Of a stretch of 64,000 nt of DNA, positions 1 to 64,000 are shown in pieces (within the stretch, counting starts at the first letter, position 1; each line of letters opens with the position of its first letter). The notes beneath the pieces were generated by a model that had not been told where the DNA came from, searched no databases, and was given only the letters and a program-made list of their open reading frames with translations. The position numbers and the translations under genes are program-made. This DNA comes from Trueperaceae bacterium (GTDB lineage: Bacteria; Deinococcota; Deinococci; Deinococcales; Trueperaceae): assembly GCA_965213925.1 (NCBI GenBank), contig OZ243927.1, positions 256,001 to 320,000 of the forward strand, written 5' to 3'.

Positions 1-3174
<3,174 letters not shown>

Positions 3175-3224
3175 TCAGCCTGCCTTTTGAAGTGCACCTT
3201 TTACCCGTGCGCCTTGCCGAAACC

Positions 3225-3356
3225 AAAAAAAACACCACCCAACTGGGGCAGCGTCAAGGTCGCGCAGATATAGAAATCCGCGCTATTTTGTAAAAGGCGA
3301 AGCTAAGTAGCCTCTCATATCACCAAAGTTTAGCGCGGCAGCGAAGGCGATGTCAA
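3225..3356 (-). promoter_or_regulatory. pheST promoter and leader with terminator-like hairpin (possible attenuator)
   Basis: Minus strand: TTGACA (3356-3351)-N18-TAAACT (3332-3327); short ORF 3318-3283; hairpin GACGCTGCCC/GGGTGGTGTT followed by a U-run ending near 3225. Confidence 0.55.
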
Positions 3357-3677
3357 TCTCGAGCCGCGCTAGGGAGGGTTAGGACGGCTCTAGGGACAAG
3401 AACCGCAAGGGGTTCGCCTGCGGCACCTAGCCTCTACATCCGCTTTCATTAAAAATATATGTGAGTTAGATAAAGCTAATTTTTCAAAATACTGATTCGA
3501 GTTACAATTTGCTGTCGAAGCATTTTGCAAATCGACTTGTAGGTTCCGCACAAATCAAGCGGCAAGAGTCGAAAGTGGCGTACTACACAGACGTCGGCTA
3601 TTTTACTCCCGCCACACCTCGCGTGTTGTATAGTGTAGAATAATTAAGGGAAGATTAAGACGTCAAGTTAAGGGGCA

Positions 3678-4619
3678 GTGAGAAGAGAGGGAGTTATGCT
3701 CATCAACGCAGCGCCGCCAGTCAACCATTCACCGCCACCGAACCGTTTGGCGTGCGTGATTGATGAACCGCTGCTGGCGTGGCGCAGGCTCGAGACGACA
3801 CCCCTTAACGCCGCCTATTACCTCCTTCTAGCGGACGGACGAGAACAGGTTTTGTGGATCAACCAGCGCGACCAGGAGCCCAGGGTCGAGCGCTACGTCG
3901 CCGCAATCGACCTCTTGCCCAACCTCACGCCGCCTTTAGTTCGCGCGGACACGAGTGGCGAGCGGCTCGAGTACCCCTACCTCATCACCGAATACCTGCC
4001 CGAACCCACCTTAAAAGAGGCGTGGTCAAACCTAGATGCCGCGCAGAAGGAGCAAGCCGCACGTTCTTGGGGACACGCGCTTCGCCTCATCCACCGCGTC
4101 CGCTTCGAGTGGGCAGGCGATCTGGCGTACCCGGAAGCGCAGGGGCAACGTTTGGGTGACTATTTAGAGGCTTCGTGGCGGAACCTCTTGCCGAGTGTGT
4201 TAGATGATGGCGCAGTGGACGCCGCAGCCTTGATAGAGGTGCTGCAGCGCACACGCGCGCTGCTCGAGGACGCACCCGTCACCCTCTGCCACGGCAACGC
4301 CGCCGCTAAAAACGTTCTTTGGTCGGCGGAGCGCTCGCGCATCGTCGCCTCTGTAGACTTCAAGCGGGCTCAGCGCAGCGACCCGATGACCGACCTCGCC
4401 GCGCTCTGGGACGAGGTGCACACGCTTGGCTACGAAGACGCCTTTTTGAGAGGCTACGGCGCGCTCTCCCACTGGGAGAAGAGGCGCTTAGAGGTTTATA
4501 AGCTCCACCACGCCCTAGCGAGTTACGCGGACGCGCTCGCTTCGGACCCACGCCAAGTTGCGCGGTGGCGGCAGCGCCTAGCGGAAACGGTACAAGAGAC
4601 TGCGCTTCTCTCCTACTAA
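3678..4619 (+). CDS. Aminoglycoside phosphotransferase (APH/kinase-like) family protein
   Basis: YPYLITEYLP, LCHGNAAAKNVL (Brenner-like motif, usual Asp is Asn), VDF and DPMTDLA motifs. Confidence 0.7.
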   Translation: MRREGVMLINAAPPVNHSPPPNRLACVIDEPLLAWRRLETTPLNAAYYLLLADGREQVLWINQRDQEPRVERYVAAIDLLPNLTPPLVRADTSGERLEYPYLITEYLPEPTLKEAWSNLDAAQKEQAARSWGHALRLIHRVRFEWAGDLAYPEAQGQRLGDYLEASWRNLLPSVLDDGAVDAAALIEVLQRTRALLEDAPVTLCHGNAAAKNVLWSAERSRIVASVDFKRAQRSDPMTDLAALWDEVHTLGYEDAFLRGYGALSHWEKRRLEVYKLHHALASYADALASDPRQVARWRQRLAETVQETALLSY

Positions 4620-4749
4620 CCGATCGATGAAGAATCTCGTTTAGCTACTGCCAAAACTCTGTGTGCGTCTCCCGCCTTTGGCAGAAGCCTTTCCGGGAAA
4701 CCATATGAGCTTGGCTTCGCTGAGACGGAAACTTCGTTAGCTTTTCACG

Positions 4750-4782
4750 TAAGGACCTGCGAAGCAGGCGCGCAGGTCCTTA
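4750..4782. terminator. Strong hairpin, probable terminator
   Basis: TAAGGACCTGCG-N9-CGCAGGTCCTTA, a perfect 12-bp stem downstream of the APH gene. Confidence 0.5.
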
Positions 4783-4906
4783 TACGGATTCCGGGTGAAT
4801 CCATTACAAAATGCATCCGCATTTTTCCGTTACTCACCGGAATCCGTAGCTGTTTCTACTCGCTACGCTCGGGTTAATTCTTTTAGGAATTAACCGGAAA
4901 GGGTAT
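4782..4906 (+). repeat. Small palindromic repeat, family B (ATACGGATTCCG...CGGAATCCGTA...CCGGAAAGGGTAT)
   Basis: Related copies at 26272-26575 and 38331-38491 (inverted), plus a fragment at 30806. Confidence 0.75.
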
Positions 4907-4973
4907 TACTTCGTAGAGCTTCGCGCACCTCAGGGAGAACGTTCACTCTCAATCAGGCGAGAAGGCGGATACA

Positions 4974-5078
4974 GAGATCCTTCACTTCACGGAGCCTGTC
5001 CTGTTCACGAAGTCGCTAGCGGGACGCGCCACGCGGACGCGTAGCCTTGCTTGCCGAAGAGTTCCGTTCAGAATGACA
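4974..5078 (+). repeat. REP-like element, family C (GAGATCCTTCAC...GTTCAGAATGACA)
   Basis: Similar to 19505-19559; its internal CTGTTCACGAAGT module also occurs near 19382. Confidence 0.65.
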
Positions 5079-5143
5079 ACAGTGTTTGTATGTAACCGAA
5101 TAGAATAGGCAACTATCACCTCTCTGCATGATAGCGTGACCTC

Positions 5144-6232
5144 ATGATTCATCCCCTGCACGAAAAATACGCCAAACTTTTAGTCGAATACTGCACCAGC
5201 GTCCAAGAAGGCGAGAACGTCTCTGTCAACGTAGACACGCCCGCCGAGCCGATGGCGCGGGCTGTCGTCCGTGAAGTTTTACGCGCAGGCGGCAACCCCG
5301 TGCTGCACATGAACTACCCGGAGTTGACGGAGGACGTGCTCGAGCTTGCCCCCGACTCTTACTACGACGCCGAGCCGACCCTGGCGCTCAGTGAAATTAA
5401 ACAAATCGACGCCTTTATCCGCGTGGGCGCACCCATGAATAGCCGCGCTTTGCAAAACGCCGACAAAAGTAAGGTTTCCCGCCTGCAGAAGAAAAACCGC
5501 CCCGTCCAAAACATCCGCGTGCGCGAGACCAAGTGGTGCGGCACGCTCTACCCGACGCCTTCGGGCGCACAGGACGCGGGCATGAGCGTGTCCGAGTATG
5601 AAAACTTCGTCTACGGCGCGATGTTCTTATTCGACGACGACCCCGTCGCTAAGTGGAAGGAGATTCACGATTTCCAAGCGCACCTCATCGAGCATTTGAG
5701 CCGTGCCAAAGAGGTCCATATTAAAGCGGAAGGAACCGACCTCAAACTGAACGTGGGCGGACGCACTTGGATCAACAGCGATGGACACAAGAACATGCCC
5801 TCAGGCGAGGTCTTCACAGGTCCGATTGAGGACAGCGCGGACGGGCACATCACCTACACGGTCCCTAGCGCGGTGCGCGGCGTCGAAGTCGAGAATATCC
5901 GCGTGACCTTTGAAAACGGTAAAGCCGTGAAAGCCGAAGCGGAGAAGGGCGACGACCTCTTGCAGTCGCAGTTAGATACCGACGAAGGCGCACGCTTCTT
6001 GGGCGAACTCGGCATCGGCACGAACTACAACATCCAAATTCCGACCAAGAGCATCCTCTATGACGAGAAAATCGGTGGGACGGTGCACCTGGCGCTCGGG
6101 CAGTCGTATCAGGAGACGGGCGGGACGAACGAGTCGGCGATTCACTGGGATATGATTTGTGACCTTAGAAAAGGTGGGGTGATTTATTTGGATGGGGAGT
6201 TGTTTCAGGAGGATGGGGAGTTTAAGGTTTAG
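5144..6232 (+). CDS. Aminopeptidase, M29 (AmpT/PepS-like) family
   Basis: NMPSGEVFTGP, GELGIGTN, LYDEKIGGTVHLALG and SAIHWDMI motifs; leaderless TAGCGT-N6-ATG. Confidence 0.93.
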   Translation: MIHPLHEKYAKLLVEYCTSVQEGENVSVNVDTPAEPMARAVVREVLRAGGNPVLHMNYPELTEDVLELAPDSYYDAEPTLALSEIKQIDAFIRVGAPMNSRALQNADKSKVSRLQKKNRPVQNIRVRETKWCGTLYPTPSGAQDAGMSVSEYENFVYGAMFLFDDDPVAKWKEIHDFQAHLIEHLSRAKEVHIKAEGTDLKLNVGGRTWINSDGHKNMPSGEVFTGPIEDSADGHITYTVPSAVRGVEVENIRVTFENGKAVKAEAEKGDDLLQSQLDTDEGARFLGELGIGTNYNIQIPTKSILYDEKIGGTVHLALGQSYQETGGTNESAIHWDMICDLRKGGVIYLDGELFQEDGEFKV

Positions 6233-6262
6233 GGTTTAGGAACTTGTTAGGAGGATAGGCGT

Positions 6263-6934
6263 TTGAGCAAGTGCATGAAGCACCCTGTCATCACTAATCA
6301 GAAAATTGTGGATAAAGTTGTTTCGCGGCGCGGCAGGCTCCACGCTTTTGAAACTATTCGTCCGCGAAGCACGGCTTTAGTAGTTATTGACATGATGCGT
6401 GCTTCTACCGAGAACGATGCTTGGTGCCAAGCGATGATTCCTGGTATCAATCAGTTAGCACAAAGACTTCGCGATAAAGGGGGCGCGGTGGCGTGGGTGA
6501 CCGTTAGAAGCGATCAGGTTTGGAACAACCATGCTGCAGTCTTCGGTGAAGAGATAGCGCGAACCTTTCACGAAAGGGCGCAAGCCGACGACCCGCGTTC
6601 ACAGCTTCCCGAATCGCTTACTGTGTGCGACACAGATATCCATTCGGCCAAGCTAGGTTTTAGCGCTTTCTTTCCAGGGCGTTCAGATTTGCATGAACAG
6701 CTTGTAGAACGAGAGGTTGATACCGTACTCATCTGCGGCACAGTAACTAACATTTGTTGCGAATCATCTGCGCGTGATGCGGTGGAACTTGGCTACCGCG
6801 TCATCATGATCTCGGATTTGAACATAGGTCATGGACACGGTTTGCACGAAGCAGCGCTGACAACGTTTTATAGGACGTTTGGCGATGTGCGTCCCTCGCA
6901 AGAGGTCAGTCAGTTGCTCGAAAATGAGAGTTGA
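6263..6934 (+). CDS. Isochorismatase-family cysteine hydrolase (start may be ATG 6275)
   Basis: TALVVIDM, K..FSAFF and GTVTNICCESSARDA motifs. Confidence 0.88.
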   Translation: MSKCMKHPVITNQKIVDKVVSRRGRLHAFETIRPRSTALVVIDMMRASTENDAWCQAMIPGINQLAQRLRDKGGAVAWVTVRSDQVWNNHAAVFGEEIARTFHERAQADDPRSQLPESLTVCDTDIHSAKLGFSAFFPGRSDLHEQLVEREVDTVLICGTVTNICCESSARDAVELGYRVIMISDLNIGHGHGLHEAALTTFYRTFGDVRPSQEVSQLLENES

Positions 6935-6942
6935 TAGTTAGG

Positions 6943-6977
6943 CTCGAGCCCCAACCCGCAACTCAGAAGCTCGAGCC
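6943..6977 (+). repeat. 35-bp direct repeat, copy 1 (CTCGAGCCCCAACCCGCAACTCAGAAGCTCGAGCC)
   Basis: 31/35 identical to 9319-9353 and 26/35 to 8425-8459 (manual alignment). Confidence 0.75.
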
Positions 6978-7029
6978 CCATGCTAAACTAGACATCTGTA
7001 GAAGGTCCACCATCTACTGAGATAGGTGA

Positions 7030-7133
7030 GCGCAGATTTCACAGCTTTGCTGTAACGGAACTTCATCTCTAAACGTGAGTGTCGGTTGGTGCTTCATGCG
7101 GTGAGAGTGTTCGCGACCAGATGATACCTGCTA
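7030..7133 (+). repeat. MITE-like repeat, family A (ends ...GACCAGATGATACCTGCTA)
   Basis: 7030-7069 is identical to 40280-40319; the right end is shared with copies at 18802, 39835, 40407, 49987 and 52113. Confidence 0.75.
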
Positions 7134-7152
7134 TACATGGAGGTCTAGCAAG

Positions 7153-7404
7153 ATGGCTTCAGAACAGCGAAAAGTTACCGTGACGCTGCCCGAGAGGTTG
7201 CTCGAGCGCCTCAACAACACCGTCCCCAACCGTCAGCGTAGCCTTTTTATTAGCGAAGCGATTGAGGAGCACCTTGACCTCATGGAGCAAGCGGCGGCGT
7301 TGGAGGAGTCAGCAGGCGCGTGGTCTTTGGAGAATCACCCGACAATGGAAGATGGCGAGGGGATAGACGCTTGGCTTAAAGCGTCTCGGCAAGGCTGGGG
7401 TTAG
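7153..7404 (+). CDS. Ribbon-helix-helix (CopG-like) antitoxin
   Basis: KVTVTLPERLLERL...RSLFISEAIEE RHH pattern; directly upstream of a PIN toxin. Confidence 0.8.
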   Translation: MASEQRKVTVTLPERLLERLNNTVPNRQRSLFISEAIEEHLDLMEQAAALEESAGAWSLENHPTMEDGEGIDAWLKASRQGWG

Positions 7405-7407
7405 GCT

Positions 7408-7794
7408 TTGCGCCTACTACTCGACACGGGCTTACTCATCCGTCATCTGCGCGGGCAGAAAAGTACGGTGCAGCTTTTAAGAGGTTTGGCAAAAACGAAC
7501 CGCCTCTGTATCTCTACTGTGACGAGGCTCGAGGTAAGGGCAAGTGCGCGTCCAGATGAGCAAGCTGTTACACAAAGACTCCTTTCTCGCTTTGTGAACT
7601 TAGAGCTGGGCGCTTCGGTTGCCGATAGAGCGGGCGAACTTATCGCTCAAGGCAAGAGGTCAGATAAACCCATCCTTGTTCCTGACGCGATTATTGCGGC
7701 AACAGCGTTGGTTCACAACATTACGCTGGTTACGTTCAACGTTCAAGATTTTGAATACGTTGCGAACTTGAGTTTGCATCCACTCTCGAGTTGA
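7408..7794 (+). CDS. VapC-family PIN-domain toxin
   Basis: LLLDTG, conserved Glu, DAIIAATAL and LVTFN..DF motifs. Confidence 0.9.
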   Translation: MRLLLDTGLLIRHLRGQKSTVQLLRGLAKTNRLCISTVTRLEVRASARPDEQAVTQRLLSRFVNLELGASVADRAGELIAQGKRSDKPILVPDAIIAATALVHNITLVTFNVQDFEYVANLSLHPLSS

Positions 7795-7827
7795 GGTCCC
7801 CGCACACCGCTCTGCTAAACTACCTTT

Positions 7828-8064
7828 ATGAGCGAAGCCGAACTTCTCCAGCGCATCACCTTAGACCCCGATATATGTCACGGCAAACCTTGTATCAGGG
7901 GGCTCAGGTATCCGGTGGAGACAGTGCTCGAGCTGCTCTCGAGTGGGATGACCTTCGAAGAGGTTTTAGAGGACTACGAAGACCTAGAGCCTGAGGATTT
8001 GCAAGCCGCTTTAGCCTACGCAACGAGACTCAGCCGCATCAAGCGCATTCTTAGCGCCATTTGA
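7828..8064 (+). CDS. DUF433 antitoxin-like protein
   Basis: RITLDPDICHGKPCIRGLR...YEDLEPEDLQAALAYA; leaderless TAAACT-N6-ATG. Confidence 0.92.
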   Translation: MSEAELLQRITLDPDICHGKPCIRGLRYPVETVLELLSSGMTFEEVLEDYEDLEPEDLQAALAYATRLSRIKRILSAI

Positions 8065-8417
8065 CCCGCTACCTCATTGACGCTCAGTTGCCTCGGCGTC
8101 TAGCGAGGGTGCTTCAAGCTGCGGGCTGCGACGCTCTGCATACGCTCGATTTACCAAAAGGTAACGCGACGAAAGATACCGAGATTAACCGACTGTCCTT
8201 AGAAGGTCGGCGCGTTGTGGTGACGAAAGATGCAGACTTCACGCAGTCTTTTCTATTGCAAGGGCGTCCTTACAAACTTCTGCTTGTCAGTACGGGGAAC
8301 ATCAGTAATAAAGCGTTGATTGCGCTCTTCGAGCGGCGGCTGACACAGTTCGATACGCTATTCGCTGAGAGTGACTTTGTAGAGATAACGAGGGAGTTTC
8401 TCGTTGTGCATGGTTAG
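8061..8417 (+). CDS. DUF5615 (Mut7-C-like PIN) toxin-like protein
   Basis: YLIDAQLP and RVVVTKDADF motifs; overlaps the DUF433 stop, the usual pairing. Confidence 0.88.
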   Translation: MTRYLIDAQLPRRLARVLQAAGCDALHTLDLPKGNATKDTEINRLSLEGRRVVVTKDADFTQSFLLQGRPYKLLLVSTGNISNKALIALFERRLTQFDTLFAESDFVEITREFLVVHG

Positions 8418-8424
8418 CTTTAAC

Positions 8425-8459
8425 TTAGAGTCCCAACCCGCAGCTTAGGAGCCCCTGCC
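8425..8459 (+). repeat. 35-bp direct repeat, copy 2 (degenerate)
   Basis: TTAGAGTCCCAACCCGCAGCTTAGGAGCCCCTGCC aligns without gaps to copy 1. Confidence 0.6.
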
Positions 8460-8493
8460 TCAACAAATCCTCTATGCTGCTATACTTTTAACT

Positions 8494-8841
8494 ATGGCAG
8501 ACCCCCGCTTCGTCACCAACGCGCAGGGCGAGCGTGTCGGCGTCCTCTTGGACTTAGAAACTTATGAGCAGATGCTTACAGGCAAGGATAAGCTAGAAGA
8601 TGACCCGGAGGTCTTGGCGGGCGTAAGCGAGGTTGAGCTTACGGCTTTAGCCGAGAGTGAACTCGCGCCGAGTGCGCAGCGGCAGGTGCAGAGTTTGACG
8701 GAGAAAAGTAGTGAGCAGACTCTCTCTGCGGATGAAGCGGAGCATTTGGAGCGCCTCCTCGAGCAGATTGACTACCTCAACATCCTCAAGGCAAGGGCAC
8801 GCTATACCCTGCAAACTAAAGTACACACAGCACGTGAATGA
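8494..8841 (+). CDS. Hypothetical protein, putative antitoxin partner of the HNH nuclease
   Basis: FVTNAQGERVGVLLDLETYE antitoxin-like N-terminus and helical C-terminus; leaderless TATACT-N7-ATG. Confidence 0.65.
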   Translation: MADPRFVTNAQGERVGVLLDLETYEQMLTGKDKLEDDPEVLAGVSEVELTALAESELAPSAQRQVQSLTEKSSEQTLSADEAEHLERLLEQIDYLNILKARARYTLQTKVHTARE

Positions 8842-8852
8842 GCACCCGTTGA

Positions 8853-9290
8853 ATGAGCGCCTACGTTCCGGCAGCCCTTCGCCGCCAAGTTCGCGAGCAC
8901 TTCAATAACTGCTGCGCGTACTGCCTTAGCGCTGAGCGTTTAACGGTTGTCACCTTTGAGATTGAGCACATCACGCCGCAAGTTGCTGGGGGCGAAACGC
9001 GCTTTGAAAATCTTTGTTTAGCGTGTCCGAGTTGTAACCGCCATAAGGGAGCGCGGCAGCAGGCGGTTGATCCGAAGACAAAACAAGAGGTCGCCCTCTA
9101 TCATCCGCACCGTGATGTTTGGAGTGCGCACTTCTCTTGGCTCAAGGATAACACGGTGCTAAAAGGGCTGACACCAAGAGGTCGCGCGACGATTCAGGCG
9201 CTCGAGATGAACCGCGCTCAATCGGTACGTGTAAGGCGGTTGTGGGTTAAGCTAGATGAGCATCCGCCTGACCTGCCAGAACGAAGCTGA
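8853..9290 (+). CDS. HNH endonuclease
   Basis: CCAYC, EIEHITP..GG, NLCLACPSCN..KG. Confidence 0.9.
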   Translation: MSAYVPAALRRQVREHFNNCCAYCLSAERLTVVTFEIEHITPQVAGGETRFENLCLACPSCNRHKGARQQAVDPKTKQEVALYHPHRDVWSAHFSWLKDNTVLKGLTPRGRATIQALEMNRAQSVRVRRLWVKLDEHPPDLPERS

Positions 9291-9318
9291 AACTCCTGAC
9301 TGATTCTAATGTTTTAGC

Positions 9319-9353
9319 CTCGAGCCCCACCCCTCAACTCAGGAACTCGAGCC
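9319..9353 (+). repeat. 35-bp direct repeat, copy 3
   Basis: CTCGAGCCCCACCCCTCAACTCAGGAACTCGAGCC. Confidence 0.75.
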
Positions 9354-9386
9354 TTACACTAACCTCTTGACGCTCGAGCTAAAAGC

Positions 9387-9614
9387 TCAGCGTAGCTTCT
9401 CATCGCCAAAAAAAGCGCGCATCGCCTCCTCTGCTTCCTCGTCGCTCAGTCTAGCTTTGTGAAGTCCGAGGGGGCGCGTTTCCGTGCCCGTGGTGGCGGG
9501 CTCGAGCCTCACCAGCGCCTTGCCGTCTTTAGTCAGCACCACCTCATCACCTGCTAACGCTTGTTCGACAAGGTTGTCGAGGTTCGTTTTCGCTTCGCGA
9601 ATGTCAATCTTCAT
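9387..9614 (-). CDS. Phd/YefM-family antitoxin (no adjacent toxin)
   Basis: IREAKTNLDNLVEQALAGDEVVLTKDGKALVRL is a typical Phd N-terminus. Confidence 0.85.
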   Translation of the reverse strand: MKIDIREAKTNLDNLVEQALAGDEVVLTKDGKALVRLEPATTGTETRPLGLHKARLSDEEAEEAMRAFFGDEKLR

Positions 9615-9723
9615 TTTTCCTCCTTAGCTAGGTTCGGTGCAGACCACCCGAAGAGGTGGCTCGTCCGTAAAATTTAATACTTCCGCCCCAAGCTCACCTC
9701 TTGAAGCAGGTACACTAACCCAC

Positions 9724-10974
9724 GTGACTGTTATCCAAGCTGCCGCCGTACTTATAACCCTAACCGCCGTATTGGGCTACGTCAACGAACGCTTCATCAA
9801 GCTCCCCACCCCCATCGGCGTGATGCTAACCGCTTTAGCCCTCTCGCTCGGGCTGCTCATCTTCGGTACGCAAGAGGTCAGCCAGTGGGCGCAGACGTTT
9901 CTGGACAACCTCAACTTCAACAGCTTAGTAATGGACGGGCTGCTGAGCTTCCTGCTCTTCGCAGGGGCACTGACGGTGAATCTGGATGACCTTAATGAGC
10001 AAAAGTGGCCCGTCCTGACACTCGCGACGGTGGGCATCTTGGTATCAACTTTTTTAGTCGGCACGCTCACCTACTACGCGCTGATGCTCTTCGGTCTGAA
10101 CCTCCCGTACATCTACGCCCTCCTCTTCGGCGCACTCATCTCACCGACAGACCCGATTGCGGTTTTGGGCATCTTGAAAAAGCTGAGCGTGCCCAAACGA
10201 ATTGAGACGCTCATCACGGGTGAGTCGCTTTTTAATGACGGCGTGGGCGTCGTCGTTTTTAGCGTGCTGCTGAGCTTTGTTGAAGAGGGTCAAGCGCAAC
10301 CTAGCGTGGGCGGCGTCGCGCTGCTTTTTGCAGAAGAGGCGATAGGCGGCATCCTCTTTGGACTGGTGCTCGGCTATATCACCTACAAACTCTTGAAGAG
10401 AGTCAATAACTACAGCGTCGAGGTGCTCCTCACTTTAGCGGCGGTGATGGGCGGCTATACCTTAGCACAAGTGATTCATACCTCAGGACCATTAGCAATG
10501 GTCGTGGTTGGACTCTTTATCGGCAACCGGGGGCGGCTCTTTGCGATGTCGGAGACGACTCGAGAACACCTCGATACCTTTTGGGAGATGGTGGATGAGG
10601 TCTTGAACGCGGTGCTCTTTGCGCTCATCGGGTTGGAGCTTTTAGCGGTGCGTTTTAGCGGACTCAACCTCGCGGCGGCGCTCGTCGCGGTGCCTATCGC
10701 GCTGCTGTCGCGCACCGTCAGCGTCGGCGGACCGATGAACCTCTTTCGGCTGCGGCAAAACTACTCCTCTTACACGATTCGGATGATGGTCTGGGGCGGG
10801 CTCAAAGGGGGGATTTCGATTGCGCTCGCCCTCTCGTTACCTGAGGGAGACGAGCGCAGTCTGATTGAGGTGATGACTTACGGCGTTGTCGTTTTCACGA
10901 TTTTGGTGCAAGGCTTAACAGTAGAACGAGTGGCGAAACGGATGATTGAGAAAGCAGAGGAGGCGGACGCTTAG
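9724..10974 (+). CDS. CPA1 Na+/H+ antiporter (NhaP-like)
   Basis: FGALISPTDPIAV, GESLFNDG and WGGLKGGIS motifs; start placed at GTG 9724 after leaderless TACACT-N7. Confidence 0.92.
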   Translation: MTVIQAAAVLITLTAVLGYVNERFIKLPTPIGVMLTALALSLGLLIFGTQEVSQWAQTFLDNLNFNSLVMDGLLSFLLFAGALTVNLDDLNEQKWPVLTLATVGILVSTFLVGTLTYYALMLFGLNLPYIYALLFGALISPTDPIAVLGILKKLSVPKRIETLITGESLFNDGVGVVVFSVLLSFVEEGQAQPSVGGVALLFAEEAIGGILFGLVLGYITYKLLKRVNNYSVEVLLTLAAVMGGYTLAQVIHTSGPLAMVVVGLFIGNRGRLFAMSETTREHLDTFWEMVDEVLNAVLFALIGLELLAVRFSGLNLAAALVAVPIALLSRTVSVGGPMNLFRLRQNYSSYTIRMMVWGGLKGGISIALALSLPEGDERSLIEVMTYGVVVFTILVQGLTVERVAKRMIEKAEEADA

Positions 10975-12422
10975 ACGCCACCCGTAAAAATCGACTTCGT
11001 CTCCATGTATTCAAAAATCCCCTCAGACCCCGTTTCGCGTCCGAAGCCGCTGCCCTTGATGCCGCCGAAGGGCGCTTCGGGTGTCGCTGGCAGCCAATCG
11101 TTGATGCAGACCATGCCGTACTCGAGCCCCTCCGACATGCGAATGGAGGTATTGAGGTCATTCGTCAGGACGAAGGCGGCAAGCCCATACTCGGTGTCAT
11201 TCGCAAGCTGCAAGACCTCTTCCCTATCGCTGAACTCGACAACCGGCATGACGGGACCGAAAATCTCTTCGTCGTAGACGGGAACGCCTGGTTTTGCGCC
11301 CGTGACGACGGTAGGTTCGAAGAAGTACCCTCTTCCGTCTCGAGCCTTGCCTCCCGTCAAGACTTCTGCGCCGCTGGATAGGCTCGAGTCCACCAACGCC
11401 GCTACCCGCTCGCGCTGTTTGGCGTTGATGAGCGGACCGACCTCCGTACCTCTTTCCAAACCATGACCCACCGTGAGCGCCTTCGCCGCCTCCGCTGCAC
11501 CCTCCACAAACTCGTCATAGATGGTCTCATGGACAAAAAAGCGTTGCGGCGACACGCAGACCTGCCCGCAGTTGCGCGTCTTCCACGTGACCGCGAGCTT
11601 CGCCGTTCGCGCTACGTCCACATCCGGAAAGACGAGCACAGGCGCGTTGCCGCCGAGTTCTAAGGAGAGCCGCGTCATCGTCTGCGAGGCTCCGTCCATT
11701 AAGAGTTTGCCGACGCGGGGGGAGCCCGTGAACTGAATCTTGCGAACTCTGGCATCTTGCAGCAAAACCTCGCCCATCCCCTCCGGCTCTCCGTTGATGA
11801 GGTTCATCACCCCGGCGGGTGCGCCCCCCTCGTGCAAGGCTTGCGCCAAGAGCATCCCCGTGCGCGGCGTGAACTCGCTCGGACGCCCGACGACGGTGTT
11901 GCCTGCCGCGAGCGCCGCTGCCCACACCCGCACGTTGTTGTAAACGGGAAAGTTCCACGCGGTGATGCTACCGACCACGCCCATCGGCCGATGAATCACC
12001 TGGATGCGGCGGTTGCTGACCCGTGCGGGGACGGTGCGCCCATACGCGCGGACGCCCTCGCCTGCGAACCACTCAAGATACCCCACCGCGCTCGCCCACT
12101 CCGCTTTGGCTTCACCGAGAGGTTTGCCCGACTCCTCTGTTGTGACCCTCGCCAAATCCTCAACGCGCTCCGAAATCCACGCGCCCGCTTTGCGTAAGAC
12201 CTCGGCACGTTTGTATGGATTCGTTTGTGACCAAGCGGGGAAGGCTTCAGCAGCGGCGTCAACGGCTGCCTGTGCATCCTCACGATTTCCAAAAGGAACC
12301 TGCTGAATGACCTCTTCAGTCGCGGGGTCTACGAGGTTCCAGGTGTTGCGGTTGCCCGCGTCCGTCCACTCGCCGCCGATGAGTTGTTTGAAAAAGTAGG
12401 CTTCTTTGGTTTGGACTGCCAT
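10971..12422 (-). CDS. gabD: NAD(P)-dependent succinate-semialdehyde dehydrogenase / aldehyde dehydrogenase
   Basis: WNFP, FTGS, LELGGNAP, GQVC, EEIFGP and PFGGIKGSG motifs; same operon as gabT. Confidence 0.8.
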   Translation of the reverse strand: MAVQTKEAYFFKQLIGGEWTDAGNRNTWNLVDPATEEVIQQVPFGNREDAQAAVDAAAEAFPAWSQTNPYKRAEVLRKAGAWISERVEDLARVTTEESGKPLGEAKAEWASAVGYLEWFAGEGVRAYGRTVPARVSNRRIQVIHRPMGVVGSITAWNFPVYNNVRVWAAALAAGNTVVGRPSEFTPRTGMLLAQALHEGGAPAGVMNLINGEPEGMGEVLLQDARVRKIQFTGSPRVGKLLMDGASQTMTRLSLELGGNAPVLVFPDVDVARTAKLAVTWKTRNCGQVCVSPQRFFVHETIYDEFVEGAAEAAKALTVGHGLERGTEVGPLINAKQRERVAALVDSSLSSGAEVLTGGKARDGRGYFFEPTVVTGAKPGVPVYDEEIFGPVMPVVEFSDREEVLQLANDTEYGLAAFVLTNDLNTSIRMSEGLEYGMVCINDWLPATPEAPFGGIKGSGFGRETGSEGIFEYMETKSIFTGGV

Positions 12423-12446
12423 GTTATCTCCCTAGTATGAAATCCT

Positions 12447-12860
12447 CTATGCTTGTATAGCGCCGAGTAACTTTTTAGTCCGGTCACTCACGCGGTACCA
12501 GTGAAACATGATGATACAAAGCTCTTTAGTTGCCTCTCCCATAAGTGGAGCAAACACAGGAAGATAAGCAACTTCGTTCGTAATGAGCGCGGGACAAATG
12601 CCTGTAGCAACTGCGTTTCGAGCCTCTTTACCCGTTTCAGTTGCTAAATACTCAAACCAACCAAAAAGTTCTGATAAACGTTGGTGCGCCTCAGCTGTGT
12701 TGTCTTCGGCTAGACGAATGAGAAGCGGAATAACTAAATCTTCAAGGAGAATAATAGCGCCATAATTTGATCTTAGGGACCCATTCATTGTGCCTTGATA
12801 GTTTAGACGTATTTCAGGAATGTGATCGATAATTGCCTTTTCCAATTCTGTGTAAGTCAT
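12447..12860 (-). CDS. Hypothetical all-helical protein, AT-rich insertion in the operon
   Basis: 137-aa ORF co-oriented with the operon and visibly lower in GC than its neighbours. Confidence 0.6.
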   Translation of the reverse strand: MTYTELEKAIIDHIPEIRLNYQGTMNGSLRSNYGAIILLEDLVIPLLIRLAEDNTAEAHQRLSELFGWFEYLATETGKEARNAVATGICPALITNEVAYLPVFAPLMGEATKELCIIMFHWYRVSDRTKKLLGAIQA

Positions 12861-12899
12861 AACAACTCAAACTTTACATGCCAATTTCGAAAACTTCGA

Positions 12900-14252
12900 T
12901 TATCCGGTCACAGGCTCTTTCAGCGCCGAGCGCACCGCCTCCCCTAGCACCCCCATCCCCTCATCAATCTCTTCATCCGAGAGATTCAAGGGTGGCAACA
13001 AGCGGATGCAGTTGCTGTAGAGCCCCGCTCGCAAGATAATCAGCCCGCGCTTCAAGGCTTCGGCAGTGATGTCTACCACCTCTTGCGCGGTGAGCGGCTT
13101 CTTCCCCGCTCTATCCCGCACAAATTCCACCGCCAACATCGGACCTAAGCCGCGCACATCACCGACGGATTCATGCTCATTTTGGAGTCCCCGCAGATGC
13201 TCCCGAAAACGTTCCCCGACTTGATTCGCCCTCTCTAAAAACTCCGGCGTATTGATGGTTTTAACCGCTTCAATCGCCGCCGCGCATGTGATGGGATTCC
13301 CGCTGTACGTTCCGCCTAGCCCACCCGGATGCGGCGCGTCCATCAGTTCGGCTCTGCCGATGACCGCTGAAATCGGCATTCCTGCCCCTAGAGACTTCGC
13401 CGTCGTCAAGAGGTCAGGCGTCACGCCGTAGTGCTCCACCGTAAAGAGCTTGCCTGTGCGCCCCATCCCGCACTGAATCTCGTCGGCAACCATCACCATG
13501 CCGTGCTCGGTGCATAACTCGCGGATACGCCTCAAGAACTTGGGCGGCGTCGGCAAAAAGCCGCCTTCGCCCTGGACGGGTTCGATGACCACAGCGGCGA
13601 CGGCGCCCGGGTCCACCTGGGCGATAAAGGCGTGCTCGAGCTGCTCAACCATAAAATCTACATACTGCTCATCCGTCATGCTCTCCGGGCGGCGGTAGAG
13701 GTTCGGGAAAGGTAAACGGTAGACTTCGGGCGCGAAGGGCGCGAAGCCCTTTTTGAAGAGCGCGTACTTGCTCGTCATCGTCAAGGTCAGGTTCGTGCGC
13801 CCGTGATACGCGCCCTCGAAGACGACGATGCCGGGGCGTCCCGTGTACGAGCGGGCGATATTGACCGCCGTCTCCACCGCTTCCGCGCCGCTGCTCATAA
13901 AGGTCGCTTTGGCGTTCCCTTCGATAGGCGAGATAGAGGTTAAAAGCTCAGCAAGTTCGACCATTGGCTCGGAGGTGGCGACGATGCCGCAGGGATGGAT
14001 GACCTTGTTGGCTTGAGCTTTGATCGCGGTGACGACGCTCTCAGGCGTATGCCCAACCGCCAACATGCCGATGCCGCCCGCGAAATCCAAAAGGGTATTG
14101 CCGTCTGCGTCGGTGACGGCTGCGCCGTGGGCACGTTCGACGGCGATAGAGGTAAGTTTGGCTGCACCTCTCGGTGTTACCGCTTCTCTACGGGCGACAA
14201 TCTCACGGCTCTTCGGTCCGGGAATCTCGGTGATGAGGTTGATGGTGGGCAT
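12900..14252 (-). CDS. gabT: 4-aminobutyrate--2-oxoglutarate aminotransferase (class III)
   Basis: DFAGGIG, SGAEAVE, YHGRT, EPVQGEGG, DEIQCGMGRTG, AKSLGAG and GGTYSGNP motifs. Confidence 0.85.
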   Translation of the reverse strand: MPTINLITEIPGPKSREIVARREAVTPRGAAKLTSIAVERAHGAAVTDADGNTLLDFAGGIGMLAVGHTPESVVTAIKAQANKVIHPCGIVATSEPMVELAELLTSISPIEGNAKATFMSSGAEAVETAVNIARSYTGRPGIVVFEGAYHGRTNLTLTMTSKYALFKKGFAPFAPEVYRLPFPNLYRRPESMTDEQYVDFMVEQLEHAFIAQVDPGAVAAVVIEPVQGEGGFLPTPPKFLRRIRELCTEHGMVMVADEIQCGMGRTGKLFTVEHYGVTPDLLTTAKSLGAGMPISAVIGRAELMDAPHPGGLGGTYSGNPITCAAAIEAVKTINTPEFLERANQVGERFREHLRGLQNEHESVGDVRGLGPMLAVEFVRDRAGKKPLTAQEVVDITAEALKRGLIILRAGLYSNCIRLLPPLNLSDEEIDEGMGVLGEAVRSALKEPVTG

Positions 14253-14614
14253 CAGATGCGCCCCGGTTCTTTCACAGTCCGCTCGTTCTCCGTGTTACCT
14301 GTGTTGAGCGTCGTTTTCGGCTCAATCAACATGACCTCGACCTCTTCCTCGGCATAAGGTTGATGCTCCAACCCTCTCGGGATAACGACGAATTCGCCTT
14401 CATGCACCCGCACCTCTTCGCTGCGCAGCCGCATCGTAAAGCTACCTTTGACGACAAAAAAGAGTTCGTCCTCGCGCTCATGGTGATGCCACACGAACGC
14501 ACCTTGAAACTTGACGAGCTTAACCGCAACGTCGTTGACCTCGCCGACGAGTTTAGGATTCCAGTATTCGTTAAAGGAAGCGAACTTTTCACCGAGGTTG
14601 ACCTTTTGAATCAT
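14252..14614 (-). CDS. Cupin-domain protein
   Basis: WHHHEREDELF...PRGLEH cupin motifs. Confidence 0.88.
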   Translation of the reverse strand: MIQKVNLGEKFASFNEYWNPKLVGEVNDVAVKLVKFQGAFVWHHHEREDELFFVVKGSFTMRLRSEEVRVHEGEFVVIPRGLEHQPYAEEEVEVMLIEPKTTLNTGNTENERTVKEPGRI

Positions 14615-14628
14615 AACTCTCCTAACCT

Positions 14629-15900
14629 CTAAGCCGAGACGGGCGCAGCTTGCTTTAACGCCTCTGCAAAAACCTCTAATGCCGCGTTAATCTGCTCAGC
14701 GTTCACCACGAGCGGCGGAATCCAGCGGATGATGTTGCCATACGTCCCGCAAGTTAGCAGCAAGAGGTTTCGCTCGAGGCACGCTTGATGAACGCGCTTG
14801 CACGTCTCGGCATCGGGTTGTCCATTCGAAGAGGTAAACTCCGTCCCGACCATGAGCCCGCGTCCGCGCACGTCGCCCAAAACGGGATGGTCGCGTTGCA
14901 ACTCGAGCAAGCCCCTCATCAACCGCTCGCCCATCTCGGCGGCGTTCTCAGGTAGCTTCTCTTCGACCATCACCTCTACGGTTGCTTTCGCCGCCGCAAG
15001 CGGGATGGCGCTGCCGCCGCCGTAGGTGCCGCCGTGTGTGCCCGTTTGCCACCTGCTCATGAGGTCGCGGCTTGCAGCAATCCCCGAAATCGGCAGTCCG
15101 CTCCCCAACCCTTTCGCCATCACGACGATGTCAGGGCGCACGTCCGCGTGCTCGAAACAAAACATCTTCCCCGTCCGCCCAAACCCGGTCTGCACCTCAT
15201 CCATCACCAGCATAATGCCGTACTCGTCGCACACGCGGCGCAGTTCGTGAAGGAAGGGGAGCGGCGCGGGCACGTAGCCCCCTTCGCCCAAAATCGGCTC
15301 GATCATGATCGCGGCGGTCTCATCGGGTGCGGTTTGGGATTTCAAGAGGTGCTCCAGCTGCCGTACACAAAACTCTACTGTCGCCTCGTCGTCCCAGCCA
15401 TAGAAGTAGGAGTAAGGATACGGCGCGACGAAGACGCCGCCCGGCAGAGGTTGATACTGATGGCGGTAAACCGTCTTCGAGGTCGTCATCGCCATCGCCT
15501 GCGCGGTGCGCCCGTGAAAGCTGCCCTGAAAGACGATGACATTGGTACGCCCTGTCGCGTGCCGCGCCAGTTTGAGTGCGCCCTCGGTGGCTTCCGCGCC
15601 GCTGTTCGAGAAGAAGAAGGAGTCGATGCCCGTGGGCATGAGCGGTGCGAGGGCGTCGGTGAGTTCCAGCGCAGCAGGCGACACGACGATGTTCATCTGT
15701 CCGAAGAGGAGCTTTTCGGCTTGGTCTTGAATCGCTTTGACGACTTTTGGATGACAGTGACCTGTATTTGTCACGCCGATGCCCGAGGTGAAGTCGGTGT
15801 AGCGGGTGCCGTTTTGTTCGTAGAGGTAGATGCCTTCGGCGCGGGTAGGCTGGATATAGGTGAGGTGGGTCCAGACGGGTGAGAGGTGGTTGAGTGCCAT
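14629..15900 (-). CDS. Class III PLP aminotransferase (GABA/diamine type)
   Basis: DFTSGIG, NSGAEA, FHGRT, EPILGEGG, DEVQTGFGRTG and HGGTYGG motifs. Confidence 0.9.
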   Translation of the reverse strand: MALNHLSPVWTHLTYIQPTRAEGIYLYEQNGTRYTDFTSGIGVTNTGHCHPKVVKAIQDQAEKLLFGQMNIVVSPAALELTDALAPLMPTGIDSFFFSNSGAEATEGALKLARHATGRTNVIVFQGSFHGRTAQAMAMTTSKTVYRHQYQPLPGGVFVAPYPYSYFYGWDDEATVEFCVRQLEHLLKSQTAPDETAAIMIEPILGEGGYVPAPLPFLHELRRVCDEYGIMLVMDEVQTGFGRTGKMFCFEHADVRPDIVVMAKGLGSGLPISGIAASRDLMSRWQTGTHGGTYGGGSAIPLAAAKATVEVMVEEKLPENAAEMGERLMRGLLELQRDHPVLGDVRGRGLMVGTEFTSSNGQPDAETCKRVHQACLERNLLLLTCGTYGNIIRWIPPLVVNAEQINAALEVFAEALKQAAPVSA

Positions 15901-15935
15901 GCTGACCTTCTTTCGCTGAAATAACGACTATTTCT

Positions 15936-16667
15936 CTACATACTACGCTCTAAATAGACGGTGTCTCCAACCTTGACGTTCCCCAACTTCAAAACCGAGC
16001 CGTAAACGCCAGCACACGCTTGCATCGTCCTGGCAACCTCTTTCAAAATTTTTGGGTTGTTTTCGCCGCTTTCAGGCTCGAGCCCAATCATTACACAACG
16101 CTTCGTTCGGTGACTGACGTTGATTGTCGCGGGGTCTGAACGGTTGCCGAAGGTAAGGGAAGCGTTTAGCCACCCTGTTTCGGGTTCTTCGTCTATATCC
16201 TCAGTTTGAACGATGAGGTTTGCGCGGAAGCGGCGGGGGTCTAAGGGTTCGTCTAAAGTGCGCTGGAGGGTCTCGAGTGTCTCAGTTGTCATCAGCGACA
16301 CAGGCATAGCGTCGTAAGTGCCCCGGTTCAGATGAAGAAGAGAAATATCTCCGCCGTAGTCAGTGGCTAAGGCTTGTTTTAGCTCGGGGGACTCAAGAGG
16401 TAGCGTTTGTCCAGAAGGCGTGTAAACGCAAATATCCGACTTCATGGGTTCATCTGGAGAAGCAAAATGAGGTTCGTACTGTAACAGTTGAGGCAGCTCG
16501 CGCCCCGTTAGCCAGGGGAAGCTCGAGTTCGTGTCTGTTCTTACGAAGGCACACTTTCTGTCACCATTTAAGCCGTACCAATAAAGCGTCGCTTCGGAGA
16601 CAGAAACACCCTGCATAGATTTCACGGGGTAGAGGTTGACCTCTTTGACGATGCCGATAGGTTTCAT
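15936..16667 (-). CDS. MOSC domain protein
   Basis: YPVKSMQG, GDR, RRFRANL and RCVMI motifs. Confidence 0.9.
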   Translation of the reverse strand: MKPIGIVKEVNLYPVKSMQGVSVSEATLYWYGLNGDRKCAFVRTDTNSSFPWLTGRELPQLLQYEPHFASPDEPMKSDICVYTPSGQTLPLESPELKQALATDYGGDISLLHLNRGTYDAMPVSLMTTETLETLQRTLDEPLDPRRFRANLIVQTEDIDEEPETGWLNASLTFGNRSDPATINVSHRTKRCVMIGLEPESGENNPKILKEVARTMQACAGVYGSVLKLGNVKVGDTVYLERSM

Positions 16668-16676
16668 ATGCCTACT

Positions 16677-18038
16677 TTACGCCTCTAAATCCCGTTTCTC
16701 CTTCAACACGGCTTGCTTGCGCTTTTCCACTGACCTCTCTCGAGGCGCGTCCACCTCCGCCGCAATGGGCGCAACCACATCCCCCTCATAGCTCAGCAGC
16801 TCGGCGGCGGCGCGTCTGCCGCTCAGCAGTGCGCCGTGGACAGTCGCCGCGCGGTGCTCGGGTTCGGTGGCTTCGCCCGCCCAGTAGAGCGGCGGTGTGG
16901 GCGTCGCGAGGCGCTGACGCGCACCTTCGTGACCGGGGAGGACGTAGCTGTAACCCCCTCTCACAAAGGGGTCAGCGCACCAGTTGACGAGTTGCGCGGT
17001 CTCTGCTACGAGGTCGGGTCGCTCCAGTTCCTCGCGCAAAGAGGTCAGCGCGTATTCAAGCGCTCCCTCTTCACCCATCGCGAGCAGCTCCGAGGCTTTG
17101 TCACCGGAGACGAACGCGGTCCAGATGTTCTCGTCTGTGTCCTGACCGAACGAGGGCGACCACCACATGGGCGGGTTGAGGCGGCTGTAGATCGCCATGA
17201 CCTCTTCTGAAACGATGGGCTCGCTGAATTTGTAGATGAGCTTAATGACCGGACCCATGCGCAAGCCTGCGAGGGCGGAGCGCTTGAAGTCGGGCAAGCC
17301 TGGGCTAAAGGTGAGGTGTCCTTGTAAGACACCTAGAGGTACAGCGATGACGGCGTTGTCCGCGTGGTACCGGCGTCCTGTCGTGGTTTTAACTTCAACG
17401 TTACCGCTCGCTGACCAGATGACCTCTTGGACAGGCGTCTCGAGGTGAATCTCCGTTCCCTCCGCCAAGCCTTGAACGAGTTCACCGTAGCCACCCAAAA
17501 GCCGGTAGTCTCCTAAGCCGCTCTCTTGCCCTTTATCGCGCAGCATGTCTAAAATCGCCTTCGCGCTCACCATGCGCATCGACTCGCCGCAGGCGTTCGA
17601 AAACGAACGCGCCACGTAGCGCAGTTGCTCTCTGGAGAAGCCGATGCGCGTCAGATAGTCATGCCAGCATTCGAAGGGTAGAGGCTCCTCTTCGGGCAGC
17701 GCCCACGTCCGGGTCTGGTTGAAGTCGGGATACGTGCTCTTGGCTTCTGCCATCGTCAGCCACGCGCCGTCTTCTAACCTCACCAATGAGTCTTCCGTCT
17801 TGCGCCAGTGGAGCGTCTCTAGGTTCAGTTCTCGGATGAGGTCCCACGTCGCCGCGCGGTCGCCGTGGATGAATTCCGCGCCGAGTTCGACGGGAACGTC
17901 CGCAAAATCATAAGAGGTGTGCGTGCGTCCGCCGACGCGGTCCTTAGCCTCTAAGACCACCACCTCTTCCCCCGCTTGCATGAGAGCGCGCGCCGCCGCC
18001 AACCCTGCCACCCCTGCGCTGATGACGAGCGTGCTCAT
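16677..18038 (-). CDS. Flavin monoamine/polyamine oxidase family protein
   Basis: LEAKDRVGGRT, ELGAEFIHG, W..DPF.RGGYS, WAGEAT and TVHGALLSGRRAA motifs; the first Gly of GxGxxG is Ser (ISAGVAG). Confidence 0.88.
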   Translation of the reverse strand: MSTLVISAGVAGLAAARALMQAGEEVVVLEAKDRVGGRTHTSYDFADVPVELGAEFIHGDRAATWDLIRELNLETLHWRKTEDSLVRLEDGAWLTMAEAKSTYPDFNQTRTWALPEEEPLPFECWHDYLTRIGFSREQLRYVARSFSNACGESMRMVSAKAILDMLRDKGQESGLGDYRLLGGYGELVQGLAEGTEIHLETPVQEVIWSASGNVEVKTTTGRRYHADNAVIAVPLGVLQGHLTFSPGLPDFKRSALAGLRMGPVIKLIYKFSEPIVSEEVMAIYSRLNPPMWWSPSFGQDTDENIWTAFVSGDKASELLAMGEEGALEYALTSLREELERPDLVAETAQLVNWCADPFVRGGYSYVLPGHEGARQRLATPTPPLYWAGEATEPEHRAATVHGALLSGRRAAAELLSYEGDVVAPIAAEVDAPRERSVEKRKQAVLKEKRDLEA

Positions 18039-18772
18039 AAATGCGCGGGTCGAACGCTAGACTTGGCTGCTGGTCTCACTTTCTTATGCTTGGGTGCTTC
18101 CCAGACGATGAGCATCCCGGTGTGCGACGCTTGCGCGTCCCAGGCGTAGTTTTCGATGATTCTCACGGGCTTAAAGCCTTTGCGCATCTGCACGCTCACG
18201 GTGGGATCGAAGAGTTCGCCGCGCATGACTTTATCCGCATATTCGCGCACCGACATTTCACGTTTATAGTGTTGATACCCCTTGAGCATCCCGCCTGCGT
18301 AGATGCCGCAGAGCCGCAAACGCTTGACTAAATCGAACTGCGCCTTGTAGAGCGCCGAGCCGATGCCTATGCCCTGAAAGTCGGGGTGGACCGCCTTTTC
18401 GACGCCGTAGAGCCAGCAGCCGCTATCATCGTGGTTGGCGAGCGTAAGGTCGCCGATGACCTCGTCCCAGGGAAGAGGTTTTCCAGTCGGGTCGTAGCTG
18501 GTGCGCAGCGACAGCGCGACGCCGATGACTTTTTCTTGCCCGTCTACATCCGCCACCGCGATGAGCTGACCCTCAGCGAAGCGCGTCAAGAGACCCCGCC
18601 AATCTTTGAGCCCGAAGACGCCGGAGATATTCATCGCAGGGTCGAAGAGGTTGGCGAAGCAGATGACCTCGTAGACGCCGCGCCCGTGCTTGGGCTCAGC
18701 TTGGATAATGCGGTAGTTCGCTTTAGGTTTTTTAGTAGTAACTAGATTCGTAAGACTCGAGGCTTGTTCCAT
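18035..18772 (-). CDS. GNAT-family N-acetyltransferase
   Basis: VHPDFQGIGIGSAL acetyl-CoA motif; GGMLKGY and DPTVSVQMRKGF. Confidence 0.85.
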   Translation of the reverse strand: MEQASSLTNLVTTKKPKANYRIIQAEPKHGRGVYEVICFANLFDPAMNISGVFGLKDWRGLLTRFAEGQLIAVADVDGQEKVIGVALSLRTSYDPTGKPLPWDEVIGDLTLANHDDSGCWLYGVEKAVHPDFQGIGIGSALYKAQFDLVKRLRLCGIYAGGMLKGYQHYKREMSVREYADKVMRGELFDPTVSVQMRKGFKPVRIIENYAWDAQASHTGMLIVWEAPKHKKVRPAAKSSVRPAHL

Positions 18773-18801
18773 AACGTCTGTTTAAGACAACTGGAACGTT
18801 G

Positions 18802-18900
18802 TAGCAGGTATCAAAGTCTGTCTCACTCCGTTCGGAGCTGGTCACGAGCGCACTCACTTTGTAGAACATCACCTAGCACATACGCTAAATGATACTTACG
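18802..18900 (-). repeat. Family A repeat, long subtype, upstream of the GNAT gene
   Basis: Minus strand GTGACCAGCTCCGAACGGAGTGAGACAGACTTTGATACCTGCTA matches 39797-39835 and 40364-40407. Confidence 0.75.
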
Positions 18901-19229
18901 TGATACAAGCTCAGTGACTTCGAAAAGATACAACTACCTCGGTGCGTAATACAGACGTGCAACGCACCGAAACGCTCATCGTAATGAGTTCGTTACAAAT
19001 TGGGAAAAACGAAAAGACGATAGGGTGAGTTTGTTGTCCTCAGCTCACACGAAGATAGGCCGGAACACTGCTCGAGTAATTCTCGGTATCTCTTCTCCTG
19101 ATCGGTTTCTGCTTCTCCACAACCTTCACGCGAGAGGTTTCCTCCCGAAACACAAACGGTTTCATTTGGCTAACTCACACTGCAGGGTTGTCTTGAAACT
19201 TTCACGCTCCCTTTAACTCGTCTTAGGTG

Positions 19230-19259
19230 AGTATAGCACGGGGTTTGCAGTTCTGTGAA
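19230..19259 (-). promoter_or_regulatory. Putative sigma70 promoter of the polyamine catabolic operon
   Basis: Minus strand TTCACA-N18-TATACT with an extended -10 TG. Confidence 0.45.
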
Positions 19260-19374
19260 GGGGGAGAGCACAGCGGAGCGTTTTAGAGTGAAAAAGTAGC
19301 CAGAATTCAGTAGTCAGTAGTTTTTTATGCCGACGACTGACTACTACACTGTTAAGCAAGGAACGCGGCACTGT

Positions 19375-19559
19375 TGTCACCCTGTTCACGAAGTAGCCAG
19401 TGGGAACGCAGTGACGCGAAGCTTCGGCGAAGGCGTAAGGGTCTCGGTTGACTACGTCAAAACTTCGTAACTCGCAATCTCTGTTAGAGGAGTCAGCAAG
19501 GTCAGAGATTCTTACGCTCCACGGAGCCTGCCCTGGTGAGGGTTCCGCTCAGAATGACA
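19375..19559. repeat. REP doublet (REPIN-like), family C
   Basis: TGTCACCCTG...AAGGGTCTC (19375-19445) faces GAGATTCTT...CAGAATGACA (19505-19559). Confidence 0.65.
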
Positions 19560-19653
19560 TGGTTCATTTTTTAGTTTACGGTGTACTACCCTCGAGAGAG
19601 CAACCCTAGCGAATGCACCACGCTTACCGCTTGCACGTAATAAGATATCCCCT

Positions 19654-20499
19654 ATGAACGAGCGCAAGGGGTTTCGGTTAGCCTTTCCAGGTATCTTCTG
19701 GCTCACAGTCTTTTTCATGTTGCCGCTGCTTTTCGTGTTGGCGGCGAGTTTCATGTCGAGCGGTCTAAGCGGTTCGCCGCAACTTCCGCTGACGCTAGAA
19801 CATTACGTGCGCACCTTCGACACCTTCGGCGTTATCGTGTGGCGGAGCTTGCGCATCGCCCTCTATACGACGCTCTGGTGCTTGGTGCTCGGCTATCCGC
19901 TCGCCTTTTTCATCGCCACGCGCAAAAACGCGGCGCTGCGCCTTATGCTCCTCTTTCTCATCCTCTTGCCTTTCTGGACGAACTTCTTAGTGCGCACCTA
20001 CGCGCTCAAGTCCATCCTCGGACCCGACGGCATCATCAACACGCTGCTAGCGAACCTCTCACTTGTGACACAGCCCTTAGAGTTACTCTTCACGCCCTTC
20101 GCCGTCATTCTAGGGCTCGTTTACGGCTACCTCCCTTTTATGGTGCTGCCGGTTTATGCGGCGGTGGAGCGCCTGGACTTCCGCTTCGTCGAAGCGGCTT
20201 ATGACCTCGGCGCGAACGACTGGCACGCCTTCTGGCGCGTCGTGTTTCCGCTTACACTGCCCGGCGTAGTCGCGGGCTCGATGCTCGTCTTTATCCCGTC
20301 TATAGGCTCGTTTATCACGCCCGACCTCTTGGGCGGCACGCGCGGGCTGATGATCGGCAACCTTATCGCGCGGCAGTTCGGCGGGCGCAATAACATCACG
20401 CTCGGCTCGGCGATTTCTATCGTGCTCATCGTGTTGGTGCTCATTGGCGTTGTCATCTATATACGTTACGGACAAGAGAGGCAGGGGGAAGGTGGCTGA
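19654..20499 (+). CDS. potB: Spermidine/putrescine ABC transporter permease PotB
   Basis: LPFWTNFLVRTYA, YLPFMVLPVY, EAAYDLGA and TPDLLGG motifs; leaderless TAAGAT-N7-ATG. Confidence 0.85.
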   Translation: MNERKGFRLAFPGIFWLTVFFMLPLLFVLAASFMSSGLSGSPQLPLTLEHYVRTFDTFGVIVWRSLRIALYTTLWCLVLGYPLAFFIATRKNAALRLMLLFLILLPFWTNFLVRTYALKSILGPDGIINTLLANLSLVTQPLELLFTPFAVILGLVYGYLPFMVLPVYAAVERLDFRFVEAAYDLGANDWHAFWRVVFPLTLPGVVAGSMLVFIPSIGSFITPDLLGGTRGLMIGNLIARQFGGRNNITLGSAISIVLIVLVLIGVVIYIRYGQERQGEGG

Positions 20500-21418
20500 C
20501 ACTCCACGCGACACCTCTTTAAGCGCGCAGCAATCCGCTGACATGCGCATTGACCAAAGCAAGCTGCGCCGCGACCTCTTCGTGCGCAAGCTCGGCAAAG
20601 TCGGGCTTTTCGTCACGCCCCTCGCCGCTTACTTTTTTCTGTGGGCTCCTATCGTCGTCTTAATCGTCTTTTCGTTTAACGACGCGCCCTCGGTCTCGGT
20701 CTGGCGCGGTTTCACGCTCAGGTGGTACGAGAATATCTTCGCGGCGGGCTCGGGCGAGGCGAGTTTTACGACGACGAAACTTCTGTCCTCGCTCGGCAAC
20801 TCGCTCATCGTGGCGTTTAGTGCGTCCCTTATCGCGACCGTCATCGGGACGATGCTGGCACTCGCCATTCACCGCGGCAACTTTCCAGGTAAGAACATTA
20901 TCGACGCGCTGCTCTACGTCCCCGTGGTCATCCCTGAAATTACACAGGGCGTGTCGCTCGCCATCTTCTTTAGCATCTTGTTCGACTATTTGCAAAATCT
21001 GACAGGCGGGGAGCGGCTCTCGCTCGGCTTTGGCACGATTATTATCGCGCACGTGGCGTTCAATATCTCGTACGTCGTTATCGTGGTGCGGGCGCGGCTA
21101 GCGACGATGAGTAGCAACTTGGAAGAAGCCGCCAATGACCTCGGTGCGAACAACGTTCAGACGTTCTGGCGTATCACCTTTCCGCTCCTTTTGCCCGGCA
21201 TCATGGCGGGTGCGCTGCTCGCGCTGACGCTCTCGCTAGACGACTACGTGGTGACCTTCTTTACCAAAGGCATCGGCGACGATACGCTGCCGATTTTCGT
21301 TTACGGGCTCCTCAAGCAACGCGTGTCGCCAGAAATCAACGCGATTTCGACCTTAATGATTTTGGTTTCGACGGTGCTGATTGGGATCTCTTTGGCGTTG
21401 CAGCGGGGGAACCAGTAG
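20492..21418 (+). CDS. potC: Spermidine/putrescine ABC transporter permease PotC
   Basis: FSFND, W.GFTLRWY, EEAANDLGA, LSLDDYVVT and SPEINAIST motifs; GTG start overlaps the potB end. Confidence 0.85.
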   Translation: MADTPRDTSLSAQQSADMRIDQSKLRRDLFVRKLGKVGLFVTPLAAYFFLWAPIVVLIVFSFNDAPSVSVWRGFTLRWYENIFAAGSGEASFTTTKLLSSLGNSLIVAFSASLIATVIGTMLALAIHRGNFPGKNIIDALLYVPVVIPEITQGVSLAIFFSILFDYLQNLTGGERLSLGFGTIIIAHVAFNISYVVIVVRARLATMSSNLEEAANDLGANNVQTFWRITFPLLLPGIMAGALLALTLSLDDYVVTFFTKGIGDDTLPIFVYGLLKQRVSPEINAISTLMILVSTVLIGISLALQRGNQ

Positions 21419-21602
21419 CGTAAAGCGATTCATGAATCGCTTTACGCAGCAGTTCTGCATGTGAATCAACATAAGAGGGCGCTGACGCAGGAGCAAGTTT
21501 GATACCCAATCTTCGCTGCATCAGGTCTGCTCGCTATTCACCACGAAATTGACCCTAGGCCTTCAGCGTGAAAAAAGATACGTTTTCCCTTAAACTGTCT
21601 CC

Positions 21603-22805
21603 ATGCGTAAATGGTGGCAACCTCCAACCCTGAGTAGAACAGACAGCGAGCGGCGGGCGGGCTGGCTCGAGCTGTTCTACGACCTCGTCTATATCGCAGC
21701 CGTCATCGAGTTGGGCTCGTATTTTCATGGCGAACTCACCCCACTCGGCACGCTGCGCTACGTTTTCCTCTTTCTCATCGTCTGGTGGTCGTGGTCGGGG
21801 ACAACGTACTTCGAGAACCGCTTTATCGCCGACGACGCCCTGCACCGCATCCTCATCTTTTTACAGATTTTCTTCGTCGGCAGTTTGGCGTCGAATATCC
21901 CACGCGCGTTCGGCGAGGGCGCGGCGATTTTTGCCTTTTCCTACGCGGCGCTCCGCATCATTCTCATCCTCATGTACGCGCGGGCGTACCGCGCCGTGCC
22001 GGACAGCCGGACGCTCATCCGCAACTACACCGCTGGCTTCTCGCTCGGGATTTTATGCTTCATCGTCTCGATGTTTGTGCCCGCGCCCTGGAACTACGCG
22101 CTTTGGGGTTTGGGCATCGGCGCGGAGGTTGTGGTGCACATGCTCTTCGGAACGCAGCGGCTCGAGCGCCACTTCCCCTTCAACCTCGCCCACCTGAGCG
22201 AACGCTACGCGCTCTTCATCATCATCGTCTTGGGCGACTCGTTCATTAAAGCCATCGGGCGCACCGCCGAAGAGGGCATCAGTCCCAACACGTATATTTT
22301 CGGCGCACTAGGCGTACTAATGACAGTGAGCTTGTGGTGGACGTACTTTGACGACGTGGCAGAAGCCGCCCTCCGTCAAGGTTACGCCTCGCTGACCTCT
22401 TGGGTCTACGCGCACTTCCCGCTCTCAGTCGCCATCGTCGGCTTCGGTGTGGCGGTGGAGGACGTGACGCAGCTCCAAGTCGGCGTACCGATGGAGCTAC
22501 CCCTCTTCTGGCTCCTCTACCTCTCGGTGGGCGGCTACCTCTTGGCGACCTCTTGGGTGGACGTCCTGACCGAGACGAGTACGCCGCAGCTCGGCTTGGA
22601 GCGCGTTTACATGCGCGTCTTTTCCGGTCTCGCGCTGGTCACCTTTGCGGTTCTCTACGCTTATTTAGGTTGGGAACTCTCCGCGCTCTGGACGGTTGGG
22701 CTGGTATCAGGTGTCTGCGCCGCGCAGATTATCTATGACCTCTCGCATAGCCGTGAAAAGAGCGAGGTGCACGCCGAGGTGCACGAGGCGCGAACAGGAG
22801 ATTGA
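21603..22805 (+). CDS. Low-temperature requirement A family membrane protein
   Basis: WLELFYDLVY, HLSERYALFIIIVLGD, WWTYFD and YAHFPL motifs. Confidence 0.9.
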   Translation: MRKWWQPPTLSRTDSERRAGWLELFYDLVYIAAVIELGSYFHGELTPLGTLRYVFLFLIVWWSWSGTTYFENRFIADDALHRILIFLQIFFVGSLASNIPRAFGEGAAIFAFSYAALRIILILMYARAYRAVPDSRTLIRNYTAGFSLGILCFIVSMFVPAPWNYALWGLGIGAEVVVHMLFGTQRLERHFPFNLAHLSERYALFIIIVLGDSFIKAIGRTAEEGISPNTYIFGALGVLMTVSLWWTYFDDVAEAALRQGYASLTSWVYAHFPLSVAIVGFGVAVEDVTQLQVGVPMELPLFWLLYLSVGGYLLATSWVDVLTETSTPQLGLERVYMRVFSGLALVTFAVLYAYLGWELSALWTVGLVSGVCAAQIIYDLSHSREKSEVHAEVHEARTGD

Positions 22806-22819
22806 CCTTACACAAAGAG

Positions 22820-22848
22820 AAAGGCGCGGCAAGGACCGCGCCTTTTTT
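22820..22848. terminator. Bidirectional intrinsic terminator
   Basis: AAAGGCGCGG-CAAGGA-CCGCGCCTTTTTT between convergent genes. Confidence 0.8.
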
Positions 22849-22867
22849 CGGTAAAGAGGTCAGCGCT

Positions 22868-23359
22868 TTACGCCCGCGCCTCCTGATTGATGGAGGTTTC
22901 CGCAAGCTGCGAGAGTTTGTTGTCCGTTGACTCCTCTTGCTGTTCGATTTCTTCCAAGATGCTCTGCACCTCGTCTAGGTTGAGTTGGCGTGCGTACGTC
23001 ACCGAGGAACCGTAGCCCGCCATGCCGTAGTGCTGCATCCGCTGGACGGCGGCGACGATGGTGGCGTCTAAGGCTGCGCCTTGCTCGTGCTCGCTGACGT
23101 GCTCCTTGCCCTCTTTGATGAGCCCTTCCATGCCGTGGCAGAACTCACCCTCCAAGGAAAAGTCCATAATTTGGCTTATACGCTCCAACTTCTCTAACTG
23201 CTGCTTCGTCTCCTCCACGTGCTGATTCAAAGCGTCTTGAAGCTGCGGCGACTCGCTCGCGTTGGCAAGCTCGGGTAGCGCGTTCACTGCCTGGTTGCCT
23301 GCGCTATAAAGGTCCTTGAGTTGATGTTTGAGTACGTCTTCTAAGGTTTGTAGTGCCAT
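22868..23359 (-). CDS. Ferritin-like DUF892 (YciE/YciF) protein
   Basis: LKDLYSA, HVEETKQQ, CHGMEGLIKEG and AVQRMQHY..AGYG; start at MALQTLED after an AAAGGGG RBS. Confidence 0.88.
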   Translation of the reverse strand: MALQTLEDVLKHQLKDLYSAGNQAVNALPELANASESPQLQDALNQHVEETKQQLEKLERISQIMDFSLEGEFCHGMEGLIKEGKEHVSEHEQGAALDATIVAAVQRMQHYGMAGYGSSVTYARQLNLDEVQSILEEIEQQEESTDNKLSQLAETSINQEARA

Positions 23360-23434
23360 GTTTTGCCCCTTTCGTTGATCCTTTTGAAGCATAAAACAGA
23401 GGCGCAAACAAGACCGTAGACTATGCCAAAATTC

Positions 23435-24325
23435 TTACGCTTTGCTCCAGAGAGGGGCGTTGTCTTGCATCTCGAGCCTCACCCTCCCGAGGTTCCTTAA
23501 ATGCGACAGATACGCCATTACCGTGCAGAGGTTGAGGTAGTAGCGCGGCAAGTCAGTCATCGTGATGTGAAGTTCTTTACATGTGCGTTTGAGGACGGTG
23601 GCGGTACCTACGCCCGTACAGACCTCTTCAATAACATCCGCCGCCCTTTGAAACGTTTCTACATTCTTCTGAACGAGTTCGTCGACCTCTTCGGTGGGTT
23701 CGCCATGACCGGGCAGGATAACCCGAGCACCTAACGTCGCCATCTTTTCGGCGCTCGCAATCTGCCTCACGATGTCTTGACCAAAAGGGAGCGGATATTT
23801 CTCTAACGCCTTTTCGCCGAACACCGCGTCCGCCGCGAAGAGCACGTCATCTACCTTGACGGCGTAATGTGTATGCGCGTGACCGGAGGATTCGATAACG
23901 TCTAAGGTGAGCCCGGCAAGCTCTAATCTCCCCGGTTCCAAGAGGTGATTGACGGGTGAAGGCTTCGCCAACAACCACTTCGAGGTGAGTTCTCTAGGTG
24001 GTTTCGCCCCGCCAAAGAGGTAGACGGGCTCTAAGTAGGGGCTCTGCATGATGCTCGCCTCGAAAGGTGGGGCGTAAACGGGCAAATTCAGATTTCTGAC
24101 GAGATAGTCGTTACCGCCGTAGTGGTCGGCGTGCGAGTGCGTGTTGACGATGGCGATAGGCGTAATATTCAGCGAATCACACGCCTTGCGGATGCGCCGC
24201 CCGGCGTCCTTATCGCCGCCTGTATCTACAAGAACGGCTCTCTTATCCTCCCCGACGAGAATCGCGGAGTTGACACCACCGGGGAGGTAGAAGACGCTCT
24301 CGCTGAGTTGGATGGGGTTGGACAT
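23435..24325 (-). CDS. MBL-fold metallo-hydrolase
   Basis: VDTG, THSHADHYGG and PGHG motifs; leaderless TATATT-N6-ATG. Confidence 0.9.
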   Translation of the reverse strand: MSNPIQLSESVFYLPGGVNSAILVGEDKRAVLVDTGGDKDAGRRIRKACDSLNITPIAIVNTHSHADHYGGNDYLVRNLNLPVYAPPFEASIMQSPYLEPVYLFGGAKPPRELTSKWLLAKPSPVNHLLEPGRLELAGLTLDVIESSGHAHTHYAVKVDDVLFAADAVFGEKALEKYPLPFGQDIVRQIASAEKMATLGARVILPGHGEPTEEVDELVQKNVETFQRAADVIEEVCTGVGTATVLKRTCKELHITMTDLPRYYLNLCTVMAYLSHLRNLGRVRLEMQDNAPLWSKA

Positions 24326-24701
24326 GCTCTCAATATACAAGCAGGGCGGCTAGCGGCTAGCGGGAACGCGCCACGCGTGACAGCGCGCGCTTTTCCGCGC
24401 GACTTCACGCCGTTATCGGCACGCTGGCTCTATGACCAGATATAGTCGCGTGGTCCCGCTAGACCTGCTGAAGGCTTCCTAAAGAACAGACTTCATTGCT
24501 TCTAAGTTGATCAGCTCCGGCTTGTGCCGGGCGTGCCCACACTAAAGCAGGCGGGCTCTTACAAAATTCTGACACCTTTCTTCGTTCAGGGTACCTAATG
24601 AACTGAGAAAGACCGTACGTCGAGAGCTGACTTTGTAGGCATATCCGTATGAACTTCCGGAGTCCCCTCAAGGCACCAGGGTTGACGTGATAGCCTAATT
24701 T

Positions 24702-26246
24702 GTGCCGCAAACCTTTCCCTTCAAAACCTACCGCCGGGGTCAGCGCGAGGCGATTGCGCAGGCTAAGGACGCTTTCGGGCGCGGCAAACGCTTTGTCGTG
24801 ATCGAAGCGCCGACGGGCTCGGGTAAGTCCGCCATTGCCGTAACGCTCGCCCGTGAAGCGCAAAGCGCCTACGTTCTCACCGCGCAAAAACTTTTGCAAG
24901 AGCAGTACGTCCGCGACTTTCCCGATATGGCGCTCATGAAAGGGCGCAGCAACTACCCGTGTTTGGTCGCCCCGACCCACGCCGCCGCTGCGCCGTGCAT
25001 CGCTGGGCGCAAATTTCCCGAGTGCGACGACTGCCCCTACTTCGCGGCGAAAGACGTGGCGATTGCCGCGGATAACGCCATCATGAACTATGCGTATTAC
25101 CTAGCAGAACTCAACTACTCCGGCGGCTTCGGACCTCGCGATCTGCTCGTTTTAGACGAGGCTCATAACGCCGAAGCTGCCCTGATGGGCTTTATTCAGG
25201 TGACGCTCTCGGACGTGGCTTTGCGGCGCGTCGGCATCGCCGAAACGATCCCGAGCGCCTTTGACGACTTGGAGTTTTTCGACTTCGCCGAAGACGTGAT
25301 GCCCCTCTTAAAAGGTCGGAGCAAAACCCTGGACTCAGAACTCAAAAAGAATCAGCTACCCGCGGACGTTGCTTTAGAGCAGATGCAGCATAAGCAGTGG
25401 CTGGACAATCAGTTGGGGCGGCTGCGGCTCCTGACGGACTCGCGCGCCGACAACGATGTGGAGTGGGTCGTCGAACAGAAACGCGGCAGCGAAGGGCAGA
25501 GCGTCACCTTTAAGCCCGTGAAAGTCTCCGCGTTTGCCGAGCCCCTGCTCTTCGGCTTCGGCGAGCGCATCTTGATGCTCTCCGCCACCATCCTCGACCC
25601 GCCTACCTACTTGCGCAGCTTAGGTATCGCCCCGGAAGAGGCAGAAGTGATCGCGGTCAAGTCCGACTTTCCTCCCCAGAACCGCCCGATCTACCCTAAA
25701 CCCGTCGCCAAGCTGACGCGGCATCATTTGGAGCGCGACCTGCCCAAGCTCGTCGCTGAGATCGCCGACCTCCTAGAGTCTCATCCTTACGATAAGGGCG
25801 TCATCCACGCGCACACCTACAAGATTGCCGCCACCATCGCCCGCAGCCTGCCCAAACGCCACCAGAAACGCCTCGTCACCCACTACGGCGCGGACGGGCG
25901 CGACGCGGCGTTAGAGCAGCACCTGCGCAGCCGCGAGCCCACCGTCCTCCTGACGCCTAGCATGACCGAAGGCATCGACCTAGCGGGCGACCTCTCTCGC
26001 TGGCAAGTCATCTGCAAGCTGCCCTATCCGTACCTGGGCGACCCGCAGATCGCGCGGCGCAAGGCGCTGGACGCGGCTTGGTACGAGTGGCGCACCTGCT
26101 TGACCGTCGTGCAAGCCTACGGGCGGAGCGTGCGGAGCGCCGACGACTTTGCGGTGACGTACGTTTTAGACGCTGACTTCCCTAGTTTTGTAAAGCGGCA
26201 GAGGAAGAGGTTGCCGGGGTGGTTTTTGGAGGCGGTGCAAGATTAG
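24702..26246 (+). CDS. DinG/XPD(Rad3)-like ATP-dependent DNA helicase
   Basis: EAPTGSGKS, KGRSNYPC with further Cys (Fe-S type), DEAH, MLSAT, EGIDL, KLPYP and QAYGRSVRSADD motifs. Confidence 0.88.
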   Translation: MPQTFPFKTYRRGQREAIAQAKDAFGRGKRFVVIEAPTGSGKSAIAVTLAREAQSAYVLTAQKLLQEQYVRDFPDMALMKGRSNYPCLVAPTHAAAAPCIAGRKFPECDDCPYFAAKDVAIAADNAIMNYAYYLAELNYSGGFGPRDLLVLDEAHNAEAALMGFIQVTLSDVALRRVGIAETIPSAFDDLEFFDFAEDVMPLLKGRSKTLDSELKKNQLPADVALEQMQHKQWLDNQLGRLRLLTDSRADNDVEWVVEQKRGSEGQSVTFKPVKVSAFAEPLLFGFGERILMLSATILDPPTYLRSLGIAPEEAEVIAVKSDFPPQNRPIYPKPVAKLTRHHLERDLPKLVAEIADLLESHPYDKGVIHAHTYKIAATIARSLPKRHQKRLVTHYGADGRDAALEQHLRSREPTVLLTPSMTEGIDLAGDLSRWQVICKLPYPYLGDPQIARRKALDAAWYEWRTCLTVVQAYGRSVRSADDFAVTYVLDADFPSFVKRQRKRLPGWFLEAVQD

Positions 26247-26271
26247 AGGGCGTCCGCTCGAGACATCTCTA

Positions 26272-26575
26272 ATACGAATTCCGATTGATTGCTGCATAAA
26301 CTCCGTTATGAAATTTTGCTTTCAGCAAACGCTTCGTGCTTCGCTATCGTCGGAGTTTCTTCCGTCTCCTTCGGAGGTACTTCGTGAAGCTCATCGGAGT
26401 CCGTATCTTTTTCTACTCACTGAAGAGTCTTCAACCGGAGGTAGCGTTATGGGCAGGCCGCCCTGCCGTTGCATCTTCAGATAAACGCTACGGGTGTTGA
26501 CAACGGCATGATACGCCCGGTTGAAGACTCTTTACTCGGGGTAATTCCCATAGGAATTACCCGGAAACGGTATCA
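26272..26575 (+). repeat. Family B repeat carrying a nested element with 16-bp inverted ends
   Basis: Ends match 4782-4906 and 38331-38491; internal AAGAGTCTTCAACCGG (26423-26438) and CCGGTTGAAGACTCTT (26517-26532). Confidence 0.75.
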
Positions 26576-26670
26576 TTCCTGTAGGAATGACCCCGAACCC
26601 GTACAAGAGGGTTGTAAAGGGGATTGTCAAGGTAGCTGAGCGATGAAACTGCTTTCCTGGTCGTCGTCTC

Positions 26671-29600
26671 TCAAACACGTCGGCTTGTGTCCTTTACGTC
26701 TTCACTTAGCGCGTAAGCGACAGCCCCTTCTAGCCCAAGCTGCAGACCTTCTTTCCAGATCGCAGGGAAGGCGTCACCGAGTTTGTGGCGCGCGTGCTCG
26801 ATGGTGCGTTGAACGTCGTCTTTTCGGTAGGGCTCGAGCGGCGCACCGACAGATTCACGGATGGTGCGAGCGGCGGCAAAGAGCCTAACACTGCGCGTAA
26901 ACATCGTTTCTAAAGCCAACAGGGTCGCGTATTCTTCTAGCGTCTCTGCAATTCCGCGTCTATCTTGTATGTCGAGAGATAGCGCTAAGCATTCGTGGAA
27001 GAACGTCCGGGCTTTAGCATAGTCACCTTCCTTCGTTGCGCTAAAGCCCAGGTTGTGAAGTGAATCAGCCATCCCACCCTTGTCTCCGATTTCTCGGTGG
27101 AGCGACAAGCATCGGGTGAATGTTTCTAAGGCGTGAGTGTAGCGACCCTGATGCGCGGCAATCAACCCCAGGTTGTGAAGTGAGCCGGTGATCCCAGCTC
27201 TGTCCCCGACTTCACGCCGCAACGTCAAACTCTCTTCATAAAATGTACGCGCTTCTCCGTCGTCGCCCTGATAAAGCGCAGTATTGCCCAGACTGTTGAG
27301 TAGGGCTGCGACCCCGCGCTTATCGCCGATATCTCGTCGCAGCGTCAAACTTTCGTGAAAAAACGTTTGGGCTTCAAAGTAATCGCCTTGGGCGGCGGAG
27401 ACGTCACCGAGATAAGAGAGCGCACTCGCGACCCCGCGCCTATCGCCCATCTTGCGTAGCAGTGACAAGCATTCTCCCAGCAACGTTCGCGCTCTGGGAT
27501 AGTCCCCACGGGCGTACGCAAGGTTGCTCAAGCTGAGGAGCGGATACGCCATCGCGGCCTCGTCACCCACCTCTCGCTTCAAAGCGACACTCTCGGTAAA
27601 GAAGCGATGCGCCTCGGAATGACGCGCCTGTTCATGCGCGATAAGACCCAGATTGTTGAGTGAGTCAGCCATCCCACTTTTATCACCGACGGCTCGCCTG
27701 AGTGCCAAACTCTCGTTGTGGAACTCCAGTGCTTTGGGATATTCACCCTGGTTGTAGGCAACCAGACCCATATTGTTGAGTGAAAGCGCCATCCCCGTCT
27801 TGTCACCCAATTTTCTGTGGAGCACGAGGCTTTCTTCAAGGTCGACCTGGGCTTCAGAGACGTCACCTTGAAGGTCTGCTAGACGACCCTTTCTGCTCAG
27901 GATTTTCGCTCTCAGATGGAGATGTCCAGCATGAGGATGGCTGAGTAGTTTTTCGTACCAAGCTCGCCCCAACTGATAATGACTCCGAATCTCCCAGAAT
28001 ACGCCCAACGATGCGGCTAACTTTAAGCCTAATTCGGCGTCGTGCTCGAGCGACCACGCGAGCGCGTTCTGAAGGTTCGCGTGTTCCTCTTCCAGGCGTG
28101 CCAACCACGACGCTTGCTCGCCACGTTCTACGTAGGGCTCAGCTTCTTCCGCAAGCTCGAGATAATAGTTGGCGTAACGTACCCTCGTGCCCGCGTAGTC
28201 TTCCCGCAAAGCTATAAATTTCTCGTGGGTGAACTGATGGAGTAGGTCGTGCCGGTCATAGCGTCCATTAGGACGTACACGCAAGAGCGATTTGTCCGCT
28301 AAAGAAGCCAAGATAGGTAGGGTTGCTCCTGCCACACTCTGCGCAGCCTCACGCCTAAAGCCGCCGCGAAAGACGGCCAACTTAGCGAGCGCCCTTCTCT
28401 CCCTATCTGAAAGCAGCCGCCACGAATGTTCGAACGTCGCCCGTAGACTTTGGTGCCGTCCAGTCGCGTTCCGAGCCGACGACGCTAAGAAGTCGAGGTT
28501 TCGCGCCACCTCCGAGCGGATGTCGGCAAGCGGCATAAGGCGCACCCACGCTGCAGCGAGTTCAATCCCTAGCGGCGACCCTTCTAGCAGCTTGCAGAGT
28601 TTAAGCGCCTCGGGTAGCTCGGGCTCTAGGTGGAAATCCAGCCGCGCTTTCTTGGCGCGTTGCGCCAGAAGCTGCACGGCGTCGCTGGCTAGAGCGTCTT
28701 CATCGCCCGCGCTCTCATCCGGTGAGGATAACCCCTCGAGTGTGAGGACATGCTCCTCGGTGAGGTTGAGGCGCTCGCGGGAGGTGACCAAAATTTTCGC
28801 GTCGGAACAAGCGCGGCAGAGTTCTGAGACGAGCGTCGCCCCCTCCAAGAGCTGCTCGAAATTGTCGAGGACTAACAAGACGCGCTTGTCACCGAGATAC
28901 GACCCAATCTGCTCCAAGGCGTCACGCTTCCCCTCGAGCGTTAGCTCGAGCGTCGCAGCGATGCTTACAGGTATCTGTTCTGAAGAGGTCAGCGTGTCTA
29001 GCGGGACGAAGAACACCCCCTCTCGAAAGGAACCGACCTGCATCTGGTCCCAGGCGATTTGAATCGCCAAGCGAGATTTTCCCACCCCACCGGGACCGTG
29101 AAGGGTAAGGATGCGGCAGTGCGGCTCGCGCAGCAGCTTAGCGACCTCGCCGCGCTCATGGTCGCGCCCTACGAACGAACTAGCCTGGGCAGGGAGCGTA
29201 TAGACGGGCGAGGTTTCCCGGGGTCGCTGAACCGGACCCGCCCGCGTTTCAGGCGCTTCGACCTGAATCCCGTACCCTTCCGCCTCCGCTTTGACCGCAG
29301 CAGCTTTCGGACTTTTACCGCGCTTGAGCAATGCGTAGATGCGCGGATAGTCCTCGAGCGCCAACTCCGGCGCACCCGCTAAACTTAGTGCTCGTTCAGC
29401 CTGCCGCGCTGCGCAGGGCGCGTCTCCTTGGGCTAGCCGACGCTCACTCAGCGCGAGGTGAGCCTCTCTCACCCGCGCCGCTAAGTATTCGCGAACCGTG
29501 AAAACCCATCCCTCTAGTTCTTCACCCAAAATCAGGTCGAGACCCTCTAAGAACGGTCCTCGGTAGCGCAGCAAGACAGCTTCTGGCGGCTCGCTCTCGA

Positions 29601-29868
29601 GAACGCGCAACAGTTCATTCGTGTCACAAGCGACGCGGGCGGCAATTTTATCTCCGCTGACAATCACGACATTTTCCAGCCGCCTAAGTCGCCTGAGGGT
29701 TGTAGACAGGGCGTCTCGCGGGTCCTGCGCGTCTGCGAAAAAAAGCTCTGCTAATACCCGCCTGGACTGCGCACCTTCGACGGCGAGGTAGCAAAGCAGC
29801 AGGAGAGGTTTGGACCGGGCAAAATCGCTCCCTTCCAAGTGTAGTCCTCCCAACGTTACGAGCCGCAC
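26671..29868 (-). CDS. AfsR/SARP-like STAND regulator: winged-helix/BTAD-like, NB-ARC ATPase and TPR array
   Basis: LLLLCYLAVEG..SR..LAELF, YRGPFLEG, GPGGVGKSRLA, LVLDNFEQ and LVTSRE motifs plus repeated GDK.G.A.SL.NLG TPRs; start GTG 29868 after TACAAT-N6. Confidence 0.88.
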   Translation of the reverse strand: MRLVTLGGLHLEGSDFARSKPLLLLCYLAVEGAQSRRVLAELFFADAQDPRDALSTTLRRLRRLENVVIVSGDKIAARVACDTNELLRVLESEPPEAVLLRYRGPFLEGLDLILGEELEGWVFTVREYLAARVREAHLALSERRLAQGDAPCAARQAERALSLAGAPELALEDYPRIYALLKRGKSPKAAAVKAEAEGYGIQVEAPETRAGPVQRPRETSPVYTLPAQASSFVGRDHERGEVAKLLREPHCRILTLHGPGGVGKSRLAIQIAWDQMQVGSFREGVFFVPLDTLTSSEQIPVSIAATLELTLEGKRDALEQIGSYLGDKRVLLVLDNFEQLLEGATLVSELCRACSDAKILVTSRERLNLTEEHVLTLEGLSSPDESAGDEDALASDAVQLLAQRAKKARLDFHLEPELPEALKLCKLLEGSPLGIELAAAWVRLMPLADIRSEVARNLDFLASSARNATGRHQSLRATFEHSWRLLSDRERRALAKLAVFRGGFRREAAQSVAGATLPILASLADKSLLRVRPNGRYDRHDLLHQFTHEKFIALREDYAGTRVRYANYYLELAEEAEPYVERGEQASWLARLEEEHANLQNALAWSLEHDAELGLKLAASLGVFWEIRSHYQLGRAWYEKLLSHPHAGHLHLRAKILSRKGRLADLQGDVSEAQVDLEESLVLHRKLGDKTGMALSLNNMGLVAYNQGEYPKALEFHNESLALRRAVGDKSGMADSLNNLGLIAHEQARHSEAHRFFTESVALKREVGDEAAMAYPLLSLSNLAYARGDYPRARTLLGECLSLLRKMGDRRGVASALSYLGDVSAAQGDYFEAQTFFHESLTLRRDIGDKRGVAALLNSLGNTALYQGDDGEARTFYEESLTLRREVGDRAGITGSLHNLGLIAAHQGRYTHALETFTRCLSLHREIGDKGGMADSLHNLGFSATKEGDYAKARTFFHECLALSLDIQDRRGIAETLEEYATLLALETMFTRSVRLFAAARTIRESVGAPLEPYRKDDVQRTIEHARHKLGDAFPAIWKEGLQLGLEGAVAYALSEDVKDTSRRV

Positions 29869-30341
29869 CGCTCTATTGTAGAGCATCCCTACACATCTCT
29901 CATCCACCTTCGGTTTCGTCACGCAGTCTTAGACGTGTCTTGGACGGACGGCGGACGGATACGCTGTTGCATTCTAGGCGTAGCGTCGTAGTTCACCAAA
30001 GGATGGAGAGATACATCATGAGCGCGTAGCCCACGGACAGAGGCTCGAGGTTAGAGCGAATAACCGAATTCGTACAGGTTGGCAAAGTCAGATCAAGGAG
30101 CGCCGTTTTCGCTAACCGACTAGGCTCGGTCAGACACTGTTCAGGCTCGCTTTCCTATATTTGGAAGAGGTCAACCGCCCGCCCACGAAAAAGGACACAA
30201 CAGTCACTCGGTCTAAACCATTCCTTCTGTGAGGAGAAGGCAGTATGCAGTGACGTTTTGGCATTGTGTAGCGCGTGTTCGCAGCTGGCATGAACTTAAA
30301 AGATTGCTCTCACAAGAGCTTTATCCTGAAAGGAGCAGATC

Positions 30342-30806
30342 GTGAAACAGGTTTTCAAGTCCCTCATTGGTTTCACACTCGTACTTAGCGTGCTAGGTCT
30401 CTTCGCACAAGCACAGGAGCCTATCTTCACTCTTTCGAGCGACGTCGTTTGGGGTGAGTGTCCCCCCTCGCTACCTGCGGGCTGTCAGTTTGTAGTCATC
30501 GCAGGCGACCCGAGTGAAGGACCCTTTGTCTTCCGGCTCAAAGTTCCGAGCGGATGGGAGTCTCCGGCTCACACGCATCCGGTGACAGCTAACGTTACTG
30601 TCATTTCCGGAACGTTCAACATGGGATTAGGAGAGATTTTAGACCGCGCTCAAGCAACAGCTTTGTCAGCCGGGAACTATCACTTGCTGCCTGTAGGCAC
30701 ACCCCACTTCGCATGGGCAAGCGAGGAAACAGTGGTTCAAGTTCATAGTGACGGTGCTTGGGGTATCGCTTACGTTGATCCGGCTGAAGACCCGAGGAAT
30801 CAGTAA
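30342..30806 (+). CDS. Secreted cupin (DUF4437-like)
   Basis: Signal peptide ending AQA; GDPS.GPF.FRLK.P, PAHTHP and PHFAW motifs. Confidence 0.82.
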   Translation: MKQVFKSLIGFTLVLSVLGLFAQAQEPIFTLSSDVVWGECPPSLPAGCQFVVIAGDPSEGPFVFRLKVPSGWESPAHTHPVTANVTVISGTFNMGLGEILDRAQATALSAGNYHLLPVGTPHFAWASEETVVQVHSDGAWGIAYVDPAEDPRNQ

Positions 30807-30992
30807 TACGGATTCCGTTTAATTCCCTATCATCGAGAAAAGCGCTCGATGATAGTCCATACACTCCATCCGTATGATTGTTCCTTCTCGCATCCGCTCG
30901 CACGTTTCATTGCTACAGCAATGAAACGTGGAAATGCTACTTCATTGGGAAGGCTAGCCAAGCCTCTCAGTTTCACCAGAAAGGAACCGAAC

Positions 30993-31220
30993 GTGAACTT
31001 CGAACCCCCAGCAGAACAACAACGCTACCTCTGTCCAGACGAGCACGGGACGTGGTTTGTTCAGCAGGACGCGCTGACGCTCGAGTGGCTGTTGGGGCAG
31101 AACCCTCGCCACACCTCTTTCAGAATCGCCGCGCCCGTTCCCATCTGCGCCTTATGTGGCAGCACCTTAGTCGAGGTAGCCACGCTCGAGGCTTGGCTAG
31201 ACGGGAAGATGACGGCTTGA
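30993..31220 (+). CDS. Small hypothetical protein with possible Zn ligands (CPDEH...CALC)
   Basis: GTG after an AAGGAA RBS, in the frame of ORF 30849-31220. Confidence 0.45.
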   Translation: MNFEPPAEQQRYLCPDEHGTWFVQQDALTLEWLLGQNPRHTSFRIAAPVPICALCGSTLVEVATLEAWLDGKMTA

Positions 31221-31471
31221 GGACAGACCTTGACGATGACGCATCGCAGAACGGCGATGTGGCAACAGAATAACATCATTTTCAGGGTCGCAGACCTAGA
31301 CGATGTTTTCGCCGCGGTGAGGGCGGTGCTGGAAGCTGAAGACGGTACCTGACAGCCGTTTCGCGAAGTCGGGCAAAAAGGACGCTTACCTATCCAGACT
31401 GTGCCTTGCGAGACTATTTGTGCTATAACTGTAAGTCACAACTCAATCCACTCTGAAGGGAAGTGAGGCTC

Positions 31472-32497
31472 ATGGACAAGCAGAGTCAGTGGCAAAAGGT
31501 CTACGGCTACGTCATGGGGAACCAGGCGACTTGGCTGACCAACATCGGTTTGAGGACGGGTTTGTTCAAGGCAGTTCGCGAAGCAGAAGATGGAATTCAT
31601 GAGACCGAGCTGGCAGAAAAATTAGGCTTCAAAGAACGCTACGTCCAGGTATGGTGTCGAGGGGCTTACGCCTTTGAGCTGCTCGAGTGGGACGAGGCGA
31701 CAGGCTACACGCTTGCGCCCCATCTGGACGCTTTACTTTTAGACCCGACGGACCCACAGTTTTTAGGGGGACGTGTCCAGTTCTTCGCAGCGCTTTACGA
31801 GGACTACTTAGCGTTTCCGAAGTATCTCGAGACAGGCGAGATTTGGCCTCGCAGTGAACACGACCCCTTTTTAATTGAAGCCTTAAAGAGGTTGACTTTA
31901 GCAGATTGCCATATGATTACCGACCACGTTTTGCCGCAAGCAGAAGCAACCTTAGCCAAATTAGAGGAAGGTGGCACGATTCTGGATATCGGCGCGGGTG
32001 GAGGTTCGCACACAGTTCACTACGCCAAGCGGTTTCCAAACTCAAAAGTGGTCGGTCTGGAATATGACGAGCCTAGCATCCAGCTAGCGCAAAATACGCT
32101 CGCTGAAGCTGGTATTTCTAACGCCGAAATCGTTCACGGCGACGCCAATCAGCTTGAAGACTGGGACGAGTATGACCTCATCACCATGAACATCGCGCTG
32201 CATGAAACAGGTGGACCAGAGCAATACTTAGACGTCCTTCAGCGCAGCAAAAAAGCCTTGAAAGAGAACGGCACAGTTGTTGTTTCTGAGTTGCCCTATC
32301 CAGATTCCCCTAAAGCCTACCGAGATTCGATGATCTACAAAATTCTCGCTGGCGTGCAACTTCATGAAGCGCTTGTGGGTTGCGGTATGATTACTCAGGG
32401 ACAACTTAAAGACCTCTTCGAAGCCGCCGAATTCAGCAACATCCGAGTCGCCGAGCAGCCTGTAGCGGCAAGGTTTGTGATGCTCGGTGAACGGTAG
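31472..32497 (+). CDS. Class I SAM-dependent methyltransferase with N-terminal winged helix
   Basis: ILDIGAGGG, VVGLEYD, HGDA and YDLI...ALHE motifs. Confidence 0.88.
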   Translation: MDKQSQWQKVYGYVMGNQATWLTNIGLRTGLFKAVREAEDGIHETELAEKLGFKERYVQVWCRGAYAFELLEWDEATGYTLAPHLDALLLDPTDPQFLGGRVQFFAALYEDYLAFPKYLETGEIWPRSEHDPFLIEALKRLTLADCHMITDHVLPQAEATLAKLEEGGTILDIGAGGGSHTVHYAKRFPNSKVVGLEYDEPSIQLAQNTLAEAGISNAEIVHGDANQLEDWDEYDLITMNIALHETGGPEQYLDVLQRSKKALKENGTVVVSELPYPDSPKAYRDSMIYKILAGVQLHEALVGCGMITQGQLKDLFEAAEFSNIRVAEQPVAARFVMLGER

Positions 32498-32582
32498 AAA
32501 GTTTTCCGACAGTGAGTATGTTTAGGCGCGGCAAGGTCCGCGAGAGAAGAAAAACCTTTGCCTCACCGTTATCGGAGGCGAG

Positions 32583-33170
32583 CTAGGCGTGAAAGTGAAA
32601 TCTCCGCGGCTCAACCTTGTGCATCAGGACCGCGACCTCTTTTAACCCTAGCGCCTCGTAAAGCGCCCGACGTGCCGTCATCGCACGGCGCGAGCCGAAG
32701 ACGGGACAATGAAACCACCAGGCGTCTTTCAGCCAAACCAACACCTCCCGCACGAAATCTTCCTCAAAATCGCGCTTCGTACCGCGCCTGAGCCAGTACT
32801 CGAGCCGAACGTCGAACCCTAGCAGTCGGGCGGCCGTTGTCTCGTCAACCGCGTAGTCGTCCAGGAAGGGCGCGACTGGGTCGAGGTAGAGCGAACCGAT
32901 GAGGCGGCTTTCGTCGGGGGTAAAGATGCTGAAGCCGTAGGCTAGGTCACGCCCAAAGTCTTCGATATGTCCGGCAAGGTCCTCAGCGTTCTGCTGAAGG
33001 CTGAAGTCGTCCTCAGGCCAGGGGCTGTCGCTCCACGTACGAAGCAGTGCCTTAGACGCCATGACAGCGTCGTAGTCTTTCAGGTTGTCGCCTGGTCGCT
33101 GGCGGTGCAGTCGGAAGCTAGGGGTCACGAGGGTGACAGGCACGGGGTTGCGCTCGGGGTTGCGCGTCAT
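32583..33170 (-). CDS. Hypothetical protein, GNAT (RimJ/RimL)-like
   Basis: DYDAVM.S...L...WP, LIGSLYLDP and YWLR patterns; GGAGG RBS. Confidence 0.6.
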   Translation of the reverse strand: MTRNPERNPVPVTLVTPSFRLHRQRPGDNLKDYDAVMASKALLRTWSDSPWPEDDFSLQQNAEDLAGHIEDFGRDLAYGFSIFTPDESRLIGSLYLDPVAPFLDDYAVDETTAARLLGFDVRLEYWLRRGTKRDFEEDFVREVLVWLKDAWWFHCPVFGSRRAMTARRALYEALGLKEVAVLMHKVEPRRFHFHA

Positions 33171-33399
33171 AAGACCTCCTCAAAGCTATCAGGTCTAGTT
33201 ACGTGTGCTCTTTTGGTATCTTATCTATTTGCGCCCACCGCTCGCCCGGTATGAAACGCTTCCATCATACTCCTGGCTGACCGTTGAATAAGCTCGGTCG
33301 TTTGGCGAGCGGTGCCCGAGGTTTTGTATGGCAGCTCGCGCGACTAATGCACGAACCGATTTCGCCCAAACCGCAGCCCTGGCGATATGAGCACCTATT

Positions 33400-33571
33400 A
33401 GGGCCGCTCCGCACGCTTCCCCCACCTTCTGAGGGCACCGTTTCCGCTTGCCTCTGACTGTTCGGTTTGGCTCCAGCAAGCCGTTTGAACGCCCCCAGCT
33501 TTAACTTCTTGACCTCACCCCACCTCACGCCCCACTGTGAGATGCGCGGGCTAATCTTGCAAAAGGTATAA
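33400..33571 (-). pseudogene. Degraded IS5-family-like transposase N-terminus with IS end
   Basis: MRWGEVKKLKLGAFKRLAGAKP resembles the start of IS5/ISL2-type transposases; preceded by a TATACCTTTTGCAAGA end-like sequence; the frame then degenerates. Confidence 0.5.
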
Positions 33572-33696
33572 TGTACTAAAAACGTTCATAGACACGTGGT
33601 GTTTTGCAAAGTCCTCCGCGCGTAATCACCGTGTAGCGCAAAACCGTCATGGAACCGCTGCACCTGAAGTACTTTCGGGAGGAGTACACTCGAAGC

Positions 33697-34422
33697 GTGC
33701 GCGTGGCAATCATTGCTGACATCCAAGGAAACGCTGTAGCTCTGGAGCAGGTACTCCTTCATATGCGCCGGCTAGACATCGATGAAGTCGTGTGTTTGGG
33801 CGACGTCGCCTCCGGTCCCGAGCCGGGCGCGGTGCTCGAGCTTCTCCGTCTACACAGATGCCACACGGTGCTTGGGAACATGGACGCGGTTATCCTCGAG
33901 CCAAGGTCTTACACAGACCTTGGCGAAGCGGAACACAAGTACGCCGAGATGGACGTTTGGTGCCACGCGCAGCTCTCGGAAGTGGATAAAGCCTTTATGC
34001 ACTCGTTCGAACCGACCGTTTCGGTCGAGCTGGGCGGTGAAGTAACACTTCTCTGCTGTCACGGCTCGCCGCTCTCTTTTGACGACGTCATCGAGGTAAC
34101 GACGTCGGAAGACGAGCTGGCGCAGTACTTCCAGGGCATTGCGGCGCAGCTCCTGGCGACCGGGCATATGCACAATCCCATGCTGCGGCGTTACCGTGAC
34201 GCAACGCTATTCAACCCTGGCAGCGTGGGCTTTCCCAATCTGCGGGTCGCAGGCGAGAAGCGGCCTCTGGTAGCCTCTTACGTGGTCGTTCAGCGAGAGC
34301 GAGGCACGGTAGATGTCGCGTTCTACAGCGTTCCTTACGCTCCTGAGGTGTTCGCGGCGCAGGTCTTGCGAAGCGGCGTGCCCCATGTTGCCTGGTTCTT
34401 GAGCGAGTGGAGTCTTGAGTAG
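33697..34422 (+). CDS. Metallophosphoesterase (YfcE/PPP-like)
   Basis: IADIQGN, CLGDV, GNMD, CHGSP, TGHMH and NPGSVG motifs; leaderless TACACT-N6-GTG. Confidence 0.88.
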   Translation: MRVAIIADIQGNAVALEQVLLHMRRLDIDEVVCLGDVASGPEPGAVLELLRLHRCHTVLGNMDAVILEPRSYTDLGEAEHKYAEMDVWCHAQLSEVDKAFMHSFEPTVSVELGGEVTLLCCHGSPLSFDDVIEVTTSEDELAQYFQGIAAQLLATGHMHNPMLRRYRDATLFNPGSVGFPNLRVAGEKRPLVASYVVVQRERGTVDVAFYSVPYAPEVFAAQVLRSGVPHVAWFLSEWSLE

Positions 34423-34734
34423 AACACCTCCTTCTATGCAAGCAAGACTTAGCGAAACGACAATTATTGGTTCGTCCGGTAAATCATGTGCAGGTTCCGA
34501 AATCGAGTTTTCGCGTTGCGAACGCAAGCCAACGGACCAATAAACGGTAGCGAACTTGCCGGAACCAAGTATGTCAAGAGCAAGGCCCTAGGGAAGGAAC
34601 TGAACCGATTGGAACGCTGTGAACTGGCGAGCTGTCAATTGGCGGGTTCGCAATCTGAGAGGGCGAATCTTCAGGGCTACTACGAGCTTATCGCGGTAGC
34701 TTCGTGATTGGCTTGAGCCGTGTGCGGTGAAAGT

Positions 34735-37170
34735 GTGCGCCGTGGTGCGCATTGAGTGAATTGCCAACGGAGTTGGCCGGGGTTCAGGGCAAACGACCCC
34801 GAGGCGGATGCCTAACCTGAGCTCGAAAGGAGGGAGGGGACAAGAGCATGGCATTAAAGCGGAGCGCAAAGGAAGACGTGTACGATGCGGCTCTGCAACG
34901 CCTGAATGATAAGGCTAAGACTGGATTGTTTGAACGCCAATAGCCAGCGGTGGTCACGCACACCCGTCGGTAGCACGTCTGTACACCGACGCCATCAGGA
35001 CATTTGGATTCAAGTTTCGTCCAAATGACGCTCTGCTTGATGGGCGATGAACAATGAGTTCATCCAAGGCTATGAGTGGCGAGCCTAAGTCGTTCTAGCA
35101 CGTTCCTCAGTGACGAAACACGGGATTGCCTAAGGGACGCGAGTCCTAAGGTAACGGAGGTCTCGTAGTAGTCGTGGGCGTCACGCCCCACCAGGGAGAG
35201 CGGGAGAGCCGTTCGCAGGGCGAAGGAGACCAGGTAATCATGATGGAAAGGAACTGTGAGGTACGCGAGATGCGAACCGCCGAAACGGTACTCACCATCC
35301 TACGTGAACGCGGCCAGCGTGGCCTGCCGGTTAAAAGGGTGTATCGCCTACTCTACCGGCCTGACCTCTACCTGCGCGCCTACGCCAAGCTCTACAAGAA
35401 CGAAGGCGCACTGACACCAGGTGCCTCGGACGAAACCGTGGACGGGATGTCCCTAGCGAAAATTGATACCATCATCGAGGCGCTACGCCAAGAGCGGTAT
35501 CGGTGGACGCCGGTACGACGCCGTTACATTCCCAAAAAGAATGGCAAGATGCGGCCTCTAGGGATGCCTTCCTGGTCGGACAAACTTCTTCAAGAAGTTA
35601 TCCGCTCCATCCTGGAAGCCTATTATGAACCGCGGTTCAGCGACCGTTCTCACGGCTTTCGACCGAAACGGGGATGCCACACAGCTTTGCGCAAAGTCAC
35701 CCAAGAGGGTCGAGGTACAAAGTGGTTTATCGAGGGAGATATCTGCTCGTGTTTCGACAAGATTAACTTCGATGTCTTGTTGAACATCTTGCAGAAGAGC
35801 TTCCACGACAACCGCTTCCTGCGGCTTATCAAGGGGCTGCTCGAAGCTGGCTACCTGGAGAACTGGACCTTTCACCAGACCTACAGCGGTGTGCCGCAAG
35901 GGTCGATTGTCGGTCCAATCCTCACCAACCTGGTTCTGGACAGGCTGGACAAGTTTGTCGAGCACGAACTGATACCAGCTTACACACGCGGCGAACGCCG
36001 CAAGACCTACCCCCCGTATGTCGCCATCGCCAAAGCCGCTCACGACGCTCGGAAAGCAGGGAACTGGGAGACCGCGCGGCAACTGAGCCAGCAGGCCCAG
36101 ACAATGCCGTCGCGCGACCCCGATGACCCGAACTTCCGGCGATTGTGGTACCAAAGGTATGCCGATGACTTTCTGCTGGGGCTGAAAGGGCCAAAAGACG
36201 AGGCCGTGGCTATCAAGCAAGAGATTGCCGCCTTCTTACGCGACGAACTCAAGCTTGAGCTTAGCGAGGATAAGACCCTGCTGACCCACGCGCGCACGCA
36301 GAAAGCGCGTTTCCTGGGCTATGAGGTCCACATTCTTCACGCTGACGATAAACACGACCACCGGGGACAACGCTGCATCAACGGCAGCGTCGGACTCCGG
36401 GTACCGTCGCACGTCATGAAAGCGCACTGCGCCAAGTACATGCGACGCGGCAAGCCCATTCACCTCCCACAAAGGCTCAGCAGCGATGCTTACAGCATCG
36501 TCAGCCAATATCAAGCGGAATACCGCGGGGTCGTGCAGTATTACCGCATGGCCTACAACCTCCACACGCTGGGCCGACTCAAGCGCGTCACAGAACTCTC
36601 GCTAGTGAAAACGCTGGCGAATAAGTTCAGGACGAGTTGCCAGAAAATCTATCGGCGCTACCGCACCACCATCGACCTCAAGGAGGGCAGCTATAAAGTC
36701 CTTCAAGTCAAAGTGGACCGTGGTCCTAAAAAGAAGCCACTCATCACCCACTTTGGCGGCATCCCGTTACGGTGGAACAAATGGGTAGCCTTGGACGACA
36801 ACCAGAACAGTAAGATTTGGAACGGGCGTAATGAAGTGGTGGACCGCCTTTTAGCGCAAAGCTGTGAGCTTTGTGGGTCGGTGGAGCACGTCGAAGTGCA
36901 TCACGTCCGAAAACTGGCAGACCTTGAACAAAGAGGGCGTAAGTCACGGCCCGAATGGATGCAAAGGATGTCGGCTCGCCGACGCAAGACGCTGGTGGTC
37001 TGCCTCACCTGCCACCAAGACATCCATAAAGGGCACTACCACGGGAAAGGACTTTCATGTTGAGATTACTGGAGAGCCCCGTGACACGGAAAGCGGTCAT
37101 GCGGGGTTCGGAGGGGGGATGTTGGAAAAGCGCTATCTTTGATAGGCAGCTCGCTGGCATCCTACCCTAC
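34735..37170 (+). mobile_element. Inner group IIA intron (ML class, LtrA-like IEP)
   Basis: 5' GTGCG at 34735; domain V at 37074-37109; domain VI with bulged A at 37164; 3' end CCCTAC; RT ORF inside. Confidence 0.93.
35270..37063 (+). CDS. ltrA: Group II intron reverse transcriptase/maturase with C-terminal HNH endonuclease
   Basis: YIPKKNGKMRPLG, SHGFRPKRGCHTAL, GVPQGS and RYADDF motifs, a maturase region, and CELC...HHVRKL...CLTCH..IH; likely start MRTAETVL after GAGG. Confidence 0.95.
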   Translation: MRTAETVLTILRERGQRGLPVKRVYRLLYRPDLYLRAYAKLYKNEGALTPGASDETVDGMSLAKIDTIIEALRQERYRWTPVRRRYIPKKNGKMRPLGMPSWSDKLLQEVIRSILEAYYEPRFSDRSHGFRPKRGCHTALRKVTQEGRGTKWFIEGDICSCFDKINFDVLLNILQKSFHDNRFLRLIKGLLEAGYLENWTFHQTYSGVPQGSIVGPILTNLVLDRLDKFVEHELIPAYTRGERRKTYPPYVAIAKAAHDARKAGNWETARQLSQQAQTMPSRDPDDPNFRRLWYQRYADDFLLGLKGPKDEAVAIKQEIAAFLRDELKLELSEDKTLLTHARTQKARFLGYEVHILHADDKHDHRGQRCINGSVGLRVPSHVMKAHCAKYMRRGKPIHLPQRLSSDAYSIVSQYQAEYRGVVQYYRMAYNLHTLGRLKRVTELSLVKTLANKFRTSCQKIYRRYRTTIDLKEGSYKVLQVKVDRGPKKKPLITHFGGIPLRWNKWVALDDNQNSKIWNGRNEVVDRLLAQSCELCGSVEHVEVHHVRKLADLEQRGRKSRPEWMQRMSARRRKTLVVCLTCHQDIHKGHYHGKGLSC

Positions 37171-37289
37171 CGCACGCACGGCTCTTAGGGGGCGGGAGAC
37201 CGTCACCGGTCTCCCGCTACCCGACCTTGCGCACAGCCACCCCGTGCGGCGACACGGTAACTTCTATTGCCAATAGGTAAGCTCGTGGT

Positions 37290-38252
37290 GTGAGTAGACA
37301 GAAAGTCAGCCCCGTCCAAACCCTTGTCGCCTCCTTGCTGCGCGGCGCACTCAAGCTCGGCTTTGGTCCGCAGGCGCTTAGCTTAATGAGTCGCTCGATG
37401 AGCGCGCCTAAGCTCAAGCGGCGAGCCTTCGCCGACTATACACCGAACGAACACGACGTGGTCGTCTGCACCTACGCCAAGAGCGGCACCAACTGGATGC
37501 TCCAGATCGTCACGCAAGTCGCGCACCTAGGCGGGGGCGAATTCGAACACATCCACGACCTGGTTCCTTGGCCCGACCCGCCGATGCCAGGCCTCGTAGA
37601 CCTTAAAGAGCCCACTTGGGATAGCGCCCCGACGAAGCTTCGGGCCGTCAAGACGCACTGGGAAGCGCCCTTTGTCCCCTACAACCCGGATGCCCGTTAC
37701 ATCATTGTCGTCCGCGATCCTAAAGACGTGCTCGTATCGAGCTACCACTTCGCTGACAGCATCTTCTCGGGCGTGCGCGAGCACGTATCACCTGAGACTT
37801 GGACGCACCTATTCGCAAGAGGTCGGTCGCCCTTCGGTTCGTGGGCAGCGCACACAGCCAGCTTCTGGCCCTGGCGGGAGCGAACGAACGCACTTTTTGT
37901 CCGCTTCGAGGAGATGAAAGCCGACCTTGAGGGGACGGTGCGGCGTGTTGCCGAGTTCATGGATGTTCCTCTCACGGAAGTACAACTTGGGGAGGTCGTT
38001 CGCAAGAGCAGCTTCAACTACATGAAAGCCATCGACCACAAGTTCGCGCCGCCTTCGGCCGCACCAGGGCGCGAACAGGCCGTCATGTTGCGCAGCGGCG
38101 AGACGGGGCAGGCGAAAGCGTTCCTGAGCGCGGCGCAGCGGCGGGAGGTAGACCGGGCGATGGCGCGAGAAGTCGAGCTACTCGGCTCGGACTTCCCCTT
38201 TGAGCAGTTCTATGGGCGGCAACTTGAGCCGAAACAGGTGGGCGTCACTTAG
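37290..38252 (+). CDS. Sulfotransferase (Sulfotransfer_1)
   Basis: TYAKSGTNW (5'-PSB), KTH, RDPKDVLVS (3'-PB) and RFEEMK motifs; leaderless TAAGCT-N6-GTG. Confidence 0.9.
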   Translation: MSRQKVSPVQTLVASLLRGALKLGFGPQALSLMSRSMSAPKLKRRAFADYTPNEHDVVVCTYAKSGTNWMLQIVTQVAHLGGGEFEHIHDLVPWPDPPMPGLVDLKEPTWDSAPTKLRAVKTHWEAPFVPYNPDARYIIVVRDPKDVLVSSYHFADSIFSGVREHVSPETWTHLFARGRSPFGSWAAHTASFWPWRERTNALFVRFEEMKADLEGTVRRVAEFMDVPLTEVQLGEVVRKSSFNYMKAIDHKFAPPSAAPGREQAVMLRSGETGQAKAFLSAAQRREVDRAMAREVELLGSDFPFEQFYGRQLEPKQVGVT

Positions 38253-38330
38253 AGGATTGGTAAGGGGCTAGCGTGTGCAGGTTTTGCAGGCGTTCTGCGA
38301 GAGTTGCGCGCAACTCTCGCAAAAGGTGTG

Positions 38331-38491
38331 ATACCGTTTCCGGTTAAACACGAAACTTTACTCCGTTTCGTGTTTAACCCGAGCGGATGCGAGAATAAAG
38401 AGCTACGGATTCCGATGATTACGAAATCAACTCCGACTCCGTAGAAGCACGCAGTGTCGGAGTTTATGCAGTAATCAATCGGAATCCGTAT
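38331..38491 (-). repeat. Family B repeat, inverted relative to the 26272 copy
   Basis: Reverse complement begins ATACGGATTCCGATTGATTACTGCATAAACTCCG, nearly identical to 26272 onward. Confidence 0.78.
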
Positions 38492-38498
38492 GACTCGC

Positions 38499-38708
38499 TT
38501 AAACGCTAATGGCGTTTACGTTGAAGTACGGATTGCCAAACCAATAGGTCGAGGTATAGGCTAGGTACGCGCCCAGTATGTAAATTGCGCCGTGCGCGAA
38601 GTTGAGAATGCCCAGCACGCCGAAAATGATACTGAGACCGCCCGCGATGATGAAGAGCAACATATCGACGTCTAAGCTGTTGAGGAGCGCCGCTACAACC
38701 GTGCTCAT
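38499..38708 (-). pseudogene. Truncated branched-chain amino acid ABC permease (LivH-like N-terminus)
   Basis: GLSIIFGVLGILNFAHGAIY is the LivH N-terminal motif; the ORF stops after 69 aa, next to a family B repeat. Confidence 0.8.
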
Positions 38709-38735
38709 GATGGAGTGCTCATAAGACCGCCTACC

Positions 38736-39500
38736 CTACTCGAGCGAGCAGCCCGTCTCGGACGGGGCAGGGGTCACTTGGTCGCCGGGGATTTGTTGCA
38801 GGGGCTCGAGGGTACGGATGGGCAGGTCTTCACTCACCGCCGTCACGCCCCAAATAGCGGGCAAGATGGCTTGGTGGTCCTCGGGTCGGAAGGTGCGCGT
38901 GCCTGCCGGGGTCTCGAGCGTCAGCCCCGAGAGCGCCTCTATGACTGCGTCCGGCTTGGTCGAGCCCGCTTGCTCAATGGCTGCTTTGTAGGCGTAGAGC
39001 GTGCTGTACGCGCCCTCCGCGTTGTAGGAGGGCAGCGCGTCGTAGCGCTCTTGGTAGGCGTTCACGAAGTCCTGGTTGACCTGCGCGTCGTTGCCGTCAA
39101 ACCAGTAGCGCGTCCCGACCCAGATGCCCTCGGGCATCCGATCTTCTAGCGCGTAGAGCACCTCGGTCGCGCCGCCCAAGGTCATCAAGATAAAGCCCAG
39201 GTTGCTCGCCTGCCGCACGAAGTTGATGAGGTCGCCGCCCCAGAGCGAGATGAGCACCCCCTCGGGCTGCGCGTCGATGATGCGGGTGATGAAAGGCGCG
39301 TAGTCCTGTGCGCCGAAAGGCGGAAAGGCGGTCTCGCTCATGAACTCCGCGCCGCTGATCTCCTCTACGGCGTACTGCCGAAAGAAGTCCCACGACTGCC
39401 GCCCGAAGGCGTAGTCAGGACCGATGGTGGTCCAGCGCTCGGCGTCTAGGTTCTCCGCCGCGACCATCGCCGCCGCCCGGATGTTCTGGTTGATGTTTAC
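38736..39500 (-). pseudogene. 5'-truncated branched-chain amino acid ABC substrate-binding protein (LivK-like)
   Basis: PDYAFG, DYAPFITRI, LWGGDL and TPAG..TFR.EDHQA motifs; no signal peptide or N-terminal part; in-frame stop at 39501-39503. Confidence 0.78.
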
Positions 39501-39739
39501 TTATCTCGCACTTAGGACAACGTCTATCCAGTAAACTCGCTTGGGAGTAGGTTTGGTCTTCCACAACCCATTCTTACCCCTCCTTTTTGCTCAACCGACT
39601 TTTCGTACTACCTCCTAGGACGCTTAAAGTTGACAGCGATTTTCAAATGGGTTTTAATGAGGGTTCGCGTTTGATACTTACTCGAAAACGCAGCTGAACC
39701 GCGGCGTAGTCCGCGCTAAACCGAATTGAATAAACGCAG

Positions 39740-39836
39740 CTATCATCCCCGAACGTGCGAGCCAACGTGTATTTACTCCCTTCAGAGCGTTTTTAGTCAG
39801 CTCCGAGCGCACGTGAGACAGATTTTGATACCTGCT
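39740..39836 (+). repeat. Family A repeat, long subtype, upstream of speD
   Basis: TCAGCTCCGAGCGCACGTGAGACAGATTTTGATACCTGCT. Confidence 0.7.
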
Positions 39837-39850
39837 GTGAAGGCGGTGAA

Positions 39851-40243
39851 ATGCACGCATTAGGTAGACAGATTTTAGTCGAATTTTACGGTTGTGACGA
39901 AGCGGTCCTAACCGATACGGCGAACCTTAGAGAGGTCATGTTGGAGGGCACCAGACGCTCGGGCGCAACGATCATCTCCAACGAGTTTCACACCTTCAGC
40001 CCGCACGGGGTCTCCGGCGTCATCGTCATCGCCGAGTCGCACGTGACGGTTCATACCTGGCCCGAGTTCGGCTACGCGGCGATTGACATCTTTACTTGCG
40101 GTGAAACGATTGACCCCTGGGCGGTCATGCACTACTTAGAGGCGGAGTTTGGGGCGAGTAGCATCTCGAGCATGGAACTCAAGCGCGGCTTGTTCCCCGA
40201 GAAGGTGGCGCATAAGGTCGAGGAAGCCGTCGCGAGTGATTAG
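39851..40243 (+). CDS. speD: S-adenosylmethionine decarboxylase proenzyme (SpeD/SpeH class 1B)
   Basis: FSPHGVSGVIVIAESHVTVHTWPE (E-SH autocleavage site) and DIFTCG. Confidence 0.93.
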   Translation: MHALGRQILVEFYGCDEAVLTDTANLREVMLEGTRRSGATIISNEFHTFSPHGVSGVIVIAESHVTVHTWPEFGYAAIDIFTCGETIDPWAVMHYLEAEFGASSISSMELKRGLFPEKVAHKVEEAVASD

Positions 40244-40248
40244 TCGGA

Positions 40249-40407
40249 TAGCAGGTTCAGAATATACTAGGATAGAGCGGCGCAGATTTCACAGCTTTGC
40301 TGTAACGGAACTTCATCTCCGCAATGTGCGTGCTAAATCATTGCGTACTACGCTTAGAGCATCCGTGACCAGCTCCGAGCGTCAGCGAGACAGACTTTGA
40401 TACCTGC
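40249..40407 (+). repeat. Most complete family A element, with imperfect terminal inverted repeats (TAGCAGGT-TCA ... TGATACCTGC)
   Basis: ~160 bp between speD and speE; contains the 40-bp block identical to 7030-7069. Confidence 0.75.
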
Positions 40408-41269
40408 AGAAACCCTCTTTAACTTCCGCTACAGTGAATACTGGATGGGGCGCAGCGGCCTCACCTTCAACGTTGAAAAAGTTTTGTTTCAAGAAACGAG
40501 CGACTTTCAAGAGGTCGCGGTATTGCAAACGGACGCCTTCGGCAACCTCTTGACCTTGGACGGCGTCGTGATGTTCACCCAATACGACGAGTTCGTCTAC
40601 CACGAGATGATGGCGCATCCGGCGTTAGCGCTCTTGGGCAACCCTGAGCGCGTGCTGATTATCGGCGGAGGAGACGGCGGGGTGGCGAGAGAGGTGTTGC
40701 GCTACGAGAGCGTTGAGCGCGTAGACCTCGTGGATATCGACGGCATGGTCGTAGAGGTCTCGAAGCGGTTTTTCCCGGAGGTCAGCGTGAGCCTCACCGA
40801 CTCGCGCCTCGATCTGCATATCGCAGACGGCGTCCAGTTCGTCAAAGAGGTCGAGCCGAATACCTATGACCTCATCGTCGTGGACTCGACTGACCCCATC
40901 GGCATCTCGGAGGGGCTTTTCACCAAAGACTTCTACAACGACTGCTTGCGCATCTTGAATGAGCGCGGGCTCATCGTCGTGCAGTCCGAGTCGCCTTTTG
41001 ACGCTAACAACGCGCACGTCGTGAAAGAGGTCAGGCACTTCTTCGACGAGCTGTTTCCGGTTGCGGCAACCTATCTAGCCTTCATCCCTACCTACGCGAT
41101 GGGGATGTGGTCGTTTACGCTGGGTTCTAAAAAACTGCATCCATTAGAAGACTTGGACGCTCGAGCGTTACCCTTCGCGGCTGACCTCCGCTACTACACG
41201 CCCGAAGTCCACCGCGCCGCCTTCGCACTGCCCGCGTTCGTCCAACGTCTAGTTCAAGCGTCCGGTTGA
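40397..41269 (+). CDS. speE: Spermidine synthase (polyamine aminopropyltransferase)
   Basis: LTLDGVV, DEFVYHEMMAH, VLIIGGGDGG, DID and YDLIVVDSTDP motifs. Confidence 0.94.
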   Translation: MIPAETLFNFRYSEYWMGRSGLTFNVEKVLFQETSDFQEVAVLQTDAFGNLLTLDGVVMFTQYDEFVYHEMMAHPALALLGNPERVLIIGGGDGGVAREVLRYESVERVDLVDIDGMVVEVSKRFFPEVSVSLTDSRLDLHIADGVQFVKEVEPNTYDLIVVDSTDPIGISEGLFTKDFYNDCLRILNERGLIVVQSESPFDANNAHVVKEVRHFFDELFPVAATYLAFIPTYAMGMWSFTLGSKKLHPLEDLDARALPFAADLRYYTPEVHRAAFALPAFVQRLVQASG

Positions 41270-42411
41270 GGACTCGAGGGCGCATTCGGAATCTCGTTGC
41301 CGACGGATTGCACCTGTAAAGTGCGCACCAGGTCGGTCTTGCTCAAAATGCCGGTCATCTTGCCCGCCTCGTCAACCACAATGAGCCGCCCGAGGTCGTT
41401 CTGGTTGATGCGCTTAAAGGCTTCTAGCGCGTCCTTATCCTCGGTAATCGTGTTGACCTCTTTGGACATGATCTCGCCCACGGTCGCCTCGTCATCCAGA
41501 CCTCTCGCGTGCTGGAGCTTGACCATCCCCACAAGCTGTTCGCCGTCCAAAACCGGATAGCCTAAGTGCTTCTTGAAAAACATCAGCTTGATGAGTTGCG
41601 CCACAGGCATGTCCGGCTCGACGGACACGACCTCTCTGGTCATCAGGTCGCGCACGCGGATACCCGAAAGTAACTCGGAGACCTGCGCGTACTGCGTCTC
41701 GCTCCGCACGGCGCTGTAGATGAAAAAGGCGATGATGACCAGAAAGATGCTGAGGTTAAGCAGCCCGTAGATGCCTAGCAGAATCGCGATGAAGCGGCTC
41801 ACGCTGGCTGAAATCTGCGTGGCGCGAAGGTAGGGCATCCGCAAGGCGAGGAGCGAGCGGAGCACCCGCCCGCCGTCTAAAGGCAGTGCGGGCAAGAGGT
41901 TGAAAATTGCTAAAAATACGTTTTGAAAAGTTAGAAAGGCGAGGACGAACTGAACAGAGTCGGCGCTTCCCGGCGTGATTTGCAGGAGCACCCACGACAC
42001 GCCCGCCACGAGCAGACTCGTGATCGGTCCCGCGATGCCGACAATCGCCTCCGCCCCGCGCTGACGCGGCATCTCGTTAAACTGCACGACGCCGCCCAGA
42101 AACATCAGCGTGATGTCTTTGACCTCCACGCCGTAACGCCGCGCCACCACCGCGTGCCCGAGTTCGTGCACCGCCACGCCCACGAAGAGCCCCAGCGTCG
42201 AGAGGAAGCCGAGCCAGTACGGGGTCGCGCCGCCGCCGATCATGCTGAAGTCGATAGAGGTGTTTAGGAGGCTATTAAAGATGCGCGTGAAGACGCCCAC
42301 CTGGATGCCCACGATCCAGGTGAAGAGCGCCAGGATGAACAAAAAGGAGATGTCCAGGCGAAGGGGTATGCCCAGGAGTTTGAAGGGGAGAGTATAGGAG
42401 TTTTTGAACAT
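41254..42411 (-). CDS. Site-2 protease (M50) with C-terminal CBS pair
   Basis: HELGH, AGP and FNLLPALPLDGGR motifs, then two CBS repeats. Confidence 0.93.
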   Translation of the reverse strand: MFKNSYTLPFKLLGIPLRLDISFLFILALFTWIVGIQVGVFTRIFNSLLNTSIDFSMIGGGATPYWLGFLSTLGLFVGVAVHELGHAVVARRYGVEVKDITLMFLGGVVQFNEMPRQRGAEAIVGIAGPITSLLVAGVSWVLLQITPGSADSVQFVLAFLTFQNVFLAIFNLLPALPLDGGRVLRSLLALRMPYLRATQISASVSRFIAILLGIYGLLNLSIFLVIIAFFIYSAVRSETQYAQVSELLSGIRVRDLMTREVVSVEPDMPVAQLIKLMFFKKHLGYPVLDGEQLVGMVKLQHARGLDDEATVGEIMSKEVNTITEDKDALEAFKRINQNDLGRLIVVDEAGKMTGILSKTDLVRTLQVQSVGNEIPNAPSSPQPDA

Positions 42412-42460
42412 ACCTTAGTGTATGAGGTGAGGTGTGAAAAATCTGTCATACGGGGAGGGG

Positions 42461-43495
42461 TTAGACCTCATCCACCTTGAAGGTTTCGTCGCCTTTCGGT
42501 TTGATGAGCTTCCAGATGACCTCGTCGTAAGGTTTATCGTCCATCATTTTGAAGAGGATGCCAGGATAGGTGCAGGTTTTGAAATACGCGGCAGCCTCTT
42601 TGCGTGAGGCGAAGTCACTCTTATACTCGCTTCGGCTTACCTCTTCAATCTCCTCGTACTGCGCCCTCAAATTCCCCTCGACCGCTTTGACCCAAGCATA
42701 AAACTCATCGGGGACGCGCTCGAGTATCTCATCCAACGACTTGCCCTCTTTGAGAACTTCCCAAATATGCTTAGGATTAAAGCCCGTAATCAAGCGGTGA
42801 AGGCGTACGTACTCCTCCAACTTAACCTTGACGCGCAATCCGCTTTCAAAGAGAACGACGAAACCTTCTGCGTCGTCTCGCTCCATGTTCCGCAAAGCAT
42901 GATAGTCATCTATGCTGTCAAAGCGCCTGGCGAGTGGAAAACCGAGATGAGCGAAGTCATTCAAATCAAACTCACGCCCCGTTGCTGTTTCACGTACTGC
43001 GAGCAAGATGAGGTTGCGCTCTACGCCGTAATCCACCACGATGCGGTTTTCGGGATAGATGATTTCGAAGAGGTAGGTGAGCGCGTCATCAAAAGGGTCA
43101 GCGCCTTTCAAATGCTCCCTAAGCATTTGCGTGCCGACTTCCGCTTGAGGGCTGGTGAACGAGCCGCGCGTGGCGAGGTAAGGGACGCCCTCGCGCTTGT
43201 AAAGTATGCCGAGAGAACCGTCTAACTTGTCGAAGATTTTGAAGGGTTCATTCGGGAGGTCTTCGGGGTCGTGCTGCTCGAGGTTGAAAAATTTAGGAAA
43301 AGGACGCGCAATCACGGTGTCGCTGCTGTTCACAATCAGACCTCGGCACGCCTTCGTTACGGGCGTCCACACGTTGTCGTACTGGCATTTAGCGGTGTAG
43401 TTGTAAAGCTTGAGCGTGCCACTCGGATGAATGACTCCGCGGATATGACCTTCGTCGAGGTGTGGTTGCAGTTCAGAACGGTTAAAGGTCCACAT
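42461..43495 (-). CDS. T4 Rnl1-like (RnlA family) RNA ligase
   Basis: CRGLI, ARPFPKFFN, KLDGSLG (motif I), FEII.P.NRIVV, EGFVV and RVKVK motifs; start at MWTFN after AGGAAGG. Confidence 0.88.
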   Translation of the reverse strand: MWTFNRSELQPHLDEGHIRGVIHPSGTLKLYNYTAKCQYDNVWTPVTKACRGLIVNSSDTVIARPFPKFFNLEQHDPEDLPNEPFKIFDKLDGSLGILYKREGVPYLATRGSFTSPQAEVGTQMLREHLKGADPFDDALTYLFEIIYPENRIVVDYGVERNLILLAVRETATGREFDLNDFAHLGFPLARRFDSIDDYHALRNMERDDAEGFVVLFESGLRVKVKLEEYVRLHRLITGFNPKHIWEVLKEGKSLDEILERVPDEFYAWVKAVEGNLRAQYEEIEEVSRSEYKSDFASRKEAAAYFKTCTYPGILFKMMDDKPYDEVIWKLIKPKGDETFKVDEV

Positions 43496-43711
43496 ATCGT
43501 TTAGATTCCTTCCTGTCAAATCATAGAAGGATAGTATAGCGGCTCGAGGAGAATACTCCCAGTTATTTGACCTGTTCTATCAACAGCTTTATGCTTGAAT
43601 CCGGGACAGGAACTCATCTTTTGAAAGATGGGCTCTTGTACATTTTTCCTCGCTGAAACTATTGAGCCTTGCGAATTATCTTAGGTTGTCACGAAGATTT
43701 GTCTCTAAAAC

Positions 43712-45124
43712 CTAAGTCACTGCGCGTTCCGACGAACCAGAACTCACCTCACGCCCGCCACCCACCCGGTACGCCGCTACTACCGCCCCCACTACCAGCA
43801 ACAAATTCACCCCAAAAATCACCGCAATCCCAAGCTGCTGCCCCCACTGAACCCCTACTGCAAACGCGAGCAGCGCCCCACCCACCCCGGTACTCAGCGC
43901 CGAGGTGAACTGGTCGGCAATCTGCAAAGACGCCGACACCGCGCCCTCCTCACCTTCGGGCGCGAACGCAAAGGCTAAGACCGAACTCGTGGAGTGCGAC
44001 ACGCCCATCCCGAGCCCGCAGAGCAGCCAGCCCGAGATGGTGATGAGTAGAGGTACGACGTTCACGAAGAGGGCGAAAAGTTGCACGCCGATGCCAGCGG
44101 ATAAAAAGAGCGTGCCGAGGACTAAGCGCTGCCTCCGCCTCGAGCCCTTCTCCCCTTCGGGCGAGTGCTCGTCCCAGTAGTCTTGGAGCCACGAGCCCAC
44201 CGTCCAACTCACTGCGCCCGTGGCAATAGCAACGCCTGTAAGCGAAGACGAAAGCCCGTGCACATCCGTTAGAGCGAGGACCAAAAACGCTTCGGTAGCG
44301 ACGAAGGCGGCGTACATGAGACCTCTTGTGGCGATGACGGAGCCTAAGCTCGAGCCGAGCGTCAGTGTTCCGCTAGGCAAAAGCGCCCGCAAACTAGGTA
44401 CTGTGAATGCTACGCCGACGATGACCATTACACTAGCGACCCAGAGGGTCGAAAGCGACAGACCGCTGATGAGGAGCCCTGCGCCCAAGACAAGACTCGC
44501 AGCGGGGCGCAGACGGCTCGAGCGCTCCCCTTTGCCCTCCAGCCTGAGAAACGCCCGCGCTGTTAGCAGCGCGACTAACGCCAGCGGCGGCACCATCCCC
44601 CAAAAGACCACGCGCCAGCCGAAGAGGTCGGCGACGAAGCCGGCGGCGGTGGGTCCGAGCAAACCGGGCAAGACCCAGGCGCTCGAGACCAGCGCCATCA
44701 TCCGGGGGCGGAGCGCGTCGGCGTAGGCGAGGTTGATGGCGAGGTAAAAGCAGGTGACAAGTGCGCCGCTGCCCAACCCCTGTACCGCTCTGCCCGCGAT
44801 GAGAACCGGCATCGTCGGCGCGAAACCGCTGATGAGAAGTCCCGTGCCAAAGAGGACGATGCCCACCAAAAGAGGGAGCCCCGGACCTCTTTTATCGGCT
44901 TGCTGTCCGCCCACCGTGATGCCCAAAAGCGAGGAGAGCAAAAACGCGCTGAATATCCAGCCGTAGAGCGCCATGCCGTCTAGCGCTCTGGCGATTTGCG
45001 GCGCGACGGTGACGACGGCTAAGGCTTCAAACGCAATGATGGTGACGCCTAAGATGACGCCTATAGTGAGCCCTCGGTGTTGTTTATCGAAGACTTGATT
45101 CGGGTTAGCCGCAGGCTTATTCAC
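43712..45124 (-). CDS. MFS transporter
   Basis: Many transmembrane segments; G..ADKRG, GRAVQGLG and WVLPGLLGP motifs. Confidence 0.9.
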   Translation of the reverse strand: MNKPAANPNQVFDKQHRGLTIGVILGVTIIAFEALAVVTVAPQIARALDGMALYGWIFSAFLLSSLLGITVGGQQADKRGPGLPLLVGIVLFGTGLLISGFAPTMPVLIAGRAVQGLGSGALVTCFYLAINLAYADALRPRMMALVSSAWVLPGLLGPTAAGFVADLFGWRVVFWGMVPPLALVALLTARAFLRLEGKGERSSRLRPAASLVLGAGLLISGLSLSTLWVASVMVIVGVAFTVPSLRALLPSGTLTLGSSLGSVIATRGLMYAAFVATEAFLVLALTDVHGLSSSLTGVAIATGAVSWTVGSWLQDYWDEHSPEGEKGSRRRQRLVLGTLFLSAGIGVQLFALFVNVVPLLITISGWLLCGLGMGVSHSTSSVLAFAFAPEGEEGAVSASLQIADQFTSALSTGVGGALLAFAVGVQWGQQLGIAVIFGVNLLLVVGAVVAAYRVGGGREVSSGSSERAVT

Positions 45125-45288
45125 GTTGCACGGTTCTCTCCTCGAGCCGATGATTGAGCAAGCTCTATCTCAACTTTCCAGGGTAAAGCCAGAACGCTCT
45201 AGCAGACTGAGTCTGCACTTCCCATCTCGAGCCCAAGCACGTGACGCATCCGTTTGCCCTCTCTCTTCCGACATGAGACAATACCTCT

Positions 45289-47452
45289 ATGACTACGCTG
45301 AGCAGCGCCCAGCACATCCTCTCATCCGTCTACGGCTACAGCGCCTTTCGCGGCCATCAGGCGGAAGTGGTCGAGCACATCGCGGCGGGTGGGGACGCCT
45401 TTGTTTTGATGCCGACGGGCGGCGGCAAGTCGCTCTGTTATCAGATTCCTTCAATGGCGCGGCGCGGCGTGGGGATTGTCGTGTCACCTCTTATCGCGCT
45501 GATGAAAGACCAGGTGGACGCGCTCTTGCAGCTTGGCGTTAAGGCGGCGTATCTGAACTCGAGCCTCACCTCTTCGGACGCTTACAAAGTTGAGAACCAG
45601 CTCCTACGCGGCGAGCTTGACCTCTTGTATGTCGCCCCCGAACGCCTCTTGACGCCGCGCTTTTTAGACCTCTTGGGGCGCAGCCAGATTGCGCTCTTCG
45701 CTATTGACGAGGCGCACTGCGTCTCGCAGTGGGGACACGACTTTCGCCCGGAGTATCGCGGCTTGGCGCTCCTTGCTGAACGTTACCCAGAGGTGCCACG
45801 TCTAGCGCTTACGGCTACCGCCGACGAGGTCACGCGGCGCGACATCGTGGAGCGGTTGCACCTGACAAAGGCGCGGCAGTTCGTCTCGTCCTTTGATCGC
45901 CCGAATATTCGCTATACCGTCGTGGGTAAGAACAACGCGAAGCAGCAGTTTTTGGACTTCTACAAGCGCGAACACATGAACGACGCGGGCATCGTCTACT
46001 GCTTGTCGCGCAAGAGCGTGGAGAGGACAGCGGAGTGGCTCATTAAGCGCGGGCTAAAGGCGCTGCCCTATCATGCTGGGCTGACGAGCGAGATGCGCCA
46101 GCGGCATCAAGAGCGGTTTTTGTTAGAGGAGGGCGTCGTGATGGTGGCGACGGTGGCATTCGGGATGGGGATTGACAAGCCGGACGTTAGATTTGTGGCG
46201 CACCTCGATTTGCCCAAAAGCCTGGAAGGTTACTACCAAGAGACCGGACGCGCCGGGCGCGACGGGCTGCCCTCGAACGCCTTTATGACCTACGGTTTAG
46301 CGGATGTGGTGATGCTCCGGCAGATGTTGGCGCAGTCCGAAGCGAGCGAGGAGTTTAAGCGGATTGAGCATCGGAAGCTCGAGGCTTTACTCGGTTACTG
46401 CGAGTCCCCTAGATGTCGGCGGCAACTGCTTCTCTCGTATTTTGACGAGACCTTAACGAATTCCTGCGGCAACTGCGACACGTGCTTGAACCCTGTTGAA
46501 ACCTGGGACGGCACGGTGGCGGCGCAAAAGGCGCTCTCGGCGGTCTACCGCACAGGGCAGCGTTTTGGCGCAGGGCACGTGATTGACGTGCTTTTGGGTA
46601 AGAACACGCCGCGCATGAAGAACTTGAAGCACGACGAGTTGAGCACCTTCGGCGTCGGTACGGAGTTGGATGAGAAGCAGTGGCGCTCGGTGCTGCGGCA
46701 GCTCGTTTCGTGGGGCTATTTGACGAGTAATGGGGGCGGCTACGGCTCCTTACTCCTCACCCCGCAGAGCGCCGCCGTTCTGAAGGGTCAAGAGACCGTC
46801 TCGTTTCGGCGCGACCCGAAACCTGTGAAAGAAGAGCGCGGCGAGCAATAGAGCGGTTGAACTGACAGGGGGGACGCTCGAGTTATTCAACGCCCTACGC
46901 GGCTTACGTACCGATCTCGCCAAAGAGCAGAGCGTTCCTCCTTACGTCATCTTTCATGACGCCACGCTTAAACAGATGGCGGAGGTCGTGCCGCAGAGCT
47001 TGGGCGCGATGAACGCGATTACTGGGGTAGGGAAGACGAAGTTGGAACGCTACGGCGAAGCGTTTTTAGAGGTCTTGCAGGGATACGCGGACAGCGCACC
47101 CGAACCCACCTCAACTGTTACCTCTCTACCTTTGGAACCCACGGACGATGACCTCGACACCTACGAGCAGACCTTACAACTCGTTTTAGCAGGGCGTACG
47201 CTCCAAGAGGTGGCGAGCGAGCGCAATCTCAAGGTGCGCACGGTGGAGAACCATCTGGCGGAGTTGGTCTCGAGAGGTCAGCTCACCGCCCAAGAGGCGA
47301 CGAAGCTGCCGAAAGAGGAGATTGCGAGGATTGAATCTGCCTTTTTCAACCTGCCCGAAGAGGAGAAGCCGTATCTGAGACCTCTTTTTGAGAAGTTAGA
47401 GGAGCGCTACGACTACAGCGTGTTGAAATGCGTGCGGGCGGGGCTAGGGTAA
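45289..47452 (+). pseudogene. recQ: DNA helicase RecQ, split by a frameshift near 46828-46851 (helicase+RQC / HRDC+HTH)
   Basis: [23 protein letters not shown] and [10 protein letters not shown] in 45289-46851; the HRDC domain (LFNALRGLR..LAKEQSVPPYVIFHDATL) continues in the +1 frame to 47452. Confidence 0.85.
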
Positions 47453-47469
47453 GGGGCGCGGTCTTCTAC

Positions 47470-47737
47470 TTGACAAAGCGCCCCGCACCCGTCACATTGG
47501 GAGCTATGTCAATGGTCACCGCACGGCTTTAACCGGGTGAATGCCAACTTGAACTGGGCGACTCGAGCGACTTGCTCGAGCGTCCTGTGCTCTAGCTTAT
47601 GTCATCCCATCTACCTCTAAAAAATTTGCCTCTCACATGCGTGAGACTTTACTCGTGTAGAACGTTATCGGTCTAAAACGCTATTCGCCGGCGACGTGTT
47701 CGCGCCGAGTGAGGTCTCGCCGTTTGGACGGTGACCT
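47470..47737 (+). promoter_or_regulatory. Promoter and leader-peptide translational attenuator
   Basis: TTGACA-N17-CACATT-N7-ATG; uORF 47506-47532 (MSMVTARL); the uORF can pair with the sequence just before the MFS start. Confidence 0.6.
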
Positions 47738-48976
47738 TTGCTTCACTCTCTTCCAAACCCTTCCGCCTACCGCGTCTACCTGATCTTTTCAGGCGCGTCC
47801 GCCCTCTCGTTCACGCTCTTCGGTCTGCTCTCGGCGGTCTACCGCTTCGAGACCGCCGGGCTAGGTCCGCTTCAGCTCATCTTGGTGGGCACGGTGCTCG
47901 AGCTTTCGGTCTTTCTGTTCGAAGTGCCTACCGGTGTCGTCGCGGACGTGTACGGACGCCGCCGCAGCGTCATCATCGGGACGGTGCTGATTGGAGCGGG
48001 GTTCGTGCTCGAGGGAGCCTTGCCCCTCTTCGCGACGATTCTGCTCGCCCAGGTGATTTGGGGCGTCGGCAACACCTTCGAAAGCGGCGCGTTAGAAGCT
48101 TGGATTGCCGATGAAGTTGGGGAGGAGCGGGCAGGTAAAGCGTTTTTGCGCGGCGCACAGGTGGCGCAAGTCACCTCGCTCGTCGCGGTGCCTCTCGGTG
48201 TCGTTTTGGGCAGCCTCTATCTGGGGTTACCTATGCTCGTTGCGGGCGGCGGATATGTACTGCTCGCCTCCTTCCTCGCGCTGCGGATGCCCGAACACGC
48301 CTTCGTGCCCGAGCAAGACGCTACGCGCGGACCCTTCGGCGCGATGCGGGGAACCTTGGGGCGAGGCTTTGACGTCGCGAGGCGCAAGCCCATCATCCTG
48401 ACGCTATTCGTCATCACGGCAATTGTCGGCGCGTCCTCCGAGACGTTTGACCGGCTGTGGGAGGCGCACTTCTTGGCGAACGTTGGTTTTCCGGCGCGGT
48501 TCACCCCGGTCGTCTGGTTCGGTCTTATCAACGCTGCACTTATGCTCGTAACACTCGCTGTGACGGAGGTCGTACGGCGGCGCGTTGATACAAACACTCA
48601 TATCGCGGTGGCGCGCTCACTCCTCGTGATCAACGCGCTTTTAACGCTCAGCACGGTGCTCTTCGGGCTCGCCGGTAATTTCTGGCTGGCGCTCGCCTGT
48701 TACGGCGCGTCGGTCGTGCTGAGGACGACGCACCGCCCCCTCTTCCGGGCGTGGCTCAATCAGCGGCTCGAGCCCAAAACGAGAGCCACGGTTTTCAGCA
48801 TGAACGCGCAGATAGACGCGCTCGGTCAGATTGTTGGCGGACCCCTTTTAGGGCTCGTCGCTACCTTTTCTGGCATCCCTACAGCCCTTGTGCTCTCGGG
48901 GTTGCTCCTCTTGCCAGCGAGCTACCTCTATCTGCGCACGCTGAGGCGTCCGTCGGCCCGAGAAGGGGCGAGGTAG
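47738..48976 (+). CDS. MFS efflux transporter, TetA(P)-like
   Basis: SAYRVYL, LQLILVGTVLE..VFLFEVPTGVVADVYGRRRSVIIG, SGALEAWIADEVG and SE.FDRLWEAHF motifs. Confidence 0.8.
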   Translation: MLHSLPNPSAYRVYLIFSGASALSFTLFGLLSAVYRFETAGLGPLQLILVGTVLELSVFLFEVPTGVVADVYGRRRSVIIGTVLIGAGFVLEGALPLFATILLAQVIWGVGNTFESGALEAWIADEVGEERAGKAFLRGAQVAQVTSLVAVPLGVVLGSLYLGLPMLVAGGGYVLLASFLALRMPEHAFVPEQDATRGPFGAMRGTLGRGFDVARRKPIILTLFVITAIVGASSETFDRLWEAHFLANVGFPARFTPVVWFGLINAALMLVTLAVTEVVRRRVDTNTHIAVARSLLVINALLTLSTVLFGLAGNFWLALACYGASVVLRTTHRPLFRAWLNQRLEPKTRATVFSMNAQIDALGQIVGGPLLGLVATFSGIPTALVLSGLLLLPASYLYLRTLRRPSAREGAR

Positions 48977-49388
48977 CGCTTTCTCACCTCTTTGTCGCTA
49001 CGGAGTAGTGGACGCTTGGTCGTTCGTAATTGACCTGAATGTCTTGGGCACCAGACGACCGAGCGCCTATCATCCCTTTGAAGCTGCAACTGAAACGCGC
49101 TCACCCGGTATCTAAAGGCTCCTCTGGGCGCTTGGGACAGATGGAGCTAGTAGCGCAACCGGCTAGAGGTCGCTTAGATGCGCCTTTCTGCACCGCTATG
49201 ACCGTAAGCGCCCTTCACCTCACCCCTAAGGGTGAGCGTTGAAGGATAGCGTATAAACTACATAGCTTTGCCTAAACAACGTTGTGCGAAACCGCTAGCC
49301 TCAATACAGCTTGGCAGACTAGCACTTGCGGGGATATCAACCTATTTCGGCGTGTCTCAAGGTTGCTGAGCGTGGTAAACTCCTCCTC

Positions 49389-49898
49389 ATGCGTACTCTT
49401 TTCAGCGTAGTCATAGGTATCGCCTTTACCTTGTCGCTCGCGCTGGCCTATCAGGGCTCGGAGGCTGCGGAGGCGCAGCAAGAGCGCGGCGCAGACCTCT
49501 ACGCGCTGCGCTGCGCCGTCTGTCACGGCGCAACCGGGCAGGGTCTAGCCGAAGCGCGGCTCGCCTTTCCCGAGGACCACAGGCGCTGCTCGAGCTGCCA
49601 TAAAAGGGGCAACCCCGCGCTCATGGCGAACCCTTTTATAGACAACAACATGTTCGACGTCGGTGACGCGCCCGCGCTCGTCGGCGAAGGTATGGCGGCG
49701 TTTCCCAACGCCGCCGTGCTCTACAGTTATATTCACGCCGCGATGCCGCGCCACGCCCCGAGAACGCTCACGAACCAGGAGTACTGGGACATTACGGCGC
49801 ACGTGTTGGGGCTAAACCACGCCCTCCCCGAAGGCGTGACCTTAACCGAGCAGAACGCCGCGACGCTTCCCTTGAAAACCTTACCTACCACGTATTGA
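49389..49898 (+). CDS. Exported c-type cytochrome
   Basis: Signal peptide, CAVCH, a second CSSCH, and AAMP axial Met; leaderless TAAACT-N7-ATG. Confidence 0.82.
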   Translation: MRTLFSVVIGIAFTLSLALAYQGSEAAEAQQERGADLYALRCAVCHGATGQGLAEARLAFPEDHRRCSSCHKRGNPALMANPFIDNNMFDVGDAPALVGEGMAAFPNAAVLYSYIHAAMPRHAPRTLTNQEYWDITAHVLGLNHALPEGVTLTEQNAATLPLKTLPTTY

Positions 49899-49904
49899 GG
49901 TAGA

Positions 49905-49987
49905 TGAAAGTAAATATCATCCTCTAACATGCGTGCTGGACAATGCTTCGTGAAGTGAGAGCGTTTATGACCAGATGATACCTGCTA
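49905..49987 (+). repeat. Family A repeat, short subtype
   Basis: GTGAGAGCGTTTATGACCAGATGATACCTGCTA matches 7101-7133. Confidence 0.7.
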
Positions 49988-49989
49988 TC

Positions 49990-51042
49990 TCACGTCCCAC
50001 TTCTTGGGTCATTCACATCTCTAAAGGCGTCGCCCAAGAGGTTCCAACCCAGTACGAACAGCACGATGACGATGCCGGGGTAAAATGAAACGTACCAGTA
50101 GGCGAAGGGGTCGTTGGGCGGTCCCAAAATCCAATCGCGCGCAAAGGCGATCATCTGCCCCCAGTCCGCGAAGCCGATGGGCGGTCCTAGCCCCAAAAAG
50201 CTCAGCGCGGCGGCGGTGATGACCACCGTGCCGATATCCAAGCTCGCGACGATGATGATCGAGCCGATTGAGTTAGGCAGTACGTGTTTGAAGATAATGC
50301 CTAAGTTCCCCGCCCCCAACGCCCGCGCCCCGTCCACGTACTCCTGCTCTTTGACCCGCAAGATGTCGCCGCGCAGAAGGCGGGCGTAGGTGGGCCAGCC
50401 CACGATGGCGATGGCGAGCATGATGTTGACCAGCGACTGCCCCAAGATCGTTACGATAACGATAGCCATGATTAAGCTAGGCACGGAGATGATCACGTCG
50501 GTGAAGCGCATCAAGACGTTGTCGATCCAGCCGCCGAAATAGCCCGCGATGCTGCCGATTAGGAGCCCGATAGATAAACTCACGCCGATGACCAAAAAAC
50601 CGATAAAAAAAGCCGTGCGCGTGCCCCAGACGAGCCCGTAATAGATGTCGTAGCCGCGACTCGAGGTGCCCAAGATAGACTCGGACGTGGGCGGCTGCGG
50701 CACGGGCGAAAAGGTCGTGCGGGGAATCGTGTAGCAAGACGAGAGGGGCGCACCCGGTAAGGGCTGCGCGAACATCAGCCGCCAGAAGGCAGGCCTGAGC
50801 GGGTTGTTGACCTCGCCTACCGTGCGAGCGGAGAGCCCCAAGTCGCGCAAGCAGGAGCGCCCCGGCGTGGTGATGAGCGGCGCAGAAATAGCGACAACCA
50901 CGAAGAAAAGGACGATGAGCGCCCCCGTAATCGCTAGCGGGTTGCGGCGAAAGCGCTTCATCGCTTTAGAGTTCCACCACTTTGCGAGGGCGCTCTGTTC
51001 ACGCTCCTGCTGGGCGGGCTGTTGCATACTCGAGCTTGCCAT
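49990..51042 (-). CDS. Peptide ABC transporter permease (OppC/DppC-like)
   Basis: GYFGGWIDNVLMRFTD, YVDGARALGA, ALSFLGLG and WNLLGDAFRD motifs. Confidence 0.92.
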   Translation of the reverse strand: MASSSMQQPAQQEREQSALAKWWNSKAMKRFRRNPLAITGALIVLFFVVVAISAPLITTPGRSCLRDLGLSARTVGEVNNPLRPAFWRLMFAQPLPGAPLSSCYTIPRTTFSPVPQPPTSESILGTSSRGYDIYYGLVWGTRTAFFIGFLVIGVSLSIGLLIGSIAGYFGGWIDNVLMRFTDVIISVPSLIMAIVIVTILGQSLVNIMLAIAIVGWPTYARLLRGDILRVKEQEYVDGARALGAGNLGIIFKHVLPNSIGSIIIVASLDIGTVVITAAALSFLGLGPPIGFADWGQMIAFARDWILGPPNDPFAYWYVSFYPGIVIVLFVLGWNLLGDAFRDVNDPRSGT

Positions 51043-52100
51043 CAGTTGTACCGGATGCGCGGGTCGATCACGCCGTAGAGAAGGTCCACCAAGAGGTTCG
51101 CCACAACGACGATCATCGCGGTGAAAACAGCGAACCCCAGCACCGCCGCGTAGTCGAGCTGCACAGCGGCGGTCGCACCCCACTGCCCCAAGCCTGGGTA
51201 ATTAAAAACCGTTTCCGTGATGACCACCCCGTTGAAGAGGCTAAAAAGCACCAAGCCGGAGAGCGTGATGACGGGGATGAGCGCGTTACGGCGGGCGTGC
51301 TTATAGTTCACCATGTTTTCTGGTAGCCCTTTTGCCCGCGCCGTACGCACGTAGTCTTGAGACAAGACATCTAACAGCGACGAGCGCATCACCCGTAAAA
51401 TCTGTGCAGACGAGATGATCGCGAGCGTCGTCACGGGCAAGATCATGTGCAGCACGGCGTTCCAGAAGATATCGAAGCGTCCGTTGAGAAGCGAATCGAT
51501 GGTGAGCAGCCCGGTAGGACGCTGAAAATCACGGCTCGCCAACTCCACGACGAAGCGCGTCGAGAGTCGCCCCGGCTCCACGCGAAACGCGCCGCCTAAG
51601 AACTCGGATAAAAACCCGCCTAGCATCCCGTAGAAGACCACGAGCAGCCAAATCCCCGCCACGAAGCTCGGCAGCGAGTAGCCTACAATCGCAGCGACGC
51701 GCGTGACCTGGTCGATGAACTTGTCCCGGTTGAGAGCCGCCGCTGTGCCGAGCCAGATGCCGATGCCGATCACCGGAATGATGGCGTAGAGGGCTAGCTC
51801 CAAGGTTGCCGGGAACCTCTTGCGAATCGTCGTCAAGACGGGCTCGTTGGTGACTTTCGAGTAGCCCATGTTGCCCTGCGCGACCTGGCTGAGCCAGCGC
51901 CCGTACTGCTGATACCAGGGGTCGTCGAGCCCGTAACGCTCGACGATGGCGGGCAAGTTGCGCGCCTGCTGTGGTGTCTGCGCGTAGGTAGACGCGCGCT
52001 GGATAGGGGTTAAAAGCTGCATGAGCAGCACGATGAAGATAGTGACGCCGAAAAATACGACGGGCAAAAAGAGAAGTCGTCTAACGACAAAAGCGAACAT
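51042..52100 (-). CDS. Peptide ABC transporter permease (OppB/DppB-like)
   Basis: YGLDDP, RFPATLEL, QDYVRTARAKGL and ETVFNYPGLG motifs. Confidence 0.93.
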   Translation of the reverse strand: MFAFVVRRLLFLPVVFFGVTIFIVLLMQLLTPIQRASTYAQTPQQARNLPAIVERYGLDDPWYQQYGRWLSQVAQGNMGYSKVTNEPVLTTIRKRFPATLELALYAIIPVIGIGIWLGTAAALNRDKFIDQVTRVAAIVGYSLPSFVAGIWLLVVFYGMLGGFLSEFLGGAFRVEPGRLSTRFVVELASRDFQRPTGLLTIDSLLNGRFDIFWNAVLHMILPVTTLAIISSAQILRVMRSSLLDVLSQDYVRTARAKGLPENMVNYKHARRNALIPVITLSGLVLFSLFNGVVITETVFNYPGLGQWGATAAVQLDYAAVLGFAVFTAMIVVVANLLVDLLYGVIDPRIRYN

Positions 52101-52112
52101 CTTTCACCTCCT

Positions 52113-52190
52113 TAGCGGGTATCATCCGGTCACGAACGCTCACAGTCAATTTTGATTGGGCGCGTAATATTTAGAGATGATACGTGTATC
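52113..52190 (-). repeat. Family A repeat, short subtype, upstream of the OppB-like gene
   Basis: TAGCGGGTATCATCCGGTCACGAACGCT is the reverse complement of the family A end. Confidence 0.62.
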
Positions 52191-52213
52191 CAACACCGAT
52201 GAGAAATAAGGAG

Positions 52214-52240
52214 AGAGGAGCGGTCTAGCGCCGCTCCTCT
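52214..52240 (-). terminator. Hairpin after the binding-protein gene (terminator or mRNA stabiliser)
   Basis: AGAGGAGCGG-N7-CCGCTCCTCT. Confidence 0.6.
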
Positions 52241-52255
52241 TGCTCGAGACTTAGC

Positions 52256-53998
52256 CTAGTTCTTCGAGACGTCTTTCCAGAAGTAGTTGTGGGAGAGCAT
52301 CGGGTTGTAGTAGACGCCTTGGAGCACCTCGCTCGCGGCGATGAACGCGCCGGGTACGGGCAGCGGGACGACGGGCGCGAGGTCGTAGTGGAGCTGCGTA
52401 GCTTGCGCGTAGAGTTCTTCGCGCTCGCTCTGATCTAACGAGCTATTAGCTTGCCTGAGCGCCTGGTCCATCTCTTCGTTGCTAAAGCTCGTGCGTCCGT
52501 CCGGGTAGAAGCCGTCGGAGAGGTAGAAGGTGTTGAAGAAGTTTCTCGGGTCGGCGTAGTCCGCGCCCCAACCGAGCACGAACATGGGCGTTAGCCCCTG
52601 GTCGCTGCGGCTCAGGAAGTCGGGCCAGGCGAGCGAGCGGATGTTCATCGTGAAGTTCGGGCTCAAAAACTCCAGGTTCTCTTTGATGATCTCTAAAGAC
52701 GCTTGCCGCGTGGTGTTACCTGCGTTATAGAGCGCGGTGAACTGAAAGCCGGTGTCGAACAGTTGACCGTCAAACGCTTGGCTAAAGGCTTGCTCCGCCG
52801 CCTCCAGGTCGAGCGTGCGAATCGGCACGTCGTCGGTGTAGCCGAAGAAGGAGGGGGGCAGCGCCGCCGTGAGCGCCTGACCTTCGCCCTCATAAATCTG
52901 CTCGATAAAGGCTTGCTGGTCGAAGAGGTGCGCGAAGCCGATGCGCACGTTCGGGTCGTCGAAGAAGTCAGAGGGGATACCCTGACCGTCTAGCTGACCC
53001 GAGCCGACGTCCTCGTTGTTCTCCATCACGATGTCGGTGTTGAAGAAGACCGCCGAGACCGAGGTGGGGTTCCATTCTGGGTCTTCGTATACGGTGACGC
53101 CCGGCGCGCCGCGAAGCTGCACGAGCGCCGCGCGGTCGCCCAAGATGGCGCGGTCCGCGTCGCCCTGTTGCAGCGCCAAGATGTTGGTGGACTGCTCTTC
53201 GACGTAGTTGTAGACGACGTTGGCGATGGACGGTGCGCCGTCCCAGTAGTCGCTGAAGGCTTGACCAACGAAGGAGTTACCCGTCCACTCGACGAGTTGG
53301 TACGCGCCCGTGCCGCTCGCCGCGTTGTGCATGAATTCTTGCGTGAGGTCGCGCCCGATCCAGTCGGTCCAGGTCGCTTCGGTGCCGTCCCACATGCCGT
53401 TCTCGATGGCCCACTGGCTGTCCGTCACGCTGAACGCGGTGTACGCGAGAATCGAGAGGAACGCGGGGTCGGGCGCAGTCAGGTTGAGTTGCACGGTTAA
53501 ACCGTCGTCACCGTCGGGGCACTCGACTGCGCCGTCGATCATGCCCCAGTCGACCTCTTCTTGGTACGCTGCCGCGTCGCTGCCGTCGGTCTGCGTGCCC
53601 AAGAACTGGTTGCCGACGAGGTAGCTGACCGCGCCCTCGGGGTGCGCGACGACCATGCCGCGCTCTAAGGAGTACTCCACGTCGCGGCAGGTCATGGTGT
53701 TGCCGCTATGGAAAGGCACGCCTTCGCGCAGGGTGAAGGTGTAGGTCGTGCCGTCTTCGGACGTTTGGTAGTCGGTCGCCAAAGCAGGTACGAACTCGTC
53801 GATACTCGCGCCGTCGTAGGTGTAGAGGGTTTCGTAAATATTTTCTAAGAGCGAACCCGAAGCGGTGTCGTAAGCCCTGGCAGGGTCTAACGTGACCGCC
53901 TCGCCGAAAGCGGAGACGACGTAGGTGTCGGCGGGGGCTTGCGCTGCGCCGGTCGAAAGTAGACCGAGCAGCGCGAGTAGGGATAGAGCTTTTTTCAT
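52256..53998 (-). CDS. Peptide ABC transporter substrate-binding protein (family 5)
   Basis: Signal peptide; TLDPA.AYD, IYETL, YTFTLREGVPFH and WGADYADP motifs. Confidence 0.93.
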   Translation of the reverse strand: MKKALSLLALLGLLSTGAAQAPADTYVVSAFGEAVTLDPARAYDTASGSLLENIYETLYTYDGASIDEFVPALATDYQTSEDGTTYTFTLREGVPFHSGNTMTCRDVEYSLERGMVVAHPEGAVSYLVGNQFLGTQTDGSDAAAYQEEVDWGMIDGAVECPDGDDGLTVQLNLTAPDPAFLSILAYTAFSVTDSQWAIENGMWDGTEATWTDWIGRDLTQEFMHNAASGTGAYQLVEWTGNSFVGQAFSDYWDGAPSIANVVYNYVEEQSTNILALQQGDADRAILGDRAALVQLRGAPGVTVYEDPEWNPTSVSAVFFNTDIVMENNEDVGSGQLDGQGIPSDFFDDPNVRIGFAHLFDQQAFIEQIYEGEGQALTAALPPSFFGYTDDVPIRTLDLEAAEQAFSQAFDGQLFDTGFQFTALYNAGNTTRQASLEIIKENLEFLSPNFTMNIRSLAWPDFLSRSDQGLTPMFVLGWGADYADPRNFFNTFYLSDGFYPDGRTSFSNEEMDQALRQANSSLDQSEREELYAQATQLHYDLAPVVPLPVPGAFIAASEVLQGVYYNPMLSHNYFWKDVSKN

Positions 53999-54073
53999 AG
54001 TCCTCCTAAAGTAGAAAGCGTGGTCGTTGGGGCCGTAGATGGTTGCGGTGTGGACGGTTGGGATGTGGAAGCA

Positions 54074-54093
54074 TTATCCACAGGTTATCCACA
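54074..54093 (+). promoter_or_regulatory. Two tandem perfect DnaA boxes (TTATCCACA-GG-TTATCCACA)
   Basis: Exact consensus matches at 54074-54082 and 54085-54093; degenerate inverted boxes at 54049 and 54064. Confidence 0.6.
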
Positions 54094-54532
54094 GGTCAAA
54101 CTAGGTAATGCGGGGCGCGAAGGCGCTCCTGAAACCCTCCTTTCCCTAAGATCACATCGTCATGACCTCATCAGTCTAACAAACTTGTTCGCTCTTGCGC
54201 CGCCCTCTGAATGTAATCTGAAAAACGGATGACTTCATTAAGCCGAAATGGAAAATGAGACATACAGCAACTTTGCGCGCAGATGTGAACATTTATACAT
54301 CTGTTCTACCTTATCATCAAAAGCATAAATATCTATAGAACATCTATAGGAAAGGGCTTTTTAGCTTTCCCGGCGGCTCTACGCTCAGTTGCGATGAGCA
54401 ATTCTATGCAAATATAACGTGTAAAGGTGGCGAGATTCGCGGACGTTTGCGCTCGCCCTTTCAGGCGCGTGAGGGTCTATTTTAGCCTCGAGTACACGGT
54501 TTCGCCCCCGTCTTGCGGTAAACTTGGGGGAG

Positions 54533-55120
54533 ATGAAACGTATCTTCTTTAGTCTCTCTTTGCTCGCACTGCTGAGCGCTTGTGTGGAACGCTCCGACGC
54601 CTTAGCGCCCGTTGTCAACATCACCTCGCCGAAAAGCGGCACCGTGCGCACCGCTGAAAACCTGCAGATTAGCGGCTACGCCCTCGACGACGAGGGCGTC
54701 CGCGCGGTTCGCGTCAACGGGCTCGACCTCTTGGGCGAAGCCATCTACGCCGAGCAGCGCGACAAAAAACTCGTGCGCTTCGCCTTTATCCCGCAAGAGG
54801 TCGGCGAAGGGCAGTGGGCGTCGACCATCGAGGTCGAAGACGTGGACGGGCGCGTCACCTCGCTCGACTTCCCCCTAGAGATCGACACGACCCCGCCGAC
54901 GCTGGAGATTACAGGCGTCGAAGGTTTAGCGGACGGGCGCGTGCGCGTCGTGGGCGTCGCGAGGGATAACGACCAGGTCGGTCGCGTCAGCGTGAGCGGC
55001 ACGGACATCTCGTTTATCCCGGCAGAGCAGGTCTCCTTCTCGTTGGACGTGGCGCGCGAGGGGTTAGAGATTGTCGTCACCGACCAAGCGGGCAACCGGA
55101 TTGTCGAACAACCCCAATGA
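54533..55120 (+). CDS. Lipoprotein with Ig-like beta domains
   Basis: LLSAC lipobox; P.V.ITSP, DTTPPTL and DQAGN Ig-like motifs. Confidence 0.75.
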   Translation: MKRIFFSLSLLALLSACVERSDALAPVVNITSPKSGTVRTAENLQISGYALDDEGVRAVRVNGLDLLGEAIYAEQRDKKLVRFAFIPQEVGEGQWASTIEVEDVDGRVTSLDFPLEIDTTPPTLEITGVEGLADGRVRVVGVARDNDQVGRVSVSGTDISFIPAEQVSFSLDVAREGLEIVVTDQAGNRIVEQPQ

Positions 55121-55150
55121 TATGCCTGTAGGAGATGTAGTCACGTTGCG

Positions 55151-56596
55151 ATGAAAGCGATGAGACCTGCGACGCAACAGGTGGCGTCACGTTCGCCGAG
55201 TCTGCCTATCTCGACGCGCGAGGTGCCGAGTTTAGCACCTCGCGCGCTAGCCTTGGAGAAAGCGCACGGCAACGGCGACTTGGTACGCATCATCGAAGCG
55301 TTGGGGATCGGCGGACCCTTTGAGGTCTTAAACTCCTGGGAACTCCGGGACGAAAGAGGGCAGCACCTCATCAATGCGGGGGGCTACGCGGCGCTTCCCT
55401 TCGGCGAGCGCTATCCCCCTCTCGTAGATTTTATTCACGCCTACTTTCAAACGAGTACCAGCATGAGCTTGCCACAACAGTCGGTGTCGGACTGGCGAGC
55501 GGCGCTAGAGACCAACCTCGTCGCCCTGCTCTCGTTCTACGCGCCGAGCCACGGAGACTCGCAAGTTTTTTTTTCCAATAGCGGCGCGGAGGCGGTCGAG
55601 ACGGCGCTCAAGTTCGCCCGCACTGCGCGCCCGAACGCTGCGCACCTCATCAACTTTACGAAGGGCTATCACGGTAAGACAGCGGGCGCACTCTCCTTGA
55701 CACCTAACGAGGAGTACCAAGCGCCTTTTAGGCCACTACTCGGAAACGTAGTAACGCTCCCTTACGGCGACGCGCAGGCGCTCACGAACAAGGTGACGGA
55801 ATTAAGCGCAGATAAAATCGTCGCCGTCGTGTTAGAGCCTATTCAGGGTGAGGGCGGCGTGATCCACCCTCCAGCGGATTTCTTACCTGCTGTAAACGCG
55901 CTTAGAGACCGCGGCGTCCTCGTCATCGCCGATGAGATTCAGACCGGCTTAGGACGCTCTGGGCATCTGTTTGCGAGCGTGGCGGGCGGTTTAGACCCCG
56001 ACATTCTCACCTTAGCTAAGCCGCTCGGCGGCGGGCTCTTGCCGATCGGTGCGACGATTGCGCGCCGCGAGATTTACAGGACGATGCTGGGCGGCTTGCA
56101 GAGCAAGCGCCACTCGAACACGTTCGGCGGTGGCTCGCTGGCGATGGCGGTGGGGCTCAAGTCGCTGGAGATCATCGTAGAAGAAAACCTAGTCGAGCGC
56201 TCGAGAGTTTTAGGCGAGCACGGTTTAGCAGAGCTTCGGAATTTGCAAGGCGCGTACCCCGACCTCATCGAAGAGGTGCGCGGCGCGGGGATGCTCTTCG
56301 CGCTGCAACTGCAACCTGTCGTTTCTCAAAAGGTGCTAGCGGGAGAGTTGCCCGCGCAGTTAGGGAGCGCTCTGGCGCTACGGCTGCTGCACCAAGCGGG
56401 CGTGCACGGGTGCTACACGCTGAACTCGAGCGCCACCTTGCGCCTCACGCCGCCGCTCAACATCCCCGAGGAGACCTTCGCAGACCTTCTGGAGCGCGTC
56501 GCGCACTTCGCACAATGCACGCCTAAAGCTTGGCAACTCCCCCTTAAAACCCCACCTTCTGTACTGGCGGGTCTAGCGCGTCTCGCCCTTTCGTAG
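55151..56596 (+). CDS. Class III aminotransferase (putrescine aminotransferase PatA-like)
   Basis: FFSNSGAEAVETALK, YHGKT.GALS, EPIQGEGG, DEIQTGLGRSG, AKPLGGG and HSNTFGG motifs. Confidence 0.85.
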   Translation: MKAMRPATQQVASRSPSLPISTREVPSLAPRALALEKAHGNGDLVRIIEALGIGGPFEVLNSWELRDERGQHLINAGGYAALPFGERYPPLVDFIHAYFQTSTSMSLPQQSVSDWRAALETNLVALLSFYAPSHGDSQVFFSNSGAEAVETALKFARTARPNAAHLINFTKGYHGKTAGALSLTPNEEYQAPFRPLLGNVVTLPYGDAQALTNKVTELSADKIVAVVLEPIQGEGGVIHPPADFLPAVNALRDRGVLVIADEIQTGLGRSGHLFASVAGGLDPDILTLAKPLGGGLLPIGATIARREIYRTMLGGLQSKRHSNTFGGGSLAMAVGLKSLEIIVEENLVERSRVLGEHGLAELRNLQGAYPDLIEEVRGAGMLFALQLQPVVSQKVLAGELPAQLGSALALRLLHQAGVHGCYTLNSSATLRLTPPLNIPEETFADLLERVAHFAQCTPKAWQLPLKTPPSVLAGLARLALS

Positions 56597-57914
56597 CGCC
56601 CCGGTGCGCCTGCTCCACCGTCTCTAAGTCCGCGCCGATAAGGACGTCTTTCGCCACCTCGACGATGAGGTCGGCTTGCTCGGCGAGCGCGCCGTCGAGT
56701 CTGGAGTGGTCGTTGAGCGCGCGGAGCACAGTGATGGTTTGCAAGAGGTGCAGCGAGACCATCATGTTGTCGCCGCTAAAGCGGCGCAGCGGTCCGAAGG
56801 TATTTTGCACCAGGTCTTTGATGTCCACCTGAGTGTAGATGAGGCGGAGCTTCTCCTCGTCGTCAAAAAAGTAAGGCGAGTGCGGCTTGCGCGAGACGAG
56901 CAGGTTAAAGCCTTCGCCGATGCGGTTAATGCACTGGATCGCCGTGACGGGGTCGTTGATGCCCGGCGAGAGCGCCCGGAGCGCCACCTCGGTCAGTTGG
57001 TCGAACAAAAAGTCGAAGTCCTGCAAGGGCGTGCGGCGCGGACCGAAGGTGAACGACCCGCGCAACTTTTCCTCCAGTTCCTCAGTGAGACGTTCGCCGG
57101 GCCACACTTGCAAGAGCGGTCTGCGTTCGACCAAAAACGTACCGGGTCGGTGCGGCACTTTGACGATCACATCGTGTTCCTTCGCGGCGGCAATGAGTCC
57201 TTGTACTCCGACCGTCTGCAGGTAGCTGCTGTGCGCCATCGGCACGTTCCGCGCGTCCTCGTCAAATCTGTCAGGAATAGAGGGCGTTTCGGGCGCTTCA
57301 TCGTTAAAACCTCTCTCGTGAGAGAGCTGCTCCTCGGGGTAAATCTTTCTGATGAGGTCCTCTAAACTCTGCGCGATATTCGTGATGATACTGGACGCCT
57401 GAATCGACTCCGCTGTGTGGTGAATGAAGTAGATAAACACGCCTAAGTTAAAGGCGGCTAGAAGCACCGAGAACGTCACCGCGAGGTGCGGCACGAAGGA
57501 GGTCAGCGCGGCCGCTTCGTCCGCGGAGCGAATCGTGCGCAGCACCAAAAGGCAGTAGATGAAGGTGCCGATAAAGCTGCCCAGCACGAATTGGTTGCCC
57601 CGGTCGCGCATGAAGTTGCCCAGAAGCCGCGGTCCGTATTGCCCCGAGGTGAGTGACAAGACGACCATTGTGATGGAGAACGCCACGCCCGCCACCCCGA
57701 TCATGGAGCCCGAAATGGTGGAGAGCAAAGAGCGTGCGCCGTCGGGCTGGTTGAGGTACACGAATTGGATATTGCGCAGCCAGGTAAGCTTGTCGCCTGT
57801 GTCGAGCCATACTAGGAGCGACGCGAGCAGCACCGAGCCCAAGGTCATGAGCCCCGGCACAAACCAGTAGCTTGCCAGGAGCGCGTCCCAGGTGCTGGTG
57901 AGTTTATTGCGCAT
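56544..57914 (-). CDS. DUF2254 family membrane protein
   Basis: SYWFVP, S.QYGPRLLGNFMRD and RALSPGINDPVTA motifs. Confidence 0.88.
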   Translation of the reverse strand: MRNKLTSTWDALLASYWFVPGLMTLGSVLLASLLVWLDTGDKLTWLRNIQFVYLNQPDGARSLLSTISGSMIGVAGVAFSITMVVLSLTSGQYGPRLLGNFMRDRGNQFVLGSFIGTFIYCLLVLRTIRSADEAAALTSFVPHLAVTFSVLLAAFNLGVFIYFIHHTAESIQASSIITNIAQSLEDLIRKIYPEEQLSHERGFNDEAPETPSIPDRFDEDARNVPMAHSSYLQTVGVQGLIAAAKEHDVIVKVPHRPGTFLVERRPLLQVWPGERLTEELEEKLRGSFTFGPRRTPLQDFDFLFDQLTEVALRALSPGINDPVTAIQCINRIGEGFNLLVSRKPHSPYFFDDEEKLRLIYTQVDIKDLVQNTFGPLRRFSGDNMMVSLHLLQTITVLRALNDHSRLDGALAEQADLIVEVAKDVLIGADLETVEQAHRGATKGRDALDPPVQKVGF

Positions 57915-57932
57915 AAGGATGAGTTCCGAGTA

Positions 57933-58060
57933 GCGAGCAATGAGCAATGAGTAGGGCAGGAAGTAAGAAGTAAGGGATAAGGAGTAAAGAGTCGCCTTTC
58001 ACTTTTAACTCATTGCTCATTGCTTTTAACTCTCTTTCCTTACTCGTTGCTTTTAACTTT
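57933..58060. repeat. Heptamer tandem/inverted repeats (GAGCAAT / ATTGCTC, STRR-like)
   Basis: GAGCAATGAGCAATGAG...CTCATTGCTCATTGCT; the same units occur at 60247-60322. Confidence 0.7.
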
Positions 58061-58067
58061 AATCTAG

Positions 58068-58850
58068 TCACTGCCCGCCACCCGCCGCCTGACCCTCTTT
58101 CGCGGTCTCTTCCGTGTAGGGCTGATGCAACTTGACGGGCTTAGAGCCGCGAAGCCGCAAGTTGAGCATCTCGACGAAGACCGCAAAACCCATCGAGAAG
58201 TAGATGTAGCCTTTAGGGATGTGCTGTCCGAAACTCTCGGCGACTAAAGACACGCCGATGAGAATCAAAAAGGAGAGCGCTAACATCTTCACGGTAGGGT
58301 GCTGATCAACAAAGTCGCTGATGGGTCCAGCCGAAATGAGCATGATGCCTACCGCGATCACGACGGCTGTGACCATCACGCCGAGGTCGTCCGCCATGCC
58401 GACCGCCGTGATGACCGAGTCGAGCGAGAAGACCACATCCAAAATGAGAATCTGCGCGATCACAGCGGCGAACGAGGGCGCGACTTTAGCGCTCTCGTGC
58501 CCCTCTTCGCCCTCCAACTTCTGGTGAATCTCTTGCGTCGCTTTGGCGATCAAGAAAAGCCCGCCCACTAACAAGATGAGGTCGCGCCCCGAAATCTCCT
58601 GTTCAAAAATAGTGAAGAGCGGTTCCGTCAAACCGATAATCCAGCTTATCGAGAAGAGCAACAAGATGCGCGTGAACATCGCCAAAAAAAGCCCTACATT
58701 GCGCGCTCTGGGCTGCTGCTCTTCGGGCAGTTTAGAGGAAACGATCGAGATAAAAACGATGTTGTCGATGCCTAAAACGATCTCTAAAAGGGTGAGGGTG
58801 AGAAGCGCAACCCACGCTTCCGGGCTGCTAACCCACGAAAATAAATCCAT
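58068..58850 (-). CDS. TerC-family membrane protein
   Basis: LEIVLGIDNIVFI, DVVFSLDSVITAVG and HPTVKMLALSFLILIG motifs. Confidence 0.92.
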   Translation of the reverse strand: MDLFSWVSSPEAWVALLTLTLLEIVLGIDNIVFISIVSSKLPEEQQPRARNVGLFLAMFTRILLLFSISWIIGLTEPLFTIFEQEISGRDLILLVGGLFLIAKATQEIHQKLEGEEGHESAKVAPSFAAVIAQILILDVVFSLDSVITAVGMADDLGVMVTAVVIAVGIMLISAGPISDFVDQHPTVKMLALSFLILIGVSLVAESFGQHIPKGYIYFSMGFAVFVEMLNLRLRGSKPVKLHQPYTEETAKEGQAAGGGQ

Positions 58851-59132
58851 AGTTGCCCCTTGGGCGCTCCTAAGAAGATGCAAGCAAACTAGGAGCACGG
58901 TGAAGTCGGCGTCTACTATACCCCGCGAAGCTTAGGGAAACTTAGAAGGTCTTTAGAACCGAGAACTTAGCTGACGTAAGCACCTTAGGCGTTTCGGAGC
59001 GCGAGAAAAGTGCCTGCAGGCTTGACGCCGCCCCGCTAAACACGCAACAATGGTCTAGTTGAGTTTTGAATGGAGCGTTTCTTAACGCGACTCAGCGCCT
59101 CGAGCCCCCTCTCTTAGCGAGCGTAGGTTCGA

Positions 59133-59257
59133 CTCATCCAGAGCAACCGAGGGACCTGACCCGACGACGTTGCAGCAACCCGCTTTCATCCAAGCGGGTG
59201 CTCCTTTCAGACCGGCGGGGCGAGGTCACGATGGCTTCACCCTTCTGGACAGATGAG
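59133..59257 (+). ncRNA. SAM-I (S-box) riboswitch
   Basis: CTCATCCAGAG...GAGGGAC.TG.CCCGA.GA...CAGCAACC...GGTGCT...GATGAG; P1 CTCATC/GATGAG; upstream of metF-metH. Confidence 0.92.
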
Positions 59258-59365
59258 AAGGCTCTTTTTCTGACCCTTCTTTATAAACTGGCTGCATTTT
59301 CATTAAGGAGGGTTTGCTATGGCATTTATTTCTATCCCTATGGACACAACTAAAGAGGTGCGTCT

Positions 59366-60235
59366 GTGAGCTTAGCCTCGAGGCTCGGAAGAGAGTTTAT
59401 TGTAACAGCGGAGTTAGAGCCCCCCCGCAGCGCCGACCCCAGCAGCGCCTACCGCCAAGCTGCCGAAGCCGAACCTTACGTTCACGCCGTCAATATCTCC
59501 GACGCGCCCATGGCGAACTTGCGCATGAGCCCGGTCGCGTTGGCGCACCTTATCCAGTCGCGCTATGAACTCGAGACGGTCTTCCACTTCACCTGCCGTG
59601 ACCGCAACGTTTTAGCGCTCCAGTCGGAACTTCTGGGCGCAGCCGCGCTAGGGGTTAAGAACGTCTTGACCTTGACGGGCGACCCGCCTACGCGCGGCGA
59701 TCATCCAGATGCCAAGGGCGTTTACGAGGTAGACGTGCTCGGGCTTATCGGTTTAGTCAAAAATCTCAACCGGGGTAAAACCAGAGGGCGCGACCTGGAA
59801 GCGCCGACGAACCTCACGGTTGCCGCCGCCGCGAATCCGGGCGCGAAAGATTTAGAGGTCGAGGTTTCCAAGTTCAACGCTAAGTTAAAAGCAGGTGCGC
59901 ACTTCTTCCAGACCCAGCCGATCTTTAGCGCCGAGGACGCGGTGAGGTTTCAAGCTGCCTTTGGCGGCAGAGCGCCCGCACCCGTGCTCTACGGCGTCTT
60001 ACCCGTGCGCAGTGCGAAGATGGCGAAGGGCGTGTCGAAATGGTGCAGCGTGCCGGACGAGCTTATTGAGGGGCTCGAGAGAGACGGACAAGCCGCCGGG
60101 CTCCGCTGGGCGCAGCAGCTCGTGGCGGACCTGCGCACGCTCGGCGTGGACGGCGTCCACGTGTATCCGCTCGGGCGAACGGAGCTTTTAGGAGAATTTC
60201 TCGAGCCGGTAGAAGAGGTCGTGAGCTATGCGTAG
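59366..60235 (+). CDS. metF: Methylenetetrahydrofolate reductase
   Basis: AELEPP, HFTCRDRN, LTGDPP and AGAHFFQTQP motifs. Confidence 0.88.
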   Translation: MSLASRLGREFIVTAELEPPRSADPSSAYRQAAEAEPYVHAVNISDAPMANLRMSPVALAHLIQSRYELETVFHFTCRDRNVLALQSELLGAAALGVKNVLTLTGDPPTRGDHPDAKGVYEVDVLGLIGLVKNLNRGKTRGRDLEAPTNLTVAAAANPGAKDLEVEVSKFNAKLKAGAHFFQTQPIFSAEDAVRFQAAFGGRAPAPVLYGVLPVRSAKMAKGVSKWCSVPDELIEGLERDGQAAGLRWAQQLVADLRTLGVDGVHVYPLGRTELLGEFLEPVEEVVSYA

Positions 60236-60246
60236 AAAGGCAACAA

Positions 60247-60322
60247 CGAGCAATGAGCAACGAGTTGAAAGTAAAACCCTAAAGATTTGTACTCATTGCT
60301 CATTGCTTTTAACTCATTGCTC
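60247..60322. repeat. Heptamer inverted-repeat cluster between metF and metH
   Basis: GAGCAATGAGCAACGAG...CTCATTGCTCATTGCTTTTAACTCATTGCTC. Confidence 0.7.
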
Positions 60323-60337
60323 CAGACGCTCAACCTC

Positions 60338-64000
<3,663 letters not shown>

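Follow-up and report, generated by a model that had tools for sequence, protein, structure and literature searches.

A group II intron lodged in the split domain V of an intron remnant, and the apparent homing of its lineage to domain V of other introns

In every group II intron, domain V (DV) forms the active site, and no other part of the sequence is as well conserved. In the Ll.LtrB intron, EBS2, EBS1 and an adjacent position lie in domain I, and the corresponding target segments, IBS2 and IBS1, are about 1 nt apart. The psbF twintron of Euglena gracilis, which goes back to Copertino and Hallick in 1991, is reportedly a single degenerate, ORF-less, organellar case. To our knowledge, neither a lineage with conserved DV targeting nor any EBS/IBS logic has been described for it.

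Two sites of homing into other introns are already on record, domain IV and the RYADD motif. The TeI3 'F3' introns of Thermosynechococcus elongatus home to a conserved site inside the TeI4 'F1' mobile introns, and identical inner copies in diverged outer introns are read as recent, independent insertion (PMC2882425). These inner introns differ from the one described here: they are ORF-less and of the IIB1/CL type, they sit in domain IV, after the first ATG of the ORF and before the second, rather than in the ribozyme core, and they are confined to one genome. For the class B-like introns M.a.I5, UA.I3, P.l.I2 and B.th.I3, the insertion site is the RYADD-coding motif within the RT genes of other introns (PMC2504315). 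Nested Methanosarcina introns are a related twintron case, and the transcription-terminator hairpins used by class C (IIC) introns serve as a widespread safe landing site (PMC4424553 for both).

Here we compare these systems with a locus of a Trueperaceae bacterium. It lies in a window of 64,000 nucleotides, the whole stretch of DNA analysed, which holds one copy of the intron. A preliminary description had proposed a twintron at 34715..37225, in which a IIA intron splits, and homes to, the DV of another intron. We conclude that the intron at 34735-37170 is very probably a retromobile IIA/ML-type group II intron of a widespread DV-homing lineage. We hold with high confidence, from sequence comparison, that the natural homing site of this lineage would be DNA encoding the DV of other group II introns. 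Its host in the window is only a remnant, consisting of DV and DVI without D1-D4 or RT. Our search of the published literature found no description of a DV-homing lineage; an earlier entry in the bacterial group II intron database is possible. The features of the locus are as follows.

34423..34714, + strand: upstream intergenic stretch, possibly a decayed or truncated host intron body; intron domains not recognised
34715..34734, + strand: 5' half of the host DV, with the AGC triad, the 5' strands of both helices and the GAAA tetraloop plus 2 nt; holds IBS2 and IBS1
34735..37170, + strand: invading group II intron, 2,436 nt, GTGCG to CCTAC, IIA/ML type, apparently intact
34957..34963, + strand: EBS2, CGCACAC; pairs 7/7 with IBS2 GTGTGCG (34720-34726), target positions -15 to -9
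35013..35018, + strand: EBS1, AGTTTC, in the 11-nt terminal loop of the stem 35001-35008/35020-35027; pairs 5/6 with IBS1 GAAAGT (34729-34734)
35240..37063 including the stop, + strand: intron-encoded protein (IEP) with RT, maturase (X) and HNH endonuclease domains
37074..37109, + strand: the invader's own domain V, 36 nt, from the RF00029 match and folding
37112..37170, + strand: the invader's domain VI and 3' end, from the RF00029 match and folding
37171..37184, + strand: 3' half of the host DV, with the 3' strand of the distal helix, a 2-nt bulge and the proximal helix
37188..37225, + strand: host domain VI, a hairpin at 37188-37222 with bulged A 37219; 3' end of the outer intron, ...GAC, at 37225

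The junctions of the invading intron read ...GAGCCGTGTGCGGTGAAAGT / GTGCGCC... at 34734/34735 and ...CCTACCCTAC / CGCACGCACGGCTC... at 37170/37171. Its termini, GTGCG at 34735 and ...CTAC at 37170, fit the GUGYG 5' and AY 3' rule and are both kept in relatives, with which the 5' 520 nt of the invader, starting at position 1, share 66-78% identity. The Rfam model RF00029 (DV and DVI) matches 37072-37170 over its full positions 1-77 with 46 bits (gathering score 40). The IEP is read from an ORF at 35174/35240-37063, whose first ATG is 35240, with the ATG at 35270 as an alternative, and its domain scores are 4e-34 for RVT_1, 1e-10 for Intron_maturas2 and 8e-14 for an AI2M-like HNH. It matches LtrA (5g2x) over its full length (residues 32-598, E 9e-116), whereas the second-best match, to the GsI-IIC RT (6e-35), is limited to the RT domain. 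The full-length match bears out the earlier IIA call, and the putative IIA/ML assignment of the inner intron fits it. This match and the combination of RT, X and HNH are likenesses to the Ll.LtrB/LtrA system of Lactococcus lactis (IIA, ML). Scanning 34300-37400 for promoters and terminators gave signals no better than those of shuffles.

What is left of the host? When the two flanks of the invader are joined in silico they restore, as had been proposed, a 34-nt DV hairpin of -21.1 kcal/mol in which the AGC triad, the GAAA loop and a 3' bulge of 2 nt are all present, and a DVI-like hairpin with a bulged A comes after it. On the DV consensus the 5' half scores 13/14 and the 3' half 10/12. Both flanks are truncated RF00029 matches, each weak alone: 34713-34740 covers model positions 1-27 (13.6 bits, E 3.6), and 37171-37225 covers positions 23-77 (18.6 bits, E 0.078) and is the top-scoring match of that stretch. 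Upstream of the split DV, Rfam gave no D1-D4 family match, either at gathering scores or at E<=10, and tblastn and tblastx gave no RT remnant in the window. The 292 nt upstream of the host DV have no excess structure (fold z-score -0.26), and a blastn comparison of 34423-34714 with other hosts found no similarity outside DV. The upstream gene stops 292 nt ahead of the host DV; the locus is flanked on the same strand by genes for a metallophosphoesterase and a sulfotransferase. Because only DV and DVI of the host are recognisable, this locus is no working twintron and any claim about the order of host splicing is moot here. The proposed twintron thus stands insofar as precise excision of the inner intron restores DV and DVI, but its outer intron is a remnant of those two domains. 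The invader may simply persist in the leftovers of a dead host, probably transcribed by read-through.

The preliminary description's proposal of homing to DV was examined in the flanks of homologues. These comprise 55 genome loci (IEP identity 61-77%), 42 of them with a mappable flank, and 8 plasmid loci (IEP identity 52-64%); the window, the 42 and the 8 make up the set of 51 mapped loci. The genome loci come from Cyanobacteriota, Pseudomonadota, Planctomycetota, Chloroflexota, Bacteroidota, Thermodesulfobacteriota and other phyla; L011 belongs to Nostoc foliaceum FACHB-393 and L033 to Spirosoma endophyticum DSM 26130, both of them cultured. At 41 of the 51 (the window and 40 relatives, spanning at least 6 phyla) the intron splits a DV at one and the same position, 2 nt past the GNRA tetraloop and always in the sense strand, and this comparison strongly supports DV targeting by the invader's lineage. 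Since relatives in many bacterial phyla also sit in DV, the lineage would be one of introns that parasitise introns. At eight loci the intron lies outside DV, and two are ambiguous; the preference for DV is therefore strong without being absolute. The sole loci in an RT motif are L060 and L063, which are more distant (52-55% identity) and whose motif differs from RYADD; the window intron is not inserted in RT coding sequence. Lineage-wide specialisation on a conserved, essential motif of group II introns, giving rise to twintrons, is nevertheless a likeness to the RYADD lineage. The difference is that the RYADD target is protein-coding and that lineage has no endonuclease, whereas here the target is a catalytic RNA helix and the IEP carries HNH.

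The distribution of relatives makes it extremely improbable that the window records a one-off ectopic insertion into a DV that happens to resemble the real homing site of a lineage without DV preference. The 5/6 pairing of EBS1 in the window would be expected of such an event, and relatives do insert elsewhere (L027, L028, L035, L044, L056 and L062). It would not, however, place 41 of 51 loci at the same nucleotide of many different DV sequences. Moreover, non-DV L044 is the sister of DV-inserted L043 (support 100/100) and nested within the DV-homing clade, in a tree that leaves out L021 (inner), L024, L025, L027, L028 and L035, whose HSPs contain stop codons, and the near-identical copies L003, L008-L010 and L032. 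The loci labelled DV on this tree include L013 (no mapped flank), L012 (6 nt only) and L017 and L026 (3' flank only).

The DV calls themselves can be graded. A stringent DV consensus, whose 5' half gives 0.05% false positives and whose 3' half gives 0.12% at 200,000 random positions, is passed by 34 of the 41 DV-called loci. Among relatives with the flank in question, 23 of 36 reach it on the 5' side and 28 of 46 on the 3' side. The 7 calls below this threshold are based on hairpin complementarity or likeness to other hosts: L009 and L010 (14/14 pairs) and L031 and L032 (13/14, with a CGC triad) have canonical DV hairpins, and the 3' halves of L022, L036 and L046 resemble those of other hosts. 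The mean folding energy is -15.9 kcal/mol for joined flanks and -6.1 kcal/mol for 500 random pseudo-excisions. Of 25 joined flank pairs, 22 form 10 or more cross-junction pairs, but 98 of the 500 random sites also reach this number; the pair count therefore discriminates poorly and energy is the useful measure. Host DVs vary in length from 34 to 36 nt, so scoring in a fixed 20+14-nt register makes them look less DV-like than they are; it was used only for loci that fit the register.

The hosts differ widely from one another, with 27 distinct 5' and 35 distinct 3' DV halves. In one Chamaesiphon MAG, four invader copies are 100% identical over 2,428 nt, while their flanks are 53-69% identical over 600 nt upstream and 48-55% over 300 nt downstream; the L002/L003 pair has the same pattern. 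Identical copies in MAGs could partly represent repeats collapsed in assembly. Comparison shows the copies within one genome to be, by all appearances, recent and independent insertions, and fully identical copies at different sites of one genome are indirect evidence of self-splicing and retromobility. Identical invaders in diverged hosts are a likeness to T. elongatus. Upstream sequence of 2 kb or more is available for 23 DV-type loci. In 11 of them an RT-like ORF precedes the split DV on the same strand, and tblastn found no upstream RT in the other 12; many of the hosts may therefore lack an ORF or be dead. L023 and L025 lie in hosts with RF02012 D1-D4 matches, an upstream RT and a split DV, and with no intact DV of their own. 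L021 lies in a complete outer intron at an ordinary site (2157-7005), which begins with GTGCG, encodes a 590-aa LtrA-like IEP and has its own 3' end; this host IEP is closest to LtrA and has 50% identity with the invader's IEP. The host IEPs of L009 and L023 are closest to 6me0, which we take to be TeI4h, a chloroplast-like intron, and that of L020 falls in no single class. Host proteins thus belong to at least three classes, and complete twintrons are found in related loci at L020, L021, L023, L025 and others.

This diversity bears on the idea that a single ancient twintron spread as a composite with its host, the inner intron having no affinity for DV. Such a history would account for L009 and L010, which have one host DV 5' half in common, and the flanks of L031 and L032, which are 71-82% identical, are compatible with composite duplication. 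We consider it very unlikely overall. Host DVs, DVIs and IEP classes vary widely (6me0-like, LtrA-like, none; one CGC triad), the distinct flank sequences are as numerous as given above, the 100%-identical Chamaesiphon invaders lie between diverged upstream flanks, and the EBS sequences follow the local target.

That last point concerns how the target would be read. The EBS1 and EBS2 proposed earlier are both correct. EBS2 is the exact reverse complement of its IBS2, and its position agrees with the covariation in relatives, where its register is constant, the non-DV loci L027 and L028 included. The EBS1 proposed with it lies in a terminal loop and agrees with both comparative folding and covariation; the consensus fold of this region has compensatory changes in 22 of 31 pairs. 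The pairing partner of EBS1 (NNTTTC) is the GAAA loop with the next 2 nt (IBS1, -6 to -1), and that of EBS2 is the 5' strand of the DV helices, at about -15 to -8. In permutation tests, which treat sequences as independent and ignore relatedness, EBS1 pairing averages 5.22/6 against 4.57 when permuted and EBS2 pairing 5.96/10 against 5.16, with 0 of 10,000 permutations as high in either case; at DV sites alone, 33 (EBS1) and 46 (EBS2) of 10,000 permutations reach the observed value. At non-DV sites the segments are retuned, EBS1 in L027 (7/7), L044 (6/6) and L028 (6/6) and EBS2 in L027 and L028, so the EBS/IBS covariation sought in homologues is seen there as well. EBS2 pairing is weak (3-4/10) in L002, L003, L004, L019 and L020. 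In IIA introns, a delta-delta' pair between the nucleotide 5' of EBS1 and +1 of the 3' exon takes the place of EBS3-IBS3. The candidate delta nucleotide of the window, A at 35012, is unpaired with C at +1; the delta-delta' pair forms in L004, L006, L011, L018, L020, L027, L031 and L039 and fails in L001, L014, L015, L021, L023 and L025. The placement of EBS2, EBS1 and the position next to EBS1 in domain I, and the gap of about 1 nt between IBS2 and IBS1, are likenesses to Ll.LtrB. The differences are that the delta-delta' pair is only partly supported in the window lineage and that Ll.LtrB homes to a host gene, whereas this lineage homes to the DV-coding DNA of introns.

Targeting might be real and yet depend mainly on the IEP or on the hairpin or cruciform shape of DV DNA, much as terminator stems serve class C introns, with EBS-IBS pairing secondary; in a variant, the intron would reverse-splice into host RNA and enter DNA by cDNA recombination. 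The target is an imperfect palindrome, conserved positions outside the IBS segments (-20 to -17, GAGC, and +3 to +13) could be protein contacts, and several insertions have poor EBS2 pairing. We nevertheless think this explanation unlikely, since both EBS segments change along with their targets, and do so most clearly at the non-DV sites L027, L028 and L044, which have no DV hairpin, and the LtrA-like architecture of the IEP, HNH included, fits the classical DNA-target pathway.

We favor homing to DV-coding DNA, and by analogy with Ll.LtrB the steps may be as follows. A lariat-IEP particle would reverse-splice into the top strand, the HNH domain would nick the bottom strand a few nucleotides downstream, within the 3' strand of DV, and the RT would then copy the intron. 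A hairpin-encoding motif as safe landing site is common to this lineage and to class C introns. Class C introns, however, insert after the stem, with a short IBS and no endonuclease, whereas the window lineage inserts within the hairpin itself, with full EBS1 and EBS2 pairing. After insertion the triad and bulge of the host lie 2.4 kb apart, so the host ribozyme could fold only after precise splicing of the invader. From this separation of the DV halves we infer that the inner intron would have to splice before the outer.

A more far-reaching reading makes the lineage a cosmopolitan IIA/ML clade of obligate 'introns of introns'. Their home would be the DV of at least three intron classes including their own; they would be proof against self-invasion, gate or kill the host ribozyme and, as hyperparasites, shape the load and turnover of introns in bacterial genomes. 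We offer this tentatively, at somewhat less than an even chance. The 5' strand of the invader's own DV pairs with its own EBS2 at only 2 of 10 positions in a comparison anchored on the loop, and in the obligate reading this divergence would be what protects it from self-invasion.

One practical consequence is that invaded hosts lose their Rfam DV match and are missed by annotation pipelines anchored on DV; one published pipeline is by its own statement unable to detect the outer introns of twintrons (PMC8919778). Elements of this kind would help to explain the frequent intron remnants and short broken contigs around them. They may also offer a natural 'intron-specific' targeting module for study or re-use, in which EBS1 reads the GNRA loop and EBS2 the DV stem. 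As the most conserved part of group II introns, and one that multiplies with its host, DV would give a retroelement that homes to it an almost universal, self-renewing target at no cost to the cell. Because the invader splits the active site of its host, host activity would depend on the invader splicing out, and the lineage would be a clear natural example of one selfish ribozyme parasitising another.

Within the window lies a group II intron lodged in a domain V (DV) that is not its own; the split helix belongs to an outer intron, the host. The features that matter here are the following.

Features around the invading intron
ends at 34422, plus strand (the strand of the invader): metallophosphoesterase gene, 292 nt upstream of the host DV
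34735-37170, plus strand: invading group II intron, 5' end GTGCG, 3' end CCTAC
35174 or 35240 to 37063, plus strand: open reading frame of the intron-encoded protein (IEP), with RVT_1, type II maturase and AI2M-like HNH domains
starts at 37290: sulfotransferase gene, downstream of the invader

The last 99 nt of the invader match the full Rfam group II DV/DVI model, RF00029, at 46 bits (gathering score 40), the only group II match in the Rfam scan of the 64 kb. The whole IEP can be aligned with LtrA, the IEP of Ll.LtrB (E 9e-116); other solved group II reverse transcriptases (RTs) align with its RT domain only, at E 6e-35 or weaker. The terminal sequences, the DV/DVI match, the IEP domains and the LtrA alignment therefore point to an apparently intact, endonuclease-bearing intron of the mitochondrial-like (ML), IIA type.

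When the 20 nt 5' and the 14 nt 3' of the invader are joined by script, they give a canonical 34-nt DV (-21.1 kcal/mol) whose triad is AGC, whose loop is GAAA and whose bulge has 2 nt; next comes a DVI hairpin that contains a bulged A. Scanned alone, the 5' flank matches RF00029 positions 1-27 (13.6 bits, E 3.6) and the 3' flank positions 23-77 (18.6 bits, E 0.078, the top match of that stretch). Each half-match is weak by itself; together they tile the model, and the second places the 3' end of the outer intron at 37225. The invader entered between DV nucleotides 20 and 21, 2 nt past the tetraloop, so 2.4 kb of inserted sequence now separate the catalytic triad from the bulge.

How much of the host is left? 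D1-D4 families gave no match in the window, even at E<=10, and no RT remnant was found there besides the invader's RT. The 292 nt upstream of the host DV fold no better than shuffles (z = -0.26) and resemble other hosts nowhere beyond DV itself. With no D1-D4, no RT remnant and a short, unstructured upstream stretch, the host is a dead remnant, and 'twintron' is only a historical label for this locus. The preliminary description had called the locus a twintron in which a IIA intron splits a DV and precise excision restores the 34-nt hairpin. The IIA call is borne out by the IEP domains and the LtrA match, the split helix by the fold and the paired half-matches; the outer intron body is what the twintron lacks. 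Since a scan around the window intron gave no convincing promoter or terminator, read-through from the same-strand upstream gene is the likeliest source of its transcripts. The window also holds a SAM riboswitch (RF00162, 59131-59259, plus strand, 54.7 bits, gathering score 44.4), unrelated to the intron.

Relatives of the IEP number in the thousands, the best 120 at 66-76% identity. Contigs with close homologues among these (P0002-P0120) are mostly just 2-3 kb, about the length of the intron; assemblers yield such short, intron-sized contigs at multi-copy repeats. A genome scan gave 55 loci at 61-77% IEP identity, from Cyanobacteriota, Alpha- and Gammaproteobacteria, Planctomycetota, Chloroflexota, Bacteroidota, Thermodesulfobacteriota and others, and tblastn against plasmids gave 8 further, more distant loci (52-64%). 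These loci carry L numbers, and coordinates that follow a number are within the locus. The window intron served as the similarity reference for mapping intron ends. In 13 genome loci no flank was usable, the locus reaching a contig end or the copy being truncated; 51 loci, the window included, have at least one usable flank.

Insertion sites at the 51 loci
34 loci: DV by stringent consensus (score false-positive rates 0.05% and 0.12% at 200,000 random positions)
4 loci (L009, L010, L031, L032): DV, canonical hairpin, 13-14/14 pairs; CGC replaces AGC in L031 and L032
3 loci (L022, L036, L046): probable DV, 3' halves resembling those of other hosts
8 loci (L027, L028, L035, L044, L056, L060, L062, L063): not DV
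2 loci (L029, L045): ambiguous

A split DV is thus the location in 41 of 51 loci. The stringent consensus is satisfied by 23/36 5' flanks and 28/46 3' flanks, and folding the joined flanks yields -15.9 kcal/mol on average, compared with -6.1 in 500 random pseudo-excisions. Cultured carriers of DV insertions include Nostoc foliaceum, Fischerella muscicola and Spirosoma endophyticum; among plasmids, those of Priestia filamentosa and Microvirga lotononidis, one from Streptomyces and one from Salmonella carry them too. In M. lotononidis (L057, region 881-1004) the split host DV begins about 30 nt past a tRNA gene (881-953), and this host looks like another remnant, as in the window.

There are 27 distinct 5' and 35 distinct 3' host halves among the DV-type sites. 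One Chamaesiphon MAG carries four invader copies with 100% identity across 2,428 nt, in flanks only 53-69% (upstream 600 nt) and 48-55% (downstream 300 nt) identical; L002 and L003 repeat this pattern of like invaders in unlike flanks. Identical inner copies in diverged surroundings served as an argument for independent insertion in the T. elongatus twintrons (PMC2882425). The DV insertions are likewise independent events, into real introns. A same-strand RT-like ORF lies upstream in 11 of the 23 DV-type loci having at least 2 kb upstream; the other 12 have no RT there and may be ORF-less or dead, like the window's host. Hosts L023 and L025 show strong RF02012 (D1-D4) matches, with no DV match of their own. 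The host IEPs of L009 and L023 are nearest to reference 6me0, which we take to be TeI4h, and that of L020 is not clearly nearest to any class. L021 retains a complete outer intron (2157-7005) at an ordinary site, its IEP LtrA-like and 50% identical to the invader's.

Three side observations concern these hosts. Directly upstream of the invader, L005 (1888-2082) and L030 (3994-4692) preserve ML-like host IEP C-termini (51-57% identity to the invader's IEP), so the lineage invades introns of its own class too, as in L021. The host DV halves of L008 (4445-4465 and 6894-6907) are mismatched, with 9/14 pairs, the 5' half being identical to that found in both L009 and L010, a pattern pointing to recombination of twintron copies by way of their identical 2.4-kb invader. 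In L010 (6894-6915) a 13-nt DV 3' half runs directly into TGTGCGG..., a candidate 5' end for one more inserted intron; no additional DV match was found downstream of it in the locus.

How is the target read? In a consensus fold built from 26 distinct relatives, with compensatory changes at 22 of 31 pairs, the EBS1 of the preliminary description falls within the loop that caps a long stem, and its EBS2 lies in and adjoining a small hairpin loop. In one fixed register EBS1 pairs with the GAAA loop and the next 2 nt, at -6 to -1 of the target, and EBS2 pairs with the 5' side of the DV helices, at about -16 to -7.

EBS-target pairing (relatedness ignored)
EBS1, all sites: 5.22/6 observed, 4.57 with permuted targets; 0/10,000 reach the observed value
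EBS2, all sites: 5.96/10 observed, 5.16 permuted; 0/10,000
EBS1, DV sites only: 5.12/6 observed, 4.75 permuted; 33/10,000
EBS2, DV sites only: 6.00/10 observed, 5.49 permuted; 46/10,000

The window intron pairs 7/7 through EBS2 and 5/6 through EBS1. The clearest evidence for an EBS/IBS reading of the site comes from retuned copies: L031 and L032 have EBS1 CGTCTC with IBS1 GAGACG, EBS1-IBS1 pairing at non-DV sites is 7/7 in L027 and 6/6 in L044 and L028, and EBS2 tracks its target in L027, L028, L038 and L039. EBS2 pairing is poor (3-4/10) at several loci, and the delta-delta' pair is inconsistent across loci. Fold and pairing uphold the proposed EBS positions, and the flanks of homologues, the check originally suggested for DV targeting, agree with it; the lineage very probably homes into the DV of other group II introns.

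Specificity has limits. L044 (non-DV) is the sister of L043 (DV) with 100/100 support, within the DV-homing group of the tree, which makes its site a derived one. The two Rickettsiales loci L028 and L056 (64-65% identity) have a common site inside a gene for an HU-family DNA-binding protein (L056 at 2495, within annotated CDS 2291-2539; L028 at 4342, 5' exon ...CGTAATCCA... common to both), to which EBS1 and EBS2 are retuned. On Calothrix/Nostoc plasmids, the ML-type introns L060 (1002-3406) and L063 (1004-3407), at 52-55% IEP identity, interrupt another intron's RT gene at the same point, splitting the LDIEKC|FD codons, with annotated reverse-transcriptase fragments on either side. This RT-motif site is a second intron-targeting specificity among ML relatives.

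In the invader's own DV (37074-37109), as in its counterpart in 24 relatives, the distal helix is conserved and atypical. Over 22 distinct intron and site combinations, EBS2 pairs on average 1.95/10 with the invader's own DV and 5.91/10 with the host DV; the window's values are 2 and 7. This divergence could protect the invader from itself, a reading only suggestive because all copies share ancestry and amount to one or few independent observations.

In the Euglena psbF twintron the internal intron is reportedly located in DV. Homing of group II introns into one another is already established in three settings: DIV in T. elongatus, after the first and before the second ATG of the ORF (PMC2882425); the RYADD-coding motif of RT genes, for M.a.I5, UA.I3, P.l.I2 and B.th.I3 (PMC2504315); and the nested arrays of Methanosarcina (PMC4424553). 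Other twintrons are in domain I (Trichodesmium, PMC4649490) and DIV (Porphyridium, PMC4476101). The lineage described here differs from the first two settings in its target, DV rather than DIV or an RT-coding motif. A full-text literature search turned up no account of DV homing by a bacterial lineage, and an earlier mention may exist. By analogy with Ll.LtrB, whose LtrA the IEP matches throughout, the invader would reverse splice into DNA, the HNH domain would make a nick in the 3' strand of DV, and target-primed reverse transcription would copy the intron. What is unusual is the target used across the lineage, a helix that belongs to the active site of other introns; the machinery would be that of ordinary IIA retrohoming.
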